This document shows, in pieces, positions 1-64,000 of a DNA stretch of 64,000 bases (positions are counted from its first letter, which is position 1; each line of letters starts with the position of its first letter). The stretch is taken from sequence record PP261279.1. The stretch is one strand, 5' to 3'. The notes beneath the pieces were generated by a model. That model was not told the origin of the DNA and searched no databases. It saw nothing but the letters and a program-made list of their open reading frames with translations. Source of the stretch: Escherichia phage ECP2303. The translations under genes and the position numbers were made by a program.

Positions 1-45
1 CACGTGCTTCTTTACGAGTTTTGAAATGTTCGTAGATGAAAATCA
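1..45 (-). CDS. 5' end of a gene running off the left edge of the window (partial)
   Basis: Minus strand reads AGGAGACCAAG-ATG-ATT-TTC... with the ATG at 45-43 and an SD-like GGAGA upstream; it lies directly downstream of the rIIA-like gene. Only about 15 codons are visible. Confidence 0.3.
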
Positions 46-56
46 TCTTGGTCTCC

Positions 57-2039
57 TTATTTGATGTTATTCTTTGTATCAATCAGTTCACGGTATTCAA
101 TCATAGCAGGAGTGTCCCAATATTTCAAGCCTACATGCTTCAAAAGTGGATATTTCTTTTCCAATCTTGCAATATAGGCCTTCCCGCACTTAACCCGGTT
201 GGCGATTAAGATTTTGGCACGATGATTTAGCTCACCGTACTTCCACGTGGTGCTACCTTCCCACTTGTGAAAATGTGGCCGATAACTTCCAAAATCCTGC
301 ATGGGGATAATTTTACCTAACTGTCTGTACAGGCTGTCATATGAAGTTTCATTTGCTGCGCGAGTTAGTAAGAATTTCCAAGCATCCTCTTTCAACAAAT
401 GTTCCACATTCTTCTCTGTAACATATTGGCAATCAGGATCAGTCCAAAGCAGACGAGATTCCGACACCAGGTACAGATCTTCCCCTTCAGGAATCTGGAG
501 TGCCGCACGCACACGGTCATAATCTTGCTGGTAGATGTTGCTCATCTGCCCTAGCCAACAACTTCCGCGTTGGATATCCCCCTCATACGGTATGCAGTGC
601 TTAATCTTCCTGAACTCTGCCTTAGTAATACGCTCACGCCGGAAGTAACCATCCTTCTCAAGTTTTTTAACCCAATAGCCTGGTTCGTAACGGGTTTTGG
701 TTTCACCTTTCTTCGTAGGTCGGCGTGGAAGCTCCGATAACAATTTGACCGTATCTGCAAAAAACGGATGGTGTGCCGCCTCTTTAAACTCTTTCACCAG
801 ATCCGTGTTACGGCAATAGAAAACGTTGCGTCCGGTAATCTCGCTTAAGTAGTTACACTTATTCCGGTTATATTTGCCGTCTCCGTCGTTAAATACTAAA
901 TAAACTCCCCGTAAGAATTCTACCTTTCCGTAGCAGGCGTAACCTATGCGGCCTTTATTTAAGCCGCCAGCGAAGATCTCGCAGTCCCCCAAATTTCCTA
1001 GCCCTGTTTCTTCCCAGCGGTCATACATAAAATTCTTACCGAAGATGTGCCCGAACACTCCACTGTTCTTCATCATCTCGCGTGCTTCTGAGGATGTTTT
1101 TGCTGTCTCCAGTTCTGCAACAACTTCTGCTCCACGAAGGCGAATGCCTTCTTTGACAAAAGCTTCCAAACGCTCTTGGAATCCACCATCGTCGTGACCT
1201 TCTATGGTCCATTCACGCCCTGGGTTAATATTGCAATCTCCGATAGGGATCTCTACACAAATTGCAGGATAATCTATTAGTGTCTCCAGGAACTTAGAAC
1301 GGTAAGGTTGGTGACCCATTACCACACGACTCTCGTCAGAGCTGGTATAACCCTTCAGGATGGTCATTTTCCAACCATCCTTCTCGTAGTGATACTGCGC
1401 CTCAACCTTGTCACCTTCCAGCATCTTACTGGTCATAGGGTCGGTAACGGTAAACGGAAACTTTGCATAGCGTAGGCATGACGCAATAGCAGTGCGATAT
1501 TTCAGGACATGCTCTTTCTTAACATGGAACTGAACTTTTACCCCGTTGTGCTCTTCAGTCTTCCGCTCGCGGATCTTGGTAACGTTTGGGATACCCTGAT
1601 CCAAGAACAATAGATATGTGCTTTCAACACCATTGTGCACACTGATAACATCGAAAGTGTCCACCATGCTGAACGGAGCCTTTGAACCAACACCTTTATT
1701 ACCTACCAGAGCGTTGCTGTTGCGCTTGGTTGACTCCCCGAGGTTCATGAAAGTGTTGCGGACCATCTCTTCTGACATGCCCAATCCAACGTCCTGCACA
1801 AAGAAGTATGGTTCAAGGTCTGTAGGGGAGTGAATGATGATCGGTACATCACCCCGTCCAGACTCAACATGAGAGTCCACAGCATTGAAGATTGGTTCAC
1901 GGCAGCTTGCCAGCACCTTATCTTCGTAAATCCCTTTAATGATTAGCCCAAAAGTCTCTTTGTTCAGAGAAATTGAGCCCCTGGTGACCTCCATATTTCC
2001 GGTTAGTACTGCTTTAGTTTCATTACTGTTTACAATCAT
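57..2039 (-). CDS. GHKL-type ATPase domain protein, rIIA-like
   Basis: 660-aa ORF. N-terminal Bergerat-fold motifs are visible: E-x3-N-x2-D (EPIFNAVD), DxGxG (QDVGLGMS) and a Gly-rich G2 box (GNKGVGSK). Its stop region overlaps the start of the next gene (ATGA). T4 rIIA is known to carry an N-terminal GHKL domain. Confidence 0.6.
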   Translation of the reverse strand: MIVNSNETKAVLTGNMEVTRGSISLNKETFGLIIKGIYEDKVLASCREPIFNAVDSHVESGRGDVPIIIHSPTDLEPYFFVQDVGLGMSEEMVRNTFMNLGESTKRNSNALVGNKGVGSKAPFSMVDTFDVISVHNGVESTYLLFLDQGIPNVTKIRERKTEEHNGVKVQFHVKKEHVLKYRTAIASCLRYAKFPFTVTDPMTSKMLEGDKVEAQYHYEKDGWKMTILKGYTSSDESRVVMGHQPYRSKFLETLIDYPAICVEIPIGDCNINPGREWTIEGHDDGGFQERLEAFVKEGIRLRGAEVVAELETAKTSSEAREMMKNSGVFGHIFGKNFMYDRWEETGLGNLGDCEIFAGGLNKGRIGYACYGKVEFLRGVYLVFNDGDGKYNRNKCNYLSEITGRNVFYCRNTDLVKEFKEAAHHPFFADTVKLLSELPRRPTKKGETKTRYEPGYWVKKLEKDGYFRRERITKAEFRKIKHCIPYEGDIQRGSCWLGQMSNIYQQDYDRVRAALQIPEGEDLYLVSESRLLWTDPDCQYVTEKNVEHLLKEDAWKFLLTRAANETSYDSLYRQLGKIIPMQDFGSYRPHFHKWEGSTTWKYGELNHRAKILIANRVKCGKAYIARLEKKYPLLKHVGLKYWDTPAMIEYRELIDTKNNIK

Positions 2040-2536
2040 TTATTGCGCTCCTTGTAGTAGATATGACTCCCGAACTGAGCTGTCCTCTGCATCTTTTTTG
2101 CCCATTTCGGTCGTACTTTGGTTGTATGGTAGTGTGTTGCTCCACCTGTTATGTCCATAGCCATGTATGCAACATGGTTGTTATTATAGACCTTTAGAAG
2201 CATCTTTGCAAGACTTTTAGCGTGATCCCATGAATCTTTTTCTGTCACCTTAAAAGTTTTGCCGTGGTTTGTCCACGAAAACTGGTTAGGTTGGTAGACA
2301 ATCTTTCTTATGGTGTCTGGGTATTTGGGGTGAGATTTCCTGTTTAGGGTGGCAAACCCAGATGCCAGCATACCCATCGTGCCATCCCCTCTAGCTTCCC
2401 TGTAGATATTGCATGCTAGAATGTTTTCCTTAGTATCTGATGGCTTGCAAGTATGGTATACTTTTTGTTTTGGTGCTGCAACAACAGGCAGCGATAAAAA
2501 TGCGCTCAAAATAATAGCAAAGATCTTAATTTTCAC
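2036..2536 (-). CDS. Secreted cell-wall hydrolase, SleB/Hydrolase_2-like, with N-terminal signal peptide
   Basis: 166 aa. N-terminus MKIKIFAIILSAFLSLPVVAAP is a typical signal peptide. The motifs NIYREARGDG...ATLNRKSHPKYPDTIRKIVYQPNQFSW match the SleB-type cell-wall hydrolase signature. Confidence 0.6.
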   Translation of the reverse strand: MKIKIFAIILSAFLSLPVVAAPKQKVYHTCKPSDTKENILACNIYREARGDGTMGMLASGFATLNRKSHPKYPDTIRKIVYQPNQFSWTNHGKTFKVTEKDSWDHAKSLAKMLLKVYNNNHVAYMAMDITGGATHYHTTKVRPKWAKKMQRTAQFGSHIYYKERNK

Positions 2537-2585
2537 AATAACTCCAAATAGAAAATCCCCGCCGAAGCGGGGGAGGTCTTAGAAA

Positions 2586-2966
2586 TTAATCGTAGTGTGC
2601 CAAAATCTCTCCATCGTTGCAAGTTCCCTCTACAAAGTTATGAAGATTCATGCACTCATCTTGATAGAAGAATTTACCGCTTTTCAGCCGTAAGCCAAAC
2701 AACTCCGCATCTCCACGATGGCAAGCCTCTACAAGTTCATAGATTTCATACGGCAACTCTCCGTCGTCATGGAAGAACCCAGCCTTATCGTTGACATAGA
2801 TGAAGAAATAATCACTGCTGTCGCAAGCGTCCAATATTTTAAACCAGATTTCATCTACATCTTTTTCTCGGATATCGATCACGCAAGTGGAGCTGCATTC
2901 GTACTCCTTCTCCGGCTCCTCGGTCAATACCACCAGGTAGTTTCCCCGCTTACCTACTTTAGCCAT
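2586..2966 (-). CDS. Hypothetical protein (126 aa)
   Basis: ORF co-oriented with its neighbours and followed on the minus strand by a UUCG-tetraloop terminator at 2557-2574. Confidence 0.55.
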   Translation of the reverse strand: MAKVGKRGNYLVVLTEEPEKEYECSSTCVIDIREKDVDEIWFKILDACDSSDYFFIYVNDKAGFFHDDGELPYEIYELVEACHRGDAELFGLRLKSGKFFYQDECMNLHNFVEGTCNDGEILAHYD

Positions 2967-2975
2967 ACAACCTCC

Positions 2976-4160
2976 TTAAGCTTTAGCCAAAATGGCGCTA
3001 AACTCTTCACCAAACTCTTTTACAATCTTCATCAGGTTTGGGTATGCTTTGATCAGCTGAGCAACGATCTTGTCACGACCTTTACCGATAAGCAAGGCAT
3101 TTCCTAAGGCATTAGGTTTCATCATCGCCATAAAGACTGAAAATACAAAATCTCGGTTCTCGTCCTTGAAGTTTTCCCAAAGGAAATCGAGAAAGTTTGC
3201 CACACAGCTAACAAGATCTTCGTCGGAGATACTTGCATTTTCCATCATATTACGAATAGCGATGCAACCTTCAGATCCAAGAATCCACAAGATGTCTGGC
3301 TGTTTAGGACCTACGTATTCTTTGCAACCTCCTGCCATAATCCGACCGATTTCCGGTAAGTTGCGTTTCTTGGTGTGGTAAGTCCAGATCTCTACCGCTG
3401 CAGTGTGACCAATAGCACCTTGCAGAAGAACACGGGCCATAGCGTCAGAAATAATACCGCTGTCAAAATCGTGCAAGATATCAGATGCAGCAACCCAAGA
3501 TCGCGGTGTGGCAAAAGATGGACAATTAATCTCAGCCATGGCCTCATAATTATCGATAGCTGATGGAACTCTTTTCAGATATCCAATTACAGAGGAGTGC
3601 ACCCCATTAAGGAATGCGTAGTCCTCAATAAACACCTCTGCATTGCTTGTAACCTCTACAATGATAAAACGGTTAGCCAGAGGGGCTTCGAGCGCCGAAA
3701 GAACCGCACCATCTGTAGAACGGTTACCAGCAGCCACAAAAACAGACCCCTTAGGGAATGCATAAGTACCGCACTTGTGGTCAAGCATAATTTGCATTGC
3801 AACCTTTTGTAGGTAGTTATCTGCATGAGTGAGCTCATCCAGAAAGATAATTCCGCTCCAGTCAGGATCCGCAGGCCAAAATTCTGGAATTGCAAACACT
3901 GTACGTGTAGTTCCATCCGCTTCTACAGGGATAGGTAGCCCAGATAAGTCGGCAGGATCTTTATCTGACAGCCGCACGTCAACAAGGTTGTCATCTCGCT
4001 CACCGAACATATTATCAGCGATCTGCTTCATCACCTGGCTTTTACCTACACCCATTGGTCCCAAAATTAGGACAGATCGGCTATGACGTTGGGCAAACTG
4101 AATAATAGCTGGCAACTCACGGACAGTGATTTGACCACTTTCGAATACGTTTCTTGACAT
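2976..4160 (-). CDS. MoxR-like AAA+ ATPase
   Basis: 394 aa. Walker A LILGPMGVGKSQ and Walker B IIFLDELTHA in a single AAA domain followed by a C-terminal extension, which is the MoxR/AAA_5 architecture. Confidence 0.8.
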   Translation of the reverse strand: MSRNVFESGQITVRELPAIIQFAQRHSRSVLILGPMGVGKSQVMKQIADNMFGERDDNLVDVRLSDKDPADLSGLPIPVEADGTTRTVFAIPEFWPADPDWSGIIFLDELTHADNYLQKVAMQIMLDHKCGTYAFPKGSVFVAAGNRSTDGAVLSALEAPLANRFIIVEVTSNAEVFIEDYAFLNGVHSSVIGYLKRVPSAIDNYEAMAEINCPSFATPRSWVAASDILHDFDSGIISDAMARVLLQGAIGHTAAVEIWTYHTKKRNLPEIGRIMAGGCKEYVGPKQPDILWILGSEGCIAIRNMMENASISDEDLVSCVANFLDFLWENFKDENRDFVFSVFMAMMKPNALGNALLIGKGRDKIVAQLIKAYPNLMKIVKEFGEEFSAILAKA

Positions 4161-4429
4161 TAGTAAAAGTCCTCTACTTGTGTGTAAGTGTTTTCAAAGT
4201 TTTCCAAAACAGATATCACATCGGATCTGTCAATATCATACGTGACTCTCCAGTTGTACGCAACCCTTTCTGCTGTTGCCTCTTCTGGCGCTAGTCGTCT
4301 GCTGGCATAAAAGAGTGTTGGAGTACACTTTCTTGCTTGCCCTCTAACTTTCCCATAATAATATCTGTGAATATCTTTGTCAAAATTTAACTCTTTTTCT
4401 GCACGAAGTTCATATTGCTGGTATAACAT
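4160..4429 (-). CDS. Hypothetical protein (89 aa)
   Basis: Tightly packed, co-oriented ORF whose stop overlaps the next start. Confidence 0.45.
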   Translation of the reverse strand: MLYQQYELRAEKELNFDKDIHRYYYGKVRGQARKCTPTLFYASRRLAPEEATAERVAYNWRVTYDIDRSDVISVLENFENTYTQVEDFY

Positions 4430-4473
4430 CTCTACTACTCCTTAAGCAGCATCCTTGCCGCCATTCCTGCCCA

Positions 4474-4854
4474 CTAAAATGCAGTCCGAATCCAGACAAG
4501 GTTCTTATCTGCCCAATCATAGAGGCAAGTCATTGCACTATTGAATTGCTCACACGGAGGATAATCTTCTTCCATCTGACGCATAGCAGAGCCTTGTGGG
4601 TAAAGCTCCCGTGCTGCAAACCACGCGTCGTAGTCATCAACGGTGTCGAAGTAGTATACAACATCCTCCAACTCAGGATCGAACTTTGAACTATCAGGAT
4701 CCAGTTGTTCAGGGAACTTGGAGCGTAACTTGCCAGCCACAATACTTGCCAACTCGCTAACATGCTTATTGTCCCACTCCATTAGCTTCCCGTCTTCAGT
4801 GATGCGTCCTAACCACTGATCATGAAGGTCAACTGTTGTCTTCCACCGGGCCAT
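4474..4854 (-). CDS. Hypothetical acidic protein (126 aa)
   Basis: Co-oriented ORF in the early operon; no motif recognised. Confidence 0.5.
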   Translation of the reverse strand: MARWKTTVDLHDQWLGRITEDGKLMEWDNKHVSELASIVAGKLRSKFPEQLDPDSSKFDPELEDVVYYFDTVDDYDAWFAARELYPQGSAMRQMEEDYPPCEQFNSAMTCLYDWADKNLVWIRTAF

Positions 4855-4856
4855 TA

Positions 4857-5114
4857 TCAGTCCACCTCTTCTTCTCGTTGTAGTTCAAGATACCCGTAGG
4901 TCTGGACATCTTCAAGGGTGTGGAACTCCCCATCTGCCGCTAATGCACGAACAACTTGGCACAAAACCTTATGAGGAACTTCATCCAGACCAAGATTCAG
5001 TGCAGGGAACACCTTATCTAAGTCAACAAAATAAATGAACTGTAGCTCACCAGCTTCAAAAGGTGTATCTTCAATAAACATCTTCTCGGCATTAGTCAAG
5101 ATCTGCACTTTCAT
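4857..5114 (-). CDS. Hypothetical protein (85 aa)
   Basis: Co-oriented ORF separated from its neighbours by 0-3 nt. Confidence 0.45.
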   Translation of the reverse strand: MKVQILTNAEKMFIEDTPFEAGELQFIYFVDLDKVFPALNLGLDEVPHKVLCQVVRALAADGEFHTLEDVQTYGYLELQREEEVD

Positions 5115-5491
5115 TATTCTACCTCCTCTTCTTTTTCTTCGGCATTAGTTTCATGGCTACCCCACTCTGGAGTTTCCACCTCGATAGTAAACTCACGCAC
5201 TACACGGTAATTGCCCATGAAGCGCTCCACTTCGTCAAGGCTTATGGAGAGGCCATTGGCAACCAGGTCTGCAGCACCCTCTTCTACCAGGTAGTCCAGA
5301 TTGGCTTCCAGAGCTTCAGGTTCAAACCCTGTCAATGCAATCAGATAACCTTTCCCTTCATCAGGGAGGACAATACATCCCAACTGATTTTCTTTAAAAA
5401 GGCAGTGACCATCATTATTGATTGGGTGTTCATTGCAGTAAATAGCTGCACGATAAGTAACTTTAGACATCGGCAAGGTCTCCTTAGGCAA
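5114..5491 (-). CDS. Hypothetical protein (125 aa) with acidic C-terminus
   Basis: Co-oriented ORF; stop/start overlap with its neighbour. Confidence 0.5.
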   Translation of the reverse strand: MPKETLPMSKVTYRAAIYCNEHPINNDGHCLFKENQLGCIVLPDEGKGYLIALTGFEPEALEANLDYLVEEGAADLVANGLSISLDEVERFMGNYRVVREFTIEVETPEWGSHETNAEEKEEEVE

Positions 5492-5762
5492 TTGTCATTT
5501 TACATTCTTGAAATTTTAACACAAGACGGTGATTGTGTCTAGTGTCTAAAAAGATTTTTTCAACCATCAGGCACACGGTATAACCGTCCATCTTGTTGAC
5601 AACAAAATCTCCAGGGTAAGGGAGAGTGTCCCCTGGGCTGGGAAAGCATAACCCGCTCAGAAAGGCATCATCGGTGGTGGACTTAATGGATTTCCACACA
5701 CTATCTGCCTGAACATTCTCACCAACATAATATACACTACCACATGACTTCATCATAGTCAA
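5484..5762 (-). CDS. Hypothetical protein (92 aa)
   Basis: Co-oriented ORF overlapping both neighbours by a few codons; the true start is uncertain. Confidence 0.4.
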   Translation of the reverse strand: MTMMKSCGSVYYVGENVQADSVWKSIKSTTDDAFLSGLCFPSPGDTLPYPGDFVVNKMDGYTVCLMVEKIFLDTRHNHRLVLKFQECKMTIA

Positions 5763-6657
5763 TCTCCGCGTAAATTAAACTGGAATCAGTATACTTCTTT
5801 AATGGGTAAATATCCTGTCCATAGATGCAATCATTAAACACCTCATCTACCCAAAGGCTACGCTTATATCCCATCATTTCTAAAACACTCATCTCTTCTT
5901 CGGTAAACTTATCACCACTCTTGCAAGATGTCAATACCTCATTTTGAACTCTTGCTACCTCGAATCGGTTATTGGCAATATCGCTATTGGCGATCAAATA
6001 CTCACCTAGAGGGTGTGCGGCATTAAAGATGCACAGTGGACGGCTGACGTAATAGTCTCCGGGTGTATAAAAATTGTTGAGGTCTTTCACTAGAACATTC
6101 TTATCAGTCACTTCATTTATAACATCATGCATATCGCACATCTTTATATGTTTGAGGATTCCATCTCCCATCACAAAATAAAAACTTGCTGAGACACTTT
6201 CGGCATAGATCTTACTAGATCCGTTGTAGTTGTATTTTACTCGGATGCTAACGGGGGTTTTTCCTGTCGCGTTAGCCATCATCCAAAGAAATGGCAGCTC
6301 ATACTTCTCCTCTGAGGAAACAAAAGGTGAGGTAGCCAGAGATCGAAAACCTCCAGAGAAGTTGAAAGTTACAGAACCGCTCCGGCGGTATGATACCGCG
6401 TATTCTACTTTTATATCGACGTACCCATTGGAATAGGTGTGTCCTTCATTATCTAAATATGTCCACTTATCAGACCCAGATACCAATCTACGCTCAATAA
6501 CCTTCATCACTACAGGAATTAGTGGGTTGGTACAAACCGCTTTTGAAGTAGCTTTATCATCTAAAGCCTCGTAAATTGCAGAAAGGATGTCCCCAGCTGA
6601 AAGATTGGTTGTTATGTCCTGTTTCCACCGCGTACTAAAACTGTTAAGATTTGCCAT
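5737..6657 (-). CDS. Hypothetical protein (306 aa); first gene of the leftward early operon
   Basis: ATG at 6657 is preceded by AGGAG on the minus strand and lies just downstream of the TTGACT-N17-TATAGT promoter. Confidence 0.65.
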   Translation of the reverse strand: MANLNSFSTRWKQDITTNLSAGDILSAIYEALDDKATSKAVCTNPLIPVVMKVIERRLVSGSDKWTYLDNEGHTYSNGYVDIKVEYAVSYRRSGSVTFNFSGGFRSLATSPFVSSEEKYELPFLWMMANATGKTPVSIRVKYNYNGSSKIYAESVSASFYFVMGDGILKHIKMCDMHDVINEVTDKNVLVKDLNNFYTPGDYYVSRPLCIFNAAHPLGEYLIANSDIANNRFEVARVQNEVLTSCKSGDKFTEEEMSVLEMMGYKRSLWVDEVFNDCIYGQDIYPLKKYTDSSLIYAEIDYDEVMW

Positions 6658-6697
6658 AAGTAAGTGCTCCTATGTTAGTTTTCTTTCGAATGGGTGC

Positions 6698-6726
6698 ACT
6701 ATATTGTGGAGTTAGAGTAAAGTCAA
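6698..6726 (-). promoter_or_regulatory. Sigma70-like promoter for the leftward early operon
   Basis: Minus strand reads TTGACT (6726-6721), a 17-nt spacer, then TATAGT (6703-6698). An AGGAG-ATG follows about 40 nt downstream. Confidence 0.6.
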
Positions 6727-6733
6727 CACGTTT

Positions 6734-7777
6734 TTGATGTTGACATCTGTTGAGACAATTGATACGATTTCTTCACTTACAGAGCACGAGAGACGACGCA
6801 TGAATCTTGAAAAATATTATACACCAGAAGAGTTAGAGCGCTTGCTCAAAAAATATAGACGCAAACAGAATAACGCACGGAAACGAGATATAGAGTTCGA
6901 CCTGTCATGGGAAGAATACCTCCTATTTGGTAAAAAACTTTTAGGAGATGGAGTATGCGACTATACCCTTATACCTTTTGACATGCACACAGATGAAAAC
7001 GGGCTGGGGAATCCTTTCTACCCATCTTTGGAGCGTATAGATGATGAAGGTCCTTACGCAATTGACAATTGTTGTGTGGTAGGGTTGAGGTGCAATGCTC
7101 TGAAAGACTGTCTGGTAGATAAAAAGACTGCAATCCTGATTAAAGACAAAACTGATCGAAAAATTGTCCAGCAGATGATGCTCCACCTGAGTGAAGAGCG
7201 TATGGAGAAGTTGAAAGGTGATTATACTTTTGAAGATTTCATCTTGCAATACGGGACAGAAGAAGATAAACTAGCACTATTTGACGAAGAGGAAGAAGAT
7301 ATGTCACCGATGCAGGATTTTAAAAATTTCATGGCTGATCGTGCAGCCAACAAACACATTTCAGACATCGTAAACGAGACTGTGACAGAAGAAATTGAAG
7401 AACAGACATCTGAAGAGGAAAAAGAGCCTCAGGTGGTTGAAGAGGAGATTGCAGAAGAGGTTCCTGCACTGCCTGATGATGTTGAGATTGCTAAGGCTTA
7501 CACTTTCTATTGTCAAACGTTCTACGATGCAGGTATGAAAGTTGACCTGTCGTTCAGCCAATTTAAGAGTTCGTATATTCGCAAATGCTGTGCTTTAACT
7601 GGTGAACGTCTCGGAGCTGGACTTAAACCACTGTTGGTGACCGACTGGAATAAAGGTTTCACTAAAGGAAACTTTATGGTAGTATCTCCAATTATGGAGA
7701 AAGCTATGACAGATCTTATGAAGACCACCCGCATGACAATGACCGAGTTGGCAGGTATTTTCAAACACGTTAAATAA
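6734..7777 (+). CDS. Hypothetical protein with acidic Glu-rich region; probable true start at 6800
   Basis: The ORF-track start at 6734 sits inside the promoter -35 box. The first ATG downstream of the predicted transcription start is at 6800 (MNLEKYYTPEEL...). A Glu-rich low-complexity stretch is present. Confidence 0.65.
   Translation: MMLTSVETIDTISSLTEHERRRMNLEKYYTPEELERLLKKYRRKQNNARKRDIEFDLSWEEYLLFGKKLLGDGVCDYTLIPFDMHTDENGLGNPFYPSLERIDDEGPYAIDNCCVVGLRCNALKDCLVDKKTAILIKDKTDRKIVQQMMLHLSEERMEKLKGDYTFEDFILQYGTEEDKLALFDEEEEDMSPMQDFKNFMADRAANKHISDIVNETVTEEIEEQTSEEEKEPQVVEEEIAEEVPALPDDVEIAKAYTFYCQTFYDAGMKVDLSFSQFKSSYIRKCCALTGERLGAGLKPLLVTDWNKGFTKGNFMVVSPIMEKAMTDLMKTTRMTMTELAGIFKHVK
6739..6767 (+). 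promoter_or_regulatory. Sigma70-like promoter for the rightward early operon
   Basis: TTGACA (6739-6744), a 17-nt spacer, then TACGAT (6762-6767). Its -35 box and that of the divergent promoter lie in the two arms of a 7-bp inverted repeat GTCAACA(6722-6728)/TGTTGAC(6738-6744). Confidence 0.55.
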
Positions 7778-7783
7778 TGACAG

Positions 7784-7798
7784 GGGCCATTGGCCCCT
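7784..7798 (+). terminator. Weak hairpin or attenuator between the acidic-protein gene and the VWA gene
   Basis: GGGGCCATTGGCCCC hairpin followed by a short interrupted T-tract. The probable VWA start (ATG 7811, GGAG 7 nt upstream) follows immediately. Confidence 0.3.
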
Positions 7799-9271
7799 TC
7801 TGGAGTTTTAATGGATAGCAGAAGTTCAGAAATCATTGCCTCACAGAAAGATGATGCCCTGAGAATGTTGCAGGCTGCACGTATGTATCTCCTTGAAAAG
7901 CTGCCGTTTTATGGCACACTGCTGTCAGGATTGCAGTTCGTAGAAAACCACACATGGTGCTCCACCATGGCAACCGACCATAAACGCATCTATTACAGCC
8001 CTGAGTTCATTATGGGATTGGCTGATGAACGCAAGGTTATTCTTAAGGCTTCTCTAACTGACGAACAGTTTGAGATGGCTGAGGTTTTCTATTCCCTCAA
8101 ATCTGTGAAAGAGGTGGCTTTTCTTCTGTCACACGAGGTGGGGCATATTATCTGTGATCACCTGGTCCGTGGTAAAAGCTTCGAGCCGGAACTGTTTAAT
8201 ATTGCTTGTGATCATGTTATCAACACAGGTCTTGTGGTTGACTTTAGCAAGCCTCCCTGTGTTTTCTTCCCGAAGGGGAAAAGCACTACGTTCGTGAAAG
8301 GTAAGCCTTTTGGTTTCTTAGCCAGCTGCTACTGCGACATGAGGTTTCATGGATGGATTGCTGAGAACGTCTATGCGGTTCTTGATAAGCAAAGAGATCA
8401 GAATAACGGTAAAAGTAAGAGCGGTAAAGGTGAGAACTCTCAAGGGGATAAGCGACAAACCGATGATCACATGAGTGGGAACGGTGGCACCAGCGATGAT
8501 CTTGGAAAGGCTATGGGGTATGATCAGCCACAACCTGTAATCAGCCAATCTGATAAAGATCAGGCCATGCAAGACTCTGGTGACATGCTGGAAGCAGCAA
8601 TGCAAGCTTCCGGAGGTCGTTGCCCCGAGGCGGTGCGTGAGTTTGTCAAGAACAGAGGTAAGCCTGTAATCAACTATATAGACATCATTAAGCAACGCAT
8701 GTTGTCTAAACGAAAGGCCGAACTGACCTACAGAAAACCTGGTCGCCGATCTGGGTCTTTGACCAGCACAATGCGAAAAGTTGGGGCTATAAACAAGAAC
8801 CAGCACGTTATTGTTCCTGGTCGTAATCCGGAAAACACCATAGATATTGTGGTAGCTTTAGACGTTTCTGGCTCGATATCTCAAAGAACTTTAAAGAAAA
8901 TGTTCAATGAAATCACCGGATTGTGCAATCTGTATAAAGAGTTTAAGGTTACAATGTTCTGTTGGTCAACTGAAGTCGGAGAGGTTAAAGTATATACTCG
9001 CGGCAACATAGACGAAATGATCAACTATGAGGTCCACTCAACATGGGGCACAACAGCTGCTTGCGTGTTCGAGTATCTGGATGCCAACATACCAAATGCA
9101 AAAGATGTCATCGTCCTGACCGACCTATACTTTGAGCATAACTTTGAACAAAAGGCTGTTGACAACAAGTGGAAAAAGTACGATACTTTATGGGTTCTCA
9201 CCGAAGGGTATAATAAAAATTATATCCCTAGCTTTGGTAAAACTGTGGAATTAATCGAGTACGCTAAGTAA
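7790..9271 (+). CDS. Metallopeptidase-motif + von Willebrand factor A domain protein (DUF2201-like architecture); probable true start at 7811
   Basis: N-terminal half contains HExxH (SHEVGHIICDH). C-terminal half contains the VWA MIDAS motif DxSxS (VALDVSGSIS). Proteins of this architecture are typically partners of MoxR ATPases. Confidence 0.8.
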   Translation: MAPSGVLMDSRSSEIIASQKDDALRMLQAARMYLLEKLPFYGTLLSGLQFVENHTWCSTMATDHKRIYYSPEFIMGLADERKVILKASLTDEQFEMAEVFYSLKSVKEVAFLLSHEVGHIICDHLVRGKSFEPELFNIACDHVINTGLVVDFSKPPCVFFPKGKSTTFVKGKPFGFLASCYCDMRFHGWIAENVYAVLDKQRDQNNGKSKSGKGENSQGDKRQTDDHMSGNGGTSDDLGKAMGYDQPQPVISQSDKDQAMQDSGDMLEAAMQASGGRCPEAVREFVKNRGKPVINYIDIIKQRMLSKRKAELTYRKPGRRSGSLTSTMRKVGAINKNQHVIVPGRNPENTIDIVVALDVSGSISQRTLKKMFNEITGLCNLYKEFKVTMFCWSTEVGEVKVYTRGNIDEMINYEVHSTWGTTAACVFEYLDANIPNAKDVIVLTDLYFEHNFEQKAVDNKWKKYDTLWVLTEGYNKNYIPSFGKTVELIEYAK

Positions 9272-9277
9272 GAGAGG

Positions 9278-9544
9278 ATGTTATTTATGGCAACAGAGGT
9301 AGTAATTAAAGCTGAACGCCCAGTTAAAAAAGCTATCAACACGTTCCCTGTGGGGACCATTGTGAGCATGATCACAGAGTCAGGTCGTGTATCTACGCTG
9401 CTGATTGTGAAATCTGCATGTTCTTCTTGTGTGTGGGCTTACGATCTGGACGAGAAAGAACTAAAAGATTTTGTTGGGGAGCTGAAAGCAACCGAGCTCG
9501 ATGCTCGTATCGAAGTATTTGGTGAAACTATGGAGGAAGAGTAA
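9278..9544 (+). CDS. Hypothetical protein (88 aa)
   Basis: GAGAGG lies directly upstream of the ATG; co-oriented early ORF. Confidence 0.5.
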   Translation: MLFMATEVVIKAERPVKKAINTFPVGTIVSMITESGRVSTLLIVKSACSSCVWAYDLDEKELKDFVGELKATELDARIEVFGETMEEE

Positions 9545-9807
9545 TGACCACGAAAATCACTATTGCAGAACCGAAAGCTAACACGCAACCTATCGAAAAG
9601 TTTAAATGCGGCGAGGTGGTAACATTCACACCAGATAATGAAGATGCTAAGATTTTCGCAATGGTCACAGCTGAGTGGATGTGTGACAACACCACACAGG
9701 TTCTGCGTTTTGACACCTATCTTACCGATGAAATCAGGAACGACAAGATTGTGACTGGTGTGGATACTGAGATTGTTTTCTACAAGAGCTTTTTAGAGGG
9801 TTTCTGA
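9544..9807 (+). CDS. Hypothetical protein (87 aa)
   Basis: Start overlaps the upstream stop; co-oriented. Confidence 0.5.
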   Translation: MTTKITIAEPKANTQPIEKFKCGEVVTFTPDNEDAKIFAMVTAEWMCDNTTQVLRFDTYLTDEIRNDKIVTGVDTEIVFYKSFLEGF

Positions 9808-9808
9808 T

Positions 9809-10042
9809 ATGGCAAAAATTCGAAAATTATCTAGCAATCAGGTTGTGAAAGACTTCGAATCTGGAGAGATTCTTTATGTTCGTGATGCAGATGACGAAGG
9901 TGAAGATCTCGTTATGTTGGTGGGGCACGCTGAGGACGGATGCATCCAAGCTGTTTTTCTTGAAACAGCTATGGTGCACTGGATAGAGCTGGACTTGAAA
10001 GCACGAAAACCTAAAGCAGAAATCCTGATTTACGAAGATTAA
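9809..10042 (+). CDS. Hypothetical protein (77 aa)
   Basis: Tightly packed, co-oriented. Confidence 0.45.
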   Translation: MAKIRKLSSNQVVKDFESGEILYVRDADDEGEDLVMLVGHAEDGCIQAVFLETAMVHWIELDLKARKPKAEILIYED

Positions 10043-10058
10043 CAAAAAGGAGATAGCC

Positions 10059-10508
10059 GTGTTGAGCAAGCGTGAATGCGACAGCATTAGCCTGAATTCT
10101 TATAAGAAACAATGGTTTGGGGTAGAAGTTTGCCGACTGCGGCTAGGCTCCTACCTGAACTTCGTTTATTATGAGAGCGATAGTCGTATCGTTTCTTATG
10201 AAGTGTTCTACACTAAGAACACCTTCGAACTGCGCCGTAAAGTGGATGGCGGGAGAACTACCGCTCAGAATAATTGGGAAACTATCCTACCTACAGATGT
10301 TATAGGAAGTCCCCTGAATGTATCTGAAGATGAAAATCTTATGGTTCATGCTATGATGGGACTTGACAGCTTAGAGCTGGCAATCTATGATATGTCCATC
10401 GAAGCAGTTAAGCTGGACTACATCGAAAACACTTTAGAGGAAGGTATCAAGAAGTTTCTCAGTGAGAAATTAAAAGACCACTTTCATAAGGAGCTATACC
10501 TGTTATGA
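10059..10508 (+). CDS. Hypothetical protein (149 aa)
   Basis: AGGAG lies upstream; co-oriented. Confidence 0.55.
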   Translation: MLSKRECDSISLNSYKKQWFGVEVCRLRLGSYLNFVYYESDSRIVSYEVFYTKNTFELRRKVDGGRTTAQNNWETILPTDVIGSPLNVSEDENLMVHAMMGLDSLELAIYDMSIEAVKLDYIENTLEEGIKKFLSEKLKDHFHKELYLL

Positions 10509-10750
10509 AGACCCGTAAAGAACGTAACAAAATTTTACCTGGAGCTCTCGAACACCTGATGAAGTGCAGATCTATTTGGCACTCTGCCAAGGAAGGGCAG
10601 AAGGTGGTTGTGGTTAGTGACAATACCAACCCGTTTGGAGATTATACCACTATGATGGCCCCGTATGTCCGTGATGGTGTTGTGGAAGTGGTCCCTTACA
10701 ACGGTCTGCATGAACGGCACTTTGAAAGCACTTTGCTAGTGGAGCTATAG
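10505..10750 (+). CDS. Hypothetical protein (81 aa)
   Basis: ATGA overlap with the upstream gene. Confidence 0.5.
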   Translation: MKTRKERNKILPGALEHLMKCRSIWHSAKEGQKVVVVSDNTNPFGDYTTMMAPYVRDGVVEVVPYNGLHERHFESTLLVEL

Positions 10751-10752
10751 TC

Positions 10753-11319
10753 ATGGCGGTCAATGTGGCTTACAACACAGGAAAGCTTGACAGAGACATT
10801 GGGTGTCTTGTCCTTTCAGATACAGAAGAGTATTGGGGTTATGGGTTGCTGTCAGACCCACACCCGAGCAACCTTGTATCAACAGTGCTATACCGCTACG
10901 ACCCTGTGCCAACGGTACACGACAAAGACATTCACGACCTTCGGATCAAGTGTCTGGAAGATCTGCTGAACAATGGTTGCAATGATCTGAGGGTAGCCAA
11001 AGAGAAGCTTACAAACATTCACAAAGAGGAAGTGATGAGCACCCTCAGTAAGAGATCAGTGCACAAAAAGATGATGCTGAACTTTGCAATGGGTATCTAC
11101 ATGGACGGGTATAAGGGAGGTGATCCGATTCTCAAGCTTCGCTGCCCAACACTGTGGGAAAGGGTGGTTGACAGTAAGGACGGCACTGCCCTGCTTGAGC
11201 TTCACACTGCAGGTTGGATATGGCGGTATGTTGATGGATACCCTCTATGGGCATGTGGGCCTGGGGAATTTGTTGACAGGCCTAGTGCGGTGGTGGACCT
11301 GCTATTGCAGTTTGAATAA
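10753..11319 (+). CDS. Hypothetical protein (188 aa)
   Basis: Co-oriented, tightly packed ORF. Confidence 0.55.
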   Translation: MAVNVAYNTGKLDRDIGCLVLSDTEEYWGYGLLSDPHPSNLVSTVLYRYDPVPTVHDKDIHDLRIKCLEDLLNNGCNDLRVAKEKLTNIHKEEVMSTLSKRSVHKKMMLNFAMGIYMDGYKGGDPILKLRCPTLWERVVDSKDGTALLELHTAGWIWRYVDGYPLWACGPGEFVDRPSAVVDLLLQFE

Positions 11320-11374
11320 AAGTGAGATATAAGGTGTTCATGCACCTACTAACAATACAACAAGAGAGACTGAG

Positions 11375-11650
11375 ATGACGAAAGAAGAAGCTGACGTATT
11401 AGACTTTGCACTGGAGGCTACGCAAGAGGCTCTGGTGTTAGCTTGGAAAATGAACCAGCGTGCTGCAGAATGCAACCGCCGAATCAATGAGATCCTGGGC
11501 ATGTCTATGTATGATTTCACCATGCATGCTGGAGAGATTCCTGAATTAACTGCTGAGATGAATGATCTTGACGATAAAATTAATATCATTCTGAAGACAG
11601 CAGAAACAACTCACCAAACCGCCCGTAAATTTATCAACGAGAAGGTGTGA
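11375..11650 (+). CDS. Hypothetical protein (91 aa)
   Basis: GAGAG lies upstream; co-oriented. Confidence 0.5.
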   Translation: MTKEEADVLDFALEATQEALVLAWKMNQRAAECNRRINEILGMSMYDFTMHAGEIPELTAEMNDLDDKINIILKTAETTHQTARKFINEKV

Positions 11651-12117
11651 ATATGGACTACAGCTACTGCGGGGAAGAGGTCCCTTTTAACTACAGCAAT
11701 CTTACCACAAGCAATCCATATGAGACACGCCACGGCACACACATCATTGCCATTGACTTTGATGGAACATTTAATGCGAGTCCTTTCATCTTCTCCCGCC
11801 TGATCAGGGACCTGAAGAAGGAGAGGTGGACAGTATACCTTGTGACTTTCCGATTCATTACTCAAGACAATGTGGACATTGAGTATTGGCGCAAGGAGCT
11901 TGATGTTGGTGTGTTTTATACTGGAGGTATTCAGAAGGCAGCCTATCTGGCGCAGTTTGATATCTACCCAGATATTTGGATTGATGATTCTCCGGCATGT
12001 ATTCCGGCTAAAAATCAGTTAGAGTTTGCAATGAAGGAGATCGAGTATAAGTCTGAGGCTAAGCGGAACGGATGGCCTTTTATTATTGAAGATTACCCAG
12101 ATCCTGAACCGGAGTAA
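11647..12117 (+). CDS. HAD-superfamily hydrolase-like protein (possible nucleotidase/phosphatase)
   Basis: HAD motif I DxDGT is present (HIIAIDFDGTF). Small size (156 aa) and an acidic tail. Confidence 0.55.
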   Translation: MNMDYSYCGEEVPFNYSNLTTSNPYETRHGTHIIAIDFDGTFNASPFIFSRLIRDLKKERWTVYLVTFRFITQDNVDIEYWRKELDVGVFYTGGIQKAAYLAQFDIYPDIWIDDSPACIPAKNQLEFAMKEIEYKSEAKRNGWPFIIEDYPDPEPE

Positions 12118-12323
12118 GAGCCATGAGGCGAAGATATCATTACCTGATGTGGAAGTTATATCATGGTGCTGCTAAAGCTTACCGCACCGTGTTTAGTAAT
12201 GACAATCACTGCATTATGTTACGCCTTGCCGCCATTGGACATCACAATGAGTGGATTCGTGCAATCGTAATAGGTGACAAAGATTTTAAGTAAAGTATTG
12301 CTTTCTAGATGGAGACTGATTAA

Positions 12324-12704
12324 ATGTGCAAGTGTAAATCCTATAATTGGAAAGTGAAAGGTGCCAAGCATCAAAATGTTATCGTTGATGTGCCTAAAAA
12401 GCTCCGTGACGGCAAAAAACGTGTGTGCCTTGATAAGTGCATGGCTAAGCCTATCATGAGTCTATGGGCGGCAGGATTGAAAACTCTAAACTGCTGCTGT
12501 GGTCATAACAAAGATGTTCCAAGTATCATTATCCCAGAAGATGCAGACCCTAAAGCTTATGCAAAAATACTGACCCGCTACCCCAGCACCTTCCTGATCG
12601 GAAAATGGTGTCACGATGAACTTCAATGGTGGGTAGCATACGGTAGTATAGGTACTGCTTTTGGCTTTCCAGCCCTGTCAGAGCGCTACGTAAAAGTGTC
12701 ATAA
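12324..12704 (+). CDS. Cys-rich hypothetical protein (126 aa)
   Basis: Multiple Cys clusters (CKCK, CLDKC, NCCCGH, WCHDE) suggest metal binding. Confidence 0.5.
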   Translation: MCKCKSYNWKVKGAKHQNVIVDVPKKLRDGKKRVCLDKCMAKPIMSLWAAGLKTLNCCCGHNKDVPSIIIPEDADPKAYAKILTRYPSTFLIGKWCHDELQWWVAYGSIGTAFGFPALSERYVKVS

Positions 12705-12758
12705 TCGATTTTAAGGCCTCAAACGAGGCCTGTGCCTTCATAAATTGTCCTACCCTAT

Positions 12759-13277
12759 GTGATTACCCACCCTGAACAAAATACCTCTCCAAAATCGTTT
12801 AAAATTAAGCTTGACCCCAACATCAGATCTATGTATGATTACCTCACCAACCAAACAGAGGAGATCGTCATGAACAATCTTGCAGATGTAAATGTCGAAA
12901 TTGTTAAACTAAAGTTCTTGGGCTTTCGAGACCCTTATTCTTTAACAGCTATACTAATGGACACTCACTTCACACCAGGTAAAGAGTACACAGCCTTCCG
13001 TTATATTTGTGGAGATCACGAATCAGCTTATAGTGTGAATACAAACCTCGGCGAGGGATATTTCATCAGAGATATCACAGATCACTTATGGGGAATGTGG
13101 GAGTTGGTGGAAGAAGAGAATAAATCCCTTCCTAAAGAGATTTGGGTGCACACCTTCCACACAGGTAAGTTTGGAGGTACGGAACATAAGTCTATCCACT
13201 ATGATGAAGAAAGTGCCATCAAACAACAAGCTGTGCTTGGTGGATCTGTAGAAAAATTTTTTAAATGCGAGGACTGA
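12759..13277 (+). CDS. Hypothetical protein (172 aa; start uncertain)
   Basis: Co-oriented ORF with several candidate internal Met starts. Confidence 0.5.
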   Translation: MITHPEQNTSPKSFKIKLDPNIRSMYDYLTNQTEEIVMNNLADVNVEIVKLKFLGFRDPYSLTAILMDTHFTPGKEYTAFRYICGDHESAYSVNTNLGEGYFIRDITDHLWGMWELVEEENKSLPKEIWVHTFHTGKFGGTEHKSIHYDEESAIKQQAVLGGSVEKFFKCED

Positions 13278-13280
13278 GAA

Positions 13281-13481
13281 ATGGCTGATTTTTGTAAAGA
13301 TTGCTCTGAAGAGTTGTTTGGCTTTGACTGCAAAGATTTGGAAGGTCTGATCACTGAGGATCAGTGGAAGGAAGGCTATGCAGCACCTGTTATTTGTGAA
13401 GGTTGTGGCTATACCTATGTTGACCATAAAGGTAAGCGCGTCAAGCCGTCTGAAGATGGGGCATGTTGGGAGTATTACTAA
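13281..13481 (+). CDS. Small zinc-ribbon-like protein (66 aa)
   Basis: CxxC...CxxC pattern (CKDC...CEGC). Last gene before the bidirectional terminator. Confidence 0.45.
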   Translation: MADFCKDCSEELFGFDCKDLEGLITEDQWKEGYAAPVICEGCGYTYVDHKGKRVKPSEDGACWEYY

Positions 13482-13485
13482 CTAT

Positions 13486-13520
13486 AAAAAGAAAGGGGCC
13501 GTTTGGCCCCTTTTTATTTA
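13486..13520. terminator. Bidirectional intrinsic terminator between the convergent early (+) and late (-) operons
   Basis: GGGGCCGTTTGGCCCC hairpin (13495-13510) flanked by an A-tract upstream and a T-tract downstream, so it is functional in both orientations. Confidence 0.7.
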
Positions 13521-13527
13521 CCCCTTG

Positions 13528-16500
13528 TTAACGAGAAAAGGTTGCGTAGGCTTCTAGACGATACTGCTGGTCACCAGGGAACATAACACCTATAGAGGCT
13601 GTCCCTAGAATCCTGCCTTCCCTTCCAGACTCCATTCTGAACCCTACCCATCCTGAACTCCTTGCAGCCTCGATGTTGTCGCTATACCCGAAAGTGGCAA
13701 GATCGTCAACACCAGCCCCAAACAGCAACTGAAGCTGACTTCTCGGAAGCCCTATAATTTCAGGAATATACGCACCAAAGTACACCATCTGCCCTACCTT
13801 AGGACCGCTGCCGTACTCCATCGGTTTGCTTGTAGAGAAAGTCTTCATACCAGAAGTACCTGCCGGATTAGGGTATGCCCCGTTTGTTGCTGTACCTATC
13901 CACATTCTCCACTGTGGTGCCATCTGTTTAACAGTAAAAGATGTTGAGGACGTTTTGCGGCCTGCATCATCTGTAACTACAAACTTTATGGTGACATTCC
14001 CAGTAGCTTTAAATGTTACCAGTCCTGTGGTAGCATCCACTGTTGCAATGTTGGTATTGCTACTTTCCCAAGTCTTTCTAATCCCAGATACGTTGGAAGG
14101 GGTAATAGAAGGTTCCTGCATCTGCAGTTTACCGCCCACAATCCCTATGCCGTTGCCAGGATTATACAGTGCACCAACCTCGTCTATAATGTTCCCTGCT
14201 TTGAGACTATACTTCCTTGAGAAATTGTAGGTTCCGTTATAAGTGTGTGTCCCTGAGAAGGTGACATCTGCCTTCCCGTAAGAGATGCAAACCAACGCAT
14301 ACTTCCTGTCAGGCAACGTTTCTCCAGTCTCTGGGTGAGTTTTACCTACCTGGAACACACTCGGGTCAGTAGAGTCGTGACTATCACTAACGGAGCTTGG
14401 ACCGCCCATCAACTGTGACAAACAATTCCTTACCCATGTCCAGTTATTATCGCTGGAGAAGTCCACAGTCAAATCAAACACAACCCACTCATTTGGCTTC
14501 CACACAGGTGTTGTAATGGACTTGCCTACACCACCTCCTTGGAGTGTTGCCGACTGTTCAGTGATCAGGGCCGCATAGGCCAGAGTTCCTAAACTCAGAG
14601 TCTGGCTTGCTGTCCTCACTACCTTAGAATCAGCATCTGTGAAGTTGTTGATGATTTGGAATGTGCCATAAGTGTTTTTACAGGTAATTCTGGCGTTCAG
14701 TGTGTCAATCTTCCTCACATCTGCCATAGCAGTGTTAGACACAGAGAAGTCAGAAGCTTTAGCTGAGTTTGCCGCAACAGCAGGATCAACGTTAAGAGTT
14801 GCGTTGAACTGACAAGCAGGAGTAACCAGTAGCTTGTTATCACCTATTTGCTTCCATGAAACACTTTGAACAGGGAGATTCCATTTAATACCTGAGAAAA
14901 CCTTAGCAACCCTTGGCCCCAAAGCTCCAGTCCTGTTGTCTTTACAGCACATAGACATGGTGATCGTTGACGGAGTGGCCTGACCAAATAATTGCTGTGC
15001 TTTTGCAGAGGACATAGTGTAGAAATTGTCCTTAACAAACTCATCAGCAGCTAAAGATCCATCAGCTCTCCACCACTGAACCTGATACCCTGTTTTGTCC
15101 CAACCACCGACCTGCTTCAAGTCCTCCCAGGAGATTTCCAGATCCCCGGTGGTAGGATTGATTGCAGCAGTTCCTGGTGTTCCAGATGACCATATTGGAA
15201 TATCGAACCACGCTGGTTTAACCGACTGCACTGCGCTGGGACCTATTGCGGCAGCAAGTTGCTGGCCCATCAATACGCGAGCATCTTTCACCAGACCCCA
15301 CTCAATCATAGACCCAGAGTAACCTTCTTTCTTGTAGGCTGAGGATCCGTTCAAATGGATGAGTCGGCTTGTGCCAAAGTTATGTGCTCCACCACCGTTG
15401 TCGTCTGCAAAATTGGTTATGATTCTGTCCCTGATATTTTTCCATGCCCTGCCTCCAATCTCGTAGTCATGGTCATAACATCTTTGCAGTGTTGTCCAGC
15501 AAATGATCGCCATCCTTCTACCATTGCTGAAGCCAAAGGCCTGATCGTTAAGCTCTCTCCACAAGTAGCAGTTGGTGGTCCACATGGCCCTATGAATGTT
15601 AAACCAGTTTATAGATTTGGCTGAGTTGTTCCACTGAGTCCCAGGTAATTCAGGCCATACTGCATTAACCAGCATGTCTTCTGTTCCTGCATCAACCAAG
15701 AACCCTCTCACCTTCTTACCCATGCCTACCCTATCTTTTGCAATCCAACTGCCAAACAATCTCAGTTTTGGACCGTAGACAACATCTTCCGGATGCTCAA
15801 AAGAAATATATTTTAGGTATATTGTAGGGTCACCATAGGTGCCATCACAAACAGCTTTGTGCATGTTCTCACCAAGGTCTAGACGAAGTCCTGTTACAAC
15901 TCTAGACGTGTCGGTGAATTTGTCTGTTAAATCAAACTCATACCACCACCAACCTGCACCCAACAATACTTTCTTACAACGCTGTGCATCTGTATCAGAT
16001 ATTCTCTTATCGCCTGCAAAAGGTGAGTCAGCAAACTGATAGTGCAGAGCAACCTCAAAAGGATGTGTGGATGTCCCGTTTTCTGCAAGAACTTGTTTAC
16101 CTATCAGGTCGCACTTAATGATCATCACAACACGTTTGTATCCGTTTGTTACCGGAATTTGCATGGACATGGATGTCCCATCCATGTTTGATCTCAGTGC
16201 AGTCATGATGATATAAGGGTCAACGGCATTGCCCAAAGTCTCAGGACCGGGGATTATCTTATACTTCTTGACCTGCCCCATGATGTAGTCACTTGCGTAA
16301 GTTGCCTCATTCAAGCAAGATCCTCCACCAGGTAACTCACCAGGTCCCCAGAAAAATGCGCCGTAACAGTTGTAGAACCACTTGTTAGGATCGTATTTAT
16401 TCTTGAAGGTCTGAACCTCGTTGGCCTGTTTTGTCAAGAAAACCTGCGTGTCTGTGAAGATTGCAGGGTTTACTCTCGCCTGTCTTGGAGGGTAACCTGT

Positions 16501-19164
16501 AGTTTGGTTAAACCACAAATTACAAGAGTAATCCCTCATATAGTCATAATCAGAGTATTTGTTTACATCTTCGTTCCAACACATGTTTAGGTTGGTACCG
16601 CCCATGCATACAATATATTCTGCGACATACTTATCACTTCTGGTAGGAATACCTATGAACCATCTGTTAACAGGCTCATCCCAAGCTGTGCGCTCATCTT
16701 TAACGCAGATAGCAATCCAGTCATGTGTTCCTGTTTTCTTGCACACATCTCGCTTCATACCATAGTAGAACTCTTTAGTATTCGGCTCAGGTGCATTTAT
16801 CAGGTAACTCCATGCCTGATTTGCATAAGTTCCATTGGTGCGTGGATCATGATCAAAGGCATACATGATGATCCTTTCCCCACCAAGATGTTCGCCAAGA
16901 GTAACTTTGACATTCACATCGCCGTAACCATTGCGAACAACATCCATATTGTCAATAGAGATGCCTCTGGGAGTGTAGGCAATCTTCAGCGAGTTATCCT
17001 CACTAGTGCCACCAAGTGTAATCCCTATGTTGTTTGTTGTCCCGTCGGCATATCTTACTGTGGCTTCCCAGCGTATTCCGAAATATCCTGCATCATGGCT
17101 AACAATTTTCAGTGTACGAGCACCAGAGTTAGGTTTTCCAGGATCAGGCCAAGGATTTGGATGTTCATGGACAGTCAACGATGTCCCGTTTTGCTCGTTG
17201 ACCTGCAACATTTTACCGCCTCTGCCGTTAGGGTTGAACTCCCACAAGGCTTGTGTTTTCACAATATTGTCATACGTGGTACGTCTCTGATCGTAGATCT
17301 CCTGAGTCACATCGTAGGTTACAGACCCGGCATCCATTCTATGGAGTCGTACTATATACGATGTATCGCCTTCTACAGCAGGTTGAGCTGCGTTAAGCCC
17401 GAAGTATACAGTATCGTTGACATGGAACTGTTTGTTTCTACCGACAGTATGCCACTTGCCGTTGGACGGGTACGCTGGGACGATAGTGTTCCAGTTCAAA
17501 GTCCTTGTTGTGTGGGTTCTGCCTGTGCCATGTTTGTCATGATAGGTTATTTTTACAGAGTACAGTCCACGTCTGTTAACATTTCTGTTATATTGGGTAA
17601 CAACAACTTCGTTGGCCCCGCCGTGGTTCCAGTTGGTGGAGAATTGGTAATTTGCATCTGTAACAACCGTGCCTGCAGCATTTACCAGTTCAATCTTGTC
17701 AATAATGAACGTAGCCCCCTCTGGCTGAGGCTTCAATTTCATCTTGACCGTGTCACCAATGTAAATATTGCTAACGCTGCTAACACCGTTAACTTCGAAA
17801 ATATCATCAACACCCCAACTGTCTACTGGGACATTTTTATACCAATTCTCAGGAACCTCTGTGAACCCCTGGCTATTAAGTCTGCCGCCAAACAGGTTGT
17901 TAGATCCTGCAAAACTTCCCCTTGGGATGCCTGACCACCAAAGTTTACCATTAACAACAGTAAAGGTTCCTAAGAAACCTTCTCTGTGGATGCCTTGGAA
18001 ATAAACACTCTCTGTCCAGCTAACTGGCAGGCGTTGCTCAACATATTTAGCTGTAGCAAGAGCTTGATAGTGGATAAAATTAGCCCTAGGGCTATTGTTT
18101 GCAGATTGTGCACCAATATCATTACACAAGTTGCGAGAGAATCCACGATACTGTTTAGTGCCATTATTGAAGAAAATGCCACTTGTGCCATATCCACGAG
18201 CCATTATCACCTCATGGGTGTAGGTGATATTTAAGGAACGCCATGTGTCATCTCCCCAGACGTCTTGCCCGTAGAATACGTTAACAAGCTGCTGGTCATT
18301 GGGTTTGTGCATCCTCTGTGTGGCAATTATTGCCCCGTTAGGGCCACACATAAACCCTTTCCACTCCTCATCTGCAGGAATGCCCCTCAAATCGTTACGA
18401 GTAATCTGCACAGGGGGCCAAACAAGGTCGTTTCTACTGTTATTTCTCAGAAAGTCGTATCCAGCAATCCAGAAACCCCTAGGACCACCGAAAATAACAG
18501 AATTGTCATGCACCTCGCAGTTGATGCTTGGGTTTTTCCAAGGTCCTGTTTCAGGATTTTCCGATGTCTCACCAATCTTCACAGGGGTTGCATGCTGATT
18601 TTTATCTACATGTAAAGATCCGTAGGTGTTGTTACCAGATCCATACAGGTTAAGTATGCCAGTACCTTCTGCCTCTGCAATAACCCAGACAGTGTTGTTA
18701 ATACCGCCCATCACCTCAATAAGGCGTTCTGGGTGGGTGTCAAGGTGCAATCCTTTAACAATCTGCTCTGGGAGTGGTGTCCACTCGTTTACGCAAACAT
18801 CATTACCGCCTGCAGCAGTGGATCCGATAAGACCTGCAGTGCAGCCGATGTAGAAAAACTGGTTATCAAAAGTCCGGATCACAAACGCGCGGTCTGCTCT
18901 CCACACATGATCAACATTCCAGGCTGTTTCGCTCGGATAGTTTATAGGGCTACGATCCCCAGTGCGGCACTCTCCGAACTTGTTATAGCCGGTAATATTA
19001 AGCTGACCATCATCAAAAAGTATAGCTAAGCTATTTACATAGGATACTGTGTTGCTTGTACCATCACTGTTGTCTATTGGGTATGACAGAACAGCAAGTT
19101 CCTTAATTCCACCCCTCTTATCGAGGAAATGACGACCAAGTTTTAGCAAAGGGATTGGAAGCAT
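13528..19164 (-). CDS. Giant virion-associated protein (1878 aa), fibre/adhesin-like, with a C-terminal Ig-like domain
   Basis: Single uninterrupted ORF at the end of the late fibre block. Gly/Asn/Thr-rich beta-type composition and a Big_2-like Ig motif near the C-terminus (NIATVDATTGLVTFKATGNVTIKFVVTDDAG). Confidence 0.75.
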   Translation of the reverse strand: MLPIPLLKLGRHFLDKRGGIKELAVLSYPIDNSDGTSNTVSYVNSLAILFDDGQLNITGYNKFGECRTGDRSPINYPSETAWNVDHVWRADRAFVIRTFDNQFFYIGCTAGLIGSTAAGGNDVCVNEWTPLPEQIVKGLHLDTHPERLIEVMGGINNTVWVIAEAEGTGILNLYGSGNNTYGSLHVDKNQHATPVKIGETSENPETGPWKNPSINCEVHDNSVIFGGPRGFWIAGYDFLRNNSRNDLVWPPVQITRNDLRGIPADEEWKGFMCGPNGAIIATQRMHKPNDQQLVNVFYGQDVWGDDTWRSLNITYTHEVIMARGYGTSGIFFNNGTKQYRGFSRNLCNDIGAQSANNSPRANFIHYQALATAKYVEQRLPVSWTESVYFQGIHREGFLGTFTVVNGKLWWSGIPRGSFAGSNNLFGGRLNSQGFTEVPENWYKNVPVDSWGVDDIFEVNGVSSVSNIYIGDTVKMKLKPQPEGATFIIDKIELVNAAGTVVTDANYQFSTNWNHGGANEVVVTQYNRNVNRRGLYSVKITYHDKHGTGRTHTTRTLNWNTIVPAYPSNGKWHTVGRNKQFHVNDTVYFGLNAAQPAVEGDTSYIVRLHRMDAGSVTYDVTQEIYDQRRTTYDNIVKTQALWEFNPNGRGGKMLQVNEQNGTSLTVHEHPNPWPDPGKPNSGARTLKIVSHDAGYFGIRWEATVRYADGTTNNIGITLGGTSEDNSLKIAYTPRGISIDNMDVVRNGYGDVNVKVTLGEHLGGERIIMYAFDHDPRTNGTYANQAWSYLINAPEPNTKEFYYGMKRDVCKKTGTHDWIAICVKDERTAWDEPVNRWFIGIPTRSDKYVAEYIVCMGGTNLNMCWNEDVNKYSDYDYMRDYSCNLWFNQTTGYPPRQARVNPAIFTDTQVFLTKQANEVQTFKNKYDPNKWFYNCYGAFFWGPGELPGGGSCLNEATYASDYIMGQVKKYKIIPGPETLGNAVDPYIIMTALRSNMDGTSMSMQIPVTNGYKRVVMIIKCDLIGKQVLAENGTSTHPFEVALHYQFADSPFAGDKRISDTDAQRCKKVLLGAGWWWYEFDLTDKFTDTSRVVTGLRLDLGENMHKAVCDGTYGDPTIYLKYISFEHPEDVVYGPKLRLFGSWIAKDRVGMGKKVRGFLVDAGTEDMLVNAVWPELPGTQWNNSAKSINWFNIHRAMWTTNCYLWRELNDQAFGFSNGRRMAIICWTTLQRCYDHDYEIGGRAWKNIRDRIITNFADDNGGGAHNFGTSRLIHLNGSSAYKKEGYSGSMIEWGLVKDARVLMGQQLAAAIGPSAVQSVKPAWFDIPIWSSGTPGTAAINPTTGDLEISWEDLKQVGGWDKTGYQVQWWRADGSLAADEFVKDNFYTMSSAKAQQLFGQATPSTITMSMCCKDNRTGALGPRVAKVFSGIKWNLPVQSVSWKQIGDNKLLVTPACQFNATLNVDPAVAANSAKASDFSVSNTAMADVRKIDTLNARITCKNTYGTFQIINNFTDADSKVVRTASQTLSLGTLAYAALITEQSATLQGGGVGKSITTPVWKPNEWVVFDLTVDFSSDNNWTWVRNCLSQLMGGPSSVSDSHDSTDPSVFQVGKTHPETGETLPDRKYALVCISYGKADVTFSGTHTYNGTYNFSRKYSLKAGNIIDEVGALYNPGNGIGIVGGKLQMQEPSITPSNVSGIRKTWESSNTNIATVDATTGLVTFKATGNVTIKFVVTDDAGRKTSSTSFTVKQMAPQWRMWIGTATNGAYPNPAGTSGMKTFSTSKPMEYGSGPKVGQMVYFGAYIPEIIGLPRSQLQLLFGAGVDDLATFGYSDNIEAARSSGWVGFRMESGREGRILGTASIGVMFPGDQQYRLEAYATFSR

Positions 19165-19212
19165 TGTGTTCTCCAGATAAGAAAACCGCCCCGTCAGGAG
19201 CGGTTAGATATA

Positions 19213-20958
19213 TTAACGTTGTGCAATTACTACGTCTACGATATCACCAACACCACAATACGTTAATTGCAGCAAGGTAACACTGTTAGCCTTGTTGTTA
19301 ATAACAGGTGTTGCCGACAGGATAGCATACTTATCGTGCAAAGTCACGTTGTGACCTACAGCATCCTGAATTACATAGATAACCGCAGTGAATGGATAAG
19401 GTTTATCTTCCGCTGATGTCCCAGGCCACTGTCCTATTGTAAAATCCCCTTTCGCGTGAACAACATACATACTGGCCTGCCCGTTAGGTGTCCATGTCCC
19501 ACTGGACGCGTCAACCTCCTCTAAATCAAAATCTACCTTTCCTGCGTGGAAAGTAGGGGCAGTAATGGTTTTACCCGCCTCAATTTCTTGAGAGGTGGTT
19601 ATCTTGCCACTGGAGTTAATGCCATTACAGACAAAGTTGACATTAGAGAAGTCAGGCAACCACCCAGTCACCGTGCCGGATATTTCAAGGTTGTGAACAG
19701 AGGTGGTGCCAGTCCCTGCTGCGTTTAAACTGACATCTCCATTTACCTGCAAGTTGCGGGTAACGTTGCAGTTTTCAGAGTTTGCAGTTGTTGCAGTTAA
19801 AGTGGTTGTTGTCAGCTCGGTAATTACACCTTTGTTGGCTGTAAGCCCTTCTCCTTCAAAAGTTGCACGCTCATTGACTCTTAAGGTATTCAGAGCTATG
19901 TTTTGGATAGAGGCCGTACCTCGAATAACTACAGACCCGCCAATCTCCAAATCGCCATTTATCAATGCATCACCAGTGCTTTCAATATAGCTAGGATAGA
20001 TCATGGTGCCATCGACAGAGTATGTTATCCCTGTAACGGTACCTGTCACCTCAAGGTTCTTAACCCTGGTGGTCCCATCGACCTGCAATGTCGGTTCGGT
20101 TGCTGCCTTCATGGCATTACCACGAATGTACACGTAGTCAAAAAAGTTATTACCCAGACCATCAAAATGCACATCGTTATTATTAGCCACTGGTTTCCCA
20201 GAAGTTATAGTGTCAGCTATAACCCTGTGGGTGGACACTTCATGAGGTTGCAGCTCTGTACTTCTCCAGTCTGCATGCTTAGGATCGCTCCACGCAAAAG
20301 TAAGTGTAGAAGTATTTGCCGTGAGGATTAGATTCCTAAAGCGTGCAGTAGAATCTGCCCCATTAACAGGTCCATGTAAGGTAAGGGTGCCACCAACTAT
20401 AGTGTTAGCGAGTTCTGTAAGACCTTTTACCACCAAAGATCCTACAGTAACTTTCATCCCCTCCATGGCTTTAAATATGCTATCAACATAGTCAACAACA
20501 AACTCTGTGTTTGCTATGGACTCTGACTTATCGTCCATTGGAGGTGTAGGTACTCGCGGGTCACCTTCGAACCTTGGGCTGTTAAGTTTTGCGTAGTATT
20601 TTGCCATTACTGCAGAGTCGGTGTATAATCTCCAGTTTGGAGATTGTGAAGGATCTGCTGGCATTCTAACCGGGTTAGATTTTGATGCTGCTGGGGCGTA
20701 CCACCACTGAGTGCCTGTATCCCCTTTAAACTCATACAACTGGTTAAAAACTGTTGTGGATGCACCATACGCCCAAGGGATTGGTGGCGTTTTAAAATAA
20801 AGGGTGTCAAGCATGGCTTTTCGTACCGTAGGGATAGTGGTCCCATCCTCTACGACAACTTCATCCACAGCGTTACCGTTGACAATCAAGTGCAAACGTT
20901 CAGAATCAACAATTACTTGATCTACCGCCTGCTCGAAGCTTGTCATGTCTTGCGCCAT
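19213..20958 (-). CDS. Tail fibre / tailspike-like protein (581 aa)
   Basis: Thr/Asn/Gly-rich repetitive beta-strand composition typical of fibres; located inside the fibre cluster. Confidence 0.6.
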   Translation of the reverse strand: MAQDMTSFEQAVDQVIVDSERLHLIVNGNAVDEVVVEDGTTIPTVRKAMLDTLYFKTPPIPWAYGASTTVFNQLYEFKGDTGTQWWYAPAASKSNPVRMPADPSQSPNWRLYTDSAVMAKYYAKLNSPRFEGDPRVPTPPMDDKSESIANTEFVVDYVDSIFKAMEGMKVTVGSLVVKGLTELANTIVGGTLTLHGPVNGADSTARFRNLILTANTSTLTFAWSDPKHADWRSTELQPHEVSTHRVIADTITSGKPVANNNDVHFDGLGNNFFDYVYIRGNAMKAATEPTLQVDGTTRVKNLEVTGTVTGITYSVDGTMIYPSYIESTGDALINGDLEIGGSVVIRGTASIQNIALNTLRVNERATFEGEGLTANKGVITELTTTTLTATTANSENCNVTRNLQVNGDVSLNAAGTGTTSVHNLEISGTVTGWLPDFSNVNFVCNGINSSGKITTSQEIEAGKTITAPTFHAGKVDFDLEEVDASSGTWTPNGQASMYVVHAKGDFTIGQWPGTSAEDKPYPFTAVIYVIQDAVGHNVTLHDKYAILSATPVINNKANSVTLLQLTYCGVGDIVDVVIAQR

Positions 20959-20967
20959 GATTTCTCC

Positions 20968-21234
20968 TTAAGCTTTTTGCTCTTCGTTTTTAACGTGGTC
21001 AGGGTGCTGGCAACCCCACCGGAGCGAGATGAATTTGCTAATAAGCTGGGGGCAGGCTACTGAAGGTGCATATATCCACGCATACCATTCAGGAAGCGTA
21101 TCATTATACCCCATATGAATAAACACCCCAGTCATCACCGCCATGCCTATGTTCGACCATAGCTTAGATTGGGATACTTTCGTAGGGTCATCAGATGCCG
21201 CAACCAGTCCCCATAAAAACTGAGTTAGTTTCAT
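20968..21234 (-). CDS. Small membrane protein, holin-like (88 aa)
   Basis: One or two predicted transmembrane segments (WSNIGMAVMTGVFIHMGY, WYAWIYAPSVA...) and a charged C-terminus (HVKNEEQKA). Confidence 0.4.
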   Translation of the reverse strand: MKLTQFLWGLVAASDDPTKVSQSKLWSNIGMAVMTGVFIHMGYNDTLPEWYAWIYAPSVACPQLISKFISLRWGCQHPDHVKNEEQKA

Positions 21235-21245
21235 TTACCCTCTTT

Positions 21246-22292
21246 TTAAGCATAAGATATAGTGATCCATTGACCGTTTACAAGTTTTTGGATAGCACCT
21301 GTCCAGTAATCACCTTGATAAGGGTGTTTATAAGCGTAGTTACCAGAGCACATCACATGTCCAGGGTAGACTCTTGACTCTCTGTAGGTGGTTTTGAAAC
21401 GGTTTGCTATCCTTACATCGTCAACCCCTCTACTGGGCATAGGGACAGTAAGGTTACCACTACCGTCTGCGCTGTTACCGTTTACCCTGCGGACCACGTT
21501 TCTTCCACCAACGGTTGCATATTGGCCTCTAACGGTTTCATCGTTACAATCAACTCTTCCACCTATTTGAGCGCTTCCGCAGGATTGTTGTCCGTTAACA
21601 GTGGCTCTTGGTATCGTGACCGCATTGGCATTTGCAGAGGAACTTTTTGCATCGTTGCATTCAAGATTTCCTTGGATAGCCAGTCTTGCACGGTTGGCAG
21701 TTATAGCATTGAGCTTCATAGCCGAAAACACAGGCTGCCCACCAGAAGGTTGAAATCTCCAACGGAACCCGTCTATTTGGTGAGAAGGATCATCAAGGTC
21801 TGTGCCGTCAGCACCACCGATGTTGTCCATAATCCAGAAATCCATCGTCGTCTTGTCTGGCGTTATGGTGGTATATATTGCCGCACTGTCTGTTGACGCA
21901 GATGCAAACTCGATTCTTTGGAGACCTAAAGTTTGAGTCTGAGTCATTATGTCTCCAGACTTGTCAACATATAGATCGTCCATTTCTTCAGGTGAGTATA
22001 CATTGAGAACTTGACGTGCAGCAGCTTTGTCTGGAACGTCTGCTAGATTATTAGTGACCCTTAAGAATCTATTATCCCATCCTGGGACAACATCTTCTGT
22101 TAAATGCTTCAACCACGCAGAAAGCATGTGAAGTTCAAAGTTAACAACTTCACATGCCATTCTTTGTGTCATATCCCAACCTTTCAATCTCTCTTCTTTT
22201 TTTGGTTGAGACTTATTCAACTCTCCCGTATTTTCAAGCACAACATCCTGATTGGCCCAAATATCAAGAGGGATAACTGGTTTAGTCATCAC
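21246..22292 (-). CDS. Tail fibre protein with P2 gpH-like C-terminal tip (paralogue B)
   Basis: C-terminus ...AIQKLVNGQWITISYA resembles the P2 gpH C-terminus (...IQKYINGTWYNVAQV, quoted from memory). N-terminus is shared with the 23304-24344 paralogue. Confidence 0.7.
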   Translation of the reverse strand: MMTKPVIPLDIWANQDVVLENTGELNKSQPKKEERLKGWDMTQRMACEVVNFELHMLSAWLKHLTEDVVPGWDNRFLRVTNNLADVPDKAAARQVLNVYSPEEMDDLYVDKSGDIMTQTQTLGLQRIEFASASTDSAAIYTTITPDKTTMDFWIMDNIGGADGTDLDDPSHQIDGFRWRFQPSGGQPVFSAMKLNAITANRARLAIQGNLECNDAKSSSANANAVTIPRATVNGQQSCGSAQIGGRVDCNDETVRGQYATVGGRNVVRRVNGNSADGSGNLTVPMPSRGVDDVRIANRFKTTYRESRVYPGHVMCSGNYAYKHPYQGDYWTGAIQKLVNGQWITISYA

Positions 22293-22378
22293 GTTCTCCT
22301 GAGAAAATTCCTTAGGACTATTTTAACACTTTAGAGAACAAAATGCAAGAACGGAGTCCTTTCCGTTCTGACCTTTGT

Positions 22379-22693
22379 TTACCTTTTACTATGCTCTACG
22401 AGCATGTGCAAAATCTTTTGTACATCAGCTCGGATGCCGGAGACATCTGTCCTGACATCCTGCTTAAGGTCGTTAATATCGGCCTCTAGCTTGCTTAACC
22501 GGGTCTCGATAACGGAATCAAGTCTATCTTTTGTAACCATACTGTTTTTCACTAAGATGAGGTCTTTCTCCAGTTCATCCAACCTCTGGGAAATGCCTTT
22601 CCATTTGGTGTGCCACTGGTTGAAAGCCCATACACAGATCGGGACAACGGTACCCATACAGATACCGTACAATGCCGCCAAATCCAACTCCAC
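22379..22693 (-). CDS. Membrane-anchored coiled-coil protein (104 aa)
   Basis: N-terminal transmembrane segment (LAALYGICMGTVVPICVWAF) followed by a heptad-like charged helix; lies between Tfa and fibre B. Confidence 0.45.
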   Translation of the reverse strand: MELDLAALYGICMGTVVPICVWAFNQWHTKWKGISQRLDELEKDLILVKNSMVTKDRLDSVIETRLSKLEADINDLKQDVRTDVSGIRADVQKILHMLVEHSKR

Positions 22694-22704
22694 AACACCT
22701 CCTC

Positions 22705-23289
22705 TTAGAGGGTAGGTCGCTCCGGGAAGAAAATGTCAGGGGCTTTAGATGTATCTATTTCAAGAAGTTTTACCCTGTACATTTTCAAATCTCTGATGTT
22801 ACGTTTCTGGTCATCAGTAAGATCATATTCAAGGTCAATCATGTCTTGATAGGCACCAATTCTAGCAGTAGCCCAAGCAAGTTCTGTCTCTATGACACCC
22901 TCTGCCTGTTGAACAAAGAATTCATTGTCTGTGACAAATTCATCACCAACTAAACGCAAAGCGTCGTGGTGAAGCATAATGTTTTCTGGTACCTCTTCTT
23001 TTTTGGCGATAACCACACGAAGACCTGGAGCAGGCCATAAGGCATCAGGTTCTTCTGTAGATGTCTTAAGAATTCCCTTCTCGTCAACAAGTAGGAAGAT
23101 ACAACCTGGATTTTCTTGTCGCAATGTTCGTGACTGCACATACCAATCGCCATCATCATTACGTAAAAAATACCCAGTGTATGCGGTGTAATCCTCAACC
23201 TCTTGAGGGGTCAGCTCCTTGGTTTCCTTGTTGGCGTGGTATTCGCCAGATCCCGGTTGGTAAAGTTTAAACTCTTGAAGTATTTTCAT
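22705..23289 (-). CDS. Tail fibre assembly chaperone (Tfa-like)
   Basis: C-terminus KMYRVKLLEIDTSKAPDIFFPERP closely matches the lambda Tfa C-terminus (...[21 protein letters not shown]..., quoted from memory). Sits immediately downstream of fibre A. Confidence 0.7.
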   Translation of the reverse strand: MKILQEFKLYQPGSGEYHANKETKELTPQEVEDYTAYTGYFLRNDDGDWYVQSRTLRQENPGCIFLLVDEKGILKTSTEEPDALWPAPGLRVVIAKKEEVPENIMLHHDALRLVGDEFVTDNEFFVQQAEGVIETELAWATARIGAYQDMIDLEYDLTDDQKRNIRDLKMYRVKLLEIDTSKAPDIFFPERPTL

Positions 23290-23303
23290 GCTAGTCCTCC
23301 GAT

Positions 23304-24344
23304 CTATGCATAATTAACAGTGATCCATTGACCGTTTACAAGTTTTTGTAAAGGTCCTGCCCAGTAAGTTGAACCACGCATCTCTTTTTTGTCACCGAAA
23401 TGCCAGCCTGTGACAACGTAGCCGTTGCGGATTGGAGATTCAGAAACGCCGTCCACAAGTCTTGCACCGATTCTGATGTCTTGCACACCTGTCTGCGGGA
23501 TAGTGATCGTTACATCACCGTTACCGTTAGCCGTCACTCCGTTCACAGAGCGAACCACATTTCTGTTACCGACAACACAGTGCTGGCTTCTTACAACCAT
23601 ACTGTCACAACTTGCACCACCATTAACATATACTGACCCAGCCGTCAATTGACTAGCCACATTGCAGTTGGTGAATGTTGCTGTATTACTGATAGTAAGG
23701 TTATTACACCTCATGTTATCGACAACTTCAACATTGCCTACCACTTTCAACAGCGCACGGTTAGCCGTGATCGCGTTAAGGTACATCAAAGTGAACTCTG
23801 GATTAATATCCGGCTGAGTTGGCTGGAATCTCCAACGAAACGCATCTACTGTAGATGTACCGCCATCATCAAACGACCCGGTATTATCACTTAACCCAAA
23901 GTCGAGAGTTGTCTTATCTGGGCCAATAGTCGTCTCTATCCAAGCCTTATCTGTCTCGGCAGCTTTAAAGTTGATACGTTGCAAACCCAAGGGGCCTGTC
24001 ATTGTATCACCTGTAACTTTTACATACCTGGCGTCTGCCTCTTCCTTGGTAATAATCCCAAGGTTTCTACGGGCAACAGGGATGTTCAAAAGATCACTCA
24101 AGTTATTATCACGTACCAGATAACGGCCTTCTTGAGCGGGGATCTGCTCGTCAGCAATATATTTTGCCCAAGTTCCGAGCATATTGAAAATATAGTTAAG
24201 TTCTTCACATGAGGGCTTTTGACCAAGATCCCAACCTTTTCTCCACAAATCATCAATCGGGCGTAGCCTGTTCTGTCTGTGGGTGTTAGGCAGAACCTGA
24301 TCCTCCTCTGCCCAAATCTCTAATGGAAAACTAGGTTTTGACAT
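23304..24344 (-). CDS. Tail fibre protein with P2 gpH-like C-terminal tip (paralogue A)
   Basis: C-terminus ...PLQKLVNGQWITVNYA. Conserved N-terminus (P.EIWA..D.VLPNT...KGWD) and a divergent central region relative to paralogue B. Confidence 0.7.
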   Translation of the reverse strand: MSKPSFPLEIWAEEDQVLPNTHRQNRLRPIDDLWRKGWDLGQKPSCEELNYIFNMLGTWAKYIADEQIPAQEGRYLVRDNNLSDLLNIPVARRNLGIITKEEADARYVKVTGDTMTGPLGLQRINFKAAETDKAWIETTIGPDKTTLDFGLSDNTGSFDDGGTSTVDAFRWRFQPTQPDINPEFTLMYLNAITANRALLKVVGNVEVVDNMRCNNLTISNTATFTNCNVASQLTAGSVYVNGGASCDSMVVRSQHCVVGNRNVVRSVNGVTANGNGDVTITIPQTGVQDIRIGARLVDGVSESPIRNGYVVTGWHFGDKKEMRGSTYWAGPLQKLVNGQWITVNYA

Positions 24345-24356
24345 TTTATCTCCTGA

Positions 24357-26429
24357 TTATGAGAAGTCTGGCGGGACAACATCTTCTACATACCCTTTCA
24401 GAGCAACCTGCCCCATATGAAGCACGGTAGAATCTCTAGCGGTAACAGTGATGCTGTCAGACATTACTTGCGGGTATGCCCACACATACTGTTTTACCTC
24501 AGGGTATCTATACTCTATAGTTGCCATGTTTCCGCAAATACATCTCCATAAAAATTCTTGGTAATTCCTAGTTGGGTCATAGCCATATACCGGAGCAAGC
24601 TCTTTACTAGGAACGAACCCTGCAAGGTATTGTATTTCAGACGGTTGCCAACCTAACCTAACGATAGGTATGTTTACAGACTCTTTTGCCTTTTCAATAC
24701 CTCCCTGCATCACCCAATCGTAGCACTCGGTGCAGAAGAAATCAAGAGCACCTGCTTCCTTTTTATATTGGTCAGCAAGGTTCAGCTTTTGTGTAAGCTC
24801 GGTTTCCATAATGGTTGGGAAAAACAGCAAAGCTGTCATCTGAGCTGATGCAGCGTGTGCCTTTACTGCCTTTGAAATAGCCGCAATACGAGCGCCAAGC
24901 TTACCACGACAAAATGCCACATACTTGTCGTAAACACCGCCAGTTTTAGGATCGTCAATAGTCCCAATATCTAATGCATACTCACCTGTCTCATCATAAA
25001 ACGCCTGCTTTGTAGGGTAATCATAAATACAAGGCCTACGAGTATCGGTATTGTACCACCACCACGGTTCACCAACCTGCATAATCACTGGCAGGTTGTT
25101 TCTCATAGCGGCTGATGCAAAATTCTTAAATACTGCAGTAAGGAAATTCATACCCTCTTCAATGGTTGGAGATAGGAGGTAGCTACAAGGTGTATACCCT
25201 GTTTTAGCGTAGTTATCGTTCCAGTCTCTTTGGGTCCATTCCAACGGGCAGGCATCGCTGAAAAGCTCAAAACTTACAGATTGCATAACGTCGAAGTTAT
25301 GTCGTTTGGCATTGTACATAAAATCATCATGCCATTTATAAGCTGCAGCGTTTAGCGCTCCTGTTCTGTTTATAGACCATTGGGTTCCGGACCATGTGTA
25401 GTCATAATAATGACTCATACCAACATAATGGTTTATGGTTCCGGTATATCCCAGACGCTTGATATTGTTCAACACCCTTAAAGGAGAGACGTTCCACATA
25501 TCGTCATATGCGGTGCAGATCCCAACGTCGTGCTCTCTCACCTGAATATTATTAAGTTGCATCATTTTCCAGCCTGTGTCTGGCTGAAGCAAATCTAGGC
25601 GCAACTCACACTCTACATTTTCCGTTCTCGGGTCTGTGCTATTACTTACCCAGTCTTTAGGCATGAGTGGTATTAAAATCCTTCTCACCTGCCGAGGATC
25701 AACACCCATCATGTTGTTGTTCTGGTCCATCCCGACGCAGTCCTCGAAATCAATATGAATTTCTGCAACATTCTTATCCTCTGAGATGCTGACAGCATAT
25801 TGAGCTAAAGGAACATAGATGATTGTGCCATCAACAAGGTCTACAGTCATAATCATCTTTTCAGGAGTGGAGAAGTTGCTGGCGTTGGTTATTGACATTC
25901 TGAACCAAAGTTTGGTGTTTCTCATCTCATAGTGATCATCAAACCCAATACCGAAATGGTCATACTTGTCAACTGTTTCCCAAATGCATCCAGCCATACC
26001 CCCATATGTTCTTGACACTAAACGGTTAATACAACAGTTGTTATCTGCAACAATACAGGTACTTTCAGTCTGCTGAGTAGTTGTAACCCAATATCTTGGG
26101 TGGAACATTCTCTCCTCGACAGTATCCCAAGATATCCTGTCAAGATTCTCATCTGAAACTATTGTACATTTCGCCCTTTGTGTCCCGATCATCACCCCTT
26201 GAGATTTTGATGAAAACTCCATAAAGAAGCTTCTTGGCAACCTGTTGGGTAATTTGTCAACAATTTCCACCGGAATCTCAATACTGGTTGCCCCGACTGG
26301 GATAGTTACATCGCCCTCAACATGATCATAATCCCTACCAGGAACGGCAGTATCCTGAACTGTGCGGTAATGAAACTGCGCAGCCATTGTAGAGTAATCA
26401 CGGTAAGGTTTAAAAACAGCTGTTGCCAT
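24357..26429 (-). CDS. Structural protein with N-terminal Calx-beta-like motif; possible fibre proximal part or carbohydrate-active domain
   Basis: Calx-beta-like motif near the N-terminus (VPGRDYDHVEGDVTIPVGATSIEIPVEIVD). Trp/Tyr-rich C-terminal domain. Position is equivalent to the proximal part of an H-like fibre. Confidence 0.55.
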   Translation of the reverse strand: MATAVFKPYRDYSTMAAQFHYRTVQDTAVPGRDYDHVEGDVTIPVGATSIEIPVEIVDKLPNRLPRSFFMEFSSKSQGVMIGTQRAKCTIVSDENLDRISWDTVEERMFHPRYWVTTTQQTESTCIVADNNCCINRLVSRTYGGMAGCIWETVDKYDHFGIGFDDHYEMRNTKLWFRMSITNASNFSTPEKMIMTVDLVDGTIIYVPLAQYAVSISEDKNVAEIHIDFEDCVGMDQNNNMMGVDPRQVRRILIPLMPKDWVSNSTDPRTENVECELRLDLLQPDTGWKMMQLNNIQVREHDVGICTAYDDMWNVSPLRVLNNIKRLGYTGTINHYVGMSHYYDYTWSGTQWSINRTGALNAAAYKWHDDFMYNAKRHNFDVMQSVSFELFSDACPLEWTQRDWNDNYAKTGYTPCSYLLSPTIEEGMNFLTAVFKNFASAAMRNNLPVIMQVGEPWWWYNTDTRRPCIYDYPTKQAFYDETGEYALDIGTIDDPKTGGVYDKYVAFCRGKLGARIAAISKAVKAHAASAQMTALLFFPTIMETELTQKLNLADQYKKEAGALDFFCTECYDWVMQGGIEKAKESVNIPIVRLGWQPSEIQYLAGFVPSKELAPVYGYDPTRNYQEFLWRCICGNMATIEYRYPEVKQYVWAYPQVMSDSITVTARDSTVLHMGQVALKGYVEDVVPPDFS

Positions 26430-27115
26430 TAACCCTCCTGTCTAGTTGCGTTTACTGTAATACTTTCACAATAAATGGTTGTGGTGTCCCAATCAGGTCT
26501 TACGTCAGGAACATACAGCAAAGTAGCCAGCCCACCAACTCCGAATTGGTTTTCTTCCCACACTGATCCGAAGCCAAGAGCTGTATGGTCCCCTTCAAAA
26601 CCAAAAGCTTGCCCTTGCGATTCTGTAAGACGCAAATGACAAGGCAATGGTAGCATGTCTAAGATCTGATCGATAGACTGCAATATGTCAAAGCAAGTTT
26701 TTCTAATATTTATGTCAAATCTGAAGTTGTCTCCTTTCCACGTATCGAAATTGTCCCTTCCGAACAATTGTCGCAAGGTGGAGATGACATCTTCGCGAGT
26801 CCCACCCCTTGATGCTGCGGCCTGCTGAATAATCAGCGTGGCACGAAAATCAGCATCTGAAAGTCCATTCCTAAGAATACCAAGTTGATTACCAACTTCG
26901 TCAAGGTATCTTCCGCTAGCATTGTTAAGCAATCTTCCTTCAGCCAAACCTACCAGCATCTTATCAACATCCTCCAACCTTTTAAGGTACACGGTTAAGA
27001 ATGTGACCAAATTAACCTTCTCAGCCAGAAAATCTCCAGGCAGGTAGTCAAGACCTCCCTGAACAAAATCTGGCAGAGTGTGGATGTGGTTAACATCCGA
27101 CTTAATCTCTGCCAT
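26429..27115 (-). CDS. Baseplate-associated protein (P2 gpI-position equivalent)
   Basis: Immediately downstream of the baseplate J-like gene with a stop/start overlap; function assigned from gene order only. Confidence 0.45.
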   Translation of the reverse strand: MAEIKSDVNHIHTLPDFVQGGLDYLPGDFLAEKVNLVTFLTVYLKRLEDVDKMLVGLAEGRLLNNASGRYLDEVGNQLGILRNGLSDADFRATLIIQQAAASRGGTREDVISTLRQLFGRDNFDTWKGDNFRFDINIRKTCFDILQSIDQILDMLPLPCHLRLTESQGQAFGFEGDHTALGFGSVWEENQFGVGGLATLLYVPDVRPDWDTTTIYCESITVNATRQEG

Positions 27116-27126
27116 ATCTCGCCGCC

Positions 27127-28617
27127 TTAAATAGTTTGTTGGAAAGTTATATTACTTTCGTCGAGGTCAAACACCTCGGTCATGTTCGCAACAATATCGT
27201 TTGTAGTGTAAGCTTCATCAGAAGCTCCTACTGGTTTAACTTGAATTACCAGTCTATTAAATCTGCCTATTGACACAGCAGCAGATGCAGCACCGACCAA
27301 TTGGATATTATACAACGTATCTGCAACATCCAGTCCGTTAACAACCTGTAAAAGAGCCTCTACAATGGCATCTTTTTCGGTTGTGGAAAGCGCAGCACCA
27401 GAGTAGGTAATTCTTACATCCAGGCGGTAGGTATTTGCCTTGGAGTAATAAATTCTTTCAGTTTGACCGTCAGATGTAGTGACATCGTAGAAAATATTAC
27501 CATAAGTCCTGTTCGTACAGGCTATAGTTTGGTAAAGTGCTTGGCAAATGTCCTCCGTTGCACCACCAAACACAACCACTTGGAACTTGTAAGGAGGTAT
27601 ACCTTTAGCATCAGTTTTATCGGTGTTGTTGGAGAACACTCTCACTTTCTCAACACCTTTCACCTCGCTTACAGCGCTAAGGATTGCAGGACGGGTAGCC
27701 TTAGATGTTAACTGTTTTGTGCTGGAAGCTCTTAAGCGATACTCTGAGTCTTTCTCAACATCTCTGCCCTCATTGAATCTTTCTCGGTTGGTAAGTTTGA
27801 TAAATCCACTAGGGGTAGGTGACATTGTTGTCACGGTTTCTGCCTCTCTTGACAGCTCACCAGCCTCGTTAGCGATAACATCCAGGGTGATAGTTCTTTC
27901 TCCTACAATCGGGGATACTCTGAAATCTACCCTGCTATTAAGTCCAACTTGATCAAGATTCGAATTGTACCCTATCCACAACGTTCCTGTCAACATATCG
28001 ATCTGAATCAAATCGTCGTTCAACAGGGTTGTATTATCGACAATGAACTGCTTAATCTCTCCGTAAAAGCTTGGCAGATCAGAGGAGTCCAGAGCCTTAT
28101 CTGTTAAAACCAGACTTTTTGTTTTGATACTTCCGTCTGTCTGGTTGGTAATTTGAAAGTTGTATTTCCCAATTCTTAGGTCTGGAGCGTTTATTCTGTG
28201 AGCAATAAGATTTCCAGCCACCTGCACATCGTTGCTAAGAACAAAGTTGCCACTGTCCAGCGTATAAGTTTTGGAATCATAAATCATATTGTACGGCACA
28301 GTTGTGTTGATTGTCAACTGGCAGGTACCTGATGATTTAGAACGGCCTCTTCGGTAAATACCCTGCCTTCCAAGAAGCTCATCCAGGTAAATACCTTCTG
28401 CCCCATACAGCGTCTGTGATGCGTATACAGATGCTGCCATAAGAATAAGTTGATATTCTCGCTCGTTGAAAATAGTGGTCAGCTTATCTGCAACTGAGTT
28501 ACTCTGTACGTTGAAGTTTTCGCCAAAAGCACGGATCAGGCTTTGCTTAGTTTCAACGATTAGGTCATTTAGGGTTGGTATAACGAAACCAGCCTCTGTC
28601 AATCCATACTTAGCCAC
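27127..28617 (-). CDS. Baseplate J-like wedge protein
   Basis: 496 aa. N-terminal pattern (LTEAGFVIPTLNDLIVE...AFGENF) and size fit the baseplate J/gp6 family. Sits in a V-(W)-J-I-H-G-like order. Confidence 0.55.
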   Translation of the reverse strand: MAKYGLTEAGFVIPTLNDLIVETKQSLIRAFGENFNVQSNSVADKLTTIFNEREYQLILMAASVYASQTLYGAEGIYLDELLGRQGIYRRGRSKSSGTCQLTINTTVPYNMIYDSKTYTLDSGNFVLSNDVQVAGNLIAHRINAPDLRIGKYNFQITNQTDGSIKTKSLVLTDKALDSSDLPSFYGEIKQFIVDNTTLLNDDLIQIDMLTGTLWIGYNSNLDQVGLNSRVDFRVSPIVGERTITLDVIANEAGELSREAETVTTMSPTPSGFIKLTNRERFNEGRDVEKDSEYRLRASSTKQLTSKATRPAILSAVSEVKGVEKVRVFSNNTDKTDAKGIPPYKFQVVVFGGATEDICQALYQTIACTNRTYGNIFYDVTTSDGQTERIYYSKANTYRLDVRITYSGAALSTTEKDAIVEALLQVVNGLDVADTLYNIQLVGAASAAVSIGRFNRLVIQVKPVGASDEAYTTNDIVANMTEVFDLDESNITFQQTI

Positions 28618-28697
28618 GTCACTCCTCCGGTATGAAAATCTCTACAAGGTATTTTACCAAATTTTGTAACAATAGTCAATCTGAGCATAAAAATAAA

Positions 28698-28713
28698 CCC
28701 CGCCGAAGCGGGG
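28698..28713 (-). terminator. Intrinsic terminator (UUCG tetraloop hairpin + U-tract) downstream of the J-like gene
   Basis: Minus strand reads AGCCCCGC-UUCG-GCGGGGUU followed by UAUUUUUAU. Confidence 0.7.
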
Positions 28714-28722
28714 CTTTAAAGG

Positions 28723-31700
28723 TTAGTCGTGAGACTCGTTCCAAGGTCCTTGGAAACTAGAGTTAGAACGGCTTACCACAACAGTAGGACAGGATATTGC
28801 GACCCCTGTTACAGAAGACGTTGACCATGGTGTGTAGATTTCAACAACAATATCTATGGTTTGTTCACCAAGACCCGTTATCCCTACTGCACACATACCG
28901 TTGTTGTCGTTTCCGTACTTCTTACCTGCAAGGATTTGATGTCCGGCTATCCAAACGTTAAGCTGGGAGCCAGACAAGGTTCCGTTTAGTTTAAAGAAGA
29001 ATGTTACGTTCTTACCTTGTCCTGAAACGTTGTCCACATATCTCCACCTCCAACGGCAAACCCTCTGCTGTGAGTTATATACTGGAGGACAGTCACCGTA
29101 GGTTCTGTGTGCAACTATTGCACCTTCGAACTGGTTAGCACGGATAACAGAAGCTTCTACACGCCCACGAAAGGTACCTCCGGTTGCATCTATGGTGCCC
29201 CTAAAGCTACCATTATTGGCATAAACATCCCCACGGAAGGTACCACTAGTGGCGTTAACTGCCCCTGTGAAGTTACCAGAACTGGCGTTGATGTTGCCTT
29301 TCACCCACACATCCATAAATTGGGCGTGCCCGTTCTTGTTAATATACCAACCGTATTTATGGTACCCGTTGCCATCGTAGTTGTTTGACGAAATTTCTTG
29401 TGCGATCTTGGCAGATGAAATCGTCCCGTTCTCTATAAAAGCATCTTTCAAGAACGCTTGGTTGTTCTTGATTGCGAAAGCAAGGGTTGCTGTTCCATTT
29501 CCAGGGTTGTATACCGCAAAATTGTTTGCACTAACCATGAAGTAGGATTGAACTTGGCCTCCAGACCCTTCCATCCCCAACTGGATACCTGCAACATATT
29601 TATTCCCTGCGGAGTCTACCTGTATTTTTGTGCCCCATTGAGCATTTACTTTACCCTCTAAGTCGGTTACAGCCTTAGATGTTGTAGCTACTGCAGCCCT
29701 GATCTCGGACACATCCCCAACATCATCAATGATCTCCTGCTTAGCAACAGCAAGTTCTTGACGAATAGCTGACGCTGTGCCGTTGATAAGGTCCACAGTA
29801 GCTTTGTTGGTATCGGAAATTGTAGCATCCAGCGCTGTTTTTGTGGAAGTCAGTTTTCCATCCAAAGCATCAATCGCCTGCTTGTTGGTAGAAATCTCCC
29901 CACGTGCAGAAGTTATCTGCTCTGACAGTGCAGATGTTTTCTGATTCAACAAGTCAGTGGTGGCCTTGTTGGTATTGGCAATCAAGGTGTTGAGGTCAGT
30001 TTTTGCGGTGGTTATCTTGCCATCCAGGGTGGTATAGTTTTTAGATACCGTCGCGTTTGTCTGACTGATCTTTTGATCCAGAGTTTCAGATGTCCTGTTC
30101 AAAAGATCCACAGTTGCCTGGTTAGTGCTCAAGATGCTTGCGTCAAGTTCTGTTCTCTGAGTATTGATCTTACCATCCAGAGTTTTATCTCCGGCTAAAT
30201 ACCCGCTCTCAACTCCCTCTATCTGCTCTACCAGCTCACCTTTGGCGGCAACCAATTTCTCATCTAAAGCCTCTGTCTTTTTGTTCAGAAGATCAGTAGT
30301 TGCTTTATTGGTTGTCTCGATCAGAGATGCCAGTCTGCCACTTTCAGTGTTCAGATCGTTGGTGAATTTGTTCTGTGCAGCAACAAGTTTCCTATCCAGC
30401 GCTGTAATGTTACCATTGACATCTTCAAACTTCTGAGTTGTTTCTGTAACTACCGCACCTATTCTGTCCCCAAGTTGTTGGAACGCTTCATCTACCCTAC
30501 CATCCATGTACCTGTTAAGTTCTGTGACACGATTTTCAACCTCTTCAATAGAGGAATCCAAAGTGCTCATCAACTCTTTATAAGTTTCTGTCTTTTTGAA
30601 TTCAGCATCTATCTGAGGCATCAAATCCTCAATAGAGGTATAGCAGCGTGCAGCGCATTCTACAAACTGAGAGCTACCAAAAGCGTTTGTGGTTCGAATA
30701 TACCAATAATAAACCTTATCGTTCTGCAGACCTTCAGATGTCCAAGTCGAACCAACACCCATACGGGTGGCTTCTGAAGTAACGGTTGCATCACTAGTGT
30801 CTGGCAACCTTGTCATACCAGATGTCCAAAAGTCATACTGGGTGCTTACACTTGCTAAATCCCTGCTGTGTGGAATCAAGGTGATAGCAAAGTATCCTTG
30901 CTTAACCTCTACAGAAACAGGAGCTTCAGGTGCCTGAATGTTAAACTCGCAGTACGCTTCTGGAGATACACCACCTTTATAAGATGTTGCAACCACGGTT
31001 GCTGTGTATGACCCTTTGGTCAAGCCTTCTACTCTGACAAACTGCTCAACTGTCTGTGCTGTCCAAACAATCTCTCCGTTCTTTCTTACCTGCACAATAT
31101 TTTGAGCGTAAGTTCCAACGTTGTCCCAAGCCAAAACACCGTGAGTTACTTCCCCAGCTTGGAGAACGGAGTATCTGAAGTTTTGCGGTTGAGCTACACC
31201 GGATGGGGATATCGGAATATCTACATCGCCGGAATCCGGAAGTTGCCCTGTGGCATCATTCCACTCTTTAGCATCTTGACGAAGTTTTACCTTGACACCG
31301 CCCTTTTTGGTGAACTCCCATTCAAGAACCCTCATTTCTTGGCCCACTATACCAATACTTGGGAGATTCATTGTAACGTAACGGCCAGGTTTAAATTTAA
31401 AACCTCGCATATTGCAGGTGACTTCAATAATCCTGCCAGCTCTAGCACGTCTTAAAAATATTGCAGAAACACGCTGAGCTTGATAAGGGCTGGTAACAAA
31501 GCGGTAGTCTATATCGATTATCTTTCTTTCTCCATCCTTCTCTATCCACTCTGGGACAAACACTGATGGAAAATCTGTTTCAGAATACCCTTTGGTCGGA
31601 CTGGTGAATCTGCCAGTTATTGTGTTGGATCTTTTGTCAAACGAGGCTTCCGGATAGATCTTAACCTCACCACAGACACAGTCCTCACTCAGTGTCATTG

Positions 31701-32562
31701 TTGCCGGACCATAATATGCACCTACCAGCAGTCCATACTTACCAGCTACATAGCTGAGATCTGCACCACAAGCTTTCAGCATTTCTGCCATAATACTTGC
31801 TGGGGCCTCATCCATATCGAACTCGCCATTAATGGTGTAACGGCGCTCACTAGTTCCGTCCGCGTTTCTTACCGCCTCATCGCATATGTTAGCAGCCTCC
31901 TTGAAGGACTCCCAGTTGATGGTTTCGTCAGGACATTTAAGGTACGTTCTTAAATAGTCTAGAATCACCAAGGCCGCGTTATTGGTATACACCTCTTTAC
32001 TGATACGAGGATCATAGCATTTTTTACCAACCTTGACGAGTGTAACGTTTGGCAACCCAAAAGGGAACTTGTTAGGGTCAAACCTGAAGCTGGCACGTAG
32101 CCAACTGATCCCTCTACCTATCATGTCTGGTGACCACGACGGGCAGTGTGTACCCATGAAAGGATCAGATGTTTTTCTGTCGTTATGTAGCTCCCACGAT
32201 ATCAAATCTCCATACGAGGAAATAGGATTACCGTCGATGAGTATATCTTCTATACCTTCCAGGGGATGATTGGCAAGAACAATAGCACAATGGAGGGTCC
32301 TGTCCCTGTCCTGCTCCAAAAACGCAAGTAATCCAGATGTGCGTGTCTTCCCATACACTACAGAGCAAGGTGCAGCAGAAGATCTGAGAAGCTTTTGTCT
32401 ATCTTGCTGACTTCTGTAAGATTTGTTGCCCTCAAAAATCTTATCCAGAGTTCTGGTGGTAACAGTGTTCAGGCTGTCAGCCAGAGCTGCCTTGGATGCG
32501 TTCCAGTCATAACTTGAAGATCTTGCAGAAGCAACGATGTTATCAATCATTGCAATTGGCAT
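28723..32562 (-). CDS. Lambda gpJ-like host-specificity / central tail fibre protein with internal coiled-coil repeats
   Basis: 1279 aa. Segments align with lambda J as recalled from memory: EFNIQAPEAPVSVEVKQGYFAITLIPHS, YYWYIRTTNAFGSSQFVECAARC, and a C-terminal NASSGNFTGAVNATSGTFRGDV region. An insert of four approximately 50-aa repeats (TNKATTDLLN...) lies between them. Confidence 0.75.
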   Translation of the reverse strand: MPIAMIDNIVASARSSSYDWNASKAALADSLNTVTTRTLDKIFEGNKSYRSQQDRQKLLRSSAAPCSVVYGKTRTSGLLAFLEQDRDRTLHCAIVLANHPLEGIEDILIDGNPISSYGDLISWELHNDRKTSDPFMGTHCPSWSPDMIGRGISWLRASFRFDPNKFPFGLPNVTLVKVGKKCYDPRISKEVYTNNAALVILDYLRTYLKCPDETINWESFKEAANICDEAVRNADGTSERRYTINGEFDMDEAPASIMAEMLKACGADLSYVAGKYGLLVGAYYGPATMTLSEDCVCGEVKIYPEASFDKRSNTITGRFTSPTKGYSETDFPSVFVPEWIEKDGERKIIDIDYRFVTSPYQAQRVSAIFLRRARAGRIIEVTCNMRGFKFKPGRYVTMNLPSIGIVGQEMRVLEWEFTKKGGVKVKLRQDAKEWNDATGQLPDSGDVDIPISPSGVAQPQNFRYSVLQAGEVTHGVLAWDNVGTYAQNIVQVRKNGEIVWTAQTVEQFVRVEGLTKGSYTATVVATSYKGGVSPEAYCEFNIQAPEAPVSVEVKQGYFAITLIPHSRDLASVSTQYDFWTSGMTRLPDTSDATVTSEATRMGVGSTWTSEGLQNDKVYYWYIRTTNAFGSSQFVECAARCYTSIEDLMPQIDAEFKKTETYKELMSTLDSSIEEVENRVTELNRYMDGRVDEAFQQLGDRIGAVVTETTQKFEDVNGNITALDRKLVAAQNKFTNDLNTESGRLASLIETTNKATTDLLNKKTEALDEKLVAAKGELVEQIEGVESGYLAGDKTLDGKINTQRTELDASILSTNQATVDLLNRTSETLDQKISQTNATVSKNYTTLDGKITTAKTDLNTLIANTNKATTDLLNQKTSALSEQITSARGEISTNKQAIDALDGKLTSTKTALDATISDTNKATVDLINGTASAIRQELAVAKQEIIDDVGDVSEIRAAVATTSKAVTDLEGKVNAQWGTKIQVDSAGNKYVAGIQLGMEGSGGQVQSYFMVSANNFAVYNPGNGTATLAFAIKNNQAFLKDAFIENGTISSAKIAQEISSNNYDGNGYHKYGWYINKNGHAQFMDVWVKGNINASSGNFTGAVNATSGTFRGDVYANNGSFRGTIDATGGTFRGRVEASVIRANQFEGAIVAHRTYGDCPPVYNSQQRVCRWRWRYVDNVSGQGKNVTFFFKLNGTLSGSQLNVWIAGHQILAGKKYGNDNNGMCAVGITGLGEQTIDIVVEIYTPWSTSSVTGVAISCPTVVVSRSNSSFQGPWNESHD

Positions 32563-32999
32563 TAATACCTCCAGACATCAACAACAATAGAATCTTTCAT
32601 GTCGAACATAAAGACCCCTTTATCACCTTTCGCCCAAATCTGGTTGTTCCAGAACACACCCGCGGTGAGTCCGTTCAGTCCTTCGAAAATAACAATATCC
32701 CCACGCTGAACCTGTTTAGGAGTGTCCAGTCGAGTCATAAAGAAATCAAAAATAGTAGGCAGGTGTGTGGTTTTGAAATGAAGCATGCACCATCTCTTGC
32801 TTTCCAACTCTGTTTTATACGTTCCTTCGAAGTTAGAAAGAAAATCTGTTCCGTATTGGGCATCAACACACTTAGCCGCAAAGGTGCAACAATCGTGGAA
32901 TCCCCATTCAAAAGGTATGGTGGCCTCTTCGTCAAACACTTTCCACAACCTTTCTTGCCAGTCCACTAGACGAGGATGTGTGCTCATTAAACCTCCCAA
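32562..32999 (-). CDS. Hypothetical tail protein (145 aa) with HDCC motif
   Basis: Directly upstream of the J-like gene with a stop/start overlap. HDCCTF motif may indicate a Cys-peptidase-like fold (speculative). Confidence 0.45.
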   Translation of the reverse strand: MGGLMSTHPRLVDWQERLWKVFDEEATIPFEWGFHDCCTFAAKCVDAQYGTDFLSNFEGTYKTELESKRWCMLHFKTTHLPTIFDFFMTRLDTPKQVQRGDIVIFEGLNGLTAGVFWNNQIWAKGDKGVFMFDMKDSIVVDVWRY

Positions 33000-33553
33000 A
33001 TGATCGGGCGGCTCGCCACCTGATCCACATATTTAAAAAATCTGTCGTTATCGTTTCTTGAGCTGTGGCTTTCCTCCGTGTACCGATAAGGAAAACCTCT
33101 TAACCAGCTGTTGAAGATGGAAGAGATGGATATGGACAAAGCACTATTCTCTCCTGTCTGGATAGCCATATCTGTTATAAGGCCGTCAAACAAGCCATTA
33201 GTTGTGACAGGCAGACCATTCTCCATAGCGGTAATGTACAACGTGGCACGACAACCAGAATACTCCGTCTTCAGCAGATCACCCACATACTTAGGATCAA
33301 ACCCGTTCAATGTTGCTACCACAGATCCGAAGTTGGTGGCATCTTTCTCAGACACAGCGGTCAATGTTGCTGATCCGCCTATCCCTATAAAATGTTGACC
33401 CTCAATTACTACAACACCAGTGCCTGAGCACACCCTGACAGTGCCTGTCGGTAGCTCCAGCTTTGCAGCAATTAAGATCTCAACACCATCAAGCTCTAGC
33501 TTTTCAAGAAATAAATTATCTAATGGCGCTCTGATCATCTTAGAAATCCTCAA
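32987..33553 (-). CDS. Hypothetical tail protein (188 aa)
   Basis: Co-oriented, overlapping-start ORF in the tail-tip module. Confidence 0.45.
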   Translation of the reverse strand: MRISKMIRAPLDNLFLEKLELDGVEILIAAKLELPTGTVRVCSGTGVVVIEGQHFIGIGGSATLTAVSEKDATNFGSVVATLNGFDPKYVGDLLKTEYSGCRATLYITAMENGLPVTTNGLFDGLITDMAIQTGENSALSISISSIFNSWLRGFPYRYTEESHSSRNDNDRFFKYVDQVASRPIIWEV

Positions 33554-34130
33554 AGAAGTTGATAACTATATTATCACCTTTTTGCATAGCATCGACTTTT
33601 TGCTTAATTTTATAAATATCTCTGATATGGAACCTACCCTTCGGGGATTGAGTTATTATCTTCATAGTGTCCCCTGCGGCAATAGGTTTTCTAAGTCTTG
33701 GAGATATGCTTATAACAGCAGACCCAACACCATCACTACGCACTGGAGCTGTTACCACTTTCAATTCATCATTGACAGATATTTTATCCCCAGCTCTGGC
33801 TATGTCTCTGTTTGGCTCCCATCCGACCGTATTCAAAAAATCGTCGTTGCCAGTAGGCCCAAGGGCGATTGGCTCATTAGCTGTTACTGAGTGACCGTAA
33901 GTTTTAATGAGAAAGATGTTCCCATCTTTATACACCTGATCAACAAAGCTTTTAAGCTCTAGCAACTGTGACTCGCTGATATTGGAGACCGTCAAAGTGC
34001 CTTTCCAGTTAGGTGTGGCATAGGTTACTTTTTGCGTCTTACCTGTAAACGGACTTTTAAACGTAACAATATCTGCCAGCAGCTCCAATCTAATATCTGG
34101 AAGGTATCTAGGCCTTTCCCATAAAAACAT
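33540..34130 (-). CDS. Hypothetical tail protein (196 aa)
   Basis: Co-oriented ORF in the tail-tip module. Confidence 0.45.
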   Translation of the reverse strand: MFLWERPRYLPDIRLELLADIVTFKSPFTGKTQKVTYATPNWKGTLTVSNISESQLLELKSFVDQVYKDGNIFLIKTYGHSVTANEPIALGPTGNDDFLNTVGWEPNRDIARAGDKISVNDELKVVTAPVRSDGVGSAVISISPRLRKPIAAGDTMKIITQSPKGRFHIRDIYKIKQKVDAMQKGDNIVINFFEDF

Positions 34131-34202
34131 TGTGCCTCCAGGTTAAACAATCATGATAGTTATTTTACCAGATTTTGAGTTAATACGCAATACAAACAAA
34201 AA

Positions 34203-34222
34203 GCCCCCGCCGAAGCGAGGGC
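34203..34222 (-). terminator. Intrinsic terminator (UUCG tetraloop) downstream of the 1266-aa fibre gene
   Basis: Minus strand reads GCCCUCGC-UUCG-GCGGGGGC followed by UUUUUGUUUG. Confidence 0.65.
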
Positions 34223-34229
34223 AAAACAG

Positions 34230-37200
34230 TTACTTCAATTTCTCTTGCAATCCAGTAACAACCTCTGTCAATTTTTTAACCTGCTCCTCAAGGGCGGTTA
34301 TTTTATCGTCCTGTTCCCTGCAAACCTGGACAAGCAAGCCTGTTACAGCTGCGTAGTCAACGTTATAGAACCTTTCCTCAGTCATTAAAGGAATGCCGTC
34401 TTGAGTAGGACCTTCTATTTCCTTCCTTTTCACGAAAGATCCTACTGCCTCTGGCAATGCTTCCATAACCTCTTGAGCAATCACGCCTGCATAAGGCATA
34501 CCATTCTCTTTCAAGGTGTAGGTATAGCCTTTCATCTTTCTAATTGCTTCCAGAGCGTTAGGTATGACCTCTATGTTATCCTTCAGGTCCCTATCGGAAC
34601 TTTGACTAACAGTAGTACATTCTACCGTGCCGTTGACAGCAAAATATCTTGATTTAGCCTCATCTGCCTTAGCACCACAGTGGAATACCCAGCTGGCGAC
34701 TGTTGAGTTATCACTTATCTGAAACTCCAGCACATTCTTCCTATCTGCGCCATTACCCCAATAGTACAACCTACCTGTATTAGAAGGCATGTTGGAAGTG
34801 TTGGTAACATCCGCACCACCACCTGTGTGTATTGTGAACTCCGGTTCAAGATTGGATCCTTGAGTTTTTAAAGTGATACCTTTACCACCAAGCTGCTGCC
34901 AATGGCCCCATGTGAAAACACCACCTATCGTTGTTCCATAACGCAGGAATTTTTCTCCAAGATATGTCGTATATTCCTGTACGCAACTCTCTGGAACGTT
35001 GGCATAGTTTCTGTAGACAACGAGAGTACCTGCCTGGGAGCATGGGTAGTTTTTATCAAGTGCGGCCTGAGCATTAGCCTCCTGATGATAAAAACCCTCT
35101 CTATCCCCTTTGTAGTCGTTAAGGTCATTAGTCCCCAGCCCTTGACCACGGTGCTGAATAACTTTGTTCCATGCCCTATGGTTACCACCCTCGATAGATC
35201 TGGTGTATAGCTGATCAAGGCGACCAGCCATTTGGAAGGCATAGTTTCCAGAAAACGCCACAGACAGCCCACCAACAACCATCGAACCTTCAGGTCCGTT
35301 GACATTGCCTGCCATTATTTTAGAAGGGTTGTTAGGACCAAACTGGTTGTTCCAGTCTGCACCAGTATGGCATACAAAACCACCTGGAGCTGAGAAAGTA
35401 CCATCCTTGTTGAAGTTGTAGAATCTATGAGCTGTGCCTACAACATCGCGAACAATAACTTGACCAGCTTCCGGAGTAGATCTGAACTCTGCCTGGCCTT
35501 TGAGACCAGCACCATTACCGCATTTAGAGGTAAACGTACCGTTAGTCAGATCCTCTGTCCCATCAGATGCACACTGGAATCCTGCATTAGAGAATAACGC
35601 CTTTCTAGGACTGCCGTAGCACAAATAGTCAAGACCGTCTGCCCATAGCTCGACTTTTGGCATATTCATTTTGCTCATCACAGCATAGCGTTCAGCAGTG
35701 CCTATATAGTGCCACTGTGTGCCGCCGCCAGTGTAGAACCCTGAAGTACCTTTAAAATCAACAATAGGTCTGGTATTGGTGTTGTTATCTCCAAGAATGG
35801 CAAGATTCAAATCTGCTGACTGAAGAGGTGCAACGAACTTAACCCCATCCTGATTGTCTGTTACAGAGCCAACCTGGTAATCTTGCTCTCTGGTAAACAC
35901 TTCGACAACATTTCTACTTGCGTATATGCTGACAGGGAAAGCACGAGCCTCTACATAGAAAGCAACATACTCTTGTTTACCCCTTGTTGGAGCAACCATC
36001 CCAAGAAGTGCTTTTTCATTCTGGTAGAAATTTACTACCCCGTAGAAAGCGTCCCCTCTGTCTGTCCAACCACCAGTTCTATAGTGACACTGTAAGGTAG
36101 CACAGTTCATAGGGTCACCGCCGGATGACGATCTGGTAACTATGGTAATATCAGTGCCAGTTGCTGGAGCATAGTACGGATCTGTTCTAACGATAATTGG
36201 GTAGTATTTCCCATCTTCCATCCCTGCGGTTCTTGGCAGTGTTAAGAAGTCTTTTACACCTGCTGCTATAGGAACTTTGAACAGATTCTGAGCATCTGCT
36301 AAAGTTGTGGCTCCAGTACCACCTGCGGCGTGAGGTAAAGGTTCCCACTTGGCCTTCCGGTTGTTATAAACACCCCATTCCAAACTGCCGTTACCGGATT
36401 CGTCCATCCCGCCATCCCAGATAACCATCTTGGCGGCTTTCTTGGACCCCCAAAAGCCTCTTTCTGCTCCTGAACTACGGATCCACTCCCCAAGTCCCCA
36501 GTTTGTCAGCTGACCAGTAAGATCCCCAACCTGCATATATTTAGGACAGTCTAATACACCGTCCTCGCGGAAACCTAAATATCTATGAGTTTCAGATCCT
36601 TTTGCACCTTTGTGGAGGTGGATTGTCAACCAAGCCTTATTGTCGTTTCTTACCTCAGAATAGATCCTATAACCATGCTCAAGAATACCATCAGTATTAT
36701 ATTTATCTCCATGGAGAATACCTGAGGCCGATTTAACATCTCCAGAGTATTGAGCTAAGTAAAGGTGCCCGAAGGCTGGCGAGTTGTTTTTACCAAGGCC
36801 GATATGAGATCTGAAAGTATCATCGTTACGAGGTCTGACCATCGGCTGCCATGCAGTCCACTGGTTTGTGTTGGCCTGATAGGTTCTCAAATACCAAACA
36901 TCTACGTTAGAAAATGGATAGTATTCCTGACGACAACCTGTACCGCCGTTAGCATTGTTCTGCCAAACAATCAAGTGACCAGCACCAGAACCTGCAGGGT
37001 AACCATTTGCCTCAGTTGCATAAGCAGTCATCGGCTGGTAGTATACGCCATCCTGATTACCAGTCAAGTTATTGATATTGAAATTTGGCTCAAGGGCTGC
37101 ACGTTGCTTATAGAAAGCACCGATATTGATACGGACTCCAGCGGCATCTCTAGCCCCTGTGCCGCCTTGCTCTATAGCAAGAGGTTGCCACGAAGCTGTT

Positions 37201-38030
37201 TGTTGGTTCCACATACCCCAACGGCCTGTTGCATCAAGCTGCAAGTACCCTGCCGTATTTAAATCATCTCCAGCACGGATAACTGTTCTTGTTGGGTTGT
37301 TTGCCTCTAGGCGTTTAAATTCATCACGAAGTGCTATTCTTTTCGTTGTTGCTACACCGTTGGTTACTGCAATGGTGTACATGGCTCCGGTGGTAGCGCC
37401 ACGGAAAATACCATCAACAGTTGTAGTATCACGACGAGATACCACACCGTTCAGAAATTTTTCACCAGCTGCTACAGAAGGGTAGTTGGTAGTTCTTCCC
37501 TCTTCAATAACTGCAGGGCCAACAAAGTTATCGAGGTGAATAACATCGCCTACAGTGTGCACTGTACCAAAATCTACACGCTGTGCAAGTGCTTTGGCAT
37601 CGTTAGCTGTCTGAACAGTAACATCCATTACATCCTGGACAGACTGCCCTTCGGCTGTCATGATCATAGATGCGCCAATGGTAGATTCCAGCTCCTCCCT
37701 TAATGACGGATCTGTATATACCATCCATGCAGCGTCAGTAATCCCACCATCGGAGTACGGTGAAGACAGTGCAGGAACAGTGTGTGGAAATTCGCCTTTC
37801 CAACGTAGGTAGAGGTCTTCCTCTTCGAAGTAGGCAAAATCCATTGGGCCGTTTAACTTACCACCTTCCTTAAAGGAGATTACATGAGAAACAGTCCCAT
37901 CAACATGGACAACATCGCCAATTTTTACACGACGGGTCAGGTCTGGTTGTTGAACAACCAGGTAATCATCCTCTGTCACTGCGGTAGTGGCAGGAAGAGA
38001 TTCAATTCTGACAACTTTAATATCAGCCAT
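34230..38030 (-). CDS. Tail fibre / tailspike with C-terminal intramolecular chaperone (peptidase S74) domain
   Basis: 1266 aa. C-terminus (SDRDLKDNIEVIPNALEAIRKMKGYTYTLKE...GVIAQEVMEALPEAV...YNVDYAAVTGLLVQ...ALEEQVKKL) matches the self-cleaving chaperone domain of endosialidase-type fibres. N-terminal domain is shared with the 222-aa ORF at 40665. Confidence 0.8.
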   Translation of the reverse strand: MADIKVVRIESLPATTAVTEDDYLVVQQPDLTRRVKIGDVVHVDGTVSHVISFKEGGKLNGPMDFAYFEEEDLYLRWKGEFPHTVPALSSPYSDGGITDAAWMVYTDPSLREELESTIGASMIMTAEGQSVQDVMDVTVQTANDAKALAQRVDFGTVHTVGDVIHLDNFVGPAVIEEGRTTNYPSVAAGEKFLNGVVSRRDTTTVDGIFRGATTGAMYTIAVTNGVATTKRIALRDEFKRLEANNPTRTVIRAGDDLNTAGYLQLDATGRWGMWNQQTASWQPLAIEQGGTGARDAAGVRINIGAFYKQRAALEPNFNINNLTGNQDGVYYQPMTAYATEANGYPAGSGAGHLIVWQNNANGGTGCRQEYYPFSNVDVWYLRTYQANTNQWTAWQPMVRPRNDDTFRSHIGLGKNNSPAFGHLYLAQYSGDVKSASGILHGDKYNTDGILEHGYRIYSEVRNDNKAWLTIHLHKGAKGSETHRYLGFREDGVLDCPKYMQVGDLTGQLTNWGLGEWIRSSGAERGFWGSKKAAKMVIWDGGMDESGNGSLEWGVYNNRKAKWEPLPHAAGGTGATTLADAQNLFKVPIAAGVKDFLTLPRTAGMEDGKYYPIIVRTDPYYAPATGTDITIVTRSSSGGDPMNCATLQCHYRTGGWTDRGDAFYGVVNFYQNEKALLGMVAPTRGKQEYVAFYVEARAFPVSIYASRNVVEVFTREQDYQVGSVTDNQDGVKFVAPLQSADLNLAILGDNNTNTRPIVDFKGTSGFYTGGGTQWHYIGTAERYAVMSKMNMPKVELWADGLDYLCYGSPRKALFSNAGFQCASDGTEDLTNGTFTSKCGNGAGLKGQAEFRSTPEAGQVIVRDVVGTAHRFYNFNKDGTFSAPGGFVCHTGADWNNQFGPNNPSKIMAGNVNGPEGSMVVGGLSVAFSGNYAFQMAGRLDQLYTRSIEGGNHRAWNKVIQHRGQGLGTNDLNDYKGDREGFYHQEANAQAALDKNYPCSQAGTLVVYRNYANVPESCVQEYTTYLGEKFLRYGTTIGGVFTWGHWQQLGGKGITLKTQGSNLEPEFTIHTGGGADVTNTSNMPSNTGRLYYWGNGADRKNVLEFQISDNSTVASWVFHCGAKADEAKSRYFAVNGTVECTTVSQSSDRDLKDNIEVIPNALEAIRKMKGYTYTLKENGMPYAGVIAQEVMEALPEAVGSFVKRKEIEGPTQDGIPLMTEERFYNVDYAAVTGLLVQVCREQDDKITALEEQVKKLTEVVTGLQEKLK

Positions 38031-38065
38031 TCTTTCTCCTGAAAGGGGGCAAACAGCCCCCTATG

Positions 38066-40663
38066 TTAAAGGTACAATCCACGGTATTGAGCATAGAGGC
38101 CCAGACCGCGAAGGATTTCGCCAGAGTGATAGCCTACCGGATCAGAAACTGCCCAGCAGCCGTTTAAAACATTATCCCCATTAATGAAGTGGTGCTTTTG
38201 CAGTAGCTTCACACAGGCTTCTACAACAATGTCTATTTGAGGTATTGTCTCTGAATACCCACACAGACCTAGCCAGCAGCAACCTGCAAGCCATTCACCT
38301 ACCACCCACATCCTGTCTCCTCTGTCTTGATAAGAATATCCCCCAGAGGTGTTAAAGTCTGTAGGCAGATTTCCTGAATGAGATGACTGGAATCTGTTGA
38401 GGAACCATGCCCATTTCTGGCAGAACAGGAATAGTCTTTCATCAACAGGTTCTTTATGTTTCTTGAGCTCATATATTGTGCGGCACGCAGCAACAAAAGA
38501 TCTTGACTGGAGCTTAGAGTTATCTACCATCTCCCACCAACCAGTCAACCCTTCATTACCTCTTTGCCATACATAACGTGAGGCAACTGGACCCTCTGTC
38601 TTAAATGTATTATTATACCAGACTTGAGCGTCATACAGAAAGCCTATTGTATTTGACAATCTATGGCGATCTATGTTTTCTGCACCCATACAGTAGACTG
38701 CTGGGTATTGCATGCCAGGGTAGGGCCAATTTGGCCTTTCCTCTAAGAGATAGTTTTCCTTATCTATCACCTTTCCGGCAGGGAACACCCCTGGCGTGTG
38801 CCTGTATGCACCTTGCTTGTAGTTTCTGACATAGCAATCGCCAACCTTAGCGGTTGATTCTGTCTTGCTTGCCATCCATACGCTAAACCAGATTAGATAA
38901 GCATCCCTGTCTGCAATATAGAATTGCGGCAGCGTGTTGACGCAGTACAGATCAAACAAGCCATTACCTATCTGCCTGTCGCTTAGGCTGAAATCTACAG
39001 AGGTGAGCCCCTTAGGATTAGCAAAGAAAGGTTTAATCTCTTCTTCGGTGTGATGAGGTTGTGTCGGATCTAGTTTGAAATCTCCTAGAGTAAGAGTTTC
39101 TGTTATCCATTGTCCATTAGTGGCATATAGATCAGCATACCATAACCACCTGTCTTTGTCAAGAAATTTGACCCTTACCATCTCATCATCTGATCGATAA
39201 GTTACTGAGTTTAAAGAAATCTCTCTTCCAAAATTGAAAGTTACTTTACCTCTTGCTATATTACAACGGGTGAAGTTGTCAGAGTGGTTGTAAATGTCGG
39301 TATCATACTGCATACCAACACCAGCACCACCGCTTACGGCAATGTTTTCCTCTTTAGGTAAGAGATACGGATTACCGTCTTTACCAACCACCTCTACGAA
39401 ATCAGTAACCTTGGCAACTATTTCTGTTACCTCTGCACCTCCAAAAGGGACACCTATCCTGTACTGTTTTTTGTTATTGTTACCATCATTAAGGATGAAA
39501 TGCGGCTGGAACAGAACACCTTCTCCTCCGAAATTCATAACAATTTCAGCATCTCTACCTATTTTGTATGTAGTCCCTTTTTGAATTATTTCGCAAGGCT
39601 GGCGTGCGTTCATTCTAAAATTGATATACCCGTCACTGTCCCTGCTCATGACAGGAACTGTTCCTGCAACAAGACAAGCACCATCTGTGAACGGTGCCTT
39701 AATCAACGTGGTCTTTCTAAACAGCTTGTCGTAGGCGTTTATATCACTGAAATTAAGCAACTTGTTGTAAGACTGTTTAAACGCGGTGTAATACTTTTCC
39801 TCACCTGTCAAGGTGTAGAGTTGATAACAAGCGTCACACCACATTTCTTCCCCGTCCAACTCCGGGGCCTGATTATCTGCAACCACGTTTATAGGATTTA
39901 CAATTACAGGGGATCCTGCAGGTATCACCGATCCACCCTGCTCTTGAGGTAATCTTACACAATAGGTCACCTTGTGGCTGCCTGTAACACCCTTATCTTG
40001 TAATTGGATTGTGCCGAACTCTACAGATGTATGACCACTGTCGGCTATGCTACCGTTAGCCCAATAGCGGTTACCATCCCATGCTATATACCACTCAACC
40101 CACCAACTTAATCCGGATGTTGTCCAATCCGGGTTAGCATCTGTGCCGCCGTAAACATCAGAGTCTACAGTGTTTCTTCCTAACACACCGTTATACGCTT
40201 GGAATGCCTTGTCCAGGTATTCCCCCCATGTCGGAGATCCAGCTGGGATTTTTCCTCTACCATTGGTAAAAGACACCACCACATCTTTAAACCCACCATG
40301 TGATGGAACCCCGTCTGTGGATAGAGGGTAGTGGGACAATCTTTGCATTTTACTTTCTACAGCATATGCACCCAGAAGATGACTATTGTAAGCTTCCCAA
40401 GCATCTTTTGCCCTATCCAGATAGAAATCGCTTTTCGATGCCCTATATGCTTCAATGTATCCCAGAATCAACACAGCTTGGGACTCATGCATTGCCCAAT
40501 CATTATTTATCTTATTACCTGCCCACCCTGCAGCTATAAGACCATCAGGGTTTACTAGCTTATTTTGTGTAGGGGTGTTGGTAATACCTGTGTTGTTATC
40601 GAGGCACTTCCTGTGCCCCTCAATCATCTGAAATACGTTATCAATGTTGTGTTGAATACGCAT
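38066..40663 (-). CDS. Tailspike enzymatic module (putative glycosidase/depolymerase-like, 865 aa)
   Basis: Trp/Tyr/Asp-rich composition. Starts 1 nt after the stop of the 222-aa anchor ORF (TAAGATG) with AGGAG upstream. No fibre N-terminal domain of its own. Confidence 0.55.
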   Translation of the reverse strand: MRIQHNIDNVFQMIEGHRKCLDNNTGITNTPTQNKLVNPDGLIAAGWAGNKINNDWAMHESQAVLILGYIEAYRASKSDFYLDRAKDAWEAYNSHLLGAYAVESKMQRLSHYPLSTDGVPSHGGFKDVVVSFTNGRGKIPAGSPTWGEYLDKAFQAYNGVLGRNTVDSDVYGGTDANPDWTTSGLSWWVEWYIAWDGNRYWANGSIADSGHTSVEFGTIQLQDKGVTGSHKVTYCVRLPQEQGGSVIPAGSPVIVNPINVVADNQAPELDGEEMWCDACYQLYTLTGEEKYYTAFKQSYNKLLNFSDINAYDKLFRKTTLIKAPFTDGACLVAGTVPVMSRDSDGYINFRMNARQPCEIIQKGTTYKIGRDAEIVMNFGGEGVLFQPHFILNDGNNNKKQYRIGVPFGGAEVTEIVAKVTDFVEVVGKDGNPYLLPKEENIAVSGGAGVGMQYDTDIYNHSDNFTRCNIARGKVTFNFGREISLNSVTYRSDDEMVRVKFLDKDRWLWYADLYATNGQWITETLTLGDFKLDPTQPHHTEEEIKPFFANPKGLTSVDFSLSDRQIGNGLFDLYCVNTLPQFYIADRDAYLIWFSVWMASKTESTAKVGDCYVRNYKQGAYRHTPGVFPAGKVIDKENYLLEERPNWPYPGMQYPAVYCMGAENIDRHRLSNTIGFLYDAQVWYNNTFKTEGPVASRYVWQRGNEGLTGWWEMVDNSKLQSRSFVAACRTIYELKKHKEPVDERLFLFCQKWAWFLNRFQSSHSGNLPTDFNTSGGYSYQDRGDRMWVVGEWLAGCCWLGLCGYSETIPQIDIVVEACVKLLQKHHFINGDNVLNGCWAVSDPVGYHSGEILRGLGLYAQYRGLYL

Positions 40664-40664
40664 C

Positions 40665-41333
40665 TTAGATAGCTCCTGCGATAATCAGTGCCCCGTACCA
40701 AGTTAACCCGTTGTCGTAGGTTTCCAACTTGAAAATATCTGTTGCACCAGCTGTAAATGTTAGGATAGGATCTCTTCCGTAGGACCATTTAACATTGTCA
40801 GGCCAATAGACTTTGTTGCCGCCAGAGGTCTGAGTAATGCATACGGTTATAGTTCTCGCCACCCCTTCAAGACCTTCTGTTTGATTTTCAAAAGAGATTG
40901 TGGTATTTGAAGTTAGTCGAACTTTAAAGGTATCCGCAACTTCAAGATCCATATCAAGCTGACCACCGATAGATCCGTAATCAACTATTCTGCCATAAGA
41001 AGTTGCAGCAAGCTCACCAAAAACAGACCATGCATTTGCAGACACACCCCCAGCACCCTCTACAGTGGAGTCTGGGAGGATTATTTTAGGATAATCCCCG
41101 TTCCACGTGTAGTAGCGCTTAGTCTCTGGGTCATAAGCAAAGTCCTTCTTGCTCTTAAGATAGCCACCCTCTGTGAAATAGACTATCTTAGTAATGCTAA
41201 GATCGTTGACAACATCGTCAATCTTAGCCTTTCTTGTCCCATCAGTCTGGTTGACAACCAAGAAGTCATCACTCAGGACTGTTTCTGCATCTTCAAGATC
41301 TGGAATTGGTATTGTAGGATAAGCTACAGCCAT
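40665..41333 (-). CDS. Tail fibre N-terminal anchor/adaptor domain protein (222 aa)
   Basis: N-terminus is homologous to the N-terminus of the 1266-aa fibre (DD.LVV.Q.D.TR.KI.DVV...F.EGG.L...DFAY). Confidence 0.6.
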   Translation of the reverse strand: MAVAYPTIPIPDLEDAETVLSDDFLVVNQTDGTRKAKIDDVVNDLSITKIVYFTEGGYLKSKKDFAYDPETKRYYTWNGDYPKIILPDSTVEGAGGVSANAWSVFGELAATSYGRIVDYGSIGGQLDMDLEVADTFKVRLTSNTTISFENQTEGLEGVARTITVCITQTSGGNKVYWPDNVKWSYGRDPILTFTAGATDIFKLETYDNGLTWYGALIIAGAI

Positions 41334-41342
41334 GATTTCTCC

Positions 41343-42059
41343 TTAGTTAACATCAATAGCACGACCAGACTGGTTGGCAATGGCCTCATCATTGGAGGTA
41401 GCAATAACACCAGAGTATTCGCGCTCATCTGGAGCAAGCGTCCAGGTATTGCGGTTAATGGTTTGTTCTGCCTCAGTCATCAGCAGATCTTTATCCTGAG
41501 TCAACAGAGAGCCTACAGGGATCGGGTTTTCCATCTCAGGACCAGCATACTGGTTCCACCATGTGGCATCTCCGGTTCTAGGCAATCTGAAGTTGATCAG
41601 ATAGTACAGTTTATTAGCCCACTTAATCCAACCCTCATCATCACAGAGAGAGGTTGTCCCAGAATCAGGCTGTGGGTAGGTGAACTGATCAAGACCTACG
41701 AAAGCCAGCCTTACAATCTCGTTCTCTTTGGTAACAACCTCAAAGAACGCTTGGTATGTTCTCGATCTTCGATCCATGGTAGACTGGAAGTTTATGATGT
41801 TTAGCACATCCGGCTCTTGTCTTGCCACTTCCATAATCTTGTTATCAAGAACAGTCTTCATGACCTTCTTACTGAGAAAGTCCATATAAGGGAAGCCAAA
41901 CAACTCGTCAAAGTACCAGCTCCCCTTCCACGTATTAAACCTCATCCACAAGCGCTGGCGCAGACTTACTTGGTTTGAATCTATCAACTCAAGACCTTTG
42001 TCTATCGCCAAATCGCCTGTCTGTGGGTCCATCAATATATCACTATAAAGCGTAGCCAT
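41343..42059 (-). CDS. Baseplate protein (238 aa)
   Basis: Lies between the spike gene and the fibre genes; function from position only. Confidence 0.45.
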   Translation of the reverse strand: MATLYSDILMDPQTGDLAIDKGLELIDSNQVSLRQRLWMRFNTWKGSWYFDELFGFPYMDFLSKKVMKTVLDNKIMEVARQEPDVLNIINFQSTMDRRSRTYQAFFEVVTKENEIVRLAFVGLDQFTYPQPDSGTTSLCDDEGWIKWANKLYYLINFRLPRTGDATWWNQYAGPEMENPIPVGSLLTQDKDLLMTEAEQTINRNTWTLAPDEREYSGVIATSNDEAIANQSGRAIDVN

Positions 42060-42071
42060 GAAAGCCCTCTA

Positions 42072-42749
42072 TTAGTGCGGTCCACTTGTCTCGCCATCAG
42101 GGCAAGAGTGGGTATGACCTTTATATTCTGCATAGAATGAATCCAAATCCACACCAGCAGCAGTTATAATTCTACCAGATGGGTCTATTGTGGCACCATT
42201 CATTCTGATATTTCCATCCACAGCAGCTCGCAAATTGGCAGCCCCGTTAGTGAAAGAAAACTCCCCGCTACTGTCGCACCGTAATGTCCCACCAGGTGTT
42301 TGAAGCTCAAAATCGCCAGAAGGTGTCAGTTTAAAATAAACCATATCATTCCATAACTCTACGTTATCAGGATCGATCTGTAAAGCGTTTGAGTCTGAAT
42401 GAACAGAGGTGATTGCCCACCCTGGAAACAGGCCGTGAGTTTGTTGATCGTCGTTATTGTTTTCATTTCTCTCTGAAAACTGCAATCCTACAACATCCCC
42501 AGCCTTAATAGGAAGTGTTAACCTTGCCTTTCCGCTGTTTGCAGACATCACCTGAATTGGAACGTCATAGATAAGAGGGTATCTCTCCACATCCCCGTCA
42601 TCAAACGTGGTTTCAGCTATTGGCTGCACGGCTGCAGAAGGTATACTGTAGTCAACACTGACAACTCTGGCCCTGATACTGGTGTGATAGTCCCTCATTA
42701 TTTTTTCTATAAAGGATCTTACAGCAGCATCTTTCCTATTTATTGCCAT
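42072..42749 (-). CDS. Baseplate central spike (P2 gpV-like)
   Basis: 225 aa. C-terminal apex motif GHTHSCPDGETSGPH (His-x-His) as in gpV-type spikes; located in the hub region downstream of the tape measure. Confidence 0.6.
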   Translation of the reverse strand: MAINRKDAAVRSFIEKIMRDYHTSIRARVVSVDYSIPSAAVQPIAETTFDDGDVERYPLIYDVPIQVMSANSGKARLTLPIKAGDVVGLQFSERNENNNDDQQTHGLFPGWAITSVHSDSNALQIDPDNVELWNDMVYFKLTPSGDFELQTPGGTLRCDSSGEFSFTNGAANLRAAVDGNIRMNGATIDPSGRIITAAGVDLDSFYAEYKGHTHSCPDGETSGPH

Positions 42750-43747
42750 TATACCTCCTCAGTTTTGTCAACAACTCCACCCACTGTTTCCCCAAGGCCA
42801 AGCTCTGTAGTGTAATCACCGCCTTCTATGGTGCCCTTATGATGCACCGTGATCACCTTATAGAAGCCTGTATATTGCCTGCTTTTAAGATAAATAGTGG
42901 ACTCTGGGAGGATAGCTCCGTTAAGGCATGTGGTTACAGTAAGGCCAACATCCTCTCTCGGGTTTTTCTTTTTCTTACGTGTGCCACCTTTCGCAGCAGC
43001 TTTAGCTTTTCGCTTTTTAGCAGGTTCTGGGTTTTTAGGGGTAGGTGATCCGTGCATCCCAGACTCTGCACTTATTTCAAACACAGAGTCTTTAAACCTT
43101 TTTCCAACCTTAGTCCAATACAAAGCCCCATCCTGAACGCTAAATGTGGAGTTGGTCAGCCTTGCAAACCTGCGGAGGTTCTCTGCAGTGTTTCCAGAGA
43201 AAGCCATAGAGTATTGCAAAGTCTGGTTTCCAAAACCAACAACCCTACCTTTTGGCAAGTTCATATCCTTCAGCAGGTCATTAAGCACAGAGTTCAGAGG
43301 TGTACCTTTCTGATAAGATCTTGTGCTTTGGCACTTAATGATGTTCTCAGTGCCATCCCCAAAGATGAACTTAGTTTTTCTGGTCGGGCCTTCCCATCTG
43401 TCCTCAACAAACTCTACAGTTCCAGAGAATATCAACTGGTTCTCATTGTCATAGCCAGCCTCAAACATAACTGCAAGAGCATCAGCTTGATGCATATCCA
43501 GATAGTTAACTGTATCGTCAGACAGGTTGTAAACTGTCACATAGCCTTTGTTTGGCTCTTTGGTATTGTCCTTTTGTATGTCAAACTCTATATTGGCAGC
43601 ACCAGTGTCCGAGCTAATCTCATAAACTCCGGAATCACTCTCTCCTTTCTTTTCAACAGATTTTGGGATATTGGTTTTTGATTTACCGCCATGCTCTACA
43701 GGACGACCAAATAATAATCGCCATGTTCTACGTCTGTACTCTGCCAT
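42749..43747 (-). CDS. Baseplate hub-associated protein (332 aa) with Lys-rich segment
   Basis: Co-oriented in the baseplate module; contains KKRKAKAAAKGGTRKKKK. Confidence 0.45.
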   Translation of the reverse strand: MAEYRRRTWRLLFGRPVEHGGKSKTNIPKSVEKKGESDSGVYEISSDTGAANIEFDIQKDNTKEPNKGYVTVYNLSDDTVNYLDMHQADALAVMFEAGYDNENQLIFSGTVEFVEDRWEGPTRKTKFIFGDGTENIIKCQSTRSYQKGTPLNSVLNDLLKDMNLPKGRVVGFGNQTLQYSMAFSGNTAENLRRFARLTNSTFSVQDGALYWTKVGKRFKDSVFEISAESGMHGSPTPKNPEPAKKRKAKAAAKGGTRKKKKNPREDVGLTVTTCLNGAILPESTIYLKSRQYTGFYKVITVHHKGTIEGGDYTTELGLGETVGGVVDKTEEV

Positions 43748-44127
43748 TATTCTAACCCTTGCTGTTCCTTGTAAAGATCAACTGGGGTGCCGTATACAAG
43801 CTGTAGCTCGGATCTTGCTCCAAGGTTGTATCTTCCAACCCTGCCCCAATATTGATCATCTTTAAACGACAGCGCCATCAATCTACCTTTCGGTAAATCG
43901 TCTCTGTAATGCAGTCCGTCTAAGATATCTTGACAAGCTGTTACTTTTCTGGTTACTAAAGGGCTGTCACCTACCGGACCAAGGGATAACCACCAAGACT
44001 CATCCCTCTCATTCCATTGCATACGCATTTCATATGTTTCATTGTCTAAAACAACACGCATGGTTTGATCAGGAAAGCCGTCAATGTCCCACACAAAGGT
44101 GATTATGCACCAATCTTTAAGCTCCAT
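43747..44127 (-). CDS. Baseplate/tail protein (126 aa)
   Basis: Co-oriented with stop/start overlap. Confidence 0.45.
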   Translation of the reverse strand: MELKDWCIITFVWDIDGFPDQTMRVVLDNETYEMRMQWNERDESWWLSLGPVGDSPLVTRKVTACQDILDGLHYRDDLPKGRLMALSFKDDQYWGRVGRYNLGARSELQLVYGTPVDLYKEQQGLE

Positions 44128-44139
44128 TACACGCTCCCC

Positions 44140-45051
44140 TTATTTTCCGTTAACTTTGTTGTAGTTTCCCTGCTCAGATGGGACTATGGTAGAAGGTCTT
44201 CCATATTCCTGGTAATACCAATCCGCAGCAGATTGGGTAACACCGTTTTCATCTGTCCACATCATAGATTTGTATGGCTGCCACTCTTCTGCAGCATTTG
44301 TGGATGCAGTGTCTGCAAATGCCCCTGTGTCCCTCTTGTTACCTACGTTACTGCCATTCTTACAATCGTTGACAGCACCTTTTTGCTGGGTCTTGCCTAC
44401 TTTCTTAGGGTTGCTGTATACAGTTGCATTAACAACCTTGTTCAAGTAGAATGTGCGGAACTCTGTAAGTTCTACATCAAACACCATCGCAGCACCTTCA
44501 CCAACAGACTTGTTGGCAGAAAGACTGGTTATGATGTAGTTCTCAAGGAGCCTCTCCTCGGTAACCAAAGAAACCAACTGGCGCTTATTAATGATCTCAG
44601 TCAAAGCCTCCAGTGCAGCGCCTGGTCGCATAGATGCTGCAGGGTTTTTAGAGTCAGTATTCCTGTCAATGTAGTTTTGCTCATAGATTATGTGTGGTGA
44701 TGTATTTACCCTACCAGTAAAAGAAAATACACCATCTTTAATTACAGCGTGGTCTGACAGGGTAGATTTATCTTCCACCGCAAAATCAGTCTTATCAACA
44801 GAATGTTTGAAAGAGTAATTCTCAATCTGATCGAAGATGATGGCAAGATCGTTAGTAAAGTTTTTGCCCTTCATCTCCGTATTGCGACCACCATAGTTAA
44901 GACCGCTGACAAACATAGTGTACTTTACATCGCTTTCAGTTTGTTGCTCTGCCTTTTCAGCCTTTGGAGATTTAACCTCTTGAGGCTTGTACAGGTCTTT
45001 TTCATCAACTATATTGCTTGGCATAACCTCTCCAGGACACTCCGATACCAT
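44140..45051 (-). CDS. Tail protein downstream of tape measure (303 aa)
   Basis: First gene after the tape-measure terminator; function from position only. Confidence 0.5.
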   Translation of the reverse strand: MVSECPGEVMPSNIVDEKDLYKPQEVKSPKAEKAEQQTESDVKYTMFVSGLNYGGRNTEMKGKNFTNDLAIIFDQIENYSFKHSVDKTDFAVEDKSTLSDHAVIKDGVFSFTGRVNTSPHIIYEQNYIDRNTDSKNPAASMRPGAALEALTEIINKRQLVSLVTEERLLENYIITSLSANKSVGEGAAMVFDVELTEFRTFYLNKVVNATVYSNPKKVGKTQQKGAVNDCKNGSNVGNKRDTGAFADTASTNAAEEWQPYKSMMWTDENGVTQSAADWYYQEYGRPSTIVPSEQGNYNKVNGK

Positions 45052-45090
45052 CTAAATATTGTATCATAAAATAGCCGTTTTTACAACACC

Positions 45091-45117
45091 GATAAAATAA
45101 AGGGGGCCGGAGCCCCC
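45091..45117 (-). terminator. Intrinsic terminator downstream of the tape-measure gene
   Basis: Minus strand reads GGGGGCUCCGGCCCCC hairpin followed by UUUAUUUUAU. Confidence 0.6.
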
Positions 45118-45130
45118 TGTGTGCTGTTTA

Positions 45131-47470
45131 TTACCAAAGATCTGTTGACATAAAGTTAATATCCTTGTTGTTCTCCCACTCAAGTTTTGCATCAAGTATT
45201 TTGCTAAACTCCCCCTCATCTATTGAAATCGTGATTTTACCATCACTAATCTCTAAAGGGAGCATTTCCATAGTTCTTAATTGAGAAGCAAAACCAGGGC
45301 CACCGGGCAACGGAAGAGTCCCTCCCGGTAAGGTGTCCAAAGGATCAACAAACCCGTTACCTCCAGATATGATATCTTTGCGAATCATATCGCTGATAGT
45401 ATCCAGTTGCTGATTTCTCTCACTCAGTGGGTTGAAACGGTCATTAAATAACTCCCCGGCGCTTAATATTGTACCGATAATACCAAGCTTACCAAGCAGG
45501 CCAACTTTACCACCAGGTGTCTTGAGGCCACCTCCCCCTTTTCCTGCCGCACCACCACCAGATCCTTCTGTGGTAGCTGCACCTGCACCTGCTGCTCCAG
45601 CTGCACCTCTTATAGAACTAAGGAATTTGAAGGTTTTTACAAGCATAGATGCCATGACAAAACCTTTTGTCAGGGCGTTCACTACCAGCATAATGGCAGC
45701 AGCAAACCCTGCCCATTTAGCATAGCTAAAGGTGTCATTAAGCTCTTCAGAATATTCCTTCGTCTTAGCTGTTATGAGTCCCCATTTAATCCCCCATTCA
45801 AGGAAAAACATGCGGATCTTGACTATGGTATTGTTTAGTTCACCAACTACCCAGTTGAGACCTCTCACAAAACCACTAACAAAATCACCAGAGGCATCCC
45901 ACACAAATTGCAAAGTCTCACCAGTGCGAATCAGTGTATAATAGAACTCTGTTAGTTCATCAGCCCAACGGGTGAATAGTTTCTGACGAGACAGTTCAAT
46001 GAAGGTTTTCAGTCTGTTTTCTGCCAGTACGTTAGACTTCTGCATTCTTTCATAACCAGCTGCAGATGCCTCGTTCATGTACTTAGCCACATACTTCATG
46101 ATCTTGGCTGTCTTAACCTCACCTTTCTTCATCATGTCCATGAACTGATCCATGGATAGTTCAGAAAGACCAAAAGCCTCTTTGGTGGCTTTGATAAAAG
46201 GTTCGTATGCACCAGGCAATGCTTCAGCAAGTTGTTGCTTCAGTTCTTCGGACATTACCTGTCCTTTACCGAGCATTTGCTGGATTGCCATGATGCCACG
46301 CTGGTATTTTACCTCATCTGCACCGTAAGCAGCAGCATACTGTGAGTATGCAGAGAATAGCTCATGCACCTCTTGATTTGTCATCTGGTTTTTGGCGTTT
46401 ACCGCCATCTGGGCGTAACCTTGAAGACCAGATTTGAGATCAAAACCAAGACGCATAGCCTCTTGCTGGACAAACGCAACCTCACTGTTGGCTTTGTTTG
46501 GATCTCCAGTAACAGCAGTAAGAGCAGCACTTGCCCCCTCCATCATGTGACCAGATCTGTTCACAGCAGTAAATCCAGAGAAAGCCGTATACGCAGCTGT
46601 TGCATTAATAACAGACCTACGTAAGTCTCTCATGGCATCACCAAGTGTAAGCGTTTGGCTGGTGGCGCTTTTAAATCCAGACTGCAGAGCTGACAGGTGG
46701 GCGTTAAAGGTTGACTTTTTCATCTCTCCGCGAGCAAACCTGGACTCTAACTCTGAGTATCCTGGCAAGCTTCCACGGAATCCGGCCCCATACTTGGCAG
46801 AAAGTCTTATCGCAGAGTTGTAGAGGTGGGTTCTCCTTGCCTCACGATCCGACATAAGCTTATTATCCATACCAGCTTTACTGTCTCTTCTTAGCTGCCT
46901 ATGATAACGATTCATAGCGGCTGTCTGAGCTTTCACAAGGTTAGGGTCGGAAGCCACACCACCCATATTAGGGTTACCTGGGATATACTTGAAAGATTTG
47001 GCATTAGCCAAAACTCTTGCCTTAGGTGCCTTATAACCGCCGTAAGACACTGGTGCAGATTTGGTAGCCTTTTTGGCCTCTTTAGCTTGCTGCTGGTAGA
47101 ACTTACGCATCCTAGCCATTTCTGGATTTTTAGCGGTAAGATTACCCACAGCTTGTTTACGTCTCGCGTTCTCCCTACGTTCTATTGCAGCCCTTACTGC
47201 AGCCTCTTTCTTGGCCTGTGCTACGCTCTCCCTGTGCAGTTTAGCATTTGCCTGATATTGCTGTCTGGCAACCCGCTGCATTGTTTGCTGGGTTTTAACA
47301 GCCACTGCCTGCCATCTACTCATTGGGTTGGCTGAGTTAAAATCCTCGCCCAGTTTCCTGAACTCCCTCCCAATACTGCGAATTTTCTCTACAGCTTTTT
47401 TGTAGGAGGAGTTCTCTATCTCAAAGCCAATCTTGTTGACTGTTGTGGCAACTATTTTGTTTGTAGCCAT
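45131..47470 (-). CDS. Tail tape measure protein
   Basis: 779 aa. Ala/Gln/Lys-rich helical N-terminal part, internal hydrophobic segment, Gly-rich segment (GAAGAAGAGAATTEGSGGGAAGKGGGG). Downstream of the chaperone pair. Confidence 0.8.
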   Translation of the reverse strand: MATNKIVATTVNKIGFEIENSSYKKAVEKIRSIGREFRKLGEDFNSANPMSRWQAVAVKTQQTMQRVARQQYQANAKLHRESVAQAKKEAAVRAAIERRENARRKQAVGNLTAKNPEMARMRKFYQQQAKEAKKATKSAPVSYGGYKAPKARVLANAKSFKYIPGNPNMGGVASDPNLVKAQTAAMNRYHRQLRRDSKAGMDNKLMSDREARRTHLYNSAIRLSAKYGAGFRGSLPGYSELESRFARGEMKKSTFNAHLSALQSGFKSATSQTLTLGDAMRDLRRSVINATAAYTAFSGFTAVNRSGHMMEGASAALTAVTGDPNKANSEVAFVQQEAMRLGFDLKSGLQGYAQMAVNAKNQMTNQEVHELFSAYSQYAAAYGADEVKYQRGIMAIQQMLGKGQVMSEELKQQLAEALPGAYEPFIKATKEAFGLSELSMDQFMDMMKKGEVKTAKIMKYVAKYMNEASAAGYERMQKSNVLAENRLKTFIELSRQKLFTRWADELTEFYYTLIRTGETLQFVWDASGDFVSGFVRGLNWVVGELNNTIVKIRMFFLEWGIKWGLITAKTKEYSEELNDTFSYAKWAGFAAAIMLVVNALTKGFVMASMLVKTFKFLSSIRGAAGAAGAGAATTEGSGGGAAGKGGGGLKTPGGKVGLLGKLGIIGTILSAGELFNDRFNPLSERNQQLDTISDMIRKDIISGGNGFVDPLDTLPGGTLPLPGGPGFASQLRTMEMLPLEISDGKITISIDEGEFSKILDAKLEWENNKDINFMSTDLW

Positions 47471-47488
47471 GCTTTCCTCATAATAAAA

Positions 47489-47520
47489 AGGGCCAGATCC
47501 CAGAAAAGGAATCCGGCCCT
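47489..47520 (-). terminator. Hairpin + U-tract (possible attenuator) between the chaperone ORFs and the tape-measure gene
   Basis: Imperfect 9-bp stem (GGGCCGGAU / AUCUGGCCC) followed by UUUUUAUUAUG on the minus strand. Confidence 0.4.
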
Positions 47521-47524
47521 TAGA

Positions 47525-47773
47525 TTATCCTCTCCTGCGCTTAGCTTTCGCAGCAGCTGCGGCAGCCTTCTGCTCCCGCTCCATTTCCCTGTTTTGGACG
47601 GTATCTAGGAATTCTTCGATATCAAGATACTCACAGAGCTTCAGGAAATACGCCATATCTGCAAGATTTAGCGATTCAAAATTTTCCCCTTTGAAATTCT
47701 TGAGCACCCTGCACCAAAGAAAGTCGAACCAGTTAAGTGAACTGTTCTTAGCTGCCCACTCACTGGCCCTCAC
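47525..47773 (-). CDS. Second tail-chaperone ORF (possible -1 frameshift extension of upstream chaperone)
   Basis: 82-aa ORF in the -1 frame relative to 47785-48258, starting (GTG) 12 nt after its stop. Its frame stays open well upstream of the chaperone stop. Confidence 0.4.
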   Translation of the reverse strand: MRASEWAAKNSSLNWFDFLWCRVLKNFKGENFESLNLADMAYFLKLCEYLDIEEFLDTVQNREMEREQKAAAAAAKAKRRRG

Positions 47774-47784
47774 AACAACCTTGC

Positions 47785-48258
47785 TTATTCCTGCTCTTCC
47801 GGAGTCTGATCCAGATTGTTCACCTGCTGGATCATACCCATCTGCTGTAACATCTCCAGAAGGCTTCCTAAACCGTCTTGTGTGAAAAAACAGCCGTAGT
47901 TAACCTCCAGAACCTTACCTGCCAGCTTAATCATCTCCAGCAGATGCCCTGCAAACACAACATCAGGGTTAAGCTTATCCACACCATCCACGGTAATATC
48001 TTCGAACAAGATTTTAAATAACTCTTCAATAGAGTTATCATCAAGTTCTTGGAACAGGTAAGCTAGGGCTGTAGGAAGGACCTCTGCCATATTCTGACCG
48101 CCTGAGAGAATAGATCCACCGATAGCACCTAGCGGGACAGCCACAATCTTACCGATTTTAGGCATGTTTTTCATTGCTTTCATCGGTCCCCAGTGGGTGA
48201 TCACAAAGTTGTGCCCTGCTAAATCAATCTCTGTTGTAGGTCTAAAGTTTATAGCCAT
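47785..48258 (-). CDS. Tail assembly chaperone (gpG-like position)
   Basis: 157-aa acidic protein between the tube and tape-measure genes. Confidence 0.5.
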   Translation of the reverse strand: MAINFRPTTEIDLAGHNFVITHWGPMKAMKNMPKIGKIVAVPLGAIGGSILSGGQNMAEVLPTALAYLFQELDDNSIEELFKILFEDITVDGVDKLNPDVVFAGHLLEMIKLAGKVLEVNYGCFFTQDGLGSLLEMLQQMGMIQQVNNLDQTPEEQE

Positions 48259-48382
48259 TTTATAGCATCCTTATTAGTCATGTTGTGCACCATATTTGTG
48301 TATTTTACCATGATTACGGTGCATTGTCAATTTAACCTTTCAAGCAACTCAAGAACGTGTGTCAAAACCATAAAAGCAAAAA

Positions 48383-48403
48383 GCCCCACCCGAAGGTGAG
48401 GCC
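48383..48403 (-). terminator. Intrinsic terminator (UUCG tetraloop) downstream of the tube gene
   Basis: Minus strand reads GGCCUCACC-UUCG-GGUGGGGCU followed by UUUUGCUUUUAU. Confidence 0.6.
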
Positions 48404-48420
48404 TATGCTAAAGTGTGCCC

Positions 48421-48894
48421 TTAGATAATACCTGCAAGACCTGCGAGGCCAGTGAGAGCACCAGTGATGTTGTCACGGTTGAGCCATGCATCCAGAATAC
48501 CGATATCCCAGTCCAGCTGACCTACTTCGGTTCCGTAAGTTAGGTCAGGCTGTTTCTGGATCCAACCGATTGTAGCAATGCCAGGGCCCTGGCTACCTTC
48601 CAGCAGAACCGGGAAGAATACCAGACCAGTAATAGATGCCTGTTTCTGCCAGTCAGAAAGGTAAGCGTTCCATACAGAAGTGTTCTGCAAGGATACAGTC
48701 ATAACACCAGATTGGTTACGAGACAGAGCTGCAGACATTTCACCATCCACACCAACGTGAGGGTAGATGTTGTCTTCGTTTCTTGAAACAACGATCTTGG
48801 TGTCAGCAGCGAAGCCAGTGACACGCTGCTGCATCAGATACAGTTTGACCTTTTTAGGGTCATACGCATAAGGAGTTAAAATTTGAGTTTCCAT
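48421..48894 (-). CDS. Tail tube protein (putative)
   Basis: 157 aa, directly downstream of the sheath-sized gene and followed by a terminator. Confidence 0.55.
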   Translation of the reverse strand: METQILTPYAYDPKKVKLYLMQQRVTGFAADTKIVVSRNEDNIYPHVGVDGEMSAALSRNQSGVMTVSLQNTSVWNAYLSDWQKQASITGLVFFPVLLEGSQGPGIATIGWIQKQPDLTYGTEVGQLDWDIGILDAWLNRDNITGALTGLAGLAGII

Positions 48895-48904
48895 CTAGTC
48901 TTCC

Positions 48905-50281
48905 TTATTCAGTCATTGCAACAGCATTGGTGGATTTAGAACCAACTTTGTCCAGAAGGACGTTGATCCGGATACGAACGAAGTGCAGGGCGTTGTTATA
49001 CACCAGTTCTACTTTCACACCTTCCAGAACACGAGCAGCCAACTGATTGGTTGGGATTTCTGCACGTTTAGGAACTGTGATGATCGGGTCGTAGAATACA
49101 TTATTGTCTTCGTCAAAACCTGTCAGGATCGCACCATTTTTAATGCCAGTATTGATCGGGTTGTTCATCAGAACAGACTTGATAACCGGAAGATCATCAT
49201 CAGACATCTTCATGCTTAAGCCCATATTGGAGCGGCGATGCATGTACCCAAACATGGACTCTTCAGATCTGAACTTGATCCAGTGTGCAAAACGGATAGC
49301 GTCTGCATACTGACCTGAAGCACACTTACCTTCCCAGAAAGCGCCAACACCGTTAATCATTCTATAGAAGTTAACGTGGTTTTCCCAAATCGCCATACGC
49401 TGAGTTAAAGTCAGGGATGGTGCAATAACGCCCGGCATCTGTTTTAAATGCAAGCTGTCGCCGTAAGACGGATCGTTGGATGCCATAGCGCCTACGATAC
49501 CACCCTCTGGAAAATCTTTATCCGCACGAGGATCGTACATGCCGACACTATCATATTGTGCAGCCATCAGTTTGGTGGCGATGTTATTTTCTTTGCCAGT
49601 CACATCTTCTGCAGTAGAATAGACATGGAGCTTGTAGTTAGCCTGAGCCCACTTAGCACATGCTTCAATGTCGGTGTGGTCTTCATGGCACAGGAAGTAC
49701 CAATTATCACGCTCAGCATTGATCTTATCAACTACTGTAGAAGGTTTTTCAGAATTGGCGATATTTTTGATTGTATAGTTACCAGTATGATAACCAACAG
49801 TGCAGTCACCAGTGATGGTAATAACACCTTCAGAAGCCTCTACAGTGATATCGTTCAAGTTATCATCTGCTTCGATTTTAGTCTTCATTGATTCTGCAAT
49901 CTGAGTTGCACCTGTTCCACCAGAGATAGGTACTATCAGAGAAGTATTGTAGCCACCTTTTGCAATGGTCATTACGACATCGGTATCAGCTGCGGCAGCA
50001 ATACCTTTAAAATCTACAGTGGTTTTTTCTTTAGCCTGTCTGCCGATCATAACGTATTGTGGAGGGAATACACCGCCGAAAGCTTTTGCTGCAAACTCAT
50101 ACGCTGCAGAGCCTTGTGCGAAACCGTCTTCCACCATCTGGTCCAGCTCCGCATACACGCGAGCTCGCTCAGTAAAGTTGTTGTGGATAGCGATGAACAG
50201 CGGGGTTTCGAAACCTACAGTGTCAATAGGCTGGGTTCCGAGGTTAACTGTAACATCTACCACTTTATCTAAATATGGCAT
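48905..50281 (-). CDS. Tail sheath protein (putative)
   Basis: 458 aa, immediately upstream of the tube-sized gene, in the canonical sheath-tube-chaperone-tape-measure order. Confidence 0.55.
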   Translation of the reverse strand: MPYLDKVVDVTVNLGTQPIDTVGFETPLFIAIHNNFTERARVYAELDQMVEDGFAQGSAAYEFAAKAFGGVFPPQYVMIGRQAKEKTTVDFKGIAAAADTDVVMTIAKGGYNTSLIVPISGGTGATQIAESMKTKIEADDNLNDITVEASEGVITITGDCTVGYHTGNYTIKNIANSEKPSTVVDKINAERDNWYFLCHEDHTDIEACAKWAQANYKLHVYSTAEDVTGKENNIATKLMAAQYDSVGMYDPRADKDFPEGGIVGAMASNDPSYGDSLHLKQMPGVIAPSLTLTQRMAIWENHVNFYRMINGVGAFWEGKCASGQYADAIRFAHWIKFRSEESMFGYMHRRSNMGLSMKMSDDDLPVIKSVLMNNPINTGIKNGAILTGFDEDNNVFYDPIITVPKRAEIPTNQLAARVLEGVKVELVYNNALHFVRIRINVLLDKVGSKSTNAVAMTE

Positions 50282-50353
50282 TTGTTTCCTCTTAATATCT
50301 GTGCACGGATATCAAACACGCAGTGTAATCATTACACTACACAATTATAACGA

Positions 50354-50905
50354 TTACTGACCACTGTCTGTAACCGATTTATCAGAATTGGGTGAAGGGA
50401 AGTGCGTGGTTATTTCAGCCTTAATTCCCTGAAGATCCTCAAAAGCCCCAATGTCTGTCTCAACAAACCTTACGTTAAATGTCAGCATTACCGTGGCTCT
50501 ATTTTCATACGTCTGCTTATTCAACGGCACCCTTTGAGGGGAGATTGTTGAATTGTTAGAGTAAGCAAAGCACGACCCCAGAGGGAAATACTTGTCATAA
50601 AACATTGGAAGATTTATTGCTTGCAATACTCTGCTAAGTGCAGCATGTGCCCTGCCACGATAAGCTGTTAACAGATAGGTAACAGTGTAACTGTGTGTTA
50701 CGTAAGCATTACCCTCCGCATCTTGAAACTCATTATCTTCCCAAGTGGTTGGATTGATCGCCAAGGTTTGTAAAAGTACAAACTCACCTTCCGGCTTCGG
50801 TATGGTAGAGCTTTCTGCCAGAACTACAGTTCTTCCTGTGGCAACCTTGACAAGCTTAGCAATGGTTGTTTCAAGATCAGAAAAAACTTTTTCGAAAGCT
50901 TCCAT
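50354..50905 (-). CDS. Neck/tail completion protein (hypothetical)
   Basis: Position between the head and tail modules. Confidence 0.45.
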   Translation of the reverse strand: MEAFEKVFSDLETTIAKLVKVATGRTVVLAESSTIPKPEGEFVLLQTLAINPTTWEDNEFQDAEGNAYVTHSYTVTYLLTAYRGRAHAALSRVLQAINLPMFYDKYFPLGSCFAYSNNSTISPQRVPLNKQTYENRATVMLTFNVRFVETDIGAFEDLQGIKAEITTHFPSPNSDKSVTDSGQ

Positions 50906-51330
50906 CAGTCTTCTCCTTCAGGCTCTTCTACCACAAAAAATCTATATCTTCCACCACCAGACGTGACATATGCATCGCATTTTAAAACGGTAAACCATTT
51001 CAAGTCACCACGGATGTCAGGCAGCTGAATTTGATCAGCCATTGCATATGTTCCTTCATCTGGACTATACAACTTGGTTGAGGAGTAAACTGTAAAAGCC
51101 TCGTACTGTCTGTCACCTTCGGGATTTATTTGAGAGGAGTAATCTTTAGCTGCCCTTCCTGTCAACGGCTGCACAACACACTCTAAGACATCAAACTCTT
51201 CATACTCAAGTTCTAACCCCTCGTTAGCAAAAGGACCACCAACTGTTTTGTTATACACTCTGTGGCGACCTTTGAATGTTTTGCGGGGTATTAGCCTGTT
51301 CTTTCCTATCAGCTTATAACCTGCTGCCAC
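50905..51330 (-). CDS. Neck/head-tail joining protein (hypothetical)
   Basis: Position; ATGA overlap with its neighbour. Confidence 0.45.
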   Translation of the reverse strand: MAAGYKLIGKNRLIPRKTFKGRHRVYNKTVGGPFANEGLELEYEEFDVLECVVQPLTGRAAKDYSSQINPEGDRQYEAFTVYSSTKLYSPDEGTYAMADQIQLPDIRGDLKWFTVLKCDAYVTSGGGRYRFFVVEEPEGED

Positions 51331-51339
51331 TCAACCCCC

Positions 51340-51816
51340 TTATTTTTGCTGTCCAATTTTAAAGGTTGCAGATTCCAGCAGCACATCGTAATGCCGCATA
51401 GCCTCGTTGAAGCCCTTCTCTTGTGCCCACTGCTCACTAACAGTAGGGTTACTAAACTGCCCAGCCTCAATAACAAACTGGATAGCTTTGGCTCCTGTGT
51501 CCCCCATCTGCTTAAGAACAGCCTCTGCACTTGATCCTCTAGCCATAGCTCTCAACAATTTTTCTGTCAAGGTCTGCAGTTGCGTGCTGTGAAATGCAAA
51601 GGCCGTCTCCATGAAATTGCGAACAGGCAGCCCGTTCCAACCGAAGTTGTGAATAGCTGCCAATGTTGCCATATTTAAGCCTGACGGGTGAGGTTCATCA
51701 TAAAAGCCGTAGGTTATTGTTTTGCTTTCAAGTTTCACAAGGTCTTTATAAAAGCGATCTAAACGCTTTAAGTTGAACCTTGTTTGACATTTAACCTTTA
51801 GCATTATATTCCTCAC
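51340..51816 (-). CDS. Head-tail connector / virion morphogenesis protein (hypothetical)
   Basis: Position between the head and tail modules. Confidence 0.45.
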   Translation of the reverse strand: MRNIMLKVKCQTRFNLKRLDRFYKDLVKLESKTITYGFYDEPHPSGLNMATLAAIHNFGWNGLPVRNFMETAFAFHSTQLQTLTEKLLRAMARGSSAEAVLKQMGDTGAKAIQFVIEAGQFSNPTVSEQWAQEKGFNEAMRHYDVLLESATFKIGQQK

Positions 51817-51857
51817 TAATGTATTTTACCACAAAGATACATCAAAAGCAACAATTT

Positions 51858-52535
51858 TTAAAAACTGCGTTTGCGTCTTGGGTGGCGAGGAGGTTGATTA
51901 TTTAGACCACTGATAGGTGTAATCCCTTGGACATCGAAAGGGCCGTTACTGTTTTCATTAAATTTAACCCGAATTCCTTCGTCTACACGAACACCCCCAA
52001 TGATAATCATTCTGCTATAAGCATCTAACTCAGAGTCTACATAGTCAGGGTGTGCCAGCAGCCAATCAAGGAAATCTTTCCACTGGGCGTAGGAAGATCC
52101 ACCACGGATCTCTATGGTCTCATCACCTATCTTTTCCAGACGAGAAGTTATACTTGCATTACCGCTGGACACTTCCTGCATCATCAGCCACCGCACAAGC
52201 TGCACAAGCACATTGTACTTAAGCAGTGGTAGCTTATCAGGGTCTGCCGGATAATTTAGTTTCAGCTTCTCCATGTCAAGGAATGTTTTAATTACTCCGT
52301 CAGGGAGTGTTTCCTCATCAATATTGCCAAGCAATAACCTCATAATATCAATAAGAGGTTGGTCTGGATCAGGTTCCGGAGGTACAGGATCTTCTTTTGG
52401 TGGTTCTTCTGGGGTATCGACTACACCATCATGGTTAGGCGGGGACGGGATAATCTCTTCATCTTCATACCATGCCATTTGAAAATACCTCGTAAAAATA
52501 AAGCCCCATTCCTGATTTGGAAGGGGCCTTAACAA
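51858..52535 (-). CDS. Head-tail adaptor (hypothetical; start uncertain)
   Basis: Position; Pro/Glu/Asp-rich N-terminal segment. Confidence 0.45.
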   Translation of the reverse strand: MLRPLPNQEWGFIFTRYFQMAWYEDEEIIPSPPNHDGVVDTPEEPPKEDPVPPEPDPDQPLIDIMRLLLGNIDEETLPDGVIKTFLDMEKLKLNYPADPDKLPLLKYNVLVQLVRWLMMQEVSSGNASITSRLEKIGDETIEIRGGSSYAQWKDFLDWLLAHPDYVDSELDAYSRMIIIGGVRVDEGIRVKFNENSNGPFDVQGITPISGLNNQPPRHPRRKRSF

Positions 52536-52537
52536 AA

Positions 52538-53392
52538 TTATGCCAGTGCAGCCTCAAAATCTTTCATCATATTTTGGAAAGTTTTTGCCTTACTTAAGGT
52601 AACACCGTACTCTTTAGCAAAGGTTTGGAGTGCATCTTTTGAACCACTTTTGTCATCTTCGTTGTTAAGAGCTGCGGCTTGCTGCAGTATGGCATCAGTA
52701 TCACTGTGAGAAGATCTTGATTCTTGTGCCTGTTCAGGATCCTGCTCAGTACCTTCCGTACCTTCCGGTGCAGTCGGGCCTGGTGATTCCTCGCCGCCAC
52801 CACCAGGTTCAGTAGGGCCTACAGGTGGCTCCGGCTCAGGTTCAGGCTCTGGAGCCACTGTAGAAGTTAGCCCAAGATTTACAACCTGAGAACGTTTCTT
52901 AGGCCACTCAATAGTGAAAGTTTGGGTATCTTCTTCATAAACAATGCTGCATTGCTCATCGTTTATGGTCACTTTTTTAGGCATCCCTACAGGGTCCCAC
53001 AGATGTCCCTCTGCCACGGAAACTTTGAAAGCGGCATCTACCTCTTTAAACACTGACGGAGTGAGTGTGATATTGACATCTCCGCTTTGCAGTGTTAAAG
53101 TGCTTTCATCAAGGTTCTCTGTGAAGAACAGAAGAATAACACCCATACGGATAGTTGAAATACCGGTATCAATTGGCAGGCCTGTATGTTTTGCAATCTT
53201 CTCGAAGAAGTCTACAATAGTTCTGCATGGATAGTGAACACTGCCAATAACGAATTCTGTTGGTGGCAGCAAGGCTGATAAACCAACATTGATTTCTGGG
53301 TTATATTGTGCTAAAAATTGATAGAAACTTAACTGATTGTTGAAAACTCTTAATAGAGGATCATACTCAACTGGATATACGGCTCTCTTCAC
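52538..53392 (-). CDS. Head-associated structural protein with PEPEPEPEP linker (284 aa)
   Basis: First gene after the major-capsid terminator; contains a (PE)n repeat and a Gly/Glu/Thr-rich linker. Confidence 0.5.
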   Translation of the reverse strand: MKRAVYPVEYDPLLRVFNNQLSFYQFLAQYNPEINVGLSALLPPTEFVIGSVHYPCRTIVDFFEKIAKHTGLPIDTGISTIRMGVILLFFTENLDESTLTLQSGDVNITLTPSVFKEVDAAFKVSVAEGHLWDPVGMPKKVTINDEQCSIVYEEDTQTFTIEWPKKRSQVVNLGLTSTVAPEPEPEPEPPVGPTEPGGGGEESPGPTAPEGTEGTEQDPEQAQESRSSHSDTDAILQQAAALNNEDDKSGSKDALQTFAKEYGVTLSKAKTFQNMMKDFEAALA

Positions 53393-53413
53393 GGGACACT
53401 CCTGTTAAACCCT

Positions 53414-53448
53414 AATAAATAAAAAGGGGAGGGGAGAACCCCCTCCCC
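53414..53448 (-). terminator. Strong intrinsic terminator downstream of the major capsid gene
   Basis: Minus strand reads GGGGAGGGGGUUCUCCCCUCCCC hairpin followed by UUUUUAUUUAUU. Confidence 0.7.
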
Positions 53449-53472
53449 ATATGGGATGAATCACCTTAGTGA

Positions 53473-54483
53473 TTAGCCACCGTTTTTCAGAGTTACTTTA
53501 ACAACCAACTCTGGACGGGTGTTAACTGCCAGCATGGAAGTTTCAGATTCAATCTTCTCTTCACGCAGGTATGCAGAGTGTTTGTACCACATATACAGTT
53601 CCTGTGCTGGAGTGTTTGCTTCGTTAACATCATCTGCCGGAGCAAAGTGCAGCTGGAACATCTGATCAATACCCATCGGCAGAATGCGAGCTTCTTTCTT
53701 AGGAATATTGCCAGAGATATCTTCGATAAAGGTGATACCTTTATGTTCAAACACACGGTATACGCTGTCTTGACCGCCAGCACCAAGACGGCGACGCAGA
53801 GGTTCCTGAGCAGAGCCGTAATAGGTGTATGCCAGTTCTACCAGCGGGTGATGGGTAATAGCACTGAAGAACTCTGGTGAGCACAGAGCTACAATACGAT
53901 AGCCAGCTGCGTTATCACCAGCTTGCAGTGCGATGTGCAGACGAGCTTCTTCCAGAACCTCCATAGGATCCTGATCTGCTTTTGCAGGGTCAATCTCAAC
54001 AGATTTCTGTTCAACACCCCACAGAGTGTAGTAGTCATACTGACAGGTGGTGTCACCAGGTGCATAGGATTTACCCAGAATAGCCTGGAACAGCGCTTTC
54101 TCACGCAGTGCTTCATGAGAAACACGGATACGGCGAACAACGCGGGTTACTACGTCCTGAACAGTTTTCGGAGCATCAGGGGTGAAGTAACGACGGAAGT
54201 TCTGAACATCTGCGGCAGTGATGCCTTTGTCCAGAGGGAAGAACGGGATGTTCAGGTTTTTAACCTGGGCACGTTCACTACCAACGTAGTTACGCTCACC
54301 ACCACGACGGCGTGCCGGAATGTCGGTTACAACTTCATCAACACGCTCGATCTGAGCAATCGTTGAGGTGCCGAGACGGGTTTCGAACAGATCCATACCA
54401 GTAATCAGTCGGAATTGGCGCGGAACAAGTTCCAGAGTAGCACCTAAATCAACAATGCCAAATTCATCTTTACGAGTAATCAT
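53473..54483 (-). CDS. Major capsid protein
   Basis: 336 aa, downstream of the scaffold and a small head protein, followed by a strong terminator as is typical of highly expressed capsid genes. Assigned from size and synteny. Confidence 0.7.
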   Translation of the reverse strand: MITRKDEFGIVDLGATLELVPRQFRLITGMDLFETRLGTSTIAQIERVDEVVTDIPARRRGGERNYVGSERAQVKNLNIPFFPLDKGITAADVQNFRRYFTPDAPKTVQDVVTRVVRRIRVSHEALREKALFQAILGKSYAPGDTTCQYDYYTLWGVEQKSVEIDPAKADQDPMEVLEEARLHIALQAGDNAAGYRIVALCSPEFFSAITHHPLVELAYTYYGSAQEPLRRRLGAGGQDSVYRVFEHKGITFIEDISGNIPKKEARILPMGIDQMFQLHFAPADDVNEANTPAQELYMWYKHSAYLREEKIESETSMLAVNTRPELVVKVTLKNGG

Positions 54484-54530
54484 TTATTTCTCCAAAGTAA
54501 AACTTAAATATTTCCCGAACAATTTAGGGC

Positions 54531-54920
54531 TTACTCATCACCAAGGGTCTGGACTTGAACCTTGTTACCAAGGGCCTCAAGCTTGTCTAACACAGCCTGT
54601 GCTGCTTTAGCGCCACCAGTTGCCAGCAATTTATCCTTGGCAAAAGTAACACCACGTACAGCAACAACCAGTTTATATTTCTTTGTGCCAAGAGGTTCAG
54701 CGATATGCACTTTACCAGCAGAGTCTGGAATTAAAGCACGATCCACCAGAACGCCGTAAGCGTCTGAACCGTCCTGATTGGCAATGCTACCATCTTTGGT
54801 CACAACCGTGCCAGCGTGGTGATGCTCTGTCAGTGTAATTTCCATCTCTTTAAAATTGTAGCCAGCATCGCTAGAATCAACTTTGCCGAGCACGATATCA
54901 GAATATTGAGCGGTAATCAT
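54531..54920 (-). CDS. Small head protein (possible decoration/cement protein)
   Basis: 129 aa between the scaffold and major capsid genes. Confidence 0.4.
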   Translation of the reverse strand: MITAQYSDIVLGKVDSSDAGYNFKEMEITLTEHHHAGTVVTKDGSIANQDGSDAYGVLVDRALIPDSAGKVHIAEPLGTKKYKLVVAVRGVTFAKDKLLATGGAKAAQAVLDKLEALGNKVQVQTLGDE

Positions 54921-54940
54921 TTATTTCCCCCGTTAATGTC

Positions 54941-55918
54941 TTATTTGGTAGATTCTGCACGTGCACGAGCAAGTGCTTTTGCAACGTTTTCAGCAAGAAT
55001 TTCTTCTGCGGATTTTGCAATATCATCCACAACAGGTTCGCCATCATTACCATGTTCAGTGGTGGCAAACTCTTCTTTGGTTTTATGCACCTCTGCTTCC
55101 AGCTCTTTAATTTTGGCTTGAGCTTTCTCCAGCATAGCTACGATAGGTTCGTTAGCTTTTTCCAGCATGAAGTCAACCAGGGTTGCATGATCTTCTTCAC
55201 CAACAAAGCTTAAAGCTTGAGCTTTAGCCAGCATTTTAGCTTTTTCAACTTCAACCTGGGCCTTGATGATTTCTTCAGCTTTACTCTGGGTTGCTTTCAG
55301 CTCTTCTACTTGCTTCAGCAGATCCAGATACTCTTTAGTTTTGGTTACGTCCACCGGATTCTCCTCGGTATTTGCGGATTTTGCAACATCATCCACCTCG
55401 GTAGTTTTATCCACCTCAGTAGGTTCCTGTACCGCCTTGATCAGGTTCCCTTCTTTATCGAAGAGATCAGCGGTTACTTGTTCAAAAATCTGTTGTGTTT
55501 TTAACAGGCTGTACTGATCTACCACACTAAGCTGCTTGCCTTCTTTTGCAGCTTTATGAATGGTCACGTTATCACAACGCTCTTCCAGCCATGCAATGCA
55601 AGACTCTGCGTCAGCTTGCGCCCATTCCCAATCAGGATGCTCTTTAGCCCAAGCTTCCTCTTCAATCTCAAAACCAAGCATGTGTGCGAGTGCTTTGGCA
55701 TCGTCATACCACATATCGAAGAAACGACGCAGGTATTCTTCAAAACTCAGCTCCACAGTAACTTGGCGAAGTGCCTTAACAATATCGTCTGTTAACTGCT
55801 CAGGCTGAAGATCACTCTTCATCAAAAGAGATACAGGTCTGTTGTTAGCGCTATAGCCTTGAGCCTTATGGCACAGGGCAATCCCCTTCTCTTTAATAGT
55901 GATTGTTTTTTCAGACAT
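54941..55918 (-). CDS. Scaffold protein (putative)
   Basis: 325 aa, acidic, Ala/Glu/Lys-rich coiled-coil (KAQAKIKELEAEVHKTKEE), located between the protease-like and capsid genes. Confidence 0.6.
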   Translation of the reverse strand: MSEKTITIKEKGIALCHKAQGYSANNRPVSLLMKSDLQPEQLTDDIVKALRQVTVELSFEEYLRRFFDMWYDDAKALAHMLGFEIEEEAWAKEHPDWEWAQADAESCIAWLEERCDNVTIHKAAKEGKQLSVVDQYSLLKTQQIFEQVTADLFDKEGNLIKAVQEPTEVDKTTEVDDVAKSANTEENPVDVTKTKEYLDLLKQVEELKATQSKAEEIIKAQVEVEKAKMLAKAQALSFVGEEDHATLVDFMLEKANEPIVAMLEKAQAKIKELEAEVHKTKEEFATTEHGNDGEPVVDDIAKSAEEILAENVAKALARARAESTK

Positions 55919-56493
55919 TATTCATTGCCCTCTTCTACAACACTGATCCCGAAATTTACGTTGGTAATTTCGCCCGTCTCTTCATCAACATTGCCTGTTG
56001 CCTGAATGCTTAGGCCACCAACAATGCCAGCCTTCTTAGCTTCCCATAATTCAGGATTATTGTATTTAACTTTAGCAACCCAAGAGCCAGCCTTGATGAC
56101 CTGCTCAGTACCAATTACTACAACATCAAACTCTTCTTGAATCCACGTCTTTTCAATAGTGAAAGCATCTGTAGAGGTCAAGTGGAAAAGGTTTTCAGAA
56201 ACTAGGCCTGCGGCGTATGCTGCGTCCCAATTATCTTTAGCCTTTTTGATGGTGTCTTTACTCATCCACTCACCGTGAGCGTCTTTAGTGTCCGGTTCGT
56301 AGATGATTTCGTAGGAAATCATTTCTTCCTGTGGCATCTTATTCCCCATGTGGATTATTTTATCACGCCAAAGGAGGTTTTGCAACCCCCTGTGTTGATA
56401 ATTTTTAATTTTCCATGTTGGATATGGAATTATCTCTGGTTGATGACATCTTAGAAGTGCCGTTGCCAGTGGATCCTGCAGCCATACCATCAC
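55918..56493 (-). CDS. Prohead protease-like / head morphogenesis protein (true start probably internal, near 56337)
   Basis: Sits between portal and scaffold. The ORF-track N-terminus overlaps the portal by about 88 nt; the first Met after the portal stop with an SD-like GGGGA is at 56337. Confidence 0.45.
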   Translation of the reverse strand: MMVWLQDPLATALLRCHQPEIIPYPTWKIKNYQHRGLQNLLWRDKIIHMGNKMPQEEMISYEIIYEPDTKDAHGEWMSKDTIKKAKDNWDAAYAAGLVSENLFHLTSTDAFTIEKTWIQEEFDVVVIGTEQVIKAGSWVAKVKYNNPELWEAKKAGIVGGLSIQATGNVDEETGEITNVNFGISVVEEGNE

Positions 56494-57961
56494 CAGCCCT
56501 GCTGATATCCTGGCCCAAAAGCTTCATCAGCTCTTCTTGATCCATGTCTTCGTCAAATCTTTCATCAAACCCGCCTACTTCAAGAATCTTATTAATTACT
56601 GTAGGAGTTTTTGGCAAGTAACCTACAGCACCGATCCTCTGGACAAACTTGGAGAAGCTCTCCATGTCCACTTCTTCAATCAGACCAGGTTTCAGTTTAG
56701 GCATATCATCATCTTCAAGGATGATACCATTCAATGCCAGAAGCTGTGGAATAAGATCTTTATTGAAGGCCTCAGTGATAATATCTATATCACGCTGAAC
56801 AAAATGCCCATGGATGGATTGTTTTGACTCAGACAGAGAGAAGGACCCAACGTTATCGTTACCAAGGTTAATAAAGCCAGCACCGAAACGGTCAAGAATC
56901 GCCTTCTTACGGGCATCAATCAAATCTTTAGTGGAATACTGCTTACCCATACCATCAACCCCCTTCAGGGTCATGGAGTAAAGCTCTTTACCAGACTTAT
57001 CTCTATCAGACGGAAGTATAAAGAAACTTTGCTCCCCACTATGGGCGTTTGCTGCGTCCAACATAAGATCTGCAACCATTCTCCCTTCCATCGAATTCGG
57101 GTCAATGCTGGCCTTGTTCAAAATATTGGAAGGAATTTTCAGCTCAAGCACACCACCAAGGTCTTTGGAGCAGCCAACAACCTCAAGGTTTTCAATCAAA
57201 ACTTTCTCACGGAAAGATCTGTAGCAACCTATCATCGGTGACACACCTGCAGGATTAGATTCTGTTCCTGACAGAGTCATGAGCATAAGCTTTTTAGCAG
57301 GGATGAAAATTTCAGGCTCATTAAAGCCTTTTGAAGGCATTGCAGCAAGAGGACCAGCCCAGCGTGCATTCTGCGTGTTTAGAAATGCATTAGGTGATTG
57401 ATAAATACCTGTCAGTGTTCTACTATTCTTGTCAAAGACAAACGGCTCTGATCTGGACAAACTGGCCTGTGGTCGGAACGCAATCTTATCAATAAGAAGC
57501 ATCCCGGCGTATTTACCTTCTTTCTCTCTGCGGTATACTTTCTCAAACAGTGAAAAACCATACTCGTTAAAGGTAGCTGCGCTTCTTGCAATATCTCGAA
57601 GAGTTTGTTGGTTTGCCAAATTACGCAAAGAATACTCTACAAGCTCGGCAGCTTTCTTAGAGTCTTCACTTTTAACATTATAAAGTATCTTAAAATCATT
57701 AAATGCTTTCGTGATGAAAACATATTTTGTATCTAAGGCAGTAGCAACTGTGGAATCACATTTCATAGTTTCCACTGTAGCAATCAGCTGAGGCCAACGC
57801 AATTCCTCAACCATCATAGATTGTGATTCTGCCATAATTTGGGAAAGTGCGCCAGAACCGATCTCACTCATACGAACATTATGAGTTGGTGCGCCTGCGT
57901 TCCCAGATTTATTCACAGTTTTGGCTGTGGCGTTGTGTTTCCTGCGGTTCTTTTTGGACAC
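56405..57961 (-). CDS. Portal protein
   Basis: 518 aa, immediately downstream of the large terminase; acidic C-terminal tail; size and synteny. Confidence 0.7.
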   Translation of the reverse strand: MSKKNRRKHNATAKTVNKSGNAGAPTHNVRMSEIGSGALSQIMAESQSMMVEELRWPQLIATVETMKCDSTVATALDTKYVFITKAFNDFKILYNVKSEDSKKAAELVEYSLRNLANQQTLRDIARSAATFNEYGFSLFEKVYRREKEGKYAGMLLIDKIAFRPQASLSRSEPFVFDKNSRTLTGIYQSPNAFLNTQNARWAGPLAAMPSKGFNEPEIFIPAKKLMLMTLSGTESNPAGVSPMIGCYRSFREKVLIENLEVVGCSKDLGGVLELKIPSNILNKASIDPNSMEGRMVADLMLDAANAHSGEQSFFILPSDRDKSGKELYSMTLKGVDGMGKQYSTKDLIDARKKAILDRFGAGFINLGNDNVGSFSLSESKQSIHGHFVQRDIDIITEAFNKDLIPQLLALNGIILEDDDMPKLKPGLIEEVDMESFSKFVQRIGAVGYLPKTPTVINKILEVGGFDERFDEDMDQEELMKLLGQDISRAGDGMAAGSTGNGTSKMSSTRDNSISNMEN

Positions 57962-57993
57962 AAGCTTTACCCCTCAAAACAGTATAACAAAAT

Positions 57994-58013
57994 AGCCCTC
58001 GTGTCAGAGGGCT
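57994..58013 (-). terminator. Hairpin with weak U-tract between the terminase and portal genes (possible attenuator)
   Basis: Minus strand reads AGCCCUCUGACACGAGGGCU followed by AUUUUGUUAUACUGUUUU. Confidence 0.4.
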
Positions 58014-58063
58014 AGTATCTCCGATTACTCTATTCTACCACATCTAATTAAGATTGGCAACAC

Positions 58064-59611
58064 TTAGATAAAACGCTTGAACATAGAAGGTGATGAGATT
58101 GATGGAATCACACAAGGCAGCGCTACCTCCTCTTTCTCTAGGAAATTAATCGCAGAAGCTACACAGTCGGCCCAGTCGTCTTTTCTGTTAAATGTTGATC
58201 TTTCCCCGTTGAACTTTTCAAGTTCAGTCAGAAATGCTTCCAGAGTGTCAGGATGGAAACTGGATTTTACAATCCTCACCATTCCTTGTTGGGCAAGATT
58301 GGCAAAAGGTGAGAACCTTGTCAGTTTAGATTTGTTGGAAGGCATTGGATCTTCTTCAACCCTGAACCCTTCGGCGAGCAAGGATCTGGATGAGGTTAAG
58401 AACTCACTCTTACCTGCCTGGCCGGGGTCCACAGAAAATACGATTATGCAATCATCTCCATCAAACTGTGCCTGTTTCCTGATGATCACATCTCGTTCCC
58501 CAGCCTTTTTACAGAACTTGCCTTCCAGACCTGTGGAATACCTACCGTCATCCACGTTCTCAGGACAATAATCTCCGGACAGGTAATAAAAGCCGTCGCT
58601 ATCTTTACTTACCTTAACACTGGCGGTAAAGTCAGGAAATTTATTACCGGAAGTTCTCTCGGTCCCTGCCTTATCCCATGCCCTGCAAGATACTGATCCA
58701 AGAGGTACTCTATCGGCATCCCGAAGGAAAGATCTTTGGAAATAGTTTGCACCCTCAGGTTTGGCAAACCAGTTGCCATGAAGAAGCTGGGCTTTTTCAA
58801 GCTCTGGCAGACCTTCAAGGAAAGCAAGGTATTCTGGGTTGTCTCTCAAGCAGACAGGATTATCGAAAATTGTTGCGCCTATAAACGAGAATGACAACGG
58901 TCTTGGCTTGATCTCCACACCCAGTCCGTTAACCGTGGTGTATTTCTCTATTAACTCTTCTTTAGAGTCTCCCCAAATAAATTCACCGTCGCGTCGGATA
59001 AAATATCTTTTCTTACCACATTTCTCCGGATCTGGATACCCTTCATCGTCCAACCACCACCTAACCAGTTTGGCAAGCATGTGTTCTGAGTCGGGGTTAC
59101 AGCTGATAACCATTCTTGATGGATACTTTGACTGAGATCGCAGACGAGACATCAAATAGTCTATCTGCTCCCATTCGAATTGCGTGCCTTCATCGAAGCA
59201 AACCATGGTGTACTCAAGGCCTTGATGGTTAAGCTTATCTTGGACATACTCCATGTGGCAGTATTTTACAACGGCCCCCTTTTTGCTCCTATCCCACTTG
59301 CCAGTGCTCGGATCAAACCGTGGAAAAATAAACTTATGATCCTTCTCTCTGAACTTTGGTTTAATGTTTTCAGGCAGATCACTGTAAATAGCTACTGCTT
59401 TAGGCCATAGCCCACCCTCACCTTCCAACTGGGGAGTTGTTCTTCGGAACATAACCACAGAGCTGTGCGGGTCATCAATAATTTTAAGCGGCATTAGCTG
59501 CAAGAGGAACGACTTGCCAGACCCAGCTGCACCTCCGATCACCAAAATATCTGCATCGTTCTCTAGGATCATCTTCTGCTTTTCAGAACACGGTCCGTAA
59601 ATCTTAGACAT
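58064..59611 (-). CDS. Terminase large subunit
   Basis: 515 aa. Walker A GGAAGSGKS, Walker B MVCFDE, and a C-terminal nuclease-type acidic region (VFSVDPGQAGKSEF). Start overlaps the o-spanin stop. Confidence 0.9.
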   Translation of the reverse strand: MSKIYGPCSEKQKMILENDADILVIGGAAGSGKSFLLQLMPLKIIDDPHSSVVMFRRTTPQLEGEGGLWPKAVAIYSDLPENIKPKFREKDHKFIFPRFDPSTGKWDRSKKGAVVKYCHMEYVQDKLNHQGLEYTMVCFDEGTQFEWEQIDYLMSRLRSQSKYPSRMVISCNPDSEHMLAKLVRWWLDDEGYPDPEKCGKKRYFIRRDGEFIWGDSKEELIEKYTTVNGLGVEIKPRPLSFSFIGATIFDNPVCLRDNPEYLAFLEGLPELEKAQLLHGNWFAKPEGANYFQRSFLRDADRVPLGSVSCRAWDKAGTERTSGNKFPDFTASVKVSKDSDGFYYLSGDYCPENVDDGRYSTGLEGKFCKKAGERDVIIRKQAQFDGDDCIIVFSVDPGQAGKSEFLTSSRSLLAEGFRVEEDPMPSNKSKLTRFSPFANLAQQGMVRIVKSSFHPDTLEAFLTELEKFNGERSTFNRKDDWADCVASAINFLEKEEVALPCVIPSISSPSMFKRFI

Positions 59612-59898
59612 TAACCTCTCTCCTTTGGAAACAGTGTTCTTATATAGTCTTGCAAAATGATCAATTTAGCTCTATCATTACTACAAGACAGGTTATTATC
59701 CCTCATAATGCCAGAATTCACCGCATCTGGCGCACCTTTCTTCAAAGGGATAGCTTTAGCAGGTGGTTTCATAGCACCCTCGGGAGGTTTAACAATCAAC
59801 CTTCCTACATTCGGAGGGTCAATCTTGTATTCTCTCTCAACGCTGGTTGCACACCCACACAATAACAAGCACAAAACAACCAGTGCAGTAACTCTCAT
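59611..59898 (-). CDS. o-spanin (outer-membrane lipoprotein, Rz1-like)
   Basis: Signal peptide with lipobox (LLLCGC); Pro-rich mature part (PPNVGRLIVKPPEGAMKPPAKAIP); 95 aa; immediately downstream of the i-spanin. Confidence 0.65.
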   Translation of the reverse strand: MRVTALVVLCLLLCGCATSVEREYKIDPPNVGRLIVKPPEGAMKPPAKAIPLKKGAPDAVNSGIMRDNNLSCSNDRAKLIILQDYIRTLFPKERG

Positions 59899-60293
59899 CG
59901 AACCTCCTGATTGATACTCTCATTATAAATATCTATTAGCTGATCAGGAAGTGTTGACTTCTTACCTTCAGGAGATTGGAGGTAGATAATCTGCTTTTCT
60001 TTACCTGCCTTCTCAGCCATATTTAATTTATCCTGTAGATCAGAAAGAGATTTTTCAAGGTTTTTAACCTCCTCTGCGTGGCCCATTTTAATTTTGTCGG
60101 CCTGCTTTTGTTGTTGGTCAAGGATCCGTTCCCACTTTAACTCTGTTGCTGACACACCTTCTTGATAAGCATCATTGAGCTTAGAGTTAAACCAATACAC
60201 GGCCCCAAGATAAGCCATGCCTATAGCCGCTGCAAAAACTAAACCTTTTATGATCCCTCTGTGTTTACTCATCAATGTTAAAACTGAAATCAT
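59895..60293 (-). CDS. i-spanin (Rz-like)
   Basis: N-terminal transmembrane segment (GLVFAAAIGMAYLGAVYWF) followed by a long charged coiled-coil; ATGA overlap with the o-spanin gene. Confidence 0.6.
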   Translation of the reverse strand: MISVLTLMSKHRGIIKGLVFAAAIGMAYLGAVYWFNSKLNDAYQEGVSATELKWERILDQQQKQADKIKMGHAEEVKNLEKSLSDLQDKLNMAEKAGKEKQIIYLQSPEGKKSTLPDQLIDIYNESINQEVR

Positions 60294-60312
60294 TTTTAAG
60301 GCTCCAGAAACG

Positions 60313-60347
60313 AAAAAACCCCGCAGCTATACAGCTAACGGGGCGGG
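60313..60347 (-). terminator. Intrinsic terminator upstream of the spanin genes
   Basis: Minus strand reads CCCCG...CGGGG hairpin (with a nested AGCUGUAUAGCU palindrome) followed by UUUUUUCG. Confidence 0.5.
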
Positions 60348-60399
60348 TTAAAATTGAGTAACCTAAATAGATCGAAACTAACTAAAAGGAGACTAATAC

Positions 60400-60669
60400 T
60401 TATCGAGGCACTCGGTGGATGATTCTGACAGTAACCGCATTCTCATTCATCAAGTAAGCATCCACATCTCTGTAAATATAAAACTTCTGCTCGCTATCAA
60501 CAACACAAGCTACTGCCCCTTCAGAGTTGTCTTCAAAGAAGACCACAACTGCATCGCAGCTTAGTTCATGATACGACTCTCGAAGATTTACAGCAAGAGG
60601 GTTGAAATCGTCACGAAGATCTAAAGTATGGGTTGGATTTACACGTTCTACAATTTTAAGTGTATACAT
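60400..60669 (-). CDS. Hypothetical protein (89 aa)
   Basis: ORF between the tRNA cluster and the spanin genes; co-oriented. Confidence 0.5.
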   Translation of the reverse strand: MYTLKIVERVNPTHTLDLRDDFNPLAVNLRESYHELSCDAVVVFFEDNSEGAVACVVDSEQKFYIYRDVDAYLMNENAVTVRIIHRVPR

Positions 60670-60715
60670 TTTAAAGGTTCCTTTTGTGTGTATATATTTA
60701 AAGTATAACTAAAGG

Positions 60716-60792
60716 TGGTCTCCACGGAGTGATTCGAACACTCGACCTCCTGATCCCAAATCAGGCGCTCTACCAAGCTGAGCTACGCGGAG
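60716..60792 (-). tRNA. tRNA-Pro (anticodon UGG)
   Basis: 77-nt cloverleaf folded by hand: 7-bp acceptor stem (one G-U), D-arm GCTC/GAGC, anticodon loop UUUGGGA, T-loop TTCGAAT, encoded CCA. Confidence 0.8.
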
Positions 60793-60803
60793 TATTTATT
60801 ATT

Positions 60804-60878
60804 TGGTGGCCCTGGGTGGAATTGAACCACCGTCTGGCGATTATGAGTCGCTTGCTTGAACCTTCCAGCTACAGGGCC
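60804..60878 (-). tRNA. tRNA-Met or Ile2 (anticodon CAU)
   Basis: 75 nt. Perfect acceptor stem GGCCCTG/CAGGGCC, T-arm GGTGG-TTCAATT-CCACC, anticodon loop CUCAUAA, CCA encoded. D-arm and the 27-43 pair are imperfect. Confidence 0.6.
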
Positions 60879-60879
60879 A

Positions 60880-60955
60880 TGGTGCTGATGGCAGGACTTG
60901 AACCTGCAACCTATTGATTACAAATCAATTGCACTGACAATTGTGCTACATCAGC
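60880..60955 (-). tRNA. tRNA-Thr (anticodon UGU)
   Basis: 76 nt. Acceptor GCTGATG/CATCAGC, D-arm GCAC/GTGC, anticodon loop UUUGUAA, T-arm GCAGG-TTCAAGT-CCTGC, CCA encoded. Confidence 0.8.
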
Positions 60956-60959
60956 AAAA

Positions 60960-61058
60960 GGTGCTAGGTGATGGAATCGAACCACCTATGTATTCAACGA
61001 CTACCTCGTCTATTTTCAGGATTAAAAATCCTCGCCCTTGCCAAAGGGCTTACCTAGC
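60960..61058 (-). tRNA. Atypical tRNA-like element (possible tRNA-Lys UUU with oversized variable region, or pseudo-tRNA)
   Basis: About 99 nt. Perfect 7-bp acceptor stem GCTAGGT/ACCTAGC, D-arm GCCC/GGGC and T-arm GGTGG-TTCGATT-CCATC. The central 46 nt holds a perfect hairpin AGGATT-TTT-AATCCT (readable as a loop UUUUUAA) plus a further 28 nt. Confidence 0.4.
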
Positions 61059-61156
61059 GCAATATGTTGACCATGTGGCTAGTCGGCGATGACGACTGTA
61101 ACATTTGATAATCCGGTTCTGCTTCCGGCTTTCGCTTAATTACAAGGTCAACAATG

Positions 61157-61247
61157 TGGCGGAGAGTAATGGAATCGAACCATCATCGAGTTATCCTCAA
61201 CGGGACGGTTTTCAAGACCGCTTGAGCACCATTGCTCCCTACCCTCC
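61157..61247 (-). tRNA. tRNA-Ser (anticodon UGA), class II
   Basis: About 91 nt. Acceptor GGAGGGT/ACTCTCC (one G-U), anticodon loop CUUGAAA, long variable arm, T-loop TTCGATT, CCA encoded. Confidence 0.65.
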
Positions 61248-61361
61248 TTTATAAATTACACTGATAATGACACTGATTTTCGAGCAGTTAGTGACTAGTA
61301 TAAACGACGATAAATATCAATGTCATTATCTGTATGATTTATGCATTTAAAAATATAAATT

Positions 61362-61448
61362 TGGTGGGGAGTGGTGGAGTCGAACCACCCGAGTCGCAAT
61401 GACAATAGATTTACAGTCTACACCGCTACCTCTACGGGATAACTCCCC
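61362..61448 (-). tRNA. tRNA-Tyr (anticodon GUA), class II
   Basis: About 87 nt. Acceptor GGGGAGT/ACTCCCC, anticodon loop CUGUAAA, long variable arm, T-arm GGTGG-TTCGACT-CCACC, CCA encoded. Confidence 0.65.
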
Positions 61449-61452
61449 AATT

Positions 61453-61527
61453 TGGCACCCCGTACTGGACTCGAACCAGTGTCAACGGCTTAGAAGGCCG
61501 CTGCTTTATCCACTAAGCTAACAGGGC
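61453..61527 (-). tRNA. tRNA-Arg (anticodon UCU)
   Basis: 75 nt. Acceptor GCCCTGT/ACGGGGT (two G-U), D-arm GCTT/AAGC, anticodon loop CUUCUAA, T-arm ACTGG-TTCGAGT-CCAGT, CCA encoded. Confidence 0.8.
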
Positions 61528-61623
61528 ACTGGGTGGCTTTCTTTTACACCTGAGCCGCCAGAAAAGGTGGGAGACCATGTTTATAATATTACACTGTTAG
61601 GCAAAGTTTGTCAAGAAAATATT

Positions 61624-62082
61624 TTAACTATTGCCAACAGGCTGTATTTCTGTGGTAAATGGCATAAAAGGTGCTGGTTTTTCAGCCTCTTCTACTACCA
61701 CCTCTTCCTCTTCACCAAACATCTCATCATATTCTTCCTGCATTCGGTCTGCCTTATCAAGAACATACTCTGCAATGCTTTGACGAATATTTTGTTTGGT
61801 TTTCGGGTCCAACATCAGCTCTCTTAAAACTTTGTGAGCTTCTGGAACCATCGCTATAAAAGATTCCTTCATATCAAGGATGTTCTTCTCTAGCTGAATG
61901 GCGTTGGACTCCTCTTTCAGAGGTCTGCCTCTACGGCGACGCTTTTTAGTTGTATCCGCCATGTTTCCTCCATTATCACGTGATAGGTGGATTTTATCAC
62001 GGCAAATACTGATTGTCAAGTTCGCCGCAGGGTGGTATTCCCTGCGACTTGCCCAGCGTCCTGGACCAGCAAGACCCAACAA
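61624..62082 (-). CDS. Small basic/acidic protein, possible DNA-binding (candidate small terminase or regulator); probable true start at 61962
   Basis: Internal ATG at 61962 is preceded by GGAGG and by a consensus promoter. The product starts MADTTKKRRRRGRP (basic, AT-hook-like) and ends in an acidic tail. Confidence 0.5.
   Translation of the reverse strand: MLGLAGPGRWASRREYHPAANLTISICRDKIHLSRDNGGNMADTTKKRRRRGRPLKEESNAIQLEKNILDMKESFIAMVPEAHKVLRELMLDPKTKQNIRQSIAEYVLDKADRMQEEYDEMFGEEEEVVVEEAEKPAPFMPFTTEIQPVGNS
61991..62019 (-). promoter_or_regulatory. Strong sigma70-like promoter with adjacent palindromic operator-like site
   Basis: Minus strand reads TTGACA (62019-62014), 17-nt spacer, TAAAAT (61996-61991). 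A perfect 10-bp palindrome ATCACGTGAT (61974-61983) overlaps the predicted transcription start, with GGAGG-ATG downstream. Confidence 0.6.
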
Positions 62083-62307
62083 GTGGGTTACCAGATACCC
62101 ATTACCGCGCTCTGGCTCGACCTTATTACAGGTTGGCTGGGGTCACATCGTCATGTGCTGGCTGCCCCTACCATTTTAAGTGTGGTGCACTATCAAGCCC
62201 TCTAAGGGGAACTCAGACTTCTCCGAACCCTGTTTCAAAGCATCCGGAGATAAAGCCATCAAACTCATCTTTAAATTGGATATTCATCATGATACACGAA
62301 AACAACC

Positions 62308-62550
62308 TCATTGTAAAGCACAAATAAATAAAACATACTTAATTTGTTTGTTATCGGGCTCAGGGTAGAAGTAGAAGATCTTGCTATCACCAATCTGCAC
62401 ACCACCATCCCAACAACATAAACCATAACCCGTATTCATACAAGCTAAGTCGTTTGCAAAATCTATTGCATCATCTAGTGCACGAAATTCACCTTCATCT
62501 TCTAAATAATCCTCATTCATGGAACGGAAAACGAGCTTAACCTTAAACAT
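62308..62550 (-). CDS. Hypothetical protein (80 aa)
   Basis: Co-oriented small ORF. Confidence 0.4.
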   Translation of the reverse strand: MFKVKLVFRSMNEDYLEDEGEFRALDDAIDFANDLACMNTGYGLCCWDGGVQIGDSKIFYFYPEPDNKQIKYVLFICALQ

Positions 62551-62626
62551 AGCATTACCTGTAGACCTCGTAAGTTAAAATTGTATCACATCATATTGCA
62601 GATCTTATCAGGTAACATTATTTTTG

Positions 62627-62815
62627 TCAACAGATTCCGGCCTTATCCCTCCTGTCTGCGTATTCTTTAATCGCAACCTCACCTGCATTGGTAACCAGAT
62701 CTTCAAAGTAATTCTCAAGCTCCTCGTCAATGTCCGGTGACCAGCTCTTTTTCCTGTCAGTGTGAATTGCAGACTTGTTGAACTTATTACAATTCTTTGC
62801 TACCGGATTGTTCAT
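62627..62815 (-). CDS. Hypothetical protein (62 aa)
   Basis: Co-oriented small ORF; stop abuts the next gene's start. Confidence 0.35.
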   Translation of the reverse strand: MNNPVAKNCNKFNKSAIHTDRKKSWSPDIDEELENYFEDLVTNAGEVAIKEYADRRDKAGIC

Positions 62816-62825
62816 TAAGCTCTCC

Positions 62826-63404
62826 TCAACGTTCGTAGTAAATCTTATTCAACATTACCTCATCGTTTGCAGAAAGGATATCAAGATATGCATCACCAAA
62901 TCTGCCTGCAACAACCTCTGCATGATACATCACTTCGTTAACATCGTCAAGAGTGATAACCGGATGACCATATCTTTCTGAATATTGTCTCAGTGTGCGA
63001 TGTAACGAGTCGTCATCATATGCAGACTTTTTAATATCACAAACACGACGAATGGCCTTGATGTCGAAAAAACCTGTGCGATACCACCCAAGAAAAAAGT
63101 TCCGTGTAGTGTCAACATCTACATCAATACCATTAAGAACCTTATCTACAAGATAGCTGTCATCCTTTGGACTAGCGTCCTTAGTGCGAATGTAGTTGCC
63201 ATCTTTTCCAGGTGATAGCTCCTTCTCATCACCAACTTGCATGCCATCATTTGGCGGTGTTAGCCACTTATCAGGATGCTTACGATCACGAGCGTTAGAA
63301 TGATTACGCTGGAAACCTGGCTTCCACTTGAAAGTTTTCTCCATCTGTTCTTCATTCTGATAACGTTTTGCAATCTTTTCACTGGCATCTTTGCGTGAAC
63401 TCAT
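62826..63404 (-). CDS. Hypothetical protein (192 aa)
   Basis: GAGGAG lies 6-8 nt upstream of the ATG at 63404; co-oriented. Confidence 0.55.
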   Translation of the reverse strand: MSSRKDASEKIAKRYQNEEQMEKTFKWKPGFQRNHSNARDRKHPDKWLTPPNDGMQVGDEKELSPGKDGNYIRTKDASPKDDSYLVDKVLNGIDVDVDTTRNFFLGWYRTGFFDIKAIRRVCDIKKSAYDDDSLHRTLRQYSERYGHPVITLDDVNEVMYHAEVVAGRFGDAYLDILSANDEVMLNKIYYER

Positions 63405-63780
63405 AGCAGACTCCTCTTCAAGTTATAGAAAAACTCACTGTATCGCTTTGTAACGAGCTTTTCTATCAAACTGGTGCGATTGCCTTACTTGGTATAGTTT
63501 ATATAGCTGTGGAGCGATTTAGGGGCCTTCTTGTCAGTTTCCACACATAAACTTTATCCGAACTCGCGCGGGAGGCTCTCAACCGACTCCTTCCGGCGCT
63601 GGCAAGCTTTCGTCGGTGGTACACATTAGTGCTCGGCCTTTGGCCTGCGCTATCGCTTCGCTCCCACACATGTTAACAGTCCTGCATGTATGCACTTCTG
63701 TTATTGTGTGCACTATGGAGGCCCGGCATCTCGCCCCTCGTAGGCGAGTGCCAATGAAGGGCCGACACTACCCATAATAA

Positions 63781-63900
63781 GTAATAAATTTAAAACATGG
63801 TACTTAGGATCTAGTATATTCTACATAAGTTAAGTATATGTACTTTAGTACCATAAGTACTAGATCTTTTATTTTTATTATTTAGTTATTTTAGTTATAT
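63781..63900. repeat. AT-rich region with multiple short inverted repeats
   Basis: GGATCTAGTA (63807-63816) pairs with TACTAGATCT (63858-63867); palindrome GTACTTTAGTAC; direct TTATTTTAG-like repeats. No ORF. Confidence 0.6.
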
Positions 63901-63907
63901 TCTTTAT

Positions 63908-63990
63908 GTGTCCGTATCACGGACAGTTAGTGTCCGTATTACGGGCAGATGTGTCCGCGTGACGGACAGTAGTGTCCGTATCACGGACAG
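63908..63990. repeat. Array of four tandem palindromic 19-bp repeats (GTGTCCGTATCACGGACAG) at 21-22 bp spacing
   Basis: Units at 63908-63926, 63931-63948 (degenerate), 63951-63969 and 63972-63990. Each is an inverted repeat TGTCCGT-N3-ACGGACA. The array runs to the window edge and may continue. Confidence 0.8.
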
Positions 63991-64000
63991 TTACTAACCT

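Follow-up and report, generated by a model that had tools for sequence, protein, structure and literature searches.

In phage lambda, the divergent sigma70 promoters PR and PRM start transcription at points roughly 80–85 bp apart, and the DNA around their −35 boxes is symmetric. Three 17-bp OR operators serve CI and Cro at this site, and the operators recur at PL. A different kind of symmetry was described by Warman et al. (2021). Their bidirectional promoters, as summarised in PMC10268837, share a near-palindromic −10 element and have start sites 7–25 bp apart, with a mode of 18 bp. At back-to-back promoters such as ilvY/ilvC, reviewed in PMC4469952, divergent transcription can stimulate the partner promoter via negative supercoils. 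The nearest described pair is that of phage rV5, for which Kropinski et al. (2013, Virol J 10:76) proposed that the genome is divided into four transcription units, two of them being genes 10-1-238-164 and genes 11-26, and published P010 and P011 as bidirectional promoters. In Table S4 of that paper, P010 is given as CAAAAACGTG-TTGACT-N17-TATAGT and P011 as TTGACA-N17-TACGAT, with the TG marked. The promoter calls in the rV5 paper are predictions, and neither the inverted repeat nor the conservation described below is commented on there.

The DNA analysed here, referred to as the window, is a stretch of 64,000 nucleotides from a Vequintavirus (rV5-like) E. coli myophage. The region of interest is all but indistinguishable from that of Escherichia phage ECP2309, and it shares 90–99% identity with 116 other Vequintavirus (rV5-like) records. 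Reading of the sequence and a promoter scan located two sites in the sole intergenic gap between divergent genes, which spans 142 bp. On the minus strand, the leftward promoter comprises a −35 hexamer TTGACT (6726..6721), a 17-bp spacer (6704–6720) and a −10 hexamer TATAGT (6703..6698), matching the consensus at 10 of 12 positions. On the plus strand, the rightward promoter comprises TTGACA (6740–6745), a 17-bp spacer and TACGAT (6763–6768), also with 10 of 12 matches. The latter additionally has an extended −10 element (6760–6768), in which TG (6760–6761) and an A precede the hexamer. Promoter geometry predicts that transcription starts at an A located 7 nt past each −10 hexamer, at 6691 for the leftward and 6775 for the rightward promoter. 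These predicted starts, separated by about 84 bp, would yield leaders of 34 and 25 nt, respectively. Both sites thus have the hexamers, a spacer of 17 ± 1 bp, the orientation to the adjoining gene and the plausible leader of a sigma70 promoter. In the classification of Beck and Warren, they form a back-to-back divergent pair: the core elements do not overlap, they lie on opposite strands and transcription diverges.

The two −35 hexamers flank a 13-bp centre (6727–6739) that holds a run of five T residues (6731–6735). The first-pass annotation had placed the promoters about 12 bp apart; the close separation stands, with the measured gap between the −35 hexamers being 13 bp. It had also reported a perfect 7-bp inverted repeat, which a repeat finder reproduced. 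The left arm, GTCAACA (6722–6728), consists of 5 bp of the leftward −35 box plus CA, and the right arm, TGTTGAC (6738–6744), consists of TG plus 5 bp of the rightward −35 box. The arms are 100% complementary and are separated by 9 nt.

Compared with the systems outlined above, the locus resembles lambda PR/PRM in that a divergent sigma70 pair occupies a phage control region, with similar spacing of the starts and symmetry at the −35 boxes. It differs in that neither an operator recurring in the window, nor conserved symmetry past the −35 boxes, nor a recognisable repressor among the adjacent proteins was found. With the promoters of Warman et al., the locus shares DNA symmetry that arises as a by-product of elements read on both strands. 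Unlike those promoters, it has separate −10 elements (6698–6703 and 6763–6768), starts about 84 bp apart and symmetry in the −35 rather than the −10 region, and it is not a bidirectional promoter in their sense. The back-to-back arrangement is that of ilvY/ilvC; there, however, a LysR-type regulator is also involved, and coupling of the phage pair is only putative. The rV5 pair P010/P011 is orthologous. Its hexamers and centre are the same as those of the window, and the differences, a few substitutions in the leftward spacer, are of no substance.

Public records agree with this assignment. The rV5 entry (GenBank DQ832317) carries the annotation 'Sigma70-type promoter; P11' at the exact position of the rightward promoter. 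The Gotham record has PhagePromoter predictions at exactly 6698–6726 (minus strand) and 6740–6768 (plus strand) in window coordinates, and the PVP-SE1 record has a promoter annotated at the same place. The core finding is therefore an already published prediction for the type phage rV5. A search of the accessible literature found no transcription-start mapping, reporter or expression data for any Vequintavirus; a 2026 PNAS RNA-seq study concerns a T5-like phage. Overall, it is highly probable that the site is a pair of back-to-back, host-sigma70-type promoters (P010/P011 of rV5) at a divergent junction and that the inverted repeat is a geometric by-product of the pair.

The genes on either side fit this arrangement of promoters. 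The first gene of the leftward unit (5737–6657, minus strand) is the homolog of rV5 gene 10, a 'putative alpha-1,3-fucosyltransferase' (PHROG 12338), whose ATG at 6657 is preceded by an AGGAG Shine-Dalgarno sequence at 6667–6671. The first gene of the rightward unit (6800–7777, plus strand) is the homolog of gene 11 (PHROG 3118). Its N-terminal domain resembles the T4 Srd and 'sigma70 decoy' families, a likeness also noted by Kropinski et al. for rV5.

To assign the start of gene 11, we considered ATG 6800, ATG 6737 and TTG 6734. Downstream of ATG 6800, substitutions relative to other variants fall predominantly at third codon positions (first/second/third positions: Aya, 7/4/32; EmilHeitz, 7/0/20; L006, 6/2/25). 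In the 63 nt upstream of 6800, the corresponding counts of 4/6/3, 7/7/3 and 5/6/1 show no coding pattern. Moreover, Seunavirus, Mydovirus, Henunavirus and TH18 have an in-frame stop 3–27 nt 5' of the equivalent ATG, and their gene 11 homologs align at the N-terminus with MNLEKYY... The codon-position pattern and the in-frame stops of these distant genera uphold the first-pass proposal that the gene starts at ATG 6800 and not at TTG 6734. ATG 6737 is likewise disfavoured: half of the Vequintavirus variants have AGG or AGA in its place. In addition, either of the upstream starts, 6734 or 6737, would fall within the promoter's own −35 region. ATG 6800 is thus a well-supported predicted start. Annotated starts vary: ECP2309 uses 6737, the records of Gotham, Mangalyan and the BASEL phages use 6800, and that of rV5 uses a TTG lying 14 codons further into the gene.

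We next consider conservation of the promoters. The gap was aligned across 14 sequences: 10 Vequintavirus variants, which are 84–100% identical here, and four IMG/VR contigs, whose gene 11 protein is only about 65% identical. None of the 14 sequences has a substitution in either −35 hexamer (AGTCAA, on the plus strand, for the leftward promoter) or in the TG of the extended −10, and the −10 hexamers are nearly invariant. The leftward TATAGT is the same in nine of the 10 Vequintavirus variants, with TACAGT in Aya, and reads TATTCT in the L007 group (about 65% identity). The rightward −10 hexamer is TACGAT or TAAGAT across Vequintavirus. Among the 10 Vequintavirus variants, 92% of the hexamer columns are invariant, against 58% for the rest of the gap; across all 14 sequences, the values are 75% and 28%. 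Both spacers are fixed at 17 bp in all 14 sequences, yet only 12% of their columns are invariant. For the leftward spacer, constant in length and variable in sequence, this proportion is 29% among the 10 Vequintavirus variants and 12% in the full set. Judged from the alignment, selective retention of the hexamers alongside drifting spacers is the classic footprint of functional promoters. According to this sequence evidence, both sites are almost certainly functional, and we infer that the pair fires early. The first-pass reading of two near-consensus sigma70 promoters heading divergent units is borne out by the coordinates, by this footprint and by the published rV5 promoters.

The layout extends beyond the genus. 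A rightward TTGACA promoter lies upstream of the gene 11 homolog in every Vequintavirinae locus fetched, including those of Seunavirus (PVP-SE1, GAP31 and 4MG), Mydovirus, Henunavirus, the TH18 group and Ro1. A leftward, diverging candidate is present wherever the gene 11 homolog stands at a divergent junction, the candidates in Seunavirus and Mydovirus being weak (8 of 12 matches). In SSBI34, a comparable pair occupies a separate divergent junction, located about 600 bp upstream of the gene 11 homolog with one intervening gene. The distance between the −35 hexamers varies: 3 bp in the TH18 group, Seunavirus, Mydovirus, Ro1 and at rV5 genes 81/82; 4 bp in Henunavirus and L040; 13 bp in Vequintavirus and the L007 group; 14 bp in two metagenomic relatives; and 23 bp in SSBI34. 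The junction of rV5 genes 81/82, TTTCAA-GTG-TTGACA, has the same back-to-back −35 layout, with symmetry limited to the hexamers.

These distances bear on the possibility that the two promoters are coupled, through supercoiling generated by divergent transcription or through steric effects between polymerases, and that the −35 gap is held to one helical phase (3, 13 and 23 bp). The gaps observed across the subfamily, 3, 4, 13 and 23 bp, are suggestive in this respect, and the centres of Vequintavirus and SSBI34 look like insertions of 10 and 20 bp past a shared 'CAC'. For ilvY/ilvC, moreover, coupling of back-to-back promoters by supercoiling is established (reviewed in PMC4469952). Nevertheless, the series reflects only about two independent length changes, for which the rough probability of arising by chance is 0.01–0.09. 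Gaps of 4 and 14 bp occur as well, and in several genera the leftward promoter call is weak (8 of 12). Few junctions can be compared, since homologous genes elsewhere do not stand at divergent junctions: gene 11 is not at one in Plateaulakevirus, FBKp34 or ChuuTotoro, and Seunavirus, Mydovirus, Phapecoctavirus and a Demerecviridae phage have a non-divergent RNA-ligase junction. The IMG/VR loci added to the gap survey were only members of lineages already seen. We therefore regard coupling of this phase-locked kind as unlikely. The narrower proposition that the −35 gap is quantised by the helical turn across Vequintavirinae (3–4, 13–14 and 23 bp) appears slightly less likely still. If it were true, the polymerases, or a factor bound to the symmetric core, would sit on a fixed face of the DNA, and the pair would be one coupled early switch rather than two independent promoters.

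The first-pass annotation had suggested that the inverted repeat could be the binding site of a dimeric regulator. In this scenario, GTCAACA-N9-TGTTGAC is an operator to which a dimer encoded by the phage or the host binds, turning the two units off (or on) at once by occupying both −35 boxes. The perfect 7-bp repeat does overlap both −35 boxes, as operators overlap the back-to-back −35 boxes of lambda PR/PRM, and a 6-bp form, GTCAAY/RTTGAC, occurs in 13 of the 14 aligned sequences. However, 5 of the 7 bp are automatic because diverging TTGAC boxes are reverse complements of each other. The remaining 2 bp come from a TG that commonly flanks the −35 boxes of this phage on their 5' side. In rV5 Table S4, TG precedes the −35 box in 8 of 26 promoters and G alone in 12 of 26. 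Because TG is so common at this position, two promoters from the rV5 set form a repeat of at least 7 bp with a probability of 0.11–0.15, that is, 11–15% of the time, and one of at least 6 bp in 33% of cases. The heptamer TGTTGAC is itself enriched in the window (27 vs 11.8 ± 3.5). Given the two promoters, the repeat is not beyond chance.

Nor is the symmetry maintained among the relatives. The full 7-bp repeat is found in only 5 of the 14 sequences, pair 7 being lost in the other nine. Within the left arm, only GTCAA is invariant, and bases 6 and 7 vary. In the right arm, nine of the 14 sequences have G or A in place of T 6738, and Aya has A in place of G 6739. The repeat is reduced to 6 bp in phiWec191, L005, EmilHeitz and the L007 group, EmilHeitz having non-complementary changes on both sides of pair 7. 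In L006, pair 6 is broken and only the 5 automatic bp are kept. In Aya, by contrast, pair 6 has changed on both sides and is still complementary (GTCAAT...ATTGAC), a double change that could hint at selection on symmetry. We rejected covariation as support for an operator: L006 has one of Aya's two changes, and the 7th positions of EmilHeitz do not pair.

The geometry and genomic context of the repeat also argue against an operator. Across relatives, the −35 gap takes values of 3, 4, 13, 14 and 23 bp, so that half-site geometry is lost where the promoters are kept. The centres of the two arms are 16 bp apart, or about 1.5 helical turns. They would accordingly lie on opposite faces of the DNA, an arrangement expected to be unfavourable for a simple symmetric dimer. 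The 64-kb window holds no second copy of the palindrome: a search for GTCAAC-N11-GTTGAC with at most two mismatches gave matches at the level of chance, three against 2.75 expected. Pfam searches with gp10, gp11, gp12 and another 20 proteins encoded by the two operons revealed no DNA-binding domain, HTH and repressor domains included, which is weak evidence inasmuch as these approximately 23 proteins are mostly orphans. Nor does the rV5 gene table list a repressor, a regulator or an HTH protein. Overall, the repeat shows neither conserved symmetry beyond the elements it overlaps, nor preserved half-site spacing, nor recurrence in the 64-kb window. These data make an operator improbable, and the suggestion of a dimeric-regulator site gives way to an explanation by two −35 boxes and the phage's usual TG, the extra pairs not being conserved.

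It is also very improbable that the two sites resemble promoters by accident and initiate no transcription. The window is A+T-rich, and many 10-of-12 matches do occur within its genes. Even so, sites with at least 10 of 12 matches are enriched about twofold in the window, with 38 against 16.4 ± 4.2 in first-order Markov simulations, and this counts in favour of real promoters. About 0.02 such sites are expected per strand in a 142-bp gap, and simple arithmetic from the simulation puts the chance of two correctly oriented sites in a single divergent gap on the order of 3 × 10^-4. The pair is thus beyond chance. In addition, the sites suit the genes on either side in position, orientation and leader length, conservation is selective for the hexamers as the spacers drift, and the layout is conserved between genera.

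The least probable reading, that the repeat acts as a nucleic-acid hairpin, either a terminator of read-through transcripts or a cruciform, can be set aside: the terminator scan does list the repeat on the minus strand, and both strands are predicted to fold into a stem of 7 bp, but this stem has little stability (−5.4 and −5.2 kcal/mol; z of about −1.7 to −1.8; 12 of 200 shuffles fold as well), is not kept in relatives, had no Rfam match, contains just three G-C pairs and a loop of 9 nt, is followed by a poor T tail (TTTACTCT) in place of the stable G+C-rich stem and U tract of an intrinsic terminator, and lies upstream of both predicted starts and hence in neither transcript.

We return to the preferred reading, a pair of sigma70 promoters whose −35 boxes generate the repeat. 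In this model, unmodified E. coli RNA polymerase holoenzyme would bind each promoter independently, with sigma region 4 contacting the −35 hexamer and region 2 the −10 hexamer. The rightward promoter has, in addition, the TG of its extended −10. The leftward promoter may be helped by the centre of the site. The T5 run at 6731–6735 is kept in all relatives, its flanking bases being variable, and on the leftward strand it reads as A5 and occupies roughly positions −44 to −40 of P010. A-rich stretches of this type are common in rV5 promoters: AAAA occurs within 10 nt 5' of the −35 box in 12 of 26 rV5 promoters. For the proximal subsite of the UP element, Estrem et al. (1999) are reported to have given the consensus AAAAAARNR, at about −46 to −38 on the non-template strand. 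Compared by hand with this consensus, TCAAAAACG matches at 7 of 9 positions. By analogy with UP elements in general, the A5 tract is probably a UP-element-like contact for the alpha-CTD at the leftward promoter.

Transcription would then start at about 6691 leftward, giving the 34-nt leader with its AGGAG Shine-Dalgarno sequence, and at about 6775 rightward, giving the 25-nt leader. The leftward unit would comprise genes 10 to 1 and onward, and the rightward unit genes 11-26. The latter ends at a bidirectional terminator near 13,492–13,513, which was identified by the scan and corresponds to t026/t027 of rV5. The 7-bp repeat would need no function of its own in this scheme, the TTGAC boxes supplying 5 bp and the shared 5' TG supplying 2 bp. 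At this distance of about 84 bp between the starts, the two polymerases would overlap in their upstream contacts, and some competition or supercoiling coupling between the promoters is therefore plausible.

The feature is an ordinary, already published promoter pair, and it has little importance beyond annotation. Within that scope, several points follow. Any two diverging −35 boxes make an inverted repeat, and symmetry alone is consequently no evidence of an operator. The analysis also fixes the predicted start of gene 11, for which public records carry three different starts and four product names. Finally, in rV5-like phages, which are under development for biocontrol and therapy, the pair marks the likely point at which host RNA polymerase begins transcription of two of the four transcription units.

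The heptamer TGTTGAC, which forms the right arm of the 7-bp inverted repeat at 6738-6744, was over-represented in the window as a whole, with 27 copies against 11.8 ± 3.5 expected and none of 100 shuffles reaching that count. The majority of these copies are intragenic. At the centre of the promoter pair, the T5 tract at 6731-6735 is replaced by T6 in two metagenomic relatives, L005 (at ~2430 of that locus) and L008 (IMG/VR metagenome 3300045988), and the −35 boxes of these relatives are therefore separated by 14 bp. The additional nucleotide represents either a homopolymer assembly error or a genuine tolerance of one more base pair.

Public records of gene 11, the first gene of the rightward unit, use three different start codons, corresponding to 6737, 6800 and 6842 of the window, and carry four product names: anti-sigma factor, anti-termination protein, HNH endonuclease and decoy protein. 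The gene 11 protein had no match in Pfam. In PHROGs, it matched a family over its full length, labelled HNH endonuclease, and its N-terminal domain was described as Srd/sigma70-decoy/endonuclease VII-like. In phage V18, an A-run early in the gene (equivalent to ~6846-6852) is shorter by 1 nt, due to which the V18 record places the start much further downstream. Either the reading frame is shifted in V18 or the missing nucleotide is a sequencing error.

A 1-nt homopolymer change also occurs at the 3' end of gene 10, the first gene of the leftward unit, at 5758-5765, where the window has GTCAATCTCC and the near-identical phage ECP2309 has GTCAAATCTCC. It is the sole difference between the two sequences over 5700-7900. 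Because of this change, the end of gene 10 is shifted, yielding a predicted product of 306 aa, whereas relatives and the PHROG 12338 profile have 299 aa. The C-terminus may be genuinely frameshifted, or the change may have arisen as a sequencing error. The rightward unit ends at a strong hairpin at 13492-13513 (AAAGGGGCCAAACGGCCCCTTT), a bidirectional terminator whose counterpart in rV5 is t026/t027.

Among the related records, 16 of the MG0656xx series are named 'Campylobacter phage', with C. jejuni entered as the host. Their sequences share 90-99% identity with the E. coli rV5-like phages studied here, and the host label looks doubtful.

The type phage rV5 has a second divergent junction just beyond the window, between genes 81 and 82 (66,700-66,770 in rV5; 400-470 of locus L023), at which bidirectional promoters were reported not to be found (Kropinski et al. 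2013, Virol J 10:76). This junction contains P081 (TTGAAA-N17-TATACT) and, facing gene 82, an unannotated promoter-like site, TTGACA-N17-(TGg)CAGGAT. The two lie back-to-back, separated by a 3-bp gap.

Finally, the segment at 6676-6697 (plus strand, GTTTTCTTTCGAATGGGTGCAC), comprising the discriminator and the initial ~15 nt of the predicted leftward transcript, shows no change in 9-10 of the 10 Vequintavirus variants, whereas both promoter spacers drift. This segment may serve as a conserved element in the leftward leader.

Follow-up and report, generated by a model that had tools for sequence, protein, structure and literature searches.

A strictly conserved 1878-residue virion protein of rV5-like coliphages, proposed to act as an accessory tail adhesin

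Introduction

Among coliphages of broad host range, those related to rV5 are some of the most often isolated, and they have found use against pathogenic E. coli, including O157:H7. In Escherichia phage ECP2303 a giant, strictly conserved reading frame takes up about 4% of the genome, which raises the question of whether so long a stretch is really one gene and, if so, what kind of protein it encodes. Learning whether this protein is an accessory adhesin, and what its ligand is, would aid in predicting and engineering host range. The locus was analysed within a window of 64,000 nucleotides (PP261279.1), which is the whole stretch of DNA considered here and to which all positions refer.

The giant gene and its product

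The frame (13528..19164, minus strand) starts with ATG and encodes a protein of 1878 aa and 208.4 kDa. It is the sole ORF to span these positions in the ORF listing and its translation has no internal stops, as expected from the original prediction, made from the letters alone, of a single uninterrupted ORF of 5.6 kb. Stop codons occur in random sequence about once in 21 codons, which by our own arithmetic puts the chance of 1878 open codons at about e^-90. The fibre-like composition noted at the same time was also confirmed, the protein being fibre- or adhesin-like in its content of G (9.9%), T (8.0%), N (7.1%) and S (6.2%), with W at 3.0%.

The gene is already catalogued, as that of the rV5-like coliphage virion protein gp27. 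The profile phrog_15684 (PHROG 15684) matches with 4500 bits across residues 1-1878 of 1878, and the orthologues include rV5 gp27, WXX18329.1 of ECP2309 (an Escherichia phage of the genus Vequintavirus with 100% identity to the window) and BASEL bas48_0041 (CarlMeissner); the gene order at the locus is identical in all three phages. Within Vequintavirus, orthologues of rV5 gp27 have equal position and length and 91-100% full-length identity, and the ORF studied here is a member of this group with no difference from it. Orthologues have been deposited as “structural protein with Ig domain”, “lateral tail fiber protein with intimin domain” and “hypothetical protein”. These names cover the Big_2 domain alone, and to speak of a “lateral tail fibre” or an “intimin domain” goes beyond what has been shown.

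Peptides of rV5 gp27 (1878 aa, 208,334 Da) have been found in virions by mass spectrometry (3 peptides, 9 spectra, 3.1% coverage), where it is one of the 19 proteins of the rV5 proteome table (PMC3606486 supplement). The rV5 orthologue is 98.6% identical to the ECP2303 protein in the C-terminal region, and through its detection, which is that of the orthologue, the product of the giant ORF is a virion structural protein, as had been suggested.

The ORF was carried at a coverage of at least 80% by 107-109 phage records, mostly as one aligned piece, and about 110 independent genomes, together with 15 metagenomic clusters, keep a single ORF of 1711-1976 aa; the homologues on metagenomic contigs are intact at 1929-1976 aa with 43-53% identity. 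The gene is under strong purifying selection, with a dN/dS of 0.063 for the whole gene and of at most 0.15 in every segment, and dS varies along its length from 0.04 to 0.41. Identity forms a gradient, from about 75% (aa 1-450) through about 50% (aa 450-1300) to 12-35% (aa 1450-1878). No internal repeats were found by self-BLAST. Word-indexed searches with the N-terminal 460 or the C-terminal 448 residues returned only close relatives or fragments, and when the whole protein or the family alignment was compared with the PDB, by sequence and by profile, the matches were at the level of Big_2 or of noise only.

Genomic context

The ORF closes both the tail-fibre module and the minus-strand structural block, which is the sense in which it terminates the late operon, as predicted. 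It is followed, 3' of the stop codon, by a symmetric intrinsic terminator common to the convergent units (13492..13513), a 9-bp GC-rich hairpin flanked by an A-run and, on the opposite side, a T-run, so that it could serve both transcription units. The bidirectional terminator proposed earlier is real as a symmetric hairpin, although the terminator scan reported it for the minus strand alone. The gene beyond the hairpin is convergent; no gene for an assembly chaperone was found downstream of the ORF, and no Pfam chaperone or peptidase_S74 domain was matched in the giant protein.

On its other side the ORF is preceded by a fibre gene (19213..20958, minus strand; 581 aa; rV5 gp28), a homologue of the baseplate-attached fibre phiTE_241 of phiTE (PDB 9CUY chain g) and a candidate docking partner for the giant protein. 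The upstream protein matches this phiTE baseplate chain, 9CUY_g, with an E value of 6e-77; gp28 itself was not found in the rV5 mass spectrometry table (PMC3606486 supplement). Between the two genes lies a terminator-like hairpin with a T-run (19184..19205, minus strand; -15.1 kcal/mol, z -3.4), and then a GGAG ribosome-binding site, read from the sequence 6 nt 5' of the ATG (19171..19174, minus strand). The same succession of hairpin, T-run and ribosome-binding site is present in six lineages, this one included, with differing stem sequences, and the phiTE record lists the equivalent intergenic hairpin as a terminator. We propose that the hairpin at 19184..19205 is a leaky terminator which limits expression of the giant gene.

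The giant gene or its counterpart stands beside the baseplate fibre gene, within the tail-fibre module, in six lineages, and the fibre gene and last gene adjoin in all four of the non-Vequintavirus genomes checked. The upstream fibres of this genome and of Phapecoctavirus have only their last 106 aa in common (51% identity). This co-conserved junction of fibre and last gene could be one inherited block. The idea that the C-terminal domain of the fibre exists solely as a dock for the giant protein was rejected, as the domain was also found in the partnerless phages Klebsiella Iguana and the jumbo phage phAPEC6; its presence in phages with no downstream partner gene means that it has a non-docking role.

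The related last-gene “tail proteins”, namely those of Phapecoctavirus (ESCO13 gp245/phAPEC8, 891 aa), Seunavirus SPLA5a (573 aa), phiTE (phiTE_242) and the phi92-like muut (gp034, 628 aa), occupy the same slot after a phiTE_241-type fibre gene and a hairpin terminator. All share the M-x-PIP N-terminus, in a weaker version (MIPFAII) in phiTE_242, and all but that of muut align with the giant protein over the RCC1-like N-terminal region (the Pfam result coming from ESCO13 only); Big_2 is also present in the ESCO13 and muut proteins. They are, however, 2-4 times shorter than the giant protein and unrelated to it beyond about aa 200-440, the 891-aa Phapecoctavirus protein resembling it in aa 1-197 alone (42% identity, E 8e-29) and in Big_2. 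Only the Vequintavirus lineage and its relatives from metagenomes have the orphan central region and the variable Ig string. Neither the phi92 2026 paper nor the phiTE cryo-EM paper mentions the last-gene protein. The combination of a fibre gene, a putatively leaky terminator and a last gene with a fixed N-terminus provides a handle on fibre wiring in the Vequintavirinae and Stephanstirmvirinae.

Domain organisation

The protein opens with the peptide MLPIPLL (aa 1-7; 19144..19164, minus strand), the only N-terminus of this type within the window. Its pattern, M-[LFY]-P-I-P-x-[LF], is conserved in five lineages, in each of which it opens the syntenic last tail gene, and the M-x-PIP peptide is kept in the phi92-like protein, which is without the putative propeller described next.

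The most conserved part of the protein, at about aa 20-445 (17830..19107, minus strand), is tentatively assigned by profile matches to an RCC1-like beta-propeller. The Pfam RCC1 models stay below their cutoffs on the giant protein itself (WD40_RLD, E 2e-4, 21.2 bits against 150; RCC1_2, 13.3 against 22). The Phapecoctavirus homologue clears the cutoff of Pfam RCC1 PF00415 (24.0 bits against 21.7) and matches the RLD structures of RPGR, HERC2 and UVR8 with E values of 2e-6 to 1e-3, and a family profile which includes the giant protein found only RCC1-like structures in the PDB (E 5e-5 to 5e-3; UVR8 at 4.8e-5, HERC1 across 190 residues); with a profile of the giant family only (A1), the PDB search gave no RCC1-like match. 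RCC1-type repeat signatures such as GYNKFGECRTG and GSGNNTYGSLH occur in the giant protein, and seven candidate blades may be read by eye. The resemblance to the RCC1-like domains of RCC1, RPGR, HERC1/2 and UVR8 is at the level of profiles and concerns this fold only; the giant protein stays below the RCC1 cutoffs and there is no support for a role in chromosome condensation. We propose that aa 20-445 are a virion-attachment module. RCC1-annotated virion proteins, W70_237-239, have been detected by mass spectrometry in Septuagintavirus W70 (PMC11370258).

AlphaFold2 was run on aa 1-760 and aa 741-1878 with an alignment of 16 sequences. The first model (pLDDT 39) was discarded and only the confident segments of the second (pLDDT 54), in which the central region is low-confidence and helical, were used; both models were poor and thus lend no structural confirmation to the proposed propeller or to the central region. 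The low-confidence secondary structure and the regional identity suggest that the all-beta region at aa 449-760 (16885..17820, minus strand) is probably composed of two to three Ig-like or beta-sandwich modules; it is swapped for a divergent version in the homologue P0015.

The central region, aa 761-1329 (15178..16884, minus strand), is restricted to the family. An exhaustive phmmer search with aa 741-1330 against 1.84 billion representatives found its own family only, whilst Pfam, at E≤10 on six sub-windows, gave nothing for aa 451-1320 and NCBIfam added nothing. W, C and conserved acidic and aromatic residues abound in the region, which has motifs with invariant residues (e.g., ANEVQ 914-918, EDMLV 1162-1166, NWFNxHRAMW 1186-1195 and MIEWG 1286-1290) and encloses a predicted jelly-roll, CBM-like beta-sandwich module at aa 970-1125 (15790..16257, minus strand). 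These approximately 570 residues could carry the true function of the protein.

The remaining modules, all on the minus strand, comprise a putative FN3-like module at aa 1330-1430 (14875..15177; weak Pfam fn3 match, E 0.064; model pLDDT 60-76), the most variable segment at aa 1431-1680 (14125..14874), predicted to consist of Ig-like beta-sandwich modules, a bacterial Ig-like group 2 domain (Big_2) at aa 1682-1733 (13966..14121) and a small C-terminal beta domain at aa 1751-1878 (13531..13914). The Ig-like motif that had been seen near the C-terminus corresponds to Big_2 (PF02368), which scores 33.5 bits against a cutoff of 22.8 and 36.0 bits on a sub-window. Big_2 and the C-terminal domain exist as two alleles, about 80% identical, within the genus, and aa 1592-1877 match phrog_215 (“structural protein with Ig domain”, head and packaging) at 1.8e-46. 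The “intimin domain” annotation stems from Big_2. Intimin and invasin adhesins have an N-terminal beta-barrel anchor, Big arrays and a C-type lectin-like tip; this full architecture was not found in the giant protein, in which NCBIfam intimin_all aligns to just 39 residues (22.6 bits against 1400) and PDB matches to intimin are limited to aa 1687-1735.

Discussion

On balance, we favour the view that the ORF encodes a low-copy virion structural protein with the role of an accessory adhesin, most likely one that is attached to the tail and binds sugars. The original interpretation was thus right in part: one gene, a virion protein and an unusually long adhesin, the option best fitted by the evidence, are supported, but a classical fibre and enzymatic activities are not. 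Observations of an adhesin type are the Big_2 domain, the two C-terminal alleles in the genus and the uneven dS.

The giant gene would be transcribed by read-through of the hairpin terminator 3' of the upstream fibre gene, and because of this inferred route less of the giant protein than of the fibre would be made. MLPIPLL and the RCC1-like, seven-bladed propeller (aa 1-445) would fix the protein to the tail, most probably at the conserved C-terminal domain of the baseplate-anchored fibre (the rV5 gp28/phiTE_241 family). The other 1430 or so residues would form a non-repetitive globular chain, plausibly tens of nanometres long, made up in order of the beta-sandwiches, the orphan region with its CBM-like jelly roll, FN3, the Ig-like modules, Big_2 and the C-terminal domain. 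The distal, allelic modules may bind surface polysaccharide weakly and reversibly, thereby keeping the phage on the cell surface during engagement of the required receptors by other fibres. The known receptor functions do sit on other fibres, with the deacetylase fibre engaging the NGR/ECA glycan and short fibres the LPS core (PMC8594841; bioRxiv 10.64898/2026.04.02.716166).

Such an arm differs from T4 Hoc, the C-terminal domain of lambda gpV and N4 gp65, in which one to a few Ig domains sit on a protein with another main job, in that here the modular arm is the entire protein and has an anchor module of its own. In G7C (gp63.1/gp66), the CBA120 tailspikes and the K1-5 adaptor, one fibre or spike docks on another via a conserved N-terminal module. 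Like these, the giant protein combines a conserved N-terminus with a remainder that is exchangeable, and it is conserved together with a domain of the fibre next to it; their anchors, however, are trimeric adaptor folds, whereas its putative anchor is a beta-propeller. A more specific version, which we think rather unlikely, is that of a monomeric 208-kDa arm resembling beads on a string, the MxPIPxx peptide and propeller of which plug into the tip domain of the trimeric baseplate fibre to give a branched fibre of low abundance through terminator read-through, with the 570-residue centre being an undescribed glycan-binding or glycan-processing fold. Such an arm, if real, would represent a novel type of receptor-binding appendage in phages.

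An alternative, implied by the name given in BASEL (“lateral tail fiber protein with intimin domain”), is a lateral tail fibre: the protein would form the distal half of a trimeric fibre of the classical type, joined end to end with gp28 in the manner of T4 gp34-gp37 and essential for infection. The gene does lie directly 3' of a baseplate-attached fibre gene and has the conserved N-terminus and variable C-terminus typical of receptor-binding proteins, it is one of the three large, allelically variable fibre genes recognised in BASEL (PMC8594841), and rV5 bears thin fibres of approximately 70 nm (PMC3606486). We nevertheless regard this as unlikely. Self-comparison revealed no repeats, and neither model (aa 1-760, 741-1878) contains an obvious beta-helix or coiled-coil, or anything else shaft-like, but separate beta-sandwiches and a helical patch. 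RCC1-like propellers, Ig, FN3 and CBM-like modules usually fold as monomers, and it is globular modules of these types that can be recognised in the giant protein. A terminator separates it from gp28, no chaperone gene follows before the convergent gene downstream, and the isolates APCEc02 and V18 have large deletions and broken frames in the gene, though their assemblies may be poor.

Alternatively, the protein might be an enzyme carried by the virion, aa 761-1329 representing a glycan hydrolase, lyase or esterase of a new type for which the Ig and CBM-like modules serve as substrate-binding accessories; the “Swiss army knife” to which these phages have been likened would thereby gain one more blade. 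An enzyme would be consistent with the many acidic and aromatic residues that are invariant and the enclosed CBM-like jelly roll, with the weak SASA esterase match of the syntenic phi92-like protein (E 0.019) and with the glycosidase and deacetylase domains borne by neighbouring fibre proteins of the family. One might see in ANEVQ...MIEWG a likeness to the catalytic motifs of clan GH-A, but no claim is based on it. However, no catalytic family was matched at any threshold in Pfam (six sub-windows, E≤10), NCBIfam or PDB profile searches, in agreement with the earlier failure to recognise a catalytic motif by eye, the phmmer relatives lie within the family and the model of the region is low-confidence and helical; the suggestion of a multi-domain virion enzyme is accordingly improbable.

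The protein could also be a capsid- or neck-attached Ig fibre, comparable to Hoc, which adheres to mucus or environmental glycans and plays no part in host recognition. The PHROG 215 match at the C-terminus counts against a tail location, its category being head and packaging, and the neighbours outside the family in BFVD include Hoc and head proteins with Ig domains, with a weak match to a decoration protein (E 0.25) in the PDB profile search. The category label is not experimental evidence, though, the gene lies inside the tail-fibre module by the baseplate fibre gene in all six lineages, and the low peptide counts ill suit a capsid decoration of many copies; this explanation thus appears very unlikely.

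Finally, the artefactual joining of several genes by sequencing or assembly errors, in favour of which are only the minority of records in which the region is divided among 2-4 ORFs (naswa, ime, Alma, phita32, V18 and APCEc02), can be dismissed with near certainty given the purifying selection, the intact ORFs in genomes and metagenomic clusters, the remote full-length homologues, the PHROG 15684 match from end to end and the peptides of rV5 gp27 in virions.

Results

The uninterrupted reading frame of the original prediction was confirmed: the giant ORF at 13528..19164 (-) has an ATG start, 1878 codons and zero internal stops by ORF listing and translation, with a ribosome-binding site (GGAG) read 6 nt before the ATG. 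Its predicted product (208.4 kDa, pI 6.6) is enriched in G, T, N, S and W, and the Ig-like motif noticed near the C-terminus proves to be a genuine Pfam Big_2 domain (aa 1682-1733). A 9-bp GC-rich hairpin (13513-13492), 3' of the stop, lies between an A-run and a T-run and points towards the end of a plus-strand ORF (13281..13481) that runs convergently; the sequence can thus fairly be read as a "bidirectional terminator", although the terminator scan reports the hairpin on one strand only.

The gene is 100% identical to CDS WXX18329.1, "structural protein with Ig domain", of phage ECP2309 (genus Vequintavirus), and is the orthologue of rV5 gp27 (1878 aa, 208,334 Da; PMC3606486 supplement), which the rV5 shotgun proteome includes among its 19 listed proteins (3 peptides, 9 spectra, 3.1% coverage; same supplement). 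In BASEL it is named "lateral tail fiber protein with intimin domain", and the PHROG 15684 profile matches it end to end. The gene had been deposited and named, and its product detected in virions, before this analysis; the finding is therefore already known.

Within 120 matching phage records the ORF is found at at least 80% coverage in 107-109, mostly as one uninterrupted aligned piece, the few records in which it is split being exceptions. Metagenomic assemblies hold 15 clusters of homologues (43-96% identity, 1711-1976 aa) in the same gene neighbourhood, and dN/dS between ECP2309 and CarlMeissner, a BASEL Vequintavirus phage, is 0.063 over the whole gene and at most 0.15 in each of six segments. 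These full-length relatives and the low dN/dS therefore refute the possibility, raised originally, that several genes had been fused through sequencing errors. Along the same pair, dS varies tenfold (0.04 in aa 761-1329 and aa 1681-1878, 0.41 in aa 446-760), which points to mosaic recombination inside the gene.

In 15-20 GenBank records named "Campylobacter phage" (MG0656xx; host C. jejuni) the gene is 93-99% identical to that of E. coli rV5-like phages, and coliphage contamination or a wrong host label is the most likely cause. NCBI assigns to Eggerthella lenta a 318-aa partial protein (P0018) that shares 97% identity with a stretch of the giant protein's N-terminus and probably stems from phage contamination of a bacterial assembly.

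The tail-fibre cluster ends with the giant gene. The fibre gene upstream (19213..20958, -; 581 aa, rV5 gp28) carries both Pfam phiTE_241_N and phiTE_241_C in precomputed tables and matches chain g of the phiTE baseplate structure 9CUY, the 793-aa "putative tail fiber protein" phiTE_241, at E 6e-77; both modellable phiTE fibres attach at the wedge periphery (PMC11972413). The equivalent locus was compared in six lineages, namely ECP2309, a divergent metagenomic relative (L004), Phapecoctavirus ESCO13, phi92-like muut, Seunavirus SPLA5a and Certrevirus phiTE, and the order of fibre gene, hairpin terminator and last gene is the same in all six. In the phiTE_241-type fibre the last ~105 aa are conserved (the ECP2309 and ESCO13 proteins are 51% identical there and unrelated elsewhere). 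The hairpin and T-run lie at 19184-19205 (-) in the window, with the ribosome-binding site immediately after, and equivalents are found in the comparison loci L004 (~7970-7995), L003 (~8963-8985), L007 (4273-4286), L006 and L010. All six lineages have GC-rich hairpins of -13 to -18 kcal/mol whose stem sequences differ with pairing kept, and the phiTE record itself annotates its hairpin as a terminator; this arrangement suggests that the last gene may be expressed via terminator read-through.

The last-gene product opens with M-[LFY]-P-I-P-x-[LF] (aa 1-7 of the giant ORF, 19144-19164) in five lineages (Vequintavirus, the metagenomic relative, Phapecoctavirus, Justusliebigvirus and Seunavirus), the phiTE version being weaker, and no other ORF within the window starts in this way. 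It is a candidate docking peptide, kept even when the sequence after it is unrelated. The muut product has the MxPIP start and Big_2 domains with a weak SASA-esterase-like region, and lacks the propeller. Sizes range from about 414 aa (phiTE, where the ORF reaches the record end) to 1878 aa, Vequintavirus being the extreme.

The most conserved part of the giant protein is aa 1 to about 445, with ~75% identity to homologues only 12-35% identical at the C-terminus. On this protein itself, RCC1-like Pfam matching stays sub-threshold (WD40_RLD, E 2e-4). An 891-aa Phapecoctavirus protein with which aa 1-197 are shared (42% identity, E 8e-29) exceeds the Pfam RCC1 repeat cutoff and, in the PDB, also matches RPGR, HERC2 and UVR8 in their RCC1-like domains, and a five-lineage profile including the giant protein matches solely RCC1-like propellers in the PDB (UVR8, 4.8e-5; HERC1 over 190 residues). 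Transitive and profile evidence, below the Pfam cutoffs on the giant protein itself, would thus make this region a seven-bladed RCC1-like propeller, a fold that can only be inferred because the AlphaFold model is poor (pLDDT 39).

Beyond it, aa 449-760 are all-beta in a weak model, match no Pfam family and are swapped for a divergent version in the homologue P0015. The central region (aa 761-1329, ~570 residues) appears to be an orphan. It is followed by FN3-like (aa 1330-1430) and Ig-like (aa 1431-1680, the most variable) segments, the Big_2 domain and a small beta domain to the protein end. Confidently modelled parts resemble strings of Ig-like domains (S-layer proteins, protocadherins, NUP210, SU10 tail protein) as well as Big_2-CBM56, N4 gp65, lambda gpV-C and intimin, and their BFVD neighbours are generic Ig-bearing phage proteins. 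Two alleles of the final 287 aa exist within the genus (at least 95% identity in 73 records, about 80% in about 39).

Discussion

The original observation stands and its interpretation is supported in part. By sequence the protein belongs to the rV5 gp27 group, with a Big_2 domain, and the suggestion of a long adhesin-like virion protein is supported. A classical fibre is not borne out, as BLAST self-comparison found no internal repeats and the tests for a repetitive trimeric fibre were negative; nor is a multi-domain protein with enzymatic activities, the test for any known depolymerase being likewise negative. Intimin scored 22.6 bits against an NCBIfam cutoff of 1400. Apparently unstated in the literature examined, and offered as leads, are the RCC1-like N-terminal module, the conserved arrangement of fibre gene, terminator and MxPIP protein, and the orphan status of the central region.

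Terminator read-through would probably yield the giant protein at a low level, and the N-terminal peptide and propeller probably fix it to the tail, the most economical anchor being the conserved C-terminal domain of the upstream fibre. The remainder would form a chain of globular modules extending outward, whose distal, allelic Ig and CBM-like parts may bind surface glycans. That the fibre domain is merely a dock for the last-gene product is argued against by its presence in phages with no downstream partner gene. The domain (19216-19551, -; C-terminal 112 aa) was present in 385 phage records, a set that reaches well past Vequintavirus to phi92-like, Seunavirus, Certrevirus, Klebsiella and Proteus myoviruses as well as jumbo Asteriusvirus and Erwinia phages.

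On K-12, the ECA/NGR glycan, credited to the deacetylase-domain fibre, and the LPS core, credited to short fibres, are both required by Vequintavirinae (PMC8594841; bioRxiv 10.64898/2026.04.02.716166). With these receptors assigned to other fibres, an accessory role is left for the giant protein. In APCEc02 (L011 2501-5173) about aa 434-1415 are missing and the frame is broken, the propeller end (about aa 433) being joined to about aa 1416, and in V18 (L012 2501-7063) the gene has several large internal deletions and broken frames. Either the gene has naturally lost its function in these two isolates or their assemblies are poor; the two cases weakly suggest dispensability in the laboratory, weakly because assembly quality cannot be judged.

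Three RCC1-annotated proteins of Septuagintavirus W70 (W70_237-239) are abundant in virions, for which a DNA condensation role was proposed (PMC11370258); the RCC1-like N-terminus of the tail-module proteins raises the alternative that the W70 proteins are accessories of the tail or fibres. Elsewhere in the window, the gene at ~7811-9271 (+) (L001 23894-25354) is labelled "HNH endonuclease" in ECP2309 and "putative metallopeptidase" in CarlMeissner, and its homologue in the metagenomic relative has Pfam DUF2201_N/DUF2201; the HNH label looks doubtful.

Follow-up and report, generated by a model that had tools for sequence, protein, structure and literature searches.

Two small membrane proteins with a candidate lysis role lie within the duplicated short-tail-fibre module of an rV5-like coliphage

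The window, a 64,000-nucleotide stretch of Escherichia phage ECP2303 (PP261279.1), belongs to an rV5-like coliphage (Vequintavirus). The 7.5 kb around the module described here are 100% identical to Escherichia phage ECP2309 and share about 98% DNA identity with rV5 and more than 100 relatives. All five open reading frames listed in the first-pass annotation are present on the minus strand: two fibre genes, a chaperone gene, and the genes for two small membrane proteins of 104 and 88 residues (Table 1). The putative terminator directly 3' of the 104-aa gene has a stem of 8-9 bp with 4 G-C pairs and a weak T-run, and a stretch between it and the second fibre gene is identical to the predicted late promoter P030 in Table S4 of Kropinski et al. 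(2013). In annotated records, fibre 2 starts at the ATG at 22289.

Table 1. Features of the fibre module and lysis-related genes elsewhere in the window
Feature	Coordinates	Strand	Evidence or remarks
Short tail fibre paralog 1 (rV5 gp33 equivalent)	23304..24344	-	346 aa; PHROG 4465 'tail fiber protein', 1.8e-171
Tail fibre assembly chaperone (rV5 gp32 equivalent)	22705..23289	-	Caudo_TAP, 8.4e-12; PHROG 136, 2.1e-36
104-aa bitopic inner-membrane protein (rV5 gp31 equivalent, PHROG 5345)	22379..22693	-	Hydropathy, AlphaFold2, charge pattern
Terminator-like hairpin directly 3' of the 104-aa gene	22348..22369	-	Pattern scan; putative
Putative late promoter P030 of rV5 (TTGTTCTCTAAAGTGTTAAAATAGTCCTAAGGAATTT), upstream of fibre 2	22305..22341	-	Motif prediction only
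Short tail fibre paralog 2 (rV5 gp30 equivalent)	21246..22292	-	348 aa; PHROG 4465, 2.7e-166
88-aa small membrane protein (rV5 gp29 equivalent, PHROG 1322)	20968..21234	-	PHROG 1322, 2.7e-32
SleB-like hydrolase with N-terminal signal-anchor-like sequence MKIKIFAIILSAFLSLPVVAAPK	2036-2536		Candidate endolysin partner of the 104-aa protein
Spanin pair	59611-60293		

The two fibres are paralogs that align over their full length with 43% identity (E 1e-95), and both end in the tip sequence QKLVNGQWIT(V/I)(N/S)YA, of which the first-pass annotation had recognized QKLVNGQWIT. It had also described a shared N-terminus and tip flanking a divergent centre. The ends do align, but the similarity is patchy along the entire protein, and the best-conserved 30-residue window (67%) is in fact central, at residues 118-147 of fibre 1. 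The C-terminal 27 residues are 59% identical, and the poorest 30-residue windows (27%) begin at fibre 1 residues 60, 204, and 290. At the DNA level, the last 63 bp alone align (84%). The marked divergence just before the tip may give the two fibres two receptor specificities.

Calling these fibres P2 gpH-like is only loosely correct; the solved relatives that we found are other proteins. Residues 1-108 of fibre 1 match the phiTE short tail fibre (9cuy_c, 1.4e-19), whose N-terminus (modelled residues 3-92) binds the baseplate wedge, and residues 286-343 match residues 440-501 of Mu GpS (5yvq_A, 1.7e-6). The likeness to phiTE (PDB 9CUY) thus covers the wedge-binding domain, and that to Mu GpS/GpU (PDB 5YVQ) covers the C-terminal tip and the chaperone. 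The chaperone gene begins 15 bp after fibre 1. Its product belongs to the lambda Tfa / Mu GpU / P2 gpG family and matches Pfam Caudo_TAP (PF02413) over residues 121-192 with 45.8 bits, against a curated cut-off of 22.1. No second copy was found after fibre 2, which bears out the earlier assignment of a Tfa-like chaperone to fibre 1 alone. Both fibres are of the Mu GpS type, with a common N-terminal domain for baseplate attachment and a conserved tip that the single chaperone probably folds in each. They are far shorter than the proteins compared (346 aa versus 504 and 554 aa in the Mu GpS/phiTE comparison), and the fibre gene is duplicated in tandem with one chaperone, unlike in Mu. There, an invertible segment carries two S/U pairs.

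Fibre duplication with one chaperone has already been published for rV5-like coliphages, and our analysis of the fibres adds nothing new to it. The rV5 gp33-gp32-gp31-gp30-gp29 locus and its counterpart in the BASEL Vequintavirus phages hold the same genes in the same order, and both fibre paralogs, the one chaperone gene, and a gp31 labelled 'membrane protein, 1 TMD' were part of the existing annotation. Kropinski et al. (2013) described gp30 and gp33 as 42.3% identical, T4 gp12-like paralogs that may recognize two LPS chemotypes, and Maffei et al. (2021) named the same genes Mu GpS/GpU-like short tail fibres. Neither paper gives a role to gp29 or gp31.

Homologs of both small genes, with 20-55% identity, occur across the sampled Vequintavirinae genera (Seunavirus, Certrevirus, and Avunavirus) and in the related Phapecoctavirus, and this conservation indicates that the 88-aa and 104-aa reading frames are real genes. 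In Seunavirus, Certrevirus, and Avunavirus, a polytopic membrane protein of 152-157 aa takes the place of fibre 2.

The 88-aa protein contains two uncharged segments of 17-18 residues, at roughly residues 26-43 and 50-66. They are weakly hydrophobic, with peak 19-residue windows (25-43 and 53-71) reaching a Kyte-Doolittle value of only about 1.0, and the 2013 rV5 annotation gave no TMD for gp29. AlphaFold2 places helices at both segments with low confidence (pLDDT 59). The PHROG 1322 profile matches residues 1-87 of 88, and a profile search with the family returned 67 clusters, in which all 64 aligned members match PHROG 1322. The charge pattern is well kept among these 64: positive before TM1 in 52, net charge of the loop zero or below in 59, and positive after TM2 in every one. 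A variable charged C-tail is typical, and 12 members have an extra N-terminal TMD. From this pattern we predict an N-in/C-in hairpin whose C-terminal tail is charged.

In its small size, predicted two-helix hairpin, and charged tail, the 88-aa protein resembles class II holins (two TMDs, N-in/C-in, such as S68 of phage 21). However, its hydrophobicity is unusually low for this class, and the PHROG 1322 profile finds no match to T4 T or the T7-type Hol46. The window protein matches no Pfam holin family, nor any Pfam family at all; among its relatives, 5 of 64 weakly match DUF2644, to which no function has been assigned. Nowhere in the phage collection is a PHROG 1322 member named as a holin. 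The charge pattern fits the first-pass description of a holin-like membrane protein, but the two segments are weakly hydrophobic and the model confidence is low.

The position of PHROG 1322 homologs in other phages points to a lysis function. The family profile matches gp80 of Pseudomonas phage Bise (8.6e-25) and ORF27 of Ralstonia phage RS138 (1.1e-17), and the window protein alone finds Bise gp80 by BLASTP (4e-10). In RS138, the gene order is late activator, endolysin, 88-aa homolog, and Rz-like spanin; in Bise, the genes for Mor and an M15 peptidase precede the 88-aa homolog, which is followed by further genes and then the terminase gene. Among 80 viral-contig loci, at least 16 of the 18 non-redundant genes abutting upstream encode peptidoglycan hydrolases, spread over at least five mutually unrelated Pfam families (VanY/M15_4, Amidase_2, M15_3, GH108, and Amidase_3), and on the downstream side 8 of 10 neighbours fall into Rz-like spanin PHROGs. 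In Mu-like phages and viral contigs, the homologs thus lie between endolysin and i-spanin genes, where a holin is usually found. The endolysins of Bise and L047 lack an N-terminal hydrophobic segment, as judged by eye, and so need a hole-former to reach the periplasm. This link between gp29/gp31 and Mu-like lysis cassettes is new to our analysis.

These cassettes bear directly on two other interpretations. The small proteins could be superinfection-exclusion or receptor-masking factors, like Llp and Cor in T5- and T1-like phages, as would suit their location beside receptor-binding genes in several genera. PHROG 1322 carries the category label 'moron, auxiliary metabolic gene and host takeover', and the homolog in the T4-like phage Marzo stands isolated among replication genes, adjoining the DNA polymerase gene. 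In T4, imm maps to the area of the DNA polymerase gene. Against exclusion, the Mu-like homologs sit inside lysis cassettes, far from any fibre genes, and in the window both genes are co-oriented and tightly spaced among structural genes with predicted late promoters. Among the matches listed for family members, none is to the Imm, SieB, or Cor families, and the terminal receptor is an LPS core sugar (Maffei et al., 2021), which a small inner-membrane protein could hardly mask. We consider exclusion improbable, and it is less well supported than a role in lysis.

The second interpretation is that the small proteins associate with the membrane and, without entering the virion, help to assemble the short tail fibres or baseplate. 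Across Vequintavirinae they strictly keep their place beside the fibre and chaperone genes, as the 88-aa family also does in Plateaulakevirus, and the three small membrane proteins of CB7 went undetected in virions, as did the chaperone. To our knowledge, however, no fibre chaperone is an integral membrane protein. The Mu-like homologs lie apart from the S/U fibre genes, with lysis genes on either side, and in Phapecoctavirus the 88-aa homolog lies 5' of a baseplate wedge gene, away from the fibre. A morphogenesis role is accordingly very unlikely in our estimate.

Within the window itself, neither small gene adjoins an endolysin or a spanin gene. Their setting nonetheless has precedents among holins, which are late genes: in T4, the holin gene directly follows the tail-fibre genes (37-38-t), and in a T7-like phage a lysis protein follows the fibre gene. 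The 88-aa gene likewise comes after fibre genes and downstream of a predicted late promoter, since P030 lies upstream of fibre 2 and thus also of the 88-aa gene. A further predicted late promoter, P036, lies 5' of a baseplate gene, the first in the block to which the 104-aa gene belongs (Kropinski et al., 2013). The CB7 counterparts of both small proteins went undetected in virions.

No holin was found in the KPP-1 annotation, and in the curated LL12 annotation none could be positively identified. The first-pass annotation argued that a holin in the fibre module would explain why none is seen beside the spanins. By itself this argument is weak, because lysis genes are scattered in the genome and a rival holin candidate, rV5 gp129, was proposed by Kropinski et al. 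(2013). If such a protein (75-78 aa, two strong TMDs, and a basic tail) were the true holin, the 88-aa and 104-aa proteins would be accessory lysis regulators acting as antiholin, in timing, or in endolysin handling. The counterpart in ECP2309 (record positions 125502-125729) has 75 residues, two segments with Kyte-Doolittle values above 2.5, and the tail YYKNIRKESRDGDRT, and the weak hydrophobicity of the 88-aa segments recalls SAR/pinholin-type TMDs. The authors of the CB7 study proposed yet another holin, CB7_82, a 65-aa class II protein encoded next to a SleB-like gene. The gp129-type gene, however, is on the plus strand in a transcription unit that the rV5 paper separates from the late structural genes, whereas holins are late genes, and the later LL12 curation still made no positive identification of the holin. 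It must also be set against the placement of PHROG 1322 in the endolysin-spanin slot of cassettes whose endolysins lack an export signal. We therefore regard a gp129-type holin with accessory roles for the two small proteins as unlikely.

The 104-aa protein is, as first described, a transmembrane coiled-coil protein. A 4-residue acidic N-terminus (MELD) precedes a single strong hydrophobic segment at residues 5-23 (Kyte-Doolittle 1.9) and a predicted cytoplasmic helical domain of about 80 residues; AlphaFold2 models two long helices, 5-50 and 55-103, with a pLDDT of 87. The charge pattern indicates N-out/C-in in 17 of 18 family members, with +2 to +3 in the 12 residues after the TMD.

This layout is that of the Mu releasin gp25 (DUF2730, PF10805; Chamblee et al., 2022), a 99-aa N-out/C-in protein. 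Each is about 100 aa long and has, by prediction in the case of the 104-aa protein, four N-terminal residues in the periplasm, then a TMD, basic residues where the chain enters the cytoplasm, and a helical cytoplasmic domain. BLASTP gives an E value of 0.012, and aligning the two families with hhalign gives 70.5% probability (E 3.9e-5) over 97 columns, collinear end to end, although an important caveat is that a probability of 70% is not proof of homology and that coiled coils yield many spurious weak matches. In 200 column shuffles the maximum score was 19.8, compared to 31.9 for the real alignment, and look-alike families with the same TMD-plus-coiled-coil build reached 0.4-12%. PHROG 5345, PHROG 15210, and PHROG 462 are linked by weak cross-matches, and PHROG 462 is a TMD-plus-coiled-coil protein of the same Mu-like lysis cassettes.

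The differences from gp25 are also clear. None of the 18 members of the 104-aa family matches the DUF2730 model (E up to 5), which scores Mu gp25 itself at 2.5e-13. The cytoplasmic domain of gp25 is described as mainly anionic, whereas that of the 104-aa protein has a net charge near 0 to +2. DUF2730 proteins have been reported solely in transposable phages, at most five genes from the endolysin, whereas the 104-aa gene belongs to the tail-fibre module of a virulent myovirus of 137 kb, away from the endolysin. We consider the 104-aa protein a candidate releasin-like lysis factor; with its predicted N-out topology and cytoplasmic coiled coil it resembles the Mu releasin and not an antiholin. 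The earlier suggestion of a holin/antiholin pair is therefore retained in part: homologs elsewhere back a lysis role, with the 88-aa protein as the holin-type candidate, but the second partner looks like a releasin.

We favour, at a probability of roughly 55%, a model in which the short-tail-fibre module of this rV5-like myovirus carries two embedded late lysis genes. The 88-aa protein would most likely enter the inner membrane as a hairpin and, late in infection, permeabilize or depolarize the membrane, presumably by forming holes, and thereby initiate lysis. The 104-aa protein has the build of gp25, a cytoplasmic helical domain tethered to the membrane, and would most likely help to free or activate a membrane-anchored endolysin. 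Its partner may be the SleB-like hydrolase, although the N-terminal segment of that enzyme (Kyte-Doolittle 2.5) is so hydrophobic that it resembles a cleavable signal peptide more closely than a SAR domain. These roles are read from sequence, predicted structure, and gene context.

A broader proposal, which we hold tentatively and with the odds somewhat against it, is that PHROG 1322 is a widespread unannotated holin family and the 104-aa protein a distant releasin, so that Mu-like transposable phages and virulent Vequintavirinae would have a lysis pair in common, hidden in the latter in the short-tail-fibre module. If true, the holin that rV5-like therapeutic phages seem to lack would be identified, and releasins, a concept so far shown for Mu alone, would extend beyond transposable phages to virulent myoviruses. 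Hundreds of phage records that now call the family 'membrane protein' or 'hypothetical' could be re-annotated, and lysis timing in rV5-like phages could be engineered. Such phages occur often in E. coli phage collections and cocktails, and the candidate pair makes the holin gap directly testable.

Two further observations concern the 104-aa protein. We considered an i-spanin (Rz-like) assignment and rejected it, as the predicted topology is opposite to the N-in/C-out of i-spanins and the genome has its own spanin pair (Table 1). The Phapecoctavirus counterpart of the 104-aa protein shows a weak match to PHROG 739.

The arrangement described in the first-pass annotation, two fibres with one chaperone and two small membrane proteins embedded among them, is confirmed overall by alignment, Pfam searches and hydropathy. 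The fibre interpretation was already known, and what is new here is the homolog context behind the idea that the small proteins act in lysis. Because of the genomic context of these homologs, the idea that the pair are lysis genes is supported and can be refined: the 88-aa protein is a candidate holin-type and the 104-aa protein a candidate releasin-type lysis protein, assignments that are still unproven.

Features of the tail module (minus-strand genes in gene order), other features of the window, and loci of relatives (L-numbers, each in its own coordinates)
Feature	Coordinates	Strand	Remark
Baseplate J-like	27127-28617	-	
228-aa protein	26429-27115	-	
690-aa fibre protein	24357-26429	-	TIM-barrel and Calx-beta domains
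Fibre 1	23304-24344	-	rV5 gp33
Chaperone	22705-23289	-	rV5 gp32
104-aa protein	22379-22693	-	rV5 gp31, PHROG 5345
Hairpin and P030	22305-22369	-	
Fibre 2	21246-22292	-	rV5 gp30
88-aa protein	20968-21234	-	rV5 gp29, PHROG 1322
581-aa fibre		-	
1878-aa fibre		-	
rIIA	57-2039		
SleB-like hydrolase/endolysin	2036-2536	-	PHROG 938 'endolysin', 1.7e-27
Spanin pair	59611-60293		adjoins terminase gene
PHROG 7451 polytopic protein, 152-157 aa	L004 4519-4977		Certrevirus
PHROG 7451 polytopic protein, 152-157 aa	L005 5312-5785		Seunavirus
PHROG 7451 polytopic protein, 152-157 aa	L123 5312-5785		Avunavirus
PHROG 462 member	L010 4704-4982		Mu-like lysis cassette
PHROG 1322 homolog	L012 4938-5249		Stenotrophomonas phage Marzo

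In a DNA similarity search, the 7.5 kb around the module is 100% identical in phage ECP2309 (whose coordinates minus 32460 give those of the window, for the module and its flanks) and about 98% identical in rV5 and more than 100 other Vequintavirus genomes; in the module region, window coordinates minus 31 give those of rV5. Sixteen GenBank records titled 'Campylobacter phage' (MG0656xx, host Campylobacter jejuni) are also about 98% identical to rV5-like coliphages in the module region, and this host assignment looks doubtful. By Pfam, the 690-aa fibre protein has matches to the TIM-barrel of a 'non-contractile tail sheath protein' (1e-80), to the N-terminal domain of that model and to Calx-beta; the BASEL annotation calls it a glycosidase/deacetylase lateral fibre.

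The two fibre genes are paralogous, as their products align from end to end (43% identity, E 1e-95). Both carry the tip motif QKLVNGQWIT, but the proposed pattern of similar ends and a divergent centre does not hold, since identity is patchy throughout: it reaches 67% at residues 118-147 and 59% across the last 27 residues, and is lowest (27%) in windows from residues 60, 204 and 290. Structural relatives are the phiTE fibre, matched over residues 1-108, and Mu GpS, matched over residues 286-343. At the DNA level the genes can be aligned in their last 63 bp only (21246-21308 versus 23304-23366, 84% identity), which suggests that the chaperone-binding tip is strongly constrained or that gene conversion has occurred. 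Fibre 1 alone is followed by a chaperone, the next gene being Caudo_TAP by Pfam; among the ORFs and profile matches at the locus, no comparable gene follows fibre 2. Because the fibre tips are conserved, it is plausible that one chaperone serves both fibres.

This part of the finding is correct but ordinary and previously known, and it agrees with two published accounts as well as with our searches. Kropinski et al. (2013; PMC3606486) described rV5 gp30 and gp33 as sharing 42.3% identity, resembling T4 gp12 and perhaps recognizing two LPS chemotypes, and annotated gp32 as an assembly protein, gp31 as a membrane protein with one transmembrane domain (TMD), and gp29 without comment. Maffei et al. 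(2021) reported a pair of paralogous short tail fibres accompanied by a single chaperone, homologous to Mu GpS/GpU. The phages phi92 and phiTE each have a single ortholog, a short fibre pointing downward; that of phi92 connects to the wedge protein, and in the model of the phiTE fibre the N-terminus binds the baseplate wedge. The rV5 main text (PMC3606486) names gp30, gp32 and gp33 among the proteins detected by proteomics. Loci 29-33 are not listed in the examined portion of the mass-spectrometry table (Additional file 5), which therefore places neither both fibres nor the small proteins in virions.

Both small genes are present across the sampled genera of Vequintavirinae and in relatives. 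A common order is seen in Seunavirus, Certrevirus and Avunavirus: fibre and chaperone genes come first, then the 104-aa homolog, the polytopic membrane protein (PHROG 7451) and the 88-aa homolog, and last the next fibre. Fibre 2 of Vequintavirus occupies exactly the slot of the polytopic protein, and tblastn finds no counterpart of that protein in ECP2309, the reference genome of the window (E > 2); the fibre duplication therefore replaced it. In those three genera, the polytopic protein brings the uncharacterised membrane proteins of the cluster to three. In Phapecoctavirus, a 113-aa counterpart of the 104-aa protein follows the chaperone, and the 88-aa homolog precedes a baseplate wedge gene. 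Virion mass spectrometry of phage CB7 detected the flanking fibres, but not the chaperone and three small proteins (CB7_32-35). We regard a role of the small membrane proteins in morphogenesis as very improbable. Both small genes lie downstream of predicted late promoters. The published putative late promoter P030 makes up the intergenic DNA ahead of fibre 2 and is itself preceded by a terminator-like hairpin; together these divide the module into fibre 1, chaperone and 104-aa genes versus fibre 2, 88-aa and next fibre genes.

The 88-aa protein has two uncharged segments of weak hydrophobicity and a charged tail. Its helical AlphaFold2 model is of low confidence (pLDDT 59), too poor for a fold search. 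Pfam gave no match to it. DUF2644, by which one source names a relative, matches weakly in just 5 of 64 family members and was set aside; we found no paper mentioning that family. Because word-indexed protein searches with the small proteins yielded close relatives only, we used an exhaustive profile search of 1.8 billion representatives, which returned 67 clusters, every aligned member matching PHROG 1322. The family consensus consists of a first segment G..SHTKFWSNIg....T..F, a short acidic loop, a second segment W..YL..VA....SK..S.KyG and a variable charged tail; its charge pattern is consistent with an N-in/C-in topology, and 12 of the 64 members have an extra N-terminal TMD.

In Mu-like phages the homologs are found within lysis cassettes, as two examples illustrate. 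The Ralstonia phage RS138 cassette (family profile 1e-17) reads late activator, endolysin, PHROG 1322 homolog, Rz-like spanin, and that of Pseudomonas phage Bise (9e-25; 4e-10 by direct BLASTP with the window protein) reads Mor, M15 peptidase, PHROG 1322 homolog, further genes and then terminase. Across 80 viral-contig loci there were 18 non-redundant abutting upstream genes, at least 16 of which encode peptidoglycan hydrolases; the enzymes represent at least five unrelated families. Downstream, Rz-like spanins account for 8 of 10 neighbours. These counts use same-strand ORFs only (with both strands, high-GC contigs yield spurious ORFs), with over-extended starts trimmed by hand and near-duplicates and one spurious frame left out. 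Several of the upstream endolysins have no export signal. By its neighbours, then, PHROG 1322 sits in the holin slot elsewhere, and a constant slot beside changing endolysin types is how holins behave, which we read as supporting a holin-type role. Superinfection exclusion, also raised for the small proteins by the first-pass annotation, seems improbable to us beside such cassettes. None of the records examined calls the family a holin. The T7-type holin Hol46 of phage PZL-Ah152, considered as experimental support, is unrelated to PHROG 1322. In the T4-like Menderavirus Marzo, a PHROG 1322 homolog stands alone on the opposite strand between DNA polymerase and dUTPase/RegA genes, a position in keeping with neither lysis cassettes nor tail modules.

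The 104-aa protein is, as described, a transmembrane coiled-coil protein, with a single clear TMD (residues 5-23) and two long helices in its AlphaFold2 model (pLDDT 87). Foldseek against viral structures gave nothing at E <= 0.001 and generic helical proteins only. Scattered weak coiled-coil matches in Pfam, including XhlA over 20 residues, were treated as noise; XhlA has the reverse build, coiled coil first and TMD C-terminal. The layout resembles that of the Mu releasin gp25, a 99-aa N-out/C-in protein needed for release of the SAR endolysin, with four of its residues in the periplasm and 73 in a cytoplasmic domain (Chamblee et al., 2022). The 104-aa family likewise has an acidic 4-residue N-terminus followed by the TMD, with a charge of +2 to +3 right after it in 17 of 18 members. 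BLASTP against gp25 gave E 0.012, and family-versus-family hhalign gave 70.5% (E 3.9e-5) over 97 collinear columns, scoring 31.9 compared to at most 19.8 in column shuffles that preserve the TMD and cytoplasmic layout. A rotation control, of limited value because gaps absorb small rotations, shows only that the N-terminal third contributes some 19-21 of the 32 units of score. For two further TMD-plus-coiled-coil families found in Mu-like cassettes, hhalign against either family gave just 0.4-12%. However, no member of the 104-aa family matches Pfam DUF2730 (PF10805), the gp25 family, the gene lies outside the context that the rule for DUF2730 prescribes, and its cytoplasmic domain, unlike that of gp25, is not anionic. 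We therefore claim likeness and not family membership: the 104-aa protein may work like a releasin and is possibly a distant relative.

Mu-like cassettes with a PHROG 1322 gene often carry, two to three genes downstream, an N-terminal-TMD coiled-coil gene of PHROG 462 or 736 type, one of which reaches DUF2730 at 1e-4; both kinds of protein thus co-occur in both settings. The PHROG 462 members in Mu-like lysis cassettes (L010 and viral contigs L049, L073, L075 and L119) combine an N-terminal TMD with a coiled coil and share the conserved motif LP.(E/Q)Y.RRED.IR. As they have no lipobox, the 'lipoprotein' label of PHROG 462 looks mistaken; these proteins may be additional releasin-like ones.

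The SleB-like gene, whose stop overlaps the start of rIIA, encodes an N-terminal MKIKIFAIILSAFLSLPVVAAPK segment similar to signal peptides or signal anchors. The endolysin could be secreted or tethered to the membrane, and could be a partner of the releasin-like 104-aa protein. A T4-lysozyme-type enzyme and a gp129-type holin candidate, the counterpart of rV5 gp129, are both encoded outside the window. It is unlikely, in our judgement, that the gp129-type protein is the holin and the 88-aa and 104-aa proteins its accessories. Given the distances among the spanin, SleB-like, T4-lysozyme-type and gp129-type genes, the lysis genes are dispersed, as they are in T4, where holin t comes directly after fibre genes 37 and 38; in a T7-like phage, a lysis protein likewise comes after a fibre gene.
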